The notes beneath the pieces are model-generated. The model ran no database searches. It saw only the letters and a program-made list of their open reading frames with translations, and had not been told where the DNA came from. Both the position numbers and the translations under genes were made by a program. Source: Candidatus Vampirococcus lugosii (GTDB lineage: Bacteria; Patescibacteriota; Gracilibacteria; Absconditabacterales; Absconditicoccaceae). Taken from it: a DNA stretch of 15,948 nt. Below, piece by piece: positions 1 to 15,948 of this stretch (its first letter is position 1; every line of letters starts with the position of its first letter). Location: the NCBI RefSeq assembly GCF_018420025.1, contig NZ_JAEDAM010000027.1, forward strand, positions 1 to 15,948, read 5' to 3'.

Positions 1-1
1 T

Positions 2-442
2 AGTGATTTAACAGAAAATAAAGAAATAAATGAAAAAATATCTTGATCTTGAGATTTAAGTGAGGTTGAAAAAGAATCAGATACTTATTTTAAAGAAAGT
101 GGTGGTAGTATTTCAAGCTGAGGAAGTGATGGAGGCTGAGGAAGTGGATGATGTCTAGATCCATATATAGGAAATGATTGTAATTGTATTCCAATGGATA
201 GTGAAGTAAACTGTAGAATAGTAATGGACGATGCGGGTTTTAATCCATTATTTTATAAGGGCACAGAGGAGGGGGAACAATTGGATGATAAGCGAGATTT
301 AGCACATTGCGATCCTGACCAACGAACTTATGTGTATATTGAGCAAACTTGCTTCGGGATGTTATGTATGGTATCGACAAGGGAAGAAAATTTGGTTGAT
401 TATGATAGTGAGGATGACCGAATTGCTTGTAAGTCTGAATAG
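2..442 (+). CDS. 3' end of a gene truncated by the window edge; hypothetical protein with a Gly/Ser linker followed by a Cys-rich C-terminal domain, probably extracytoplasmic
   Basis: The frame starting at position 2 is open to the TAG at 440-442 once TGA is read as sense; there are 5 in-frame TGA in the first 64 codons. Translation ends ...KESGGSISSGGSDGGGGSGGCLDPYIGNDCNCIPMDSEVNCRIV...TCFGMLCMVSTREENLVDYDSEDDRIACKSE, with 8 Cys in the last ~95 residues. Track ORF 194..442 is only its TGA-free tail. Confidence 0.75.
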
Positions 443-608
443 AATATTTACTTTTTTTAATATTTAGGATTAGTGATTAACTTGACCATATAGTGAATTT
501 GGTAGCTAATATATTATAATTAACTCATCAAATATTAGATAAAAACTGGCTTATTATCAATAATAAAAAGTGTTATGACTAGTATTTATTAATTTTAGCT
601 TTTTGTAC

Positions 609-658
609 TACTTTTCCCGCCCGGGCGAGAAAAGTAAAAATAAAAGTTTTATTTTTTT
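609..658 (+). terminator. GC-cored stem-loop followed at a distance by a T-run; possible transcript end or stabiliser for the upstream gene, but not a textbook intrinsic terminator
   Basis: TACTTTTC (609-616) pairs with GAAAAGTA (629-636), enclosing the perfect palindrome CGCCCGGGCG (618-627). A T-run GTTTTATTTTTTT lies at 646-658. The immediate flanks are T-rich on the left and A-rich on the right, the reverse of a canonical terminator. The stem lies 167 nt after the stop at 442. Confidence 0.4.
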
Positions 659-684
659 GACATACTATAAATTATATTTATACT
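657..684 (+). promoter_or_regulatory. sigma70-like promoter candidate for the 735..10507 block
   Basis: TTGACA at 657-662, a 16-nt spacer, then TATACT at 679-684, about 50 nt upstream of the ATG at 735. The exact -35 hexamer is uncommon in this G/C-poor DNA, whereas -10-like hexamers are frequent by chance. Confidence 0.4.
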
Positions 685-734
685 ATATTTTATATAATAA
701 AATTTATATTTTTATATAAATAAAATAAAAAATA

Positions 735-1733
735 ATGTGAATTGATACTTTAAGTGTTTGAACAAATGATGATTTAGATAATATACAAGATATTATACAA
801 TGAATGGATGAAAATAATGAGAATAAAACTCAAGTTAGAGAAAAATTTGAAAAATTAAAAGCAGAACTTGAACAAGATTGAATAAGTTTGGAAGATAAAG
901 AAAAAGCTTATGAAGAATTTAAAGAAGCTTTGGATAGTATTGAAGATGAAAAAATAAAAGAAATATTAAATATTATTAATTGAATTCAATCTGAATTAGA
1001 TAATTTGCAAACTAAAATTGATCAAAATGATTGACAAGTAGGAAATTTAGAATCTGAAAAAGAAAATACACGAAGGCTTGTAAATGAAAGTTTTATAGAA
1101 AATTGAACTTTTGAAAAAATAGAAGATATTGATTTTATGGATGATCCAGGTAAATTTTTTGAAAATGTTATGAATAGATTTGTTAATTCACTTATTTCTT
1201 CTATTGATTCTATGGCAAGTTTTTCTTTTTTTGATAAAAATTTTGAAATATTCTCAAATGATGTAAAGATGGATAAAATATCAAAGTTTTTTGAAAAAAA
1301 AGATTATATAAATAAATCTGATATAGATAATTTTTCAAATATTTTGAATTCATTGAGTGAATATACTTTTTTTTGAGATTGAAATTTATTACAAAATTTG
1401 GATAATTTGGATTTAAATAGTTTGGATTGAATTGATGATAATCAAGTAAATAGAGAATTGTTTTCTAAATTATTAATTTTTATAAAAGAAAATTTGGAAT
1501 ATATAAATAAACAATACCCAGAAAATGAAAAAAAATCTGCTAAATTTGATGATATTATTAAATTTTTATTTAATAATCCTGTTGCAAATCAATTTAGAGA
1601 TTATGCAGTTCCAAGTATTTGAATAAAAATTCCTAGTAAAACTAAAATTGAACCAGAAATAAAAACAAAAAAAGAATGAAAAATAAAAGATGAAAATATA
1701 GATGATTGAGATGATTCAAGTGCTGATGATTAA
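735..1733 (+). CDS. hypothetical acidic coiled-coil protein, 332 aa, no hydrophobic segment (predicted cytoplasmic)
   Basis: ATG 735 is the first start after the in-frame TAA at 726; TAA stop at 1731-1733. The frame is open throughout with TGA as sense (checked line by line). The N-terminal third is E/K/L-rich and heptad-like (EKFEKLKAELEQDGISLEDKEKAYEEFKEALDSIEDEKIKEILN). The C-terminus is acidic (DENIDDGDDSSADD). Track fragment 1137..1376 lies inside it in the same frame. Confidence 0.85.
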
Positions 1734-1799
1734 AAATATTTATTTTACATAAATTAATTTAAGAAAATATATTTTATAAAATTTAAATAAATACAAATT

Positions 1800-3431
1800 A
1801 TGAATGAATCTTGAAATTGAACAGAAAATGAAACTCTTTTGAAACAAAAATTAGAAGAATTGAAAATTGAAGAAAAAAAAATTTTGGAAGAAATTCGTTC
1901 TTTAAAAAAAGAAAAAGATGATTTATGATGAGATCCTGTTTTGAAAGATTTTTATGATAAAAAAATTGAAAATAATATTTCTCGTTATAATAAATTAAAT
2001 ATTGTTTTTGAAAAAATTCAAAATCAATTAACAAATAATATAGATGATTTAATTAGAAATACTCAAAATGATTTGATAAATTCTCTTACAGCTTGACCTA
2101 TCAAGTTTGTTAAAAATAAAAATAAAAATACTTGATCTTTAAAAGATGAGAATTGAAATGATATTAAAAGTTTTTTATGAGAAGACATAAATTGAAAAAA
2201 TGTGGAACTTATTACTCATAATTGACAAAATTATTCTATTGTTAAAGGAAAATCTTGAAATGAATTTAGATTAGTAAATCTTGATAAATGATGTTTTATT
2301 AGTAATTGGTATGATAGTATTAGTTTTGATCATACTACATGATTGTTTATTGTTGATAATTGAACTGGAAATTCAAATAGTCTTATAACTTCAACATATT
2401 GAGTTTGAAAAAAATATATGACTATTGATTGAAAAATATTATGAGATGTAGATTCTTCCAAGATAGGATGTGATGAGTGATGAGTTTTTTATGAAGATAA
2501 ATTTAAATATTCATTGTCTAATAATAGATTTGAATCCAATGATGATTATGAAATAATAAACCCTGAATCTCAAAAGCAATGATTTTTGTTTGTGAGATCA
2601 AGTGTTTTATCATCTCAAGATAATAAAATATATGTTTTAAAATTAAAATCTTGAACTACATTTGGATGAGATAAAATATGAAATGAATTTGATGAAATAT
2701 TGTCTGATATAAAAGATTTTGGTGGAGAAAAATATGTAAAAGTTAGAGATTGAGAAAATATATCTTGGTTAAATCTTAATACTTCAGAGATGATTTGAAT
2801 AGATTTAATTGAAGTTGAACAAGTAAAGCAAATTGGTGATGATTGGATTTTTAAAGCAAAACAAGGAAATGATAAATATGTATTGATAAATTTGAAAACT
2901 TGAAAAATTATAAATTTTTTGGAAAAATGAGAATGAGATGAAATTTGAGATATAGAAGAAATTTGATGAATGAAATATATAAAAGTTAGAAATTGAGAAA
3001 AATATTTTTATATAAATTTTGATACTAAAGAAATTATATGATCTGGATTTGATGAAATATGAAAAATTATTCAAGTTAAAATAAAAAATGAAGATAAACT
3101 TATTTTTAGGTGAGAAAATTGAAATTTAGCTAATTATTATGATGCAAATACTTGAAAATCTTTGATACAAGATAAATTTTGTTGACTTATATCTTCTTGA
3201 GAATGATTAAAATCTTTATCATGAAAAATAGATAAATTAAATAATAAAGATATTATATATTTTCAAAATTGAAGAAAATATTTTGATCTTGAAACATGAG
3301 AAGTAAAAAAATCTCCAAAACAAGAAAAAGTTGAACAAGAAGTAGCAGAAAAATCTAAATCAGAATGATGGCTGAATAAGTGATGGAAAAATTTTAAGAA
3401 AAAACGAAATGAAACAAATATATTATGATAA
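1800..3431 (+). CDS. hypothetical protein, 543 aa: N-terminal coiled coil plus C-terminal array of WG/KWG-like beta-hairpin repeats; no signal peptide
   Basis: ATG 1800 is the first start after the in-frame TAA at 1788; TAA stop at 3429-3431. I hand-counted 47 in-frame TGA, 9 GGN and 5 TGG codons. The N-terminus reads LLKQKLEELKIEEKKILEEIRSLKKEKDD. The C-terminal half repeats units such as KYVKVRDGENISWLNL, NDKYVLINLKTGKII, KYIKVRNGEKYFYINFDTKEII, NYYDANTGKSLI and GRKYFDLETGEV. These resemble the WG-containing beta-repeat class, a motif-level impression only. Confidence 0.85.
2721..3310 (+). repeat. protein-level tandem beta-hairpin repeats inside the 1800..3431 CDS, with one still-visible nucleotide duplication
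   Basis: 2730..2759 (aaatatgtaaaagttagagattgagaaaat, KYVKVRDGEN) is repeated at 2973..3002 (aaatatataaaagttagaaattgagaaaaa, KYIKVRNGEK). 'x-T-G-K/E-x-I/V' turn motifs recur across the span. Confidence 0.6.
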
Positions 3432-3462
3432 TTTTATATATTATATAAATATTAAAAATAAA

Positions 3463-5262
3463 ATGAGTATAGATAATCCTAATAATCTAGATAGAAATAA
3501 TTCAGTGGATAAACTTAATGATAATCCTGAAATTTTAGATATTTCTCTTGAATCTTTGGATACAGAGATTTTGGTTTGAAGATTGACAAATATTATGCAA
3601 TGATGAGAATATTGAGAAAAAGAAATTCAAACATATTCAAGTATTATTTGAAATAAAATTTTAAATAATCCTTCTGAATATTTAATTTTACAAAAAGAAT
3701 TTAAATCTAATAACTTACCAAAAGAATTTTTGGATAGTTTATTGTTGGAACATATTTTTGATTTTGATACAAAACAGGCAATAGTAGATATTATATCAAA
3801 AAATTGAAGTATAGAATATGGTGATATACAAGCAATTTTTGATTATTCTAGTTTGGAAGAAGATTTTGAACAAAAAAAACAAGAAATTGAAGAATTTAAA
3901 AATAAAATTCAAAATCAAATTAAAATTGGATGAGAAGAAAAAATAAATTTTGATCAAGATATATCAAGTTTATCAAGAGATATGGCAAATAAAGGTATTG
4001 ATCAAAATGCTATTACAAAATATATTGATTTGTATCAATCATTTAATTCTATTAAAAATAGAATGGGAGATGTAGAAAATAGTTTATTATTTAATATACA
4101 GGATAAAAATCCTAATTTTAATTTAAGAAATGTTGATGCTAGTTTGATAAATATTTTTGGAAATAGGCTAGGAGTGATAGAATATTTTCATGAAGTACAA
4201 GATACAAATTCTATACTTTGTGATATAGTAAATGCTAAACCATGAAACCTTTCTGAATGGAATCAAGTTTGGCAAAAAAGATGAATTCATTGATTATTAA
4301 CTGAAGCTATTTCAATGACATGACTTAATAGAAAAGATGCTCAAGGTATAGCAAGTATTGGTATGGTGGTAGGTGGTGCATATATTGCTTGGAAAATGAT
4401 TAAATGATTTTTTTGAGCAAAATGAATTGATTGAAAATTAATTTGGATGCTTAAAACTTGATGAATTGTATGATGATATTTTGTTGCAAAAAATATTGCA
4501 AGTGGTAAATCTCAAGAAGAGTTACAAAATAATAGAAGGGCTATTTTGGATTGACTTAGAAATGATACTGTAGCTAGAGAATCTATAAAACTTACTATGC
4601 AAAATATTTATTGAGATGATAAATTAAAGGAAGTATTAACTATTTCTGATGAATGAAATTTGGAATTAAAATGAATTTGGGATTGAAATACTTTATCTGA
4701 AAAATATAGAGAAAATAAATCAATAATTGCTATAATTAAAGCTGAATGATGAGAAATTGATGAAAACTGAAATATAAATGGTGATATTGAAAAAATTAAA
4801 AAAGAAGTAAATGATTTTTTAATTACTTGATTTACTATGTTATGAGTTTCATCTACTAATTTAAATGAAAAAAAAGATCAAAAAGTAAATGATATAATAA
4901 AAGAATTTGAAAAAGATAGAGATATAGAAGTTAGAAAATTTGCAATTAGAGATCGTATTGCAGATGATTTAATTTATAGATTAAAATCATTAAAATGAGA
5001 TACTTCACAAGCTCAAGATTTAATAGCAAGATTTAGAATTTTTGCTATATCAGAAAATGATTTTATTAATTTATGGTGAAAATTACATTCAAATATTACT
5101 AATAAAATATGATCTCAATGGATTGCAACTTTGATGGCATGATATTGAATGGAAAGTGTTCAAATGATGGAAGTAGTAGAAACTAAATCTAATTTAGCAT
5201 CTTGAGAAAATAATGAAAATAATGAAAATAATGAAGTTGATGAAGATAATGAAGTTTTATAA
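3463..5262 (+). CDS. hypothetical membrane protein, 599 aa: soluble N-terminal ~290 aa, two-helix Gly-rich transmembrane hairpin, soluble C-terminal domain with an acidic ENN-repeat tail
   Basis: ATG 3463 follows an A-rich leader like those of the other genes; TAA stop at 5260-5262. The frame was verified line by line. Hairpin: GIASIGMVVGGAYIAWKMIKGFFGAKGIDGKLIWMLKTGGIVGGYFVAKNI (nt 4345..4500). The C-terminal tail ENNENNENNEVDEDNEVL includes (gaaaataat)x3 at 5206..5232. An alternative in-frame ATG at 3409 would add 18 Y/I/N/K-rich residues and overlap the upstream gene. Track fragment 3982..4245 is internal. Confidence 0.85.
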
Positions 5263-5335
5263 ATTTAAATTATTTTATTAATTTAAGTTTTGTAGATAAA
5301 TTATTTTTTATTGTATTAAAAATAATTAATAAAAA

Positions 5336-8300
5336 ATGTCAAATATTGAAATTAATACTGATTCATTAGAAAATAATAATGAATCATTAGAAATTGAACA
5401 AGAACAAGATGTTTCTGAAATACTTAATGATTTTGAACTTGATGTAAGAAGGGAACTTATAGAATGAGAAACTAAATGAAATCTTGAAAGATTATGACAA
5501 GAGATAGATTCAAGATCTACTTTTGATCTTGCTTTGGAATTAATAAATGATGATAAAGAAAAAATATTAAATGAGCAAGATTCTGTTAAACTTGAATCTT
5601 TTAATATGTTTGTATGATGGAATATTATGGGTTCTATTTTTAAAAAAATTATGCAAGATAATATTGATCCATACAATGAAATCGTAGATATTGAGGAATT
5701 TAGTAAACAAATAAATTTATTAAATATTTCAAATACTCAAGATTTACAAAATTATATAAATAAAAATAATATTTCATTGACAAATAGAGAAATTCAAGTT
5801 CTTGATTTTTTGGTTCAAGATAATACAGTTTTTTCACAAGAATATAATGAAAAAAATTTTTGAAAAATATGGGATGGAATGAAAAGTGTTATGCCTGATT
5901 TTGCTTTAAAATACAATGAATGAGTTAGATCTTGATGGGATGACCTTTCTGAGCAAGAATTAAATTTTTTGGATAATATTTCTGAAAAATGATGAGATAT
6001 ATTTTCTGAAATGAAAGATGTTTGAGTTGAGTGAGTTTTTGAAAAAGATAATTGGCAAAATAAAACTTTGTCTACATGATTAGTTGCATGATGATTATTG
6101 GCTGGTGGTGCTTTAGCATTGAAATGACTTTCTAAACTTTTTGGAAATAAAAAATGATGATGAGATTGAAAAAAACTTTGATTTTTGGGTATGTTGAAAT
6201 GGTGATGAATTTTATGAGTGGGGGGCTATTTACTATATAATTGGTTCAATAAAGATTGAAAATTAAATTCTTCTGAAAATTATTGATCTTGATTTGAAAG
6301 AAATGTTAAAAGTTTTGAGCAACTTAATGAAAGTGATAGAAAAAAATATAATAAATTTTCTTTATGAGTAGATTTTTATTATAAATCTGCATATTGAGAT
6401 GATTTTTCTGATTGAATGAAAAATAATGATATGCTTTGAGAATATGAATGGGAAAATGAAAAAAATTGACTTGATTATTCATGAGTTTATCCTTATGCAC
6501 TAGACAAAAGATATAAAAATATTGATCAAATTTTGTCAGAATGAAGTTTTTTTCTAGAAACATTTAATGTTTCCAAAGAAATTTTTAAACAAAATTTATT
6601 GGGTTGGTGAGTTAATAAATTAAAAAAATATTTTGAACCATTTGCATGAATTCTTTCAAAAATAGATGGTTTTACAACAGATATATTTTTACTTCCAGAT
6701 ACTGAATTTGAAAAAAAATTTAAAAATTTTTTAGATAAAGAAGATTTTGTTGATCAAATAAGAGAAATATTTAGAAAAAATATTAAAATAATTTCCTATC
6801 TTAATAGTAGGATAGATTATTTAAAATATGAAATAATAAAACAAAACTTGTTGGAAAATGATCCAGATTTTGAAAATAAAAGTGAAACGGAAAAAGAATT
6901 TTTGATTATGGAAAAAATTGATGATGAAAAATTTATGGAAAATAAAGTAAAACCTGCTTTAGATTTATTCTTGAATTCAAAAATATTAAATGCAAATGAA
7001 ATATTGAATAATTATTGAATTTTGGATTCTTGAATAAATGAAAATTTACAAGAAAGATTGCAAGAAGTTGATGATTGGTATGAAGAAATATTGTTTGAAT
7101 GAGAAAAATGAAATTATCAAATAGATGATATTTTATCAAATTTTGAATCTTGGGATAATTTAGATGATTTAGATAAACAATATTTAAATGAATTGTCAGA
7201 AAATTTATGAGAAGATATAGATAATTTTGGAGAAAGAGAATTTTTGGAAGCATTATTTTGACCTTATTATTATTCTTTTAATTCTGAAAATATAAATTTA
7301 AGAGAATTATTACAAACTATATGATATGATGAATTTGTTTGACCTTGGAAAAAAGTTCTTGAAACTTTTTGAGAATGAAAAAATCCTACTAAAAAAGATA
7401 TTGAAAATCTTAAGCAAGTAGTAGATGATTTTTATATTTTTCAAAAGGAGATTATTATATGAGTAGATAATTTAGTAGAGATTAGAGAAGATTGAAATTT
7501 GGTAGTAAAAGCTTGATTTATTATTAAACAATTTGGTAGAGAAATTTCAAGTTTTATAGATCTTTCTTTCAAATGAGAATTTAAAGATTGATTTTTTCAA
7601 TTAAGTGCTTGAACATTACTTACTTCTATTTGGATTGCAAATAGAACACCACTTGTTAAAATTGCTTCAAAACCTATAAGTGGATTTATTTTTTCTCCAA
7701 TTAATTTAATAAAAAATCCTATTTTGAGAAAAATTCCAGCATGATTTGCTCATTATTGATTATATCCAAAAAATGATTTTGGAAAAGCAAGACTTTTATA
7801 TGATTTTGCTAGATGAAGATTGAGTTTGGAAAAATCTACTGATATTTGGAATAATATAAGATGAATAACTTGATGAAAATTGACAAAAGCTACATTTTTG
7901 CAACAAGCTTTTTGAGATTGATTAACACCACAACAATATAATTCTATTGCTAATATTTGGGAAAATAAATATCTTAGAAAACAAATTCTATCAGATAAAC
8001 CTTCAATTTTAAGAGATTTTGTTTCATTACAAAAAATACCTGATGATATAAAAATTAATATTTCAGAAAAATTGTCAAGATCTATAAATTCTATACAAGA
8101 TTTATCTTGAAATAAAAAAATGTTTTTAAATAAATTTATTAAATATTATAATGGTGATTTAGATTCTTTAAATAATATATTAAGAAATATAAATACTATT
8201 TGATTTGATAATTTAGATAATAATCAAATAAATAAATTTGCAAAATCTATTGCTAGATCTTCCAAATGATTGAGTAGTACTCAAATTAATGAAATTATTA

Positions 8301-10507
8301 ATAGTATAATTAATGAAATTAATAATTGAAATAAAATAAATTTTAATTCTTATATTAGAACTTATAGATCATCTTTTTTAAATTCTCCAACACTTATAAA
8401 ATCTGTATCTCCAGAATTATCAAGTTCTAAATTATCTAGAGTTAAATCTCCATTAGTTGGAACTTTAACTCCAGAAGAATTAAAAGATCTTGAACTTAAA
8501 GTAGAAAAAATTAAATCTTGAAATATTGAATTTAAACAAAAATTAATACAGGCAAAAAATAATCCAAGTTTATCATTAGATGAAAAAAGATTATTACAAA
8601 ATCAAATTGATTCTATAGATGATTTAATAAATAATACAACCGTTCAATCATTAAGAGAAATAAAACAAAATCCTTCAATTTTGAGAACAGTGGATTGAGT
8701 ATATGATTGACTGCATGAAAGCACAAAAGTTTTTTCTAGAACAGTTTCCAAAATGAAAGATATTATAAAATCAAGACCTCGTATTACAGCATGATGAGTT
8801 TTGACAGTATTAGATGTTGTTTTGATAACTTATTTTCATAATGTATGAATGGATTCTGCTAAAGAAATGGAGGCTATAAATCCTGATTTATCAATTGAAC
8901 TTGAAAAAACACAAAATTTATCAACTACAGTTTCTGCTTTAACATCTGCATGAGCATTATGAGCAGCAGTTTTTATTCCTTGAGTATGATGGGCTATAGG
9001 TGCAACTACTTTAATATCAATAGCATGATGGGGTTTACATGAGATTAGTATATGACAATATAGTAATACTGTAGATTTTTATAACAGAAATTTTGAAAAT
9101 TATATAGGTATGTCTAGTGCTAAAATTAAGCAATCAATAATATCAGCAGTTTCATGAATAGAATGAATAAATCCTAGTTTATGATTTAATGTTGCTGATA
9201 TGATAAAAGATGAAAAATATTTTGAAGAAAAATGAGAAGCAACTCTAAATGATGCCATAAAAGCTCTGATACATCAAGAAGAAATTTATAATTATACAGA
9301 TGCTTTTATTTGATTTGATTGGAATCTTGATAATCCAAATGAAGAAAAAATAAGGCTTTGGGATAAAGAACCAAGACATGCAAGAAAACTTACACAAGAA
9401 GAAAGAGAATATGTTAGACAAAGAAGAGAAGAATTTTATTCTATAGTAAATAAAAGATTTGAATATATAAAAAATAATAATTTATTGGCAGATTTATCTA
9501 AAAATATTGAATATAATAATTGAATATGATATATAGAAGAAATATTAACAATGTCTAGATATGTATCTAATGAAAATGAAGATGAAGTAAAAATTAATGA
9601 ATTGAAAGAAAATTGAAATTATGAAGTTTTAAATAAAATATTTATCAATAATGATAAGTTAAATGTTGAATTACTTTGTGAAACATATATTAAAGTAATA
9701 AAATGATATAATTTATGATTATTTTCTGACTATGAAGAGAATTTGGAATATTTTATTGAATATTATAATTATAAATCCAAAAATATTCATCCTTGAATAT
9801 TAAATTCAATAATTTCTAGGTATGAATCTAATATAAATGTTGATAATATTGATTTTGGAAGATTATCAAACTTTTTGGAAAATTTAAATTTTGATAAAAT
9901 ATCTAATTGGGATGAAATTCCAGAAGAAGAAATATCTTTATCAGAAAAATATTGAATATCTAATAAAGTATGACAAAATGTTTTATATTTTATAGCAAGA
10001 GATGTTTATTCATATATATGAGAAAACGATTTAGATAGTCTTAAATTATTTTTTTCTAGTGATAATAGAAAAAATTATTGAATATATTGGTCTTGAAATG
10101 CTTGGTTAGTTTATCAAAGTGGTTTTAGATTTAATAATTTAGTTCTTCAATATCCTTACGAAGATAATAATCAAGATCCTTATAGTTATGCATTTAATGA
10201 AGCTGAGTCTATAAATCCAGATTATTGAGAATGATTTTTGGAAAAATTATATGAAGCTTTTGATAATACTAATTTTATAAATCCTGATCATAATTCGGGT
10301 AGAGATAATATAAATGAAGAAAAAAAAGATAAAATATTAACTATTATAAATGAAGAAAGAGATCTAATTAATTGAAAAGATGATATTGAACAAGAGATAA
10401 ATAATTTTGTTAAAAGTAATTCTTGATCATGAAAAATACAAATACCTAGTGATTTAATTATTAAATGACTTAGAGTAGGTATTGATATTAATTCTTGGTA
10501 TTGATAA
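5336..10507 (+). CDS. giant hypothetical polytopic membrane protein, 1723 aa
   Basis: ATG 5336 follows the in-frame TAA at 5330; TAA stop at 10505-10507. Every line from 5341 to 10441 was checked and has no in-frame TAA or TAG. Hydrophobic clusters: (1) nt ~6071..6247, STGLVAGGLLAGGALALKGLSKLFGNKKGGGDGKKLGFLGMLKWGGILGVGGYLLYNWF. (2) nt ~7590..7720, FFQLSAGTLLTSIWIANRTPLVKIASKPISGFIFSPINLI. (3) nt ~8780..9045, ITAGGVLTVLDVVLITYFHNV ... TTVSALTSAGALGAAVFIPGVGWAIGATTLISIAGWGLHEI. Long N/K/E/D/I-rich soluble stretches lie between them. Track fragment 5627..5863 is internal. Confidence 0.88.
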
Positions 10508-10558
10508 ATAATTTTTTTATAAATTTAATAATTTTTTATTATTTTTGTTAATTATTAC

Positions 10559-10586
10559 TTGAAATTTAAAAAAAGAATATTACAAT
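10559..10586 (+). promoter_or_regulatory. sigma70-like internal promoter candidate for the 10654..15198 exoprotein block
   Basis: TTGAAA at 10559-10564, a 16-nt spacer, then TACAAT at 10581-10586. It sits in the longest internal intergenic gap (146 nt), about 68 nt upstream of the ATG at 10654. Confidence 0.35.
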
Positions 10587-10627
10587 ATAACTATGCTAGT
10601 TATATGCAATATAATTAGTATTATATT
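10585..10627. promoter_or_regulatory. two adjacent short palindromes just downstream of the -10 candidate; operator-like
   Basis: IR1 is ATATAACTA-tgc-TAGTTATAT (10585..10605; 9-bp arms, 3-nt spacer). IR2 is AATATAAT-tagt-ATTATATT (10608..10627; 8-bp arms, 4-nt spacer). AT-only palindromes can arise by chance in this composition. Confidence 0.3.
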
Positions 10628-10653
10628 TATTTATTAATGTGACTAATATTATT

Positions 10654-11949
10654 ATGTCTAATATCAAATATTTGATAATACCTTTATTTTTTTTGATACC
10701 TATTGTTACATATTGAACACAAGATATGAGAGAAGAGTGCTATAATGATCTTACTAATTATATGTCAAAAGTAGAGCAATTTAAACCTGCATATGAAATG
10801 ATTCAAGATTTATGATATGATAAATTATCAGAGTCTTTTTCAAAAAAGTATGAAAATATGTCGTCTTTTGGTGTAGATTTGAATAAACCTATTTTATCTA
10901 TGAGATTACATTCTTTTGGTGAACAAACATCTTATCAGCATCCACCATATTCTCCATTTCCGATTTATGAGTGAACTGAAAAATGGGAAAATCCTGTTAA
11001 AGAGTTTATAATTGCTGAAGAATTTGTTACTAATCCTGAAGATTGACAAGAATATTTTATTGGTTGTTCTTTTATGAATATTCAATCTCCTGATTTAATG
11101 AGTGTTGATGCAGATAATTATTGGTATGATTGAGAAATATTATCTGTATTGGTAGAAGATAAGTCCAAAAATAATAAAGTTTGGCATAATACAAATAGAT
11201 CTTTTAATTATGAAAATGAAATATTAGCAGATTTTGATAGATTGTTTGTTTTTCCAAAATTAACTCAAAATGATTTTTTTAGTAAATATGATATAATTGA
11301 TGCATTCCCTACTAACAAAATAGATTTGAAGAAATATTTGAATGTAATAAATCCATCTGGTGATGAAGAATTACTTTTTACAGTAGTTTATGATCAAAAT
11401 TGAAATGTTATTTGATGAAGTTCTTTAGATGTTTTTAAAGGTATTTTTGATGAATCAAATAATGAAGGTTTTCCGCTTTTTGATATGTATCAAGAAATAG
11501 AAAATTTGTATCCAGAGTTTGCAAAATATTTAGCAATAAATTGATTTGTTAGTTTTGATGTTTTTAAAGAGTTAATGAATTTAAAATGAGATCATAGTTA
11601 TGCAGATTTATGGAGTTTTATATCAAGAAGTAAAGATTTAATAAAATATGCAAATCAAATTCGTAAATGAGAAGAGCCTGACATATCTAATGATACAATA
11701 TTGGTAGAATTTTATGATGAAATGTTGAAAAATATTGACTCTTTTGATAAAGATGCAAGAGAAAGAATATGATTAGAGCCATTAGAAATTAGTAATAGTG
11801 AATTAAATGAGAAAAACATAAAAAACATAAAAAATACAGAAAATGATGATTGAGATTGATTTAATTATTATATTATAATTGCAATCTTAGGATTTGTCTT
11901 TTTTATAATATTTTTGTTTATAATATTGGGTTCCAAAAATAAAAAATAA
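10654..11949 (+). CDS. hypothetical exported protein, 431 aa, with an N-terminal signal sequence and a C-terminal transmembrane anchor (type I topology)
   Basis: ATG 10654 (a GTG at 10639 is a possible alternative); TAA stop at 11947-11949. The frame was verified line by line. N-terminus: MSNIKYLIIPLFFLIPIVTYGTQD. C-terminus: GFNYYIIIAILGFVFFIIFLFIILGSKNKK, a hydrophobic helix followed by a basic stop-transfer tail. There is a small tandem (aaaaacata)x2 at 11812..11835 (KNIKNIKN). Track fragment 11149..11403 is internal. Confidence 0.85.
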
Positions 11950-11974
11950 ATTTATATATTAAAATAATAAAAAA

Positions 11975-13024
11975 ATGAAATTTAATAAAATACTTTTACT
12001 TTTATGTCTTATTTTAGTTGGTGTTTGATTTTCTTATGCAAAAATGCTTGATATAAATCAAGAAGAAGCTGAAAAACATGATTTATATAAAAATAAAAAA
12101 CTTACTGATTATCATATAGATCGGTGTAAATCATGAAATTCAAGTCTTTTAGGTAGTACATCTTGAAGTACATTTGTAACACTTGTATCATGTGTAGCAC
12201 AATGACATATTTCAGGTGCAACATTTAAATGACCTTATGAAATTGATTGAGTAGATCGTTCTGGTGAAAGGCGATGTAATTCTACAGATCCTAATTATAT
12301 TTGAAAGTGTGGGCATTGAGTTTCTCAAAATTTACCAGAAACTTATTCTGCTGAGGTGTTGTATAATATTCCATGAAATAAAATAGCAATTAAATGATTT
12401 AAAAATACTTGATCTCCTAATGTAGGTGGTACTTATAATACTCCGTTTTTGTATCTTGAAAATCAACCTGAGTGAAAAATAGATATTACTATTAACTCAA
12501 AAAGAGATAATTATTCATCACAAAGACCAGATTTTAATATAGAAAATTGATGGTCTGTATTAAATGATAATTGAAATATGTTTGTGGAATTAAAAAAAGT
12601 TGATTATTTATTCTATTTGTTAGATTTTGAAAGAATAGAACTTACTAGAAATGGTAAAAATTTTGATAGTAAAGATGAGTTAACTAATTATTTAATCAAT
12701 TCAGATTTTTTTCAAAAATTATGATTTGATGAAGAACAAAAAGAAAATTCTTTAGATTATATTTTGCCTACAATACAAGATTCTCCAAACTATTATCTTA
12801 CAGTACTGACAAAAGAATCTATACAAAATATTGTAAATTATGAATTTAGTGAAGAACCTGAAAAATTAATAAGAAGATATTTTGCTATATATCCTACATT
12901 AAATCCAGTAAAAACAAGTTGATGATTACAGTTTCCAGAAATTATAGAATATGATAATGAATATATTATCAAGGATTTTGGTGAAATATATCTAAAAAAT
13001 GGTATGTTACCTATTTGGAAATAA
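11975..13024 (+). CDS. hypothetical secreted protein, 349 aa, signal peptide plus 4 mature cysteines
   Basis: ATG 11975 follows the in-frame TAA at 11960; TAA stop at 13022-13024. I hand-counted 17 in-frame TGA, 10 GGN and 2 TGG codons. Signal peptide: MKFNKILLLLCLILVGVGFSYA|KM. Mature Cys occur in DRCKSG, VSCVAQ, RRCNST and GKCGHG. The frame was verified line by line. Confidence 0.85.
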
Positions 13025-13053
13025 AAATTTAATTATATAAATAAAATAAAAAA

Positions 13054-15198
13054 ATGAAATTTAATAAAATACTTATGTGTAATATTGTTTTTGTAACAAG
13101 TTTAGGTATTAGTTTTGCAAGTTGACCTGATGAAGAAATTGAAGAGTCTGTAACATTGCAATGAGTAAAATTTGATGTATTGCATCATAAATATGAAGAA
13201 AGTGAGTTAACTCATCAAATGAAATGTGATGAATATTGAGAAGATTATGATTTTTTGAAGCTTACTGTTAATGGAACTTCAAGTATGATAAGTTGTGATA
13301 TAGATTGATCAAAATTGGTTCCACCAGATTGATTAGATCCAGATCCAGATCCAGATCCAACAGGTCCAGATCCAGAACCAGATCCAACAGGTCCAGATCC
13401 AGATCCAACAGGTCCAATTAGTATAACACAAACTACACAAACAGAATATGATTGTGCTACTTATACTAAATGATATCATGAAAAATGGTGAAATTGTAAA
13501 GTTAAATGAGATTGGACAGAAGATTGAAAAATTAAATGTGTACAAGAATCAGATTATGAATGACTTACAGCACCTTGTGGTCAAATGGAAGTTACAATAA
13601 CTAAATATTTTGATTGAAATTGAGATTTAATTGGTACTGATAGAAATGAAGGGGATTGTACATGATGTCCATGAGATAAGAAAAAACCTAAGTCAAAAGA
13701 AAATGATGTTATAATAAAATTAGTTCATGATAAATTTGAATGTATTTGATCTAGTTTTGCAAATAATTCTGATAAATGTTGATCAAAATTTAAGATTGAT
13801 CTTTCATGATTAAAAGATCCATGACTTGTAGATATAGAATGACTTGCATGAATAGGTATTACTAATATTAAAAATGAAACAAAAGAGCCTGCAGATATTA
13901 AATCTGCATATGATCCAGATGATAATAGTGCACTTAATTTTAGTGATGTTATTGATACTCAAATACGAGGTAGTTCTACCAATTTTGGGTTTAGAATATC
14001 AGATATTAAAGCTATATCACCATTTAAAACAACTAATTGAAAAATATCTTTTGATATTGAGAATGTTGATGTACCTTGAAAAACTAATGTAACATTAGAT
14101 AATATAAATTATTCTTTTAATAAACCATTTACTGGTAGTTTGTCAATAGATCCAAATTGAATTAGAGTTTGACAAGCTCAAGAATTAACTTTACATTATG
14201 CAACATGAACAGATATTTTAGATTTTGGAGATGATGAAGAAATAGAATATTTTGGTAATACATTAAAAGTTAATTGAACTTGATATGCATTAGTTACTAC
14301 TTGATTTGATTCAAGAGATACTGATCTTGAAATGGTTGTTAATTATGACTGATGAAATATAGATTGAGATCCACGATTAACTACAGATCCTTATATATTT
14401 TATACTGTAGATTGAAAAGATGTTAGATATCGTTTATCTGATGGTAATGAACCAAATGATCGTAGAGTTACTTATATACCTACAAATACAAGTTATTTGA
14501 ATATAAAAATTATATGACAATCTCAAACAGTATGAAGACAAGATGTAACTGGTCAAGCACAGAATTTTTCTTCTATGTCTACTTCTAATTTTAGAAATTC
14601 TTTTAGAAGAAAAGTTTTGGAATATACTAGATGATGGGAATATGATGATAATAAAGATTGAGTTTTATATCTTGATTGAGAAGGTGATACAATAGAATAT
14701 TCTAGTATATCTGATACTTTTGAGACACTTATTATTCGTAATTGAAATCTTCTTATAGATGAAGATATTAATCATATGAAATGAATTGTTGTTATTAGAG
14801 ATGATGTGAGAGAAGATACTTTATGAAATATATTTGTTAATCAAGATGTTCAAGAAATTAATGCATATATTTATTGAGATTGATGATTAATTAGTTTTGA
14901 TAAGGATGAAAATGATTCATATAATAATTATTCTGATTCTTTTAAAAGACGTGAGAATTTAGAAAATCAATTAGTTTTGGAATGAAGGTTGTATACTAGG
15001 AATACAGTATGATGAGCAATTTGAGCTTGAAAATATATGTTGCCAGGTGCTAAAGAAACTACAGATTATCATAGAGCTTTGATGTATGATTTAAATCAAT
15101 TTAGATCTTGAAGATGATCTAGTCCAGTAGATTCTAATTATACTGAGGCATTTATTATAAAATATCATACTTGACAATCTCCAAAATTATTTGAATAA
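13054..15198 (+). CDS. hypothetical secreted, adhesin-like protein, 714 aa: signal peptide, DP/TGP-repeat linker, Cys-rich module, then a long beta-rich region
   Basis: ATG 13054 follows the in-frame TAA at 13042; TAA stop at 15196-15198. The frame was verified line by line. Signal peptide: MKFNKILMCNIVFVTSLGISFA|SG. Linker: DPDPDPDPTGPDPEPDPTGPDPDPTGP. Eight Cys lie between nt ~13450 and 13790 (EYDC, GNCK, IKCV, APCG, GDCTGCPG, FECI, DKCG). The remainder is rich in T/S/N/D/G/Y alternation. C-terminal motif: NQLVLEGRLYTRNTVGGAIGAGKYMLPG...YDLNQFR. Confidence 0.88.
13336..13416 (+). repeat. in-frame imperfect tandem repeat encoding a Asp-Pro / Thr-Gly-Pro linker
   Basis: The unit gatccagatccaacaggtcca (DPDPTGP) occurs at 13348..13368 and 13396..13416. 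A 27-nt variant with an extra gaacca lies at 13369..13395, and extra gatcca copies lie at 13336..13347. The antisense translation of this repeat is the WIWIW track ORF 13333..13545. Confidence 0.9.
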
Positions 15199-15257
15199 AT
15201 CGTTTTTTTTAGATTAGAAATAATTAATTATAATTATAATAGAAATTGTCTGTTACT

Positions 15258-15307
15258 AAAATCAAGAAATTTAAGTAATTATATTTTACTTAATTTCTTG
15301 ATTTTTT
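15258..15307 (+). terminator. rho-independent terminator of the cluster
   Basis: ATCAAGAAATTTAAGTAA (15261-15278) pairs with TTACTTAATTTCTTGAT (15286-15302), giving 17 bp with one bulged T and a 7-nt loop TTATATT. A T5 run follows at 15303-15307. It lies 60 nt after the stop at 15198. A-residues at 15258-15260 could make it bidirectional. Confidence 0.6.
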
Positions 15308-15338
15308 CATAAATTTATATTTGTAGAATAAAATTTCT

Positions 15339-15363
15339 AAATCCTTGATTTATACAAGGATTT
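15339..15363. other. second short stem-loop downstream of the terminator
   Basis: AAATCCTTG (15339-15347) and CAAGGATTT (15355-15363) are perfect 9-bp arms with a 7-nt loop. No adjacent T-run is present, so the function is unclear. Confidence 0.3.
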
Positions 15364-15948
15364 GTGAGAGAATAAAAATAGATTTATGTACTACATAATA
15401 TTTTATAATCTTATTTTGAATAATTTATTTTCTATATTTTTTTGATTTTATATATATTATTATCATTAATTTGTTTTATTCAATCAATTTGTTTCAATAA
15501 ATTTTTGATAGTATTTTAAATATTCTATTTATAGATATCAATATAATTTCATTTATATATTTTTTTGTATCTTTATCTATAAAAAATTTAACAAGATAAT
15601 TAGTAAACATAAGTTTTTTAACTATATTTGCGAGTACTTTTTTTTAATAAACATATTATGATTCTTAGCACTTAAAATAATAAAAGATAAAAAATATATT
15701 ATTTCAAGAGAAAATACAATAATAATCGCCACTACAAAATAAAATATTTTTTGTTTACAAAGATGAGATAATAGATAATATTATGTTTTGAAGAGTTAAT
15801 ATTTAGAAGTTTATAAATATTCTAAATTATTAATTAATATTTTATTTGATTTGTCAATATATAAATACATAAAAATATAAATATATGATAACTATACTTA
15901 ATCATAAAAAAACATAAAATCGTTGAATTTTTACTTAAAATAAGTATA

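What the first reader, a model, noticed from the sequence alone, without database searches (positions are those of the whole stretch)
1..15948. TGA is a sense codon here, best read as glycine (translation table 25), so the standard-code ORF track misses every real gene
Seen directly:
- With TGA as stop, the longest ORF is 116 aa and lies antisense.
- With TGA as sense, one partial and seven complete + strand ORFs of 332-1723 codons appear. Together they occupy about 97% of 735..15198.
- The 1723-codon frame 5336..10507 has no TAA or TAG, in DNA that is roughly three-quarters A+T.

Gly versus Trp:
- Hand counts give 47 TGA, 5 TGG and 9 GGN in the 543-codon gene.
- Hand counts give 17 TGA, 2 TGG and 10 GGN in the 349-codon gene.
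- TGA=Trp would imply about 9.6% and 5.4% Trp, which is implausible.
- TGA=Gly gives about 10.3% and 7.7% Gly, which is normal.

Context agrees with Gly:
- A linker SSGGSDGGGGSGG mixes GGN and TGA codons (nt ~110-150).
- Beta-turn motifs T-G-K and T-G-E recur.
- GG pairs occur in transmembrane helices.
- Signal-peptide ends read VGVGFSYA and SFASG.

Established knowledge: TGA->Gly is the code of Gracilibacteria and Absconditabacteria (SR1). TGA is also the majority glycine codon here, as expected under strong AT pressure.
Basis: partly seen in the sequence, partly recalled or inferred. Interest (0 to 1): 0.7.

Follow-up and report, generated by a model that had tools for sequence, protein, structure and literature searches.

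The report
Known UGA-to-glycine code in Vampirococcus

Summary
The observation and the interpretation are both correct, and both are already published.

**ORFs.** With TGA as a stop, the longest ORF is 116 aa and lies antisense. With TGA as sense, one partial and seven complete + strand genes appear (332-1723 codons). They cover 97.7% of 735..15198. All end in TAA (7) or TAG (1).

**Identity.** With TGA read as Gly, all eight proteins are residue-for-residue identical to NCBI proteins of Candidatus Vampirococcus lugosii (Absconditibacteriota/SR1). The record contig length of 15,948 nt equals the window. The genome paper (PMC8080830) states UGA=Gly and used Prodigal table 25.

**Independent test of Gly versus Trp.** The last gene (13054-15198) has 400 homologues. 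I aligned 11 homologous DNA loci from Gracilibacteria and Absconditabacteria genomes, with TGA masked in every row.
- Window TGA columns hold TGA (33%) or GGN (11%) in the homologues, and never TGG (0 of 496 cells).
- Window TGG columns hold TGG (42%), and never TGA or GGN.
- Across all 20 amino acids, Gly is enriched 8.8-fold, the next best (Pro) 2-fold, and Trp is at 0.

**Composition.** TGA=Trp would give 6.7% Trp. Without TGA, Gly would be only 1.9%.

**Not testable here.** The window holds no tRNA gene, so tRNA-Gly(UCA) and loss of RF2 in this genome could not be checked.

**Side observations.** Most database homologues are mistranslated with Trp. TGA is avoided after TTT.

The parts
2..442 (+). 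3' end of a gene cut by the contig start (146 codons, 5 TGA, stop TAG). Contains the Gly/Ser linker at nt 113-151, which mixes GGN and TGA codons.
   Evidence: The TGA=Gly translation is exactly NCBI MBS8121967.1, 'hypothetical protein, partial [Candidatus Vampirococcus lugosii]'.
735..1733 (+). Gene of 332 codons (13 TGA, 0 TGG, 2 GGN; stop TAA). Coiled-coil-like, acidic, no known family.
   Evidence: Exact match to MBS8121968.1. A second copy from Logan assemblies carries Trp at all 13 TGA positions.
1800..3431 (+). Gene of 543 codons (47 TGA, 5 TGG, 9 GGN; stop TAA, and the last sense codon is TGA). Repeated beta-strand/turn units of the form ...N-x-E-K-Y-F-Y-I-N-F-D-T-x-K-I-I...
   Evidence: Exact match to MBS8121973.1. 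By eye, in the repeats a GGN codon (KQ-G-ND) sits in the same position as TGA in four other units (RD-x-E, RN-x-E, EN-x-N, QN-x-R). This is weak supporting evidence only.
3409..5262 (+). Gene of 617 codons (35 TGA, 7 TGG, 12 GGN; stop TAA). Overlaps the previous gene by 23 nt. Has a hydrophobic Gly-rich segment.
   Evidence: Exact match to MBS8121974.1, which confirms the ATG at 3409 as the annotated start.
5336..10507 (+). Gene of 1723 codons (98 TGA, 22 TGG, 23 GGN; stop TAA, and the last sense codon is TGA). A giant protein with hydrophobic, Gly-rich segments that read as membrane-spanning (by eye; no topology prediction run); no relatives were found.
   Evidence: 100% identity and 100% coverage to a V. 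lugosii hypothetical protein (P0001). Listed as VAMP_54_69, 1723 aa, among the ten largest proteins in Supplementary Table 1 of PMC8080830. No relatives in metagenome contigs.
10654..11949 (+). Gene of 431 codons (14 TGA, 4 TGG, 8 GGN; stop TAA). Has an N-terminal signal or anchor and a C-terminal hydrophobic helix.
   Evidence: Exact match to MBS8121969.1. The Logan copy carries Trp at the TGA positions.
11975..13024 (+). Gene of 349 codons (17 TGA, 2 TGG, 10 GGN; stop TAA). Secreted protein with signal peptide MKFNKILLLLCLILVGVxFSYA.
   Evidence: Exact match to MBS8121970.1.
13054..15198 (+). Gene of 714 codons (51 TGA, 3 TGG, 18 GGN; stop TAA). Secreted protein with a Pro/Asp linker, tandem Ig-like beta-sandwich domains and a conserved C-terminal domain. 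This is the gene used for the Gly-versus-Trp test.
   Evidence: Exact match to a V. lugosii protein (P0002). 400 homologues by HMMER. Codon-level and protein-level column tests. AlphaFold2 model with mean pLDDT 77.9. Weak Foldseek hits (TM-score 0.13-0.15) to adhesins FdeC and InvE.
15010..15015 (+). Example: two adjacent TGA codons (residues 653-654 of the last gene, motif R-N-T-V-x-x-A). In 11 homologous loci these columns hold 7 TGA + 4 GGN, and 11 TGA, with no other codon.
   Evidence: per-column table; alignment view.
15199..15948 (.). Non-coding 3' end of the contig. 14.3% G+C, no ORF above 76 codons under either reading of TGA.

Best explanation
The window is a complete 15,948-nt contig of the published genome of Candidatus Vampirococcus lugosii (Absconditibacteriota/SR1). 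This lineage uses translation table 25, in which UGA is an extra glycine codon and only UAA and UAG terminate.

Shown here:
- TGA is read through in eight real genes.
- TGA occupies glycine positions.
- TGA is the majority glycine codon in this window (75%).

Inferred from published work on the clade (my recollection of Campbell et al. 2013, which I could not read here), not shown for this genome:
- UGA is decoded by a tRNA-Gly with anticodon UCA.
- Release factor 2 has been lost.

Inferred from the sequence: in a 23% G+C genome the single-step change GGA->TGA is synonymous under this code, so A+T mutation pressure drives glycine codons towards TGA.
For: ORF structure.

Identity to V. lugosii records, with contig length 15,948. 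Taxonomy.

The genome paper states UGA=Gly and used Prodigal table 25.

Codon-level test with TGA masked:
- Window TGA columns: homologues hold 33.3% TGA, 10.9% GGN and 0/496 TGG.
- Window GGN columns: 21.2% TGA, 8.0% GGN, 0 TGG.
- Window TGG columns: 41.9% TGG, 0 TGA, 0 GGN.
- Fisher p values run from 5e-26 to 9e-6.

After removing the columns used as search patterns, GGN is 9.3% against a 1.4% background (p = 4e-19). Gly is enriched 8.8-fold, Pro 2.0-fold, Trp 0. In 21 of the 51 TGA columns the homologues show both TGA and GGN.

Protein-level test:
- In homologues translated with table 4, every G must be GGN. G is 13.1% at window TGA columns, against 1.2% background and 11.3% at window GGN columns.
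- In homologues with normal Trp content, W (certainly TGG) is 0.2% at TGA columns, against 27% at TGG columns.

Composition: 6.7% Trp if TGA=Trp; Gly 1.9% without TGA and 7.7% with it.

Clade-level support:
- A Gracilibacteria relative carries a tRNA with anticodon UCA, G1-C72, C2-G71, G3-C70, U73 and an encoded CCA (L011 5305-5380).
- Proteomics in a BD1-5 bacterium found 40 Gly peptides against 1 Trp peptide (PMC4032931).
Against: Nothing in the window argues against it. The limits are these.
- The decisive column test rests on one of the eight genes. For the rest, the two further genes searched singly gave nothing (g4; g2 in viral contigs only), and the pooled search of the remaining six was uninformative.
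- For the other seven genes only composition, local context and the match to the deposited annotation apply.
- The window holds no tRNA gene and no release-factor gene, so the decoding machinery of this genome was not seen.
- There is no protein-level (mass spectrometry) evidence for this organism.
- Low-level alternative decoding or context-dependent termination at UGA cannot be excluded from sequence alone.
Confidence: 0.97

Rival explanations
1. TGA encodes tryptophan (translation table 4), as in Mycoplasma/Spiroplasma and several insect endosymbionts. These also have very A+T-rich genomes.
For: - TGA is clearly a sense codon and G+C is 22.7%.
- Public databases hold Trp translations of these same genes.
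- 107 of 149 family representatives are Trp-translated.
Against: - Window TGA columns never align to TGG in homologous DNA (0 of 496 cells), whereas window TGG columns do (13 of 31).
- TGA=Trp would give 6.7% Trp overall and 9.6% in one gene, and would leave Gly at 1.9%.
- The Trp translations are products of gene callers that fall back on table 4, not evidence: they differ from the NCBI proteins at every TGA position (all 13 differences in one gene; 14 of 17 in the other, the remaining three being ordinary substitutions).
- The organism belongs to SR1, not to a table-4 lineage.
Confidence: 0.01
2. TGA is a normal stop, and the long TGA-containing frames are not genes. On this view the region is non-coding, decayed, or a compositional accident.
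For: No Pfam, NCBIfam or PHROG family matches any of the eight products. Two of the three searched singly have no detectable relatives; the pooled search of the other six was uninformative.
Against: - A 1724-codon frame free of TAA/TAG, against a maximum of 233 in 200 shuffles.
- 0 TAA/TAG in frame, against 324 and 427 in the other two frames.
- The last gene has 400 homologues, with conservation running straight across TGA positions.
- An AlphaFold2 model of the read-through product is confident: pLDDT is above 90 for 266 residues.
Confidence: 0.005
3. TGA encodes some other residue (Cys, Sec, Ser, Ala...), or is decoded ambiguously or in a context-dependent way. For example, it might be mostly Gly but sometimes a terminator.
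For: - Ser (1.35-fold) and Pro (1.97-fold) are mildly enriched at TGA columns.
- Proteomics in a BD1-5 relative found single peptides for Trp, Ala, Lys and Asp at UGA.
- Two genes end in TGA-TAA.
Against: - Gly enrichment is 8.8-fold, against at most 2-fold for any other residue. Cys is depleted (0.43-fold).
- 280 selenocysteine codons in 4855 is not credible, and Rfam found no SECIS element or any other RNA family.
- Terminal TGA is not enriched: 5 of 99 long ORFs in the window and related loci, against an overall TGA frequency of 4.8%.
Confidence: 0.015

Closest known systems
[quoted passage not shown] Described for human oral SR1 by Campbell et al. 2013 (cited in PMC8080830 as ref. 19; not readable here) and stated for Vampirococcus lugosii by Moreira et al. 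2021 (PMC8080830).
   Same: The same organism, the same contig and the same reassignment. UAA and UAG remain the only stops. TGA exchanges with GGN in homologues.
   Different: Nothing differs in kind. In this contig TGA is the majority glycine codon: 75% here, against 17-87% in the eleven related loci examined.
Gracilibacteria (BD1-5) UGA=Gly, validated by proteomics (Hanke et al. 2014, PMC4032931).
   Same: The same reassignment in the sister lineage. Homologues of the last gene of the window occur in Gracilibacteria genomes, with TGA in the same columns. One of those loci carries a tRNA with anticodon UCA and glycine acceptor-stem identity elements.
   Different: A different phylum-level lineage. 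There is no proteomic evidence for Vampirococcus itself.
Translation table 4 (Mycoplasma/Spiroplasma, some endosymbionts, many mitochondria): UGA=Trp.
   Same: UGA is a sense codon in an A+T-rich, reduced genome. Gene callers that choose only between tables 11 and 4 pick table 4 for these genomes.
   Different: UGA columns here never align with TGG, and the implied Trp content would be 6.7%.

Membership tests
Translation table 25 (SR1/Gracilibacteria code) | UGA occurs in frame inside real genes, and UAA/UAG are the only terminators. | tested here: met
   280 in-frame TGA in eight genes. Stops are TAA x7 and TAG x1. The frames are far longer than any shuffle. Homologues are conserved across TGA positions.
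Translation table 25 (SR1/Gracilibacteria code) | UGA positions correspond to glycine (GGN) in homologues. | tested here: met
   GGN is 10.9% at TGA columns against 1.4% background. It is 9.3% after removing the pattern columns. Gly is enriched 8.8-fold, the highest of the 20 amino acids. Tested on one gene of eight.
Translation table 25 (SR1/Gracilibacteria code) | UGA positions do not correspond to tryptophan. This distinguishes table 25 from table 4. | tested here: met
   0 of 496 cells are TGG at TGA columns. 13 of 31 cells are TGG at TGG columns.
Translation table 25 (SR1/Gracilibacteria code) | The organism belongs to Absconditabacteria or Gracilibacteria. | tested here: met
   All eight products are identical to NCBI proteins of Candidatus Vampirococcus lugosii, on a contig of 15,948 nt. 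The lineage is Candidatus Absconditibacteriota.
Translation table 25 (SR1/Gracilibacteria code) | The same genome encodes a tRNA-Gly with anticodon UCA. | not testable with these tools
   There is no tRNA in the window. The rest of the V. lugosii assembly could not be fetched. A tRNA(UCA) with G1-C72, C2-G71, G3-C70 and U73 was seen only in a Gracilibacteria relative (L011 5305-5380).
Translation table 25 (SR1/Gracilibacteria code) | Release factor 2 (prfB) is absent from the genome. | not testable with these tools
   Only this contig was available. The supplementary files of PMC8080830 that are held do not mention release factors.
Translation table 25 (SR1/Gracilibacteria code) | Peptide evidence for Gly at UGA in this organism. 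| not testable with these tools
   None exists in the papers read. Proteomic evidence exists only for a BD1-5 relative.
Translation table 4 (UGA=Trp) | UGA aligns with TGG/Trp in homologues, and gives a plausible Trp content. | tested here: not met
   0 of 496 cells. Trp would be 6.7% overall and 9.6% in the 543-codon gene.

The most novel reading that the evidence does not exclude
The reassigned codon is not context-free. In this contig, glycine after Phe-TTT is written GGN 14 times and TGA only 6 times, against 84:276 overall (odds 0.11, p = 6e-6).

UUU-UGA is a perfect +1 slippery site: the P-site tRNA-Phe can re-pair on U-UUU-GA. The bias could therefore mean that UGA is decoded slowly enough by tRNA-Gly(UCA) to make frameshifting a selectable cost. 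That would be a residual 'price' of the reassignment.

Ten A+T-rich related loci show only a weak trend in the same direction (Mantel-Haenszel odds ratio 0.67, p = 0.055). The sample here is 20 codon pairs. The pattern was also picked out after looking at many contexts.
Probability: 0.15. Interest if true: 0.45.

Novelty: already known. Interest (0 to 1): 0.08.

Why it matters
**As a discovery, it does not matter.** UGA=Gly is the published code of this exact organism and of its phylum, and the NCBI record is already translated that way.

**As a check on the scan, it is a good result.** A reader with no tools correctly recognised a recoded genome from raw sequence. It also chose Gly over Trp for the right reasons.

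**There is one practical point.** Public protein collections mix Gly and Trp translations of the same genes from these lineages. 107 of 149 representatives of one family, and the Logan copies of two genes of this window, carry Trp at TGA positions. Alignments, profiles and structure predictions built from them are corrupted at about 7% of positions, unless the code is fixed first.

Tried and rejected
1. **Word-indexed protein searches.** The 1723-aa and 714-aa proteins each found only themselves. A third search used the other six proteins joined into one query. It returned nothing, not even the self-matches. That search was wasted and says nothing about those genes.
2. The job ran once the NCBI protein id was available.
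3. **Known-family searches.** Pfam, NCBIfam, PHROGs, Rfam, ARAGORN and a phage DNA search on the window gave no significant match. The 332-aa protein has only sub-threshold coiled-coil similarity to SMC-like models.
4. **Scans for relatives.** The 543-aa protein found nothing in viral contigs. The 1723-aa protein found nothing in metagenome contigs.
5. **DNA for the closest homologue.** The look-up of encoding contigs on the closest homologue, P0003, found no record. A 40-sequence alignment was too diverse for the search for related loci. A 6-sequence alignment worked.
6. **Paralogues within the window.** I looked for paralogues to use as an internal test. Only low-complexity similarity turned up.
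7. **Relic of an ancestral TGA stop.** Two genes end in TGA-TAA, which suggested this idea. I rejected it: terminal TGA is 5 of 99 ORFs, against a 4.8% expectation.
8. **Ascertainment bias.** The loci were found with patterns that back-translate G as GGN. This inflates GGN at residues 352-361 and 602-610, for example residue 610 (10 of 11 GGN). I excluded those columns and repeated the test.
9. **Promoter and terminator scan.** Counts equal the shuffle expectation.
10. **Campbell et al. 2013 (PMC3619370)** is not held in the library.

Full report
**1. The observation**

Under the standard bacterial code the window has only six ORFs of 80 aa or more. The longest is 116 aa, at 5326..5676 on the - strand. 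With TGA treated as sense, the + strand resolves into these frames:
- a 3' gene fragment at 2-442;
- seven complete genes at 735-1733, 1800-3431, 3409-5262, 5336-10507, 10654-11949, 11975-13024 and 13054-15198.

The complete genes cover 97.7% of 735..15198. The 1723-codon frame has no TAA or TAG, in DNA of 22.7% G+C.

This is far beyond chance. In 200 dinucleotide-preserving shuffles, the longest frame free of TAA/TAG averaged 135 codons, with a maximum of 233. The observed value is 1724. Within the seven complete genes, the coding frame holds 0 TAA/TAG and 275 TGA. The two other frames hold 324 and 427 TAA/TAG. Seven genes stop at TAA and one at TAG.

**2. What the DNA is**

I translated the 1723-codon gene with TGA=Gly. 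The product is 100% identical over 100% of its length to an NCBI 'hypothetical protein [Candidatus Vampirococcus lugosii]'. Its only contig is 15,948 nt long, the length of the window. The same holds for the 714-codon gene.

The other six Gly translations are found by exact look-up as MBS8121967-MBS8121970, MBS8121973 and MBS8121974 of the same organism, including the partial first gene. The window is therefore a complete contig of the published V. lugosii assembly. My gene boundaries equal the deposited ones.

V. lugosii is placed in Candidatus Absconditibacteriota (SR1). The genome paper (Moreira et al. 2021, PMC8080830) says two things:
- genes were called with Prodigal table 25.

The 1723-aa protein is VAMP_54_69 in that paper's table of the ten largest proteins.

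**3. An independent test of Gly against Trp**

Agreement with an annotation is not evidence for the code, so I tested the code directly. Seven of the eight genes gave no homologues to work with: of the three searched singly, two found nothing, and the pooled search of the other six was uninformative (section 6). The last gene (13054-15198) has 400 homologues by exhaustive HMMER search, 61 of them at E < 1e-30.

*Two classes of homologue.* These database proteins fall into two classes.
- 107 of 149 have on average 7.1% Trp and 2.6% Gly. They are table-4 translations of recoded genomes, so every G in them must come from GGN.
- 34 have 0.6% Trp and 9.3% Gly. Every W in them must come from TGG.

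*Protein-level result.* I aligned them with the window protein, masking its TGA positions as X.

| Window column class | G in first class (certainly GGN) | W in second class (certainly TGG) |
|---|---|---|
| TGA (51 columns) | 13.1% | 0.2% |
| GGN | 11.3% | 0.7% |
| TGG | 9.6% | 27% |
| Background | 1.2% | 0.4% |

*Codon-level result.* I fetched DNA for 11 distinct homologous loci from Gracilibacteria and Absconditabacteria genomes. I aligned the read-through ORFs with TGA masked in every row, then mapped the codons back.

| Window column class | Cells | Homologue TGA | Homologue GGN | Homologue TGG |
|---|---|---|---|---|
| TGA | 496 | 33.3% | 10.9% | 0% |
| GGN | 137 | 21.2% | 8.0% | 0% |
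| TGG | 31 | 0% | 0% | 41.9% |
| Other | 6105 | 4.3% | 1.4% | 0.5% |

Fisher tests of these contrasts give p values between 5e-26 and 9e-6.

*A bias and its correction.* One bias had to be removed. The loci were found with peptide patterns in which G is back-translated as GGN, which forces GGN at residues 352-361 and 602-610. Without those columns, GGN is still 9.3% at TGA columns (p = 4e-19). Over all 20 amino acids the enrichment at TGA columns is Gly 8.8-fold, Pro 2.0-fold, Ser 1.35-fold, Cys 0.43-fold and Trp 0.

In 21 of the 51 TGA columns the homologues show both TGA and GGN. One example is the conserved R-N-T-V-G-G-A motif at 15010-15015. There the homologues hold 7 TGA + 4 GGN and 11 TGA, and nothing else.

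TGA therefore behaves exactly like a GGN codon and not at all like TGG.

**4. Composition and context**

Across 4855 codons there are 280 TGA, 43 TGG and 94 GGN.
- TGA=Trp would give 6.7% Trp, and 9.6% in the 543-codon gene.
- Without TGA, Gly would be 1.9%.
- With TGA, Gly is 7.7%.

The residues most often preceding TGA are Asp, Asn and Ser (D-x, N-x, S-x). The commonest triplets are NxN, SxN and DxK. These fit glycine in turns. The Gly/Ser linker at nt 113-151 mixes GGN and TGA codons.

**5. Mechanism**

*Shown here:* UGA is read through, and it stands at glycine positions.

*Inferred from published work on the clade:* decoding is by a tRNA-Gly with anticodon UCA, together with loss of RF2. 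This rests on my recollection of Campbell et al. 2013, which is cited but was not readable.

*Not seen for V. lugosii:* the window has no tRNA or other known RNA gene. I could not fetch the rest of the assembly.

*Clade-level support:*
- One related locus, from a dolphin-mouth Gracilibacteria genome, carries a tRNA next to tRNA-Lys at L011 5305-5380. It has anticodon UCA, G1-C72, C2-G71, G3-C70, discriminator U73 and an encoded CCA.
- To my knowledge these are the bacterial glycine acceptor-stem identity elements. ARAGORN labels it 'SeC' only because of the anticodon.
- Proteomics on a BD1-5 bacterium found 40 peptides with Gly at UGA, against one with Trp, at the highest stringency (PMC4032931).

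*Inferred from the sequence:* GGA->TGA is a single synonymous step under this code. A+T pressure therefore explains why TGA has become the majority glycine codon here.

**6. Rivals**

- **Table 4 (Trp)** is refuted by section 3.
- **'Not genes'** is refuted by the frame statistics and by the conserved homologues. It is also refuted by a confident AlphaFold2 model of the read-through product: mean pLDDT is 77.9, and 266 residues are above 90.
- **Other residues or selenocysteine** are excluded by the 20-way enrichment test and by the sheer number of TGA codons.
- **Ambiguous or context-dependent decoding** cannot be excluded from sequence. Two genes end in TGA-TAA, but terminal TGA is not enriched over 99 long ORFs (5.1% against 4.8%).
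- **A phage or mobile element with its own code.** No phage DNA, viral-contig relative or PHROG match was found.

One limit on the 'no detectable relatives' statement: the pooled search for six of the genes failed even to find the self-matches. Absence of relatives for those six is therefore untested.

**7. What the genes are**

None of the eight products matches a Pfam, NCBIfam or PHROG family. At least two carry N-terminal signal peptides, two have C-terminal or internal hydrophobic segments, and one is a 1723-aa giant.

The last gene belongs to a family of at least 400 sequence clusters. The only named genomes I recovered for it are Gracilibacteria, Absconditabacteria and one 'Patescibacteria group' genome. 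It has no Pfam domain and no relative of solved structure by sequence.

Its model shows a disordered N-terminal 120 residues that include a Pro/Asp linker. After that come tandem beta-sandwich domains and a well-predicted C-terminal domain. Foldseek hits are to the Ig-like domains of adhesins (FdeC, InvE), S-layer proteins and cell-adhesion molecules, all at low TM-scores.

This fits the 'complex cell surface' that the genome paper describes. The neighbouring genes are not conserved next to the homologues in the 11 loci.

**8. Verdict**

The finding is real and correctly interpreted, but it is already known for this exact organism and contig. Interest is low.

Two by-products may be worth a note:
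- Trp mistranslations of code-25 proteins are widespread in public collections.
- TGA is avoided after TTT in this contig: 6 TGA against 14 GGN, compared with 276:84 overall (p = 6e-6). Related loci show only a weak echo of this (odds ratio 0.67, p = 0.055).

Noticed in passing
window 735-1733 and 10654-11949; protein ids P0153, P0157; family representatives P0003-P0151: Public protein collections hold Trp (table 4) translations of code-25 genes. The Logan copies of two window genes carry Trp at every TGA position: 13 of 13 differences in one gene and 14 of 17 in the other. In addition, 107 of 149 representatives of the last gene's family are Trp-rich (7.1% W, 2.6% G). Profiles built from them are wrong at about 7% of positions.
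   Followed up: yes
window, all eight genes (codon pairs TTT-TGA versus TTT-GGN): After Phe-TTT, glycine is written GGN 14 times and TGA 6 times, against 84:276 overall (odds 0.11, p = 6e-6). UUU-UGA would be a perfect +1 slippery site if UGA is decoded slowly. Ten A+T-rich related loci show only a weak trend (Mantel-Haenszel odds ratio 0.67, p = 0.055). The comparison was post hoc and the sample is small.
   Followed up: partly
window, all genes (adjacent glycine codons): In the seven complete genes a TGA is followed by another TGA 19 times and never by GGN (p = 0.01); two TGA-GGN pairs appear only when the partial first gene is included. Gly-Gly pairs thus tend to reuse the same codon class.
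   Followed up: no
L011 5305-5380 (+), Gracilibacteria genome DOLJORAL78_24_7, contig PDTW01000018.1: A tRNA with anticodon UCA lies directly after tRNA-Lys(UUU). It has G1-C72, C2-G71, G3-C70, U73 and an encoded CCA (Rfam tRNA score 45.9 bits). ARAGORN calls it tRNA-SeC. By its acceptor stem it is the UGA-decoding tRNA-Gly of a relative, about 2.8 kb upstream of that genome's homologue of the window's last gene.
   Followed up: partly
window 13054-15198; loci L001-L012: The last gene belongs to an uncharacterised family of at least 400 clusters. It has no Pfam domain and no relative of solved structure by sequence. It was recovered only from Gracilibacteria, Absconditabacteria and Patescibacteria genomes. 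The AlphaFold2 model (pLDDT 77.9) shows tandem Ig-like beta-sandwiches resembling the adhesins FdeC and InvE. It also has a highly conserved C-terminal domain (motifs NGN, YADGG, LFTRNTIGGA, YDLNYxRR) whose fold was not identified.
   Followed up: partly
window 5336-10507: The 1723-aa protein (VAMP_54_69 in the genome paper's list of the ten largest proteins) has no detectable relative. A word-indexed search of 5.8 billion proteins and a scan of metagenome contigs both found nothing. It appears to be a true orphan giant; its hydrophobic, Gly-rich segments read as membrane-spanning by eye (no topology prediction was run).
   Followed up: partly
window 3429-3431 / 3426-3428 and 10505-10507 / 10502-10504: Two genes end with TGA immediately before the TAA stop. 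I tested whether this is a relic of an ancestral TGA stop. Terminal TGA is not enriched over 99 long ORFs of the window and related loci (5.1% against 4.8%), so it is chance.
   Followed up: yes
window 13335-13416: An imperfect tandem repeat (period 27, 2.6 copies, 95% matches) encodes a Pro/Asp/Thr/Gly linker, DPDPDPDPTGPDPEPDPTGPDPDPTGP. It lies between the signal peptide region and the folded part of the last gene. The Gly codons in it are GGN, not TGA.
   Followed up: no
window 15199-15948, 10508-10653, 443-734: The intergenic stretches are extremely A+T-rich: 14.3%, 10.3% and 18.2% G+C. The last 750 nt of the contig have no ORF above 76 codons under either code. The best sigma-70-like match (TTGACA-16-TATACT) lies at 657-684, upstream of the second gene. 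However, promoter-like matches overall equal the shuffle expectation.
   Followed up: partly
window 1-15000: There is a strong and uniform excess of G over C on the coding strand. GC skew is between +0.17 and +0.43 in 14 of 15 1-kb windows; the exception is 8001-9000, at +0.05. All genes lie on one strand.
   Followed up: no
window 3409-3431: The third and fourth genes overlap by 23 nt in different frames. The deposited annotation uses the same ATG at 3409.
   Followed up: partly

Follow-up and report, generated by a model that had tools for sequence, protein, structure and literature searches.

The window analysed here is an entire 15,948-bp contig of Candidatus Vampirococcus lugosii (Absconditabacteria), and its seven genes (g1–g7) most likely function in a non-enzymatic envelope or surface structure. 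Our favoured reading, to which we give almost an even chance, is that they represent two adjoining lineage-restricted sets, g1–g4 and g5–g7, which are probably co-transcribed and would together build this structure. All seven proteins carry the deposited annotation "hypothetical". The features of the window are as follows.

657..684, + strand: promoter-like site TTGACA-16-TATACT, 11/12 match, ~50 nt 5' of g1
735..1733, + strand: g1 (MBS8121968), 332 aa, acidic
1800..3431, + strand: g2 (MBS8121973), 543 aa, without signal peptide or transmembrane (TM) segment
3463..5262, + strand: g3, 599 aa, mostly helical; annotated from 3409 as MBS8121974 (617 aa)
5336..10507, + strand: g4 (VAMP_54_69, MBS8121975), 1723 aa
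10559..10586, + strand: promoter-like site TTGAAA-16-TACAAT, 10/12 match, in the 146-nt gap between g4 and g5
10654..11949, + strand: g5 (MBS8121969), 431-aa predicted type I membrane protein, signal peptide and C-terminal anchor
11975..13024, + strand: g6 (MBS8121970), 349 aa, predicted exported, signal peptide MKFNKILLLLCLILVGVGFSYA, 5 Cys
13054..15198, + strand: g7 (P0001), 714 aa, predicted exported, signal peptide
15258..15305, + strand: intrinsic-terminator-like hairpin, 20 bp, A-tract and U-tract flanks, 3' of g7

Translation of the window with table 25 gave seven long ORFs on the + strand at the coordinates reported in the first-pass annotation, and with table 11 no ORF of at least 150 aa. 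From the base composition of the window, TAA and TAG together account for ~8.4% of random codons and the probability of a chance open frame of at least 332 codons is ~3e-13; g1–g7 are confirmed as real genes, more than chance open frames. Between 63 and 87% of the codons at Gly positions in g1–g7 are TGA, and TGG is present too. In TGA-masked ortholog alignments, TGA was found 14 times opposite a GGN Gly codon and, among the listed partners, never opposite Trp, which identifies code 25 rather than code 4 and bears out the choice of table made earlier. The earlier starts of g5, g6 and g7 (10615, 11963 and 13045) proved to be ORF boundaries, with the ATG codons at 10654, 11975 and 13054; the ortholog's start lines up with the ATG at 3463 for g3. 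Recomputed from the ATG starts, the intergenic gaps from g1 to g7 measure 66, 31, 73, 146, 25 and 29 nt, matching the range of 25–146 nt given for the seven genes before. GC3 is uniform throughout g1–g7 (0.06–0.13), so these appear to be resident genes and not recent imports. The composition of g5–g7 is slightly unlike that of g1–g4.

The case for g1–g4 as a unit comes from comparison with a relative. Only g3 was searched at full sensitivity: HMMER, run over the complete set of 1.84 billion representative proteins, identified one true homologue (P0010, ~42–43% identity, E 3e-104), located on a 4.3-kb metagenome contig from a code-25 relative (L003; ENA ERZ27265998 k141_433407). This contig retains the g1-g2-g3-g4 order and orientation, with gaps of 34–64 nt and 31–53% identity: g1 is 53% identical to its ortholog across the C-terminal 38 aa, g2 shows 31% identity along its whole length, and residues 44–127 of g4 are 36% identical to a partial ortholog, 161 codons into which the contig ends. 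The preservation of this order in a divergent relative argues for a functional unit, and, on the basis of this one relative, g1–g4 form a conserved, very narrowly distributed operon. The synteny check suggested with the first-pass annotation thus had a divided outcome, since the g1–g4 order was kept in this relative and no relatives were found in 185,579 GTDB species genomes, JGI metagenomes or IMG/VR. No relatives of g5–g7 were found in our searches, and in a 5.8-billion-cluster search g4 and g7 each recovered only themselves. With one g3 homologue and no relatives in the genome searches, this is not a general apparatus of Absconditabacteria or Gracilibacteria.

The g1 protein has a net charge of -34 and zero Cys, is coiled-coil-like in its N-terminal part (residues ~10–120) and ends in a region with the conserved motif LFNNPV.N..DYA.PS.G.KIP; family and PADLOC searches returned coiled-coil noise matches only. 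The g2 protein is composed of a helical hairpin (residues 6–95), all-beta repeats with a period of ~40 aa (~130–505; an internal DNA repeat lies at 2706–2798 / 2949–3041) and a basic Trp-containing C-terminal tail, analysed for amphipathicity, whose basic GW.K..KK is conserved in the ortholog. In the AF2 model of g2, pLDDT was 78–89 in the hairpin and low (40–65) in the beta part. The ~40-aa all-beta repeats are reminiscent of beta-propeller/WG-type repeats (BamB, PQQ/WD40-like), and a Foldseek search with this low-confidence model gave local propeller matches (E ~2e-5, probability <=0.99). However, these matches showed TM-scores of 0.13–0.19 and rmsd >16 A in a part modelled at pLDDT 40–65. 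None of the Pfam repeat families gave a match to g2 at E <=1, and the model does not establish a closed propeller.

In g3, conservation with the ortholog is best in a Gly-rich hydrophobic hairpin (residues 295–345) and a juxtamembrane block (SQEELQNNRR.IL.GLR); a small alpha/beta domain with a DxDxDG-like loop (~370–480) and then an acidic tail are also present. The g4 protein comprises an acidic N-terminal region, a Gly-rich hairpin (244–299), ~850 aa that are helical or Ser-rich, hydrophobic segments (1150–1168 and 1199–1239) and a C-terminal domain of 484 aa. As the criterion for a TM segment in these two proteins we used a hydrophobic helix of at least ~19 aa with a Kyte–Doolittle value >1.6. 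The hydrophobic segments of g3 (1.43 and 0.99) both fall below this usual threshold and those of g4 lie close to it (1.58, 1.63 and 1.71); basic loops in the hairpins of both proteins make membrane topology ambiguous. The earlier proposal that g3 and g4, at 599 and 1723 aa, are paralogous was not upheld. In a database of 8 sequences, BLASTP aligned only the 60-aa Gly-rich hairpin (E 3e-4), and when the g3 profile was compared with g4 by hhalign the probability was ~1%. Two AlphaFold models that we made were both of low confidence (pLDDT ~51), and no specific function is supported by homology or confident structure. Chlamydial Inc proteins contain a bilobed hydrophobic hairpin and coiled-coil domains, and are type III secretion substrates inserted in the host membrane. 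By analogy, g3 and g4 would resemble them in having a ~50-aa pair of hydrophobic helices with a short loop and large helical soluble flanks. In contrast to Inc proteins, g3 and g4 occur without a T3SS or detectable homology, and their hairpins are Gly-rich and marginally hydrophobic.

For g5–g7, Sec leaders were defined by a basic n-region, a hydrophobic core and a cleavage site with small residues at -3/-1, with a stop-transfer anchor in addition for g5. By inspection and Kyte–Doolittle scan, the leader of g5 (MSNIKYLIIPLFFLIPIVTYG) is predicted to be cleaved before TQ, that of g6 ends in GFSYA with cleavage before K, and that of g7 ends in GISFA with cleavage before S. The g5 ectodomain of ~380 aa is followed by an anchor at residues 407–425 (Kyte–Doolittle 3.53) and a SKNKK tail. 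Judged by these signals, g5–g7 are predicted to be Sec-exported cell-surface proteins, in agreement with their previous description as a type I anchored exoprotein (g5) and two signal-peptide proteins. Cys residues number 5 in g6 and 11 in g7 vs 0–3 in g1–g5; g7 has a Cys-rich region, a (D/E)P-rich linker (~93–120) and DNA repeats D2/D3 in its gene (13323–13416). The label adhesin-like given to g7 in the first-pass annotation refers to its C-terminal part. We found no family or PDB match for g6, and no PDB, phage or viral match for g7. The UniRef name of g5, a YARHG domain protein, was not borne out, as no Pfam YARHG match was obtained even at E <=10. The 6 differences that separate two independent amplifications of V. 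lugosii all fall in g5.

The hairpin and U-run at 15258..15305 fold at -17.6 kcal/mol (z = -5.83; 0/200 shuffles fold equally well) and form the only strong terminator-like structure on the + strand of the window, so the clean terminator reported downstream stands. No strong terminator lies between g4 and the promoter-like site before g5 (-4.7 kcal/mol, z -1.2). The promoter-like site at 657..684, also reported earlier, does exist and ties for the top score in the window (11/12), but such sites number 159 against 160.8 expected from shuffling and it is not above chance; its assignment as the g1 promoter is suggestive only. The site at 10559..10586 belongs to a chance-level class of match (10/12) and possibly provides an internal start for g5–g7. 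The two sets are linked by being adjacent and by having no strong terminator in between, and by nothing further; given the promoter-like site in the g4–g5 gap and the composition of g5–g7, the sets may be unrelated neighbours.

Searches of Pfam, NCBIfam, PHROGs, PADLOC, PDB sequences and phage, plasmid and viral collections gave nothing above noise for the seven proteins, and revealed no catalytic, NTPase, phage, plasmid or defence signatures. HExxH and lipobox motifs are absent from all proteins, as is Walker A ([AG]xxxxGK[ST]), for which eight proteins were scanned, in line with the earlier statement that none was present. The non-metabolic, envelope-directed character previously assigned to these proteins was likewise right. 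Anti-phage defence was rejected because the PADLOC models matched none of the proteins except g1, where the matches were coiled-coil noise (PbeC/JetC segments, E 2e-5 to 2e-3). Type IV or type VII secretion and a type IV pilus were rejected as well: the contig encodes no P-loop ATPase (VirB4/VirD4, EssC/EccC, PilB/PilT), although one may be encoded elsewhere in the genome, and Pfam and NCBIfam gave no WXG100, prepilin or VirB6/VirB8-like family match. The N-termini of g5–g7 are classical Sec leaders and not G/FTLIE prepilin leaders.

Great length, a helical make-up and Gly-rich hydrophobic segments are common in tape-measure proteins. These same traits in g4, and tape-measure proteins among the non-significant BFVD matches, would fit a phage or mobile-element remnant or cargo in which g4 is tape-measure-like and g5–g7 are tail or receptor-binding proteins. 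We consider this highly improbable, because the BFVD fold search gave no match at E <0.1, PHROGs gave no match for g4, g5 or g6 at E <=0.1 (and weak unknown-function matches only for the other proteins), tblastn found no match in 50,697 phage and 72,556 plasmid records, and IMG/VR scans were also negative. Moreover, g5–g7 bear Sec signal peptides, which are absent from virion proteins, codon usage is uniform over the block, and the 15.9-kb contig has no integrase, terminase, capsid or portal gene and no tRNA. The absence of transposase, integrase and phage hallmarks noted earlier was thus borne out by the family, phage, plasmid and viral searches.

The first-pass annotation was right to place the window in a lineage with epibiont and predator members, as V. 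lugosii is an epibiotic predator. Its cells have a single membrane, and their thick fibrous coat takes up the space that separates them from one another and from the prey (PMC8080830). Feeding takes place via a ~100-nm fibrous contact zone in which bridges were not observed (PMC8080830). The annotation had read g1–g7 as a dedicated surface or host-contact machine; in the form considered here it would be a single trans-envelope host-contact or feeding apparatus particular to Vampirococcus-type predators, with g1/g2 as scaffold, g3/g4 as membrane core and g5–g7 as external contact. The layered predicted localisation, the sole strong terminator after g7 with none after g4, the conserved g1–g4 core and the mode of feeding all fit; nevertheless, we find this reading doubtful. 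The block has neither a Walker A energy source nor a channel-like polytopic protein, the link of g5–g7 to g1–g4 is not demonstrated, and the family was not found in other Absconditabacteria within the searches made. In addition, 48.9% of V. lugosii genes lack any annotation (PMC8080830), so seven consecutive unknowns are expected by chance: ~8 such runs, from 0.489^7 x ~1150 genes with independence assumed. In the Mycoplasma pneumoniae attachment organelle (HMW1-3, P1, P30, P65), a cytoplasmic coiled-coil scaffold is coupled to membrane adhesins. A reduced genome, host contact and non-enzymatic lineage-specific components offer an analogy, whereas g1–g7 show no sequence similarity to these proteins, the domain search gave neither an EAGR nor an acidic-proline-rich match, and Vampirococcus offers no evidence of a polar structure.

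An alternative that we hold to be unlikely, if less doubtful, is that g1–g4 are cytoskeletal or membrane-shaping and not prey-related, serving for example the flattened stacked cell shape or division, with g5–g7 as unrelated variable surface proteins downstream. The coiled-coil regions of g1 and g2, the membrane-tail-like C-terminus of g2 and the hairpin anchors of g3 and g4 would suit such a role; conservation shown for g1–g4 only, the promoter-like site 5' of g5 and the confinement of the six amplification differences to g5 would suit the separation. Against it, we detected no similarity to known cytoskeletal, division or ESCRT/PspA-type families, and g4 has no terminator behind it.

Under our favoured reading of two adjoining sets, the g1–g4 products would most likely come together on the cytoplasmic side of the single membrane, with g1 as an acidic coiled-coil component and g2 as a coiled-coil and beta-repeat component whose basic Trp-rich tail could bind lipid. 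The large helical proteins g3 and g4 would sit in or on the membrane via their short Gly-rich hydrophobic hairpins, and the extra hydrophobic segments of g4 suggest that its 484-aa C-terminal domain may face outside. Of the Sec-exported proteins, g5 would be anchored by its C-terminal helix and g6 and g7 released, and the most likely role of all three would be as contributors to the thick fibrous coat described above. Where the proteins lie and how they are oriented, their assembly into a structure, a role in coat or contact, and any coupling of the two sets are inferred.

The genome paper (Moreira et al. 2021, PMC8080830) inferred that the ten largest proteins lie in the membrane and give rise to the fibrous surface. 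The g4 protein is a member of this giant set, listed in Suppl. Table 1 as "hypothetical protein, 1723 aa"; most of the set contain recognisable domains for adhesion or interaction, namely WD40, PKD, DUF11, integrin or alpha-2-macroglobulin (PMC8080830). In our family searches g4 and its six neighbours had none. Neither the seven-gene cluster nor the conserved g1–g4 core is discussed there (PMC8080830).

The evolutionarily coherent unit is g1–g4, and the g3 family is extremely narrow, with two known members in 1.84 billion representative proteins. By the searches made, the block as a whole is not phage-derived or plasmid-derived, and not a defence or known secretion system. The block bears on how CPR/Patescibacteria epibionts attach to their hosts and drain them, an interaction that has been imaged in only a few of these epibionts, Vampirococcus among them. 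It is improbable, in our view, that g1–g7 form a trans-envelope contact structure of a kind not seen before, one that lacks an ATPase and belongs to epibiotic predators of the Vampirococcus type; if true, a coiled-coil/beta-repeat scaffold would lead through hairpin-anchored giants to exported Cys-rich contact proteins, and the predator would use the structure to attach to Halochromatium, or to feed on it, over the ~100-nm fibrous zone. With about half of its genes unannotated, the genome offers many such candidates, of which the block is only one; the membrane-associated orphans g1–g4 and the three exported orphans are reasonable candidates for components of the fibrous coat or contact zone.

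The window (22.7% G+C) contains no open reading frame of at least 150 aa when translated with table 11, and reading TGA as sense opens seven long frames on the + strand, numbered g1–g7 from 5' to 3'. Because TAA and TAG together are expected in ~8.4% of random codons at the base composition of the window, open frames of 332–1723 codons are not attributable to chance (P < 1e-12). TGA accounts for 63–87% of the codons at glycine positions in g1–g7, and TGG is also used. The meaning of the codon was tested by TGA-masked alignment of two of the window proteins with their orthologs. In these alignments TGA was placed opposite TGA or a GGN glycine codon (14 times), and tryptophan was absent from its listed partners. 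On this basis the organism uses genetic code 25, in agreement with the first-pass annotation. The genes are as follows.

2–442, + strand: g0, partial upstream gene (MBS8121967), C-terminal 146 aa
735–1733, + strand: g1, ATG start
1800–3431, + strand: g2, ATG start
3463–5262, + strand: g3, ATG start
5336–10507, + strand: g4, ATG start
10654–11949, + strand: g5, ATG start
11975–13024, + strand: g6, ATG start
13054–15198, + strand: g7, ATG start

With the real ATG starts, the gaps from g1 to g7 measure 66, 31, 73, 146, 25 and 29 nt. The deposited g3, a 617-aa protein, is annotated from ATG 3409 and shares 23 nt with the end of g2. The N-terminus of its ortholog (h3, described below) aligns at ATG 3463, and this codon is preceded by an A-rich stretch like those at the starts of the other genes. 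The annotated g3 start probably lies 18 codons upstream of the true one, and ATG 3463 is favoured over 3409. GC3 is uniform across g1–g7 (0.06–0.13). The codon usage of g0, which encodes a Gly/Ser-rich linker and a domain with 8 Cys, stands apart from that of g1–g7 (GC3 of 0.20 versus 0.06–0.13; TGA in 29% of Gly codons versus 63–87%), and its expression level or origin may differ.

A 20-bp hairpin after g7 (15258–15305, z = -5.8) represents a convincing intrinsic terminator, as had been proposed for this position. No hairpin of comparable stability follows g4 in the g4–g5 gap; because the sole strong terminator lies after g7, g1–g4 and g5–g7 are probably co-transcribed. The 146-nt g4–g5 gap also contains a promoter-like site. 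The promoter-like site previously assigned to 657–684 is present and has the joint best score in the window, but such sites are no commoner than in shuffled sequence. Two A/U-only hairpins in the g3–g4 gap (5263–5335; -15.5 kcal/mol, z -3.2 versus shuffled sequence) could mark a processing or attenuation site or be a mere composition effect. The final 750 bp of the contig (15199–15948) are non-coding, at 14% G+C, and contain a second hairpin (15334–15369, z -3.5) and direct repeats at 15420–15457 and 15543–15580. This region shows no tRNA, no Rfam match and a single 44-codon ORF on the minus strand, and is probably the cause of the assembly break.

When g3 was run in full HMMER mode against 1.84 billion representative proteins, a single true homologue emerged: P0010, which is 605 aa long and 43% identical (E 3e-104). 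P0010 carries W-for-G substitutions relative to g3, which mark it as a gene predicted under code 4 in an organism that uses code 25. It is located on a 4.3-kb ENA metagenome contig of 27% G+C (k141_433407 in ERZ27265998; L003), which ends inside g4 and carries orthologs of g1–g4 in the same gene order as the window and with similar short gaps. A literature look-up for ERZ27265998 came up empty. The L003 orthologs show 53% identity to the g1 C-terminus, 31% to g2 over its full length, 42% to g3 and 36% to the g4 N-terminus. Retention of gene order at 31–53% identity is good evidence, from this one relative, that g1–g4 form a conserved functional unit or operon.

We found no further relative in alignment-based scans of GTDB species genomes (g3 and g2 alignments as queries), JGI metagenomes (g3 alignment) or viral sequences. 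A hand-made TGA-aware DNA pattern of the juxtamembrane block of g3, its most conserved part, had no match in the JGI metagenomes. The GTDB and JGI scans hinge on exact short patterns, and absence there is not proof; combined with the g3 HMMER result, they show that the family is very narrowly distributed and not general to Absconditabacteria or Gracilibacteria. Conservation of gene order in related genomes, put forward earlier as a check on the cluster, is thus seen for g1–g4 in L003, with no other relative in the genome and metagenome scans.

Searches of Pfam, PHROGs, NCBIfam and PADLOC with all eight proteins, and of Pfam with two orthologs, returned nothing above cut-offs; g1 gave coiled-coil-type noise only. 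PDB sequences had no match to six proteins and two profiles, and neither tblastn against phage and plasmid genome collections nor IMG/VR yielded anything above noise. A motif scan detected no Walker A, HExxH or lipobox in any protein of the window. The reported lack of a Walker A motif and of phage hallmarks is confirmed by the motif scan and by PHROGs, phage genomes and IMG/VR, respectively. A second g3 match, P0011 (E 3e-9), is made up of successive Listeria-Bacteroides-type repeats, nearly identical to one another, and each of these matches g3 383–462 weakly (pairwise E 3e-6 or worse); it was rejected as a homologue because the match is not significant per unit and has no Pfam backing. The UniRef name of g5 (P0006), “YARHG domain-containing protein”, found no backing in Pfam, which gave no YARHG match even at E <=10.

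Exact look-ups showed that g1–g7 are all deposited as hypotheticals (MBS8121968-75). Word-indexed searches of 5.8 billion protein clusters with g7 and g4 each retrieved only the protein's own entry, “hypothetical protein [Candidatus Vampirococcus lugosii]”. In the V. lugosii genome paper, g4 (VAMP_54_69) is tabulated without function among the ten largest proteins, and the cluster is otherwise unmentioned (PMC8080830). The sequence is already public as hypothetical proteins, and the first-pass observation was largely correct. Two Logan contigs encoding near-identical proteins (L001 and L002) were rejected as relatives, being sequencing runs of the same organism. Across g1–g3, 4259 nt are 100% identical in L001. 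In L002 (SRR13241709), an independent amplification, all six differences from the window fall inside g5 (10740–11928); three are synonymous and three conservative, and four lie within 46 nt of the C-terminal anchor. They may reflect surface-protein microdiversity, a recombination tract or amplification error.

The proposal that g3 and g4 are paralogs did not hold: their similarity is confined to a 60-aa Gly-rich hydrophobic hairpin, and profile comparison gave ~1% probability. Membrane insertion of g3 is plausible and not secure, because its hydrophobic segments fall under the usual Kyte-Doolittle threshold. A DxDxDG-like loop resembling calcium-binding loops is conserved between g3 (residues 431–442, window ~4753–4788; EIDENGNINGDI) and L003 h3 (residues 438–449; DIDDDGMISGSD). 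True calcium binding by the g3 loop would hint at a domain outside the cell, a location that would clash with a simple hairpin topology. The basic Trp-containing C-terminal tail of g2 (GW.K..KK) is moderately amphipathic and conserved between orthologs, features compatible with, and not proof of, peripheral membrane binding. Within g2, a duplication recognisable in the DNA (2706–2798 versus 2949–3041, 243 nt apart; 72% identical across 93 nt) matches two copies of a ~40-aa beta repeat.

AlphaFold2 models of g2 (single sequence) and g3 (two sequences) both reached a mean pLDDT of 51, a low confidence due to the lack of alignment depth. The g2 model has a confident N-terminal helical hairpin (6–95) followed by an all-beta repeat region, and its local beta-propeller-like 3Di matches in Foldseek (E ~2e-5, TM-scores <0.2) mean no more than “beta-meander repeats”. 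The g3 model is mostly helical, with a small alpha/beta domain (~370–480) of moderate confidence after the hairpin; Foldseek against PDB and BFVD gave nothing meaningful.

The predicted export of g5, g6 and g7 was upheld, since all three have signal peptides and g5 also has a very hydrophobic C-terminal anchor. Cysteines number 5–11 in each of g6, g7 and g0, and 0–3 in g1–g5. At their 5' ends, g6 and g7 have 41 nt in common (11955–11995 versus 13034–13074, 93% identical), comprising the leader region and codons 1–7 (MKFNKIL), whereas the rest of the proteins is dissimilar, a pattern suggestive of a duplicated or converted 5' end or export signal. In g7, a tandem 27-nt repeat (13323–13416, residues ~93–120) specifies a linker rich in (D/E)P, DPDPDPDPTGPDPEPDPTGPDPDPTGP.

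V. lugosii belongs to the Absconditabacteria (SR1) and lives as an epibiotic predator on Halochromatium; its cells have one membrane and are covered by a thick fibrous coat (PMC8080830). We tentatively favour, at somewhat less than even chances, a two-part, non-enzymatic envelope module. The conserved g1–g4 operon would encode scaffold-like and hairpin-anchored proteins that come together in an assembly associated with the membrane, and the Sec-exported g5–g7 would contribute to the fibrous coat. A role of g1–g4 in cell shape or division, with g5–g7 as unrelated variable surface proteins, is unlikely. The first-pass annotation had combined g1–g7 into a single trans-envelope host-contact machine; however, no energy source or channel-type component was found among the window proteins and nothing was found that ties g5–g7 to g1–g4, which leaves that machine rather improbable. 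Phage or mobile-element origin is disfavoured because the family, phage, plasmid and IMG/VR searches returned nothing above noise; the Sec leaders on g5–g7 and the uniform codon usage also argue against it.

As 48.9% of the genes of V. lugosii carry neither a COG nor a domain assignment (PMC8080830), runs of seven unknown genes are expected by chance, ~8 in this genome if independence is assumed, and the lack of recognisable enzymes is by itself no signal. What is new is that g1–g4, judged by sequence comparison, is a conserved operon of extremely narrow range, that explanations by phage, plasmid, defence or known secretion systems do not hold, and that paralogy between g3 and g4 cannot be demonstrated. 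For the surface or contact biology of a CPR predator, the cluster makes a reasonable, unexceptional candidate; it is very unlikely to be a contact apparatus of a truly new type, which would be of high interest if true.

What the first reader, a model, noticed from the sequence alone, without database searches (positions are those of the whole stretch)
5336..10507. A 1723-aa polytopic membrane protein occupying a third of the window
Seen directly: a single uninterrupted 5172-nt frame with three separated hydrophobic clusters (nt ~6071..6247, ~7590..7720, ~8780..9045). Long hydrophilic N/K/D/E-rich domains lie between and after them, including a ~480-aa C-terminal soluble region. In small-genome CPR bacteria, a 5-kb gene is a large investment and implies strong selection. 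I recognise no domain in it. The Gly-rich helices, which become Gly-rich only when TGA is decoded, suggest tight helix packing of the GxxxG type.
Basis: partly seen in the sequence, partly recalled or inferred. Interest (0 to 1): 0.7.

Follow-up and report, generated by a model that had tools for sequence, protein, structure and literature searches.

The report
Conserved giant membrane protein, function unknown
The 5.2-kb gene is real and encodes a 1723-residue membrane protein of the predatory bacterium Vampirococcus lugosii; it belongs to a previously undescribed family found across its TGA=glycine relatives, resembles no known protein or fold, and its function is still unknown.

Summary
Window 5336-10507 (+) is one 1723-codon frame with 98 in-frame TGA codons, and TGA reads as Gly. 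It is already in GenBank as a hypothetical protein of Candidatus Vampirococcus lugosii. It is VAMP_54_69 in the published list of that genome's ten largest proteins, where it has no assigned domain.

New here: it is not an orphan. An exhaustive HMMER search and a DNA-pattern scan found collinear relatives of 1,500-2,050 aa. About 16 loci come from Absconditabacterales/Gracilibacteria MAGs with TGA as a sense codon. A further divergent clade uses the standard code. All sit in chromosomal, housekeeping surroundings.

The shared plan is: acidic N-domain, Gly-rich TM hairpin with a Lys-rich loop, acidic all-alpha domain II, a weaker hydrophobic segment, basic domain III, then a three-helix membrane module and an acidic C-domain. 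The membrane module carries an almost invariant carboxylate (D1160), an invariant Asn (N1182) and a P-x-G-W turn. Some genomes encode the two halves as separate adjacent genes.

Pfam, NCBIfam, PHROGs, PADLOC, PDB sequences and Foldseek (PDB, viral) gave nothing.

Best reading: a lineage-specific, non-enzymatic membrane-embedded scaffold or machine component. Topology and function are unresolved.

The parts
5336..10507 (+). Whole gene: 1723 codons plus TAA, 98 in-frame TGA (Gly). It is NCBI 'hypothetical protein [Candidatus Vampirococcus lugosii]' and VAMP_54_69.
5336..6064 (+). N-terminal domain, aa 1-243. Acidic (net -31, pI 4.1), no signal peptide. Contains a conserved weakly hydrophobic helix at aa 84-102 (FVGWNIMGSIF).
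6065..6244 (+). TM hairpin 1, aa 244-303. Two Gly-rich helices joined by a Lys-rich loop, with family motif GG-x6-K-x2-K-LFG...LKW-GG.
6245..7591 (+). Domain II, aa 304-752. Acidic (pI 4.5) and all-alpha. It is the best-predicted part (pLDDT 80-93 for about aa 327-407 and 477-717). Motifs: VPYxLDxRY, LSE, FRKxxKxxSY, DYxxFxKE, ENGN.
7592..7735 (+). Middle hydrophobic segment, aa 753-800. A weak TM candidate (aa 753-770) followed by a strongly basic flank with almost no acidic residues (net +3 to +7 in 8 of 8 members).
7736..8779 (+). Domain III, aa 801-1148. Basic (net +20, pI 9.8; pI 9.2-10.7 in all 7 TGA-using members compared) and poorly conserved. Split-gene relatives have their break around this region.
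8780..9043 (+). Membrane module TM3-TM5, aa 1149-1236. TM3 carries the conserved carboxylate D1160 (nt 8813-8815). A fixed-length 24-aa loop carries invariant N1182 (nt 8879-8881). TM4 and TM5 form a helical hairpin with a P-x-G-W turn (G1218 TGA, W1219 TGG).
9044..10504 (+). C-terminal domain, aa 1237-1723. Acidic (pI 4.6), mostly alpha. Starts with YYx7YxNx3Fx9KQ. Holds the family signature GQNILYRIAKExxGYxGxNDLxxLKxFF...GIYYDGxxW (here aa 1546-1590, nt 9971-10105) and the motif YxxLPxxL near the end.
3463..5262 (+). Upstream gene o4 (599 aa). Its central TM hairpin (aa 289-341, nt 4327-4485) resembles hairpin 1 of the giant protein. It has an orthologue at the same position in the closest relative's locus.
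1800..3431 (+). Gene o3 (543 aa). It is syntenic with a 658-aa gene two positions upstream of the giant gene in the closest relative. No recognised domain.

Best explanation
The gene encodes a full-length member of an undescribed, vertically inherited family of giant integral membrane proteins. The family is found in the TGA=Gly CPR lineages (Absconditabacterales/Gracilibacteria) and has divergent standard-code CPR relatives.

I read it as a non-enzymatic, membrane-embedded scaffold or machine component built from two modules.
- Module N: an acidic N-domain, a Gly-rich hairpin, the all-alpha domain II, a further hydrophobic segment, and a basic tail (domain III).
- Module C: a three-helix membrane bundle with a buried carboxylate, followed by an acidic, mostly alpha C-domain.

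The charge pattern fits a six-pass topology. In that model the Lys-rich hairpin loop and basic domain III are cytoplasmic, and domain II and the C-domain (and perhaps the N-domain) face the cell envelope. The protein would then hold large helical domains at the cell surface, anchored by Gly-zipper helices that may also pair with the hairpin of the neighbouring o4 protein.

Shown: the gene's reality, the genetic code, the family, the architecture, the conserved residues, the split forms, the chromosomal context, and the lack of any known relative.

Inferred: the topology, oligomerisation, a non-enzymatic role, and any role of the carboxylate in ion or partner binding.
For: Family:
- The exhaustive HMMER search found 19 hits, including proteins of 1448-2044 aa.
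- With table-25 translations the members align over their full length, E 1e-60 to 1e-130.
- A DNA-pattern scan found 10 further GTDB species genomes. All were confirmed by HMM (E 1e-41 to 1e-299) and all have in-frame TGA.
- A standard-code clade is linked by profile-profile comparison: probability 98.5%, E 2e-15, collinear.
- Sources are Absconditabacterales, Gracilibacteria and Patescibacteria MAGs.

Cellular and chromosomal: neighbours include Obg, Pth, L21, TyrRS, RecG, GatB, EF-G, sigma-70, PBP and MltG. The same pattern gave no hit in viral contigs, and the protein gave none in phage genomes.

Probably no enzyme: conserved positions are mostly aromatic, aliphatic or Gly. No library family matched any of 19 members.

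All-alpha prediction, with a confident core in domain II.

Membrane module: D/E inside TM3 in 13 of 14 aligned members, invariant Asn, a constant 24-aa loop, and the PxGW turn.

Charge alternation: domain III has pI 9.2-10.7 while the other three domains have pI 4.1-5.9, in 7 of 7 TGA-using members. The hairpin loop and the flank after the middle segment are positive. The TM3-4 loop and the flank after TM5 are negative.

Modularity:
- The halves are separate adjacent genes in L014; the family also falls into two ORFs in L017, where a frameshift is not excluded. N-half-only proteins P0009 and P0012 exist.
- The N-domain plus hairpin is duplicated in a 685-aa neighbour in L019.
- The o4 hairpin resembles the giant protein's hairpin, z = 6.6 with 0 of 500 shuffles reaching the score.
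Against: - No function was tested and no partner is known.
- The six-pass model needs export of a 243-aa N-domain that has no signal peptide.
- TM3 and the middle segment are only moderately hydrophobic in several members, so the number of passes is uncertain.
- Acidic domains are also normal for cytoplasmic proteins.
- The structure models are mediocre overall (mean pLDDT 62-64, pTM 0.44-0.56). They were built from shallow alignments, partly with Trp mistranslated for Gly, so 'no fold match' is weak evidence.
- Gene neighbourhoods are variable and give no functional hint.
Confidence: 0.5

Rival explanations
1. Host-recognition or attachment adhesin of the fibrous cell surface. This is the role Moreira et al. 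2021 suggested for the genome's giant membrane proteins in general.
For: The paper infers membrane localisation for the ten longest proteins, this one included, and links them to the fibrous surface and host attachment. The protein is very large. Three acidic domains may be external under the positive-inside reading. The window also encodes secreted proteins, o6-o8, with signal peptides.
Against: There is no signal peptide. There are no adhesin-type beta domains or tandem repeats, and unlike most of the other nine giants it has no interaction domain. It is collinear across genomes of 22-45% GC from varied samples and across the code boundary. That pattern is unusual for host-specific adhesins, which tend to be variable. 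The conserved buried carboxylate and fixed-length membrane loop point to a function inside the membrane.
Confidence: 0.2
2. Cytoplasm-facing membrane scaffold. Each hydrophobic cluster would be a hairpin or an in-plane wedge, so all four large domains stay in the cytoplasm. It could serve cell shape, division or stacking, in the way spectrin-like or dynamin-like membrane proteins work.
For: No signal peptide and a 243-aa N-domain. The domains are highly charged and all-alpha. The hydrophobic clusters come in pairs. Cell-wall genes (PBP, LysM-CHAP, MltG, M23 peptidase) lie within a few genes in two loci.
Against: This topology goes against the charge bias at every boundary examined, in most members for each. 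It also does not explain the acidic/basic/acidic alternation, which switches exactly at the hydrophobic clusters. No GTPase or other known cytoskeletal domain is present. The cell-wall neighbours are not conserved across loci.
Confidence: 0.2
3. Ion-coupled transporter, channel or feeding pore. The buried carboxylate and Gly-rich helices would form an oligomeric conduit used to take up prey material or to energise work in the envelope.
For: Almost invariant D/E in TM3, invariant Asn, and Gly-zipper helices. The organism depends on its prey for nearly all building blocks (paper).
Against: There are only 5-6 predicted membrane helices in 1723 residues. There was no match to any transporter family or fold. 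Most of the conserved mass is soluble.
Confidence: 0.08
4. Artefact: a chimeric assembly, a frameshifted pseudogene, or a non-coding AT-rich stretch that happens to be open.
For: The genome came from whole-genome-amplified cells (MDA/MALBAC), which can create chimeras. The contig is short (15.9 kb).
Against: An open frame of this length has a chance probability of about 6e-66. Codon-position composition is strongly periodic. The protein is collinear end to end with independent relatives from other samples.
Confidence: 0.02

Closest known systems
Giant membrane or surface proteins of CPR/DPANN episymbionts, as catalogued for V. lugosii (Moreira et al. 2021, PMC8080830)
   Same: Very large, membrane-associated and lineage-restricted, in a reduced genome of an epibiotic predator. 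This very ORF is on their list.
   Different: Most of the other listed giants carry known domains such as PKD, alpha-2-macroglobulin or a beta-propeller. This one has none. It lacks a signal peptide, is all-alpha, and is conserved collinearly across the class.
EsaA/YueB and YhgE/Pip-type proteins of monoderm bacteria (comparison from my own knowledge)
   Same: Polytopic proteins in which a long, mostly alpha-helical domain is inserted between transmembrane segments and projects through the envelope.
   Different: No sequence match in Pfam or NCBIfam and no Foldseek match. The helix count is different, no type VII secretion genes were seen nearby, and the basic internal domain and carboxylate module have no counterpart.
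Ion-driven envelope machines with a buried carboxylate: MotB, ExbD, TolR with TolA/TonB (comparison from my own knowledge)
   Same: An almost invariant Asp/Glu inside a membrane helix, combined with long helical domains that could reach across the envelope.
   Different: No homology was detected. Everything is on one (or two) giant polypeptides, and no MotA/ExbB/TolQ-like partner was recognised in the locus. This is an analogy only.
Bilobed-hairpin membrane proteins without signal peptides, e.g. chlamydial Inc proteins (comparison from my own knowledge)
   Same: Paired hydrophobic helices flanked by large soluble domains, with no signal peptide.
   Different: The loop here is long and Lys-rich, and the family is conserved. 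The V. lugosii paper lists a Sec system and type IV pili and found no flagellar genes, and it mentions no type III system.
Phage tape-measure proteins
   Same: Long, alpha-helical, with Gly-rich hydrophobic segments. They gave the weak top-ranking Foldseek noise hits in the viral library (E >= 0.12).
   Different: No PHROG match, no phage genes nearby, a chromosomal housekeeping context, and no hit in phage genomes or viral contigs.

Membership tests
Genes read with genetic code 25 (TGA = Gly; SR1/Gracilibacteria) | In-frame TGA codons that behave as Gly, with TAA/TAG as the only stops | tested here: met
   There are 98 in-frame TGA. TGA+GGN matches GGN in the standard-code relative. Gly is enriched 6-fold opposite TGA while Trp is not. 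GGN and TGA interchange at the conserved PxGW Gly. The paper states the same code.
The giant-protein family defined here (unnamed; P0002, P0003, P0005-P0007, P0014, P0017 and others) | Collinear full-length similarity (N-domain, hairpin 1, domain II, middle segment, domain III, TM3-5, C-domain) | tested here: met
   31.9% identity over 1895 columns to L003. phmmer E 3e-233 to 1e-9 against the family ORFs of 15 of the 16 other loci compared (L012 and L015 reached only by iterated search).
The giant-protein family defined here | Signature motifs: carboxylate in TM3, loop Asn, PxGW turn, YY...N...F...KQ, and GQNILYRIAKE..GY.G.NDL..LK.FF..GIYYDG..W | tested here: met
   D1160, N1182, P1215-G-V-G-W1219, and aa 1546-1590 are present. 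The DNA pattern matches once in the window, with 0 matches in 200 shuffles.
Any Pfam, NCBIfam, PHROG or PADLOC family | Score at or above the family threshold | tested here: not met
   The best Pfam hit was MgtE_N, E 0.011 and 16.7 bits against a cut-off of 25.9. No family recurred among the 19 members scanned.
Phage tape-measure protein | PHROG/Pfam tape-measure match and a tail-gene neighbourhood | tested here: not met
   No PHROG hit, no phage genes nearby, and no phage or viral DNA hit. Neighbours are housekeeping genes.
EsaA/YueB/YhgE-Pip membrane proteins | Match to the curated family models; type VII secretion context | tested here: not met
   No NCBIfam or Pfam match and no Foldseek PDB match. 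No Pfam-annotated type VII secretion genes in the loci examined.
Adhesins of the CPR cell surface | Signal peptide or anchor plus repeated beta-rich binding domains (PKD, Ig, fibronectin, integrin-like) | tested here: not met
   No N-terminal hydrophobic signal, no such domains, and an all-alpha prediction. Surface exposure itself was not testable.
Ion-coupled stator or energiser proteins (MotB/ExbD/TolR-like) | Buried carboxylate essential for ion flow, plus a MotA/ExbB/TolQ partner | not testable with these tools
   A conserved carboxylate is present. No homology and no partner were detected, and function needs experiment.

The most novel reading that the evidence does not exclude
The family is the core of an unrecognised envelope-spanning machine specific to the TGA=Gly predatory or episymbiotic CPR bacteria. 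In this reading a Gly-zipper membrane bundle with an almost invariant carboxylate couples ion flow, or a membrane signal, to large helical ectodomains that act at the contact with prey cells in attachment or feeding. The two modules can also work as separate subunits, and o4-like hairpin proteins would be partners.
Probability: 0.12. Interest if true: 0.8.

Novelty: new variant of a known kind. Interest (0 to 1): 0.45.

Why it matters
About half the proteins of these bacteria have no annotation, and how they attach to and drain their prey is unknown. This work turns one 'hypothetical giant' into a defined family that recurs across the class. The family has a domain map, testable residues (D1160, N1182, the PxGW turn), a topology hypothesis, natural split forms and a candidate partner (o4). 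A gene of 5-6 kb kept in genomes of about 1 Mb probably does something central. The family also gives a clean internal demonstration of TGA=Gly. It shows too that many database copies are mistranslated with Trp, which hides such families from routine searches.

Tried and rejected
- Word-index protein searches with the whole protein, with the 19-sequence alignment and with the standard-code relative P0008 each returned only the query. The exhaustive HMMER search was what found the family.
A hand-made 81-nt degenerate pattern, chosen to avoid Gly codons, worked.
This probably explains the low confidence in the Gly-rich helices.
- PDB sequence and profile searches gave nothing.
- Promoter and terminator scans were at chance level. 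There were no tRNAs or Rfam families.
- The family HMM found no paralogue among neighbouring large proteins in the first seven loci, and iterated searches with the window's other ORFs found nothing. BLAST plus shuffle tests did support o3 and o4 orthologues in L003.
- Phage or mobile-element origin, tape-measure protein and defence system were considered and rejected.
- The taxon of the standard-code locus L004 could not be named.
Full report
**1. The observation**

The window has about 22% GC and a strongly positive GC skew. Under table 11 it has no ORF longer than 136 codons. With TGA as a sense codon, eight consecutive + strand ORFs appear. The largest runs from 5336 to 10507: 1723 codons plus TAA.

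This frame contains 98 TGA, no TAG, and only the terminal TAA. The other two frames contain 124 and 163 TAA/TAG. From base composition, the chance of such an open frame is about 6e-66, and 200 shuffles never exceeded 182 codons. Third codon positions are 92% A/T.

The middle one is weak here, with a Kyte-Doolittle score of about 1.0. The hydrophobic segments are 16% Gly against 6% elsewhere. Two thirds of those Gly are TGA codons, and there are four GxxxG motifs.

**2. Genetic code**

Across the window's ORFs there are 284 TGA, 97 GGN and 43 TGG codons. Reading TGA as Trp would make the proteins more than 5% Trp, which is implausible.

Three results from relatives are decisive.
- TGA+GGN per gene is 121-144 in TGA-using members. 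A standard-code relative with no in-frame TGA has 140 GGN.
- Opposite TGA, other sequences have Gly 20.5% of the time (6-fold enriched) and Trp 0.8%. The standard-code relative has Gly 31% and Trp 0.4%. The caveat is that the alignment was built with TGA read as G.
- At the conserved P-x-G-W turn, the Gly codon is GGC/GGA/GGT in four genomes and TGA in three, always followed by a TGG Trp.

The source paper states the same reassignment.

**3. Identity**

The protein is identical to 'hypothetical protein [Candidatus Vampirococcus lugosii]'. Its only contig in the database is 15,948 bp, which is this window. In Moreira et al. 2021 (PMC8080830) it is VAMP_54_69, 'hypothetical protein, 1723', one of the ten largest proteins. 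The paper infers membrane localisation for those ten and links them in general terms to the fibrous cell surface and host attachment. No domain was assigned to this one. So the ORF and its membrane nature are already published. Its family and anatomy are not.

**4. It is not an orphan**

Pfam, PHROGs, NCBIfam, PADLOC and PDB sequences gave nothing for it, nor for any of the 19 family members scanned. Word-index searches failed.

An exhaustive HMMER scan with aa 526-1723 found 19 proteins. They include full-length relatives of 1541-2044 aa. Many have excess Trp, which is table-4 mistranslation. Named sources are Candidatus Absconditabacterales, Candidatus Gracilibacteria and Patescibacteria-group MAGs, all annotated 'hypothetical protein'.

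After re-translation with table 25, the members align end to end with E 1e-60 to 1e-130. The closest, L003, shares 31.9% identity over 1895 columns covering aa 19-1722 of the window protein. This also excludes a chimeric or frameshifted ORF.

A hand-built 81-nt degenerate pattern for the C-terminal signature matched once in the window and in no shuffle. It matched 10 GTDB species genomes. All 10 were verified by the family HMM (E 1e-41 to 1e-299) and all contain in-frame TGA. The same pattern had no match in viral contigs, and the protein had none in phage genomes.

A clade with the standard code (P0008, P0016, P0010; 43% GC, no in-frame TGA) is clearly related in the C-domain (E about 1e-11). 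Profile-profile comparison makes it collinear over about 1300 columns, with probability 98.5% and E 2e-15.

**5. Context**

In every long contig the gene sits among chromosomal housekeeping genes: Obg, Pth, L21, TyrRS, RecG, GatB, CoaE, EF-G, sigma-70, UvrC, PBP and MltG. Neighbours vary. Several are other large proteins with no Pfam match, often with a central hydrophobic segment, and some recur between loci.

In the closest relative, the two genes upstream are orthologues of the window's o3 and o4 (Smith-Waterman z = 17.7 and 22.9 against shuffles). So o3-o4-giant is a conserved trio, at least locally.

The central hairpin of o4 resembles hairpin 1 of the giant protein: 42% identity over 60 aa, z = 6.6, and 0 of 500 shuffles reached the score. 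In another genome (L019), a 685-aa gene next to the giant gene carries a duplicated N-domain plus hairpin.

**6. Anatomy shared by the family**

- **N-domain** (aa 1-243): acidic, no signal peptide.
- **Hairpin 1** (244-303): conserved 'GG' in TM1, K-x2-K-LFG, a Lys-rich loop, then LKW-GG.
- **Domain II** (304-752): acidic. Motifs VPYxLDxRY, LSE, FRKxxKxxSY, DYxxFxKE and ENGN.
- **Middle segment** (753-800): followed by a flank of net +3 to +7 with almost no acidic residues, in 8 of 8 members.
- **Domain III** (801-1148): poorly conserved and basic (pI 9.2-10.7 in 7 of 7 TGA-using members). The other three domains have pI 4.1-5.9.
- **Membrane module** (1149-1236): TM3 with Asp/Glu at the position of D1160 in 13 of 14 members, including the standard-code clade by inspection. 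A 24-residue loop of constant length carries invariant N1182, usually followed by Arg three residues later. TM4 and TM5 are joined by the P-x-G-W turn.
- **C-domain** (1237-1723): opens with YYx7YxNx3Fx9KQ and carries GQNILYRIAKExxGYxGxNDLxxLKxFF...GIYYDGxxW, with YxxLPxxL near the end.

Conserved residues are overwhelmingly aromatic, aliphatic or Gly. No catalytic-looking motif stands out.

**7. Fused and split forms**

In L014 an N-half gene ends with TAA. Ten bases further on is the ATG of a C-half gene, which is P0015-like and starts MVDILQ. L017 also shows two ORFs, overlapping by 88 nt in different frames. P0009 and P0012 are N-half-only proteins.

The N-half ends with the basic domain (pI 9.1-9.5). 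The C-half starts with about 270 mildly acidic residues before TM3. The two modules can therefore exist as separate polypeptides. In this window they are fused in one continuous frame.

**8. Structure**

AlphaFold2 on aa 1136-1723 with 14 sequences gave pLDDT 62 and pTM 0.44. The model is helical apart from a small beta hairpin at the GIYW...W motif.

On aa 228-862 with 13 sequences it gave pLDDT 64 and pTM 0.56. There is a confident all-alpha core, pLDDT 80-93, at about aa 327-407 and 477-717. The membrane helices are poorly modelled.

**9. How it most likely works**

Shown: this is a real, conserved, chromosomal, polytopic, mostly alpha-helical, two-module protein without enzyme signatures.

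Inferred from the positive-inside rule and the domain-scale charge alternation: a six-pass topology. The Lys-rich loop and basic domain III would be cytoplasmic. Domain II, the TM3-4 loop and the C-domain would be external.

The weak point is the N-domain, which would need export without a signal peptide. The marginal hydrophobicity of the middle segment and of TM3 also leaves the number of passes open.

I therefore favour, at about 0.5, a lineage-specific membrane-embedded scaffold or machine component. Gly-zipper helices and the buried carboxylate would mediate assembly, possibly with o4-like hairpin proteins, or ion or partner binding.

Rivals:
- Host adhesin (0.2). This is disfavoured by the lack of a signal peptide and adhesin domains, and by deep collinear conservation.
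- Purely cytoplasm-facing scaffold (0.2). This conflicts with the charge pattern.
- Transporter or pore (0.08).
- Artefact (0.02).

**10. Novelty and verdict**

The ORF is already annotated and listed in the literature.

What is new is the family itself: at least 17 loci including the window. The report adds its signature residues, the charge architecture, the split forms, the hairpin paralogues, and the finding that it matches nothing known.

It is a new, uncharacterised variant within the known phenomenon of giant membrane proteins in CPR episymbionts. It is interesting to specialists and experimentally tractable, but no mechanism has been demonstrated. Interest 0.45.

Noticed in passing
window 3463-5262 (hairpin at nt 4327-4485): The gene just upstream (o4, 599 aa) has a central Gly-rich TM hairpin whose sequence resembles hairpin 1 of the giant protein (42% over 60 aa; z = 6.6 against shuffles). 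It has an orthologue at the same position in the closest relative's locus. It is a possible membrane partner or a duplicated module.
   Followed up: partly
window 1800-3431: o3 (543 aa) contains repeated segments of the type 'KY(V/I)K(V)RNGE..Y.IN..T.EII', reminiscent of WG-type beta repeats, but it has no significant Pfam hit. It is syntenic with a 658-aa gene in locus L003 (z = 17.7).
   Followed up: partly
window 11975-13024 and 13054-15198: o7 and o8 begin with nearly the same signal peptide (MKFNKIL...), so they are probably paralogous secreted proteins. o8 has a (D/E)P and TGP-rich linker (DPDPDPDPTGPDPEPDPTGPDPDPTGP) and many Cys. o6 (10654-11949) has a signal peptide plus a C-terminal TM anchor. 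None has a recognised domain.
   Followed up: no
window 15199-15948: The last 750 nt of the contig have no ORF under any stop-codon assignment tried, and no tRNA or Rfam match. This is an AT-rich non-coding stretch at the contig end.
   Followed up: no
window 7500-9000: GC skew falls from about 0.4 to about 0.03-0.05 inside the giant gene. The dip largely coincides with the basic, acid-poor domain III, so it may reflect amino-acid content (fewer GAN and Gly codons) rather than a junction; codon counts in the dip were not made.
   Followed up: partly
L014 615-8000 (-) and L017 2-6795 (-): In these relatives the family is encoded as two adjacent genes, an N half and a C half. In L014 the halves are separated by a TAA followed by a new ATG; in L017 the two ORFs overlap by 88 nt in different frames, so a frameshift is not excluded there.
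   Followed up: partly
L019 4672-6729 (-): A 685-aa gene directly downstream of the giant gene (P0006 type) repeats that gene's N-domain and TM hairpin almost word for word. It continues with an unrelated C-terminal part that has another Gly-rich hydrophobic segment. This looks like a recent partial duplication.
   Followed up: partly
L011, L012, L015, L016, L018 (GTDB genome contigs): MAGs titled 'uncultured Candidatus Peribacteria bacterium' carry 10-23 in-frame TGA codons in their copy of this gene. They evidently use TGA as a sense codon, so the organism label or the assumed code of these records looks wrong.
   Followed up: no
database proteins P0002, P0003, P0006, P0007, P0012, P0014, P0017: Many public copies of the family are translated with table 4 (Trp at every TGA). 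This gives Trp-rich 'membrane helices' such as WAVWWGAYLLWRWW. It depresses similarity scores and probably degraded the structure predictions.
   Followed up: partly
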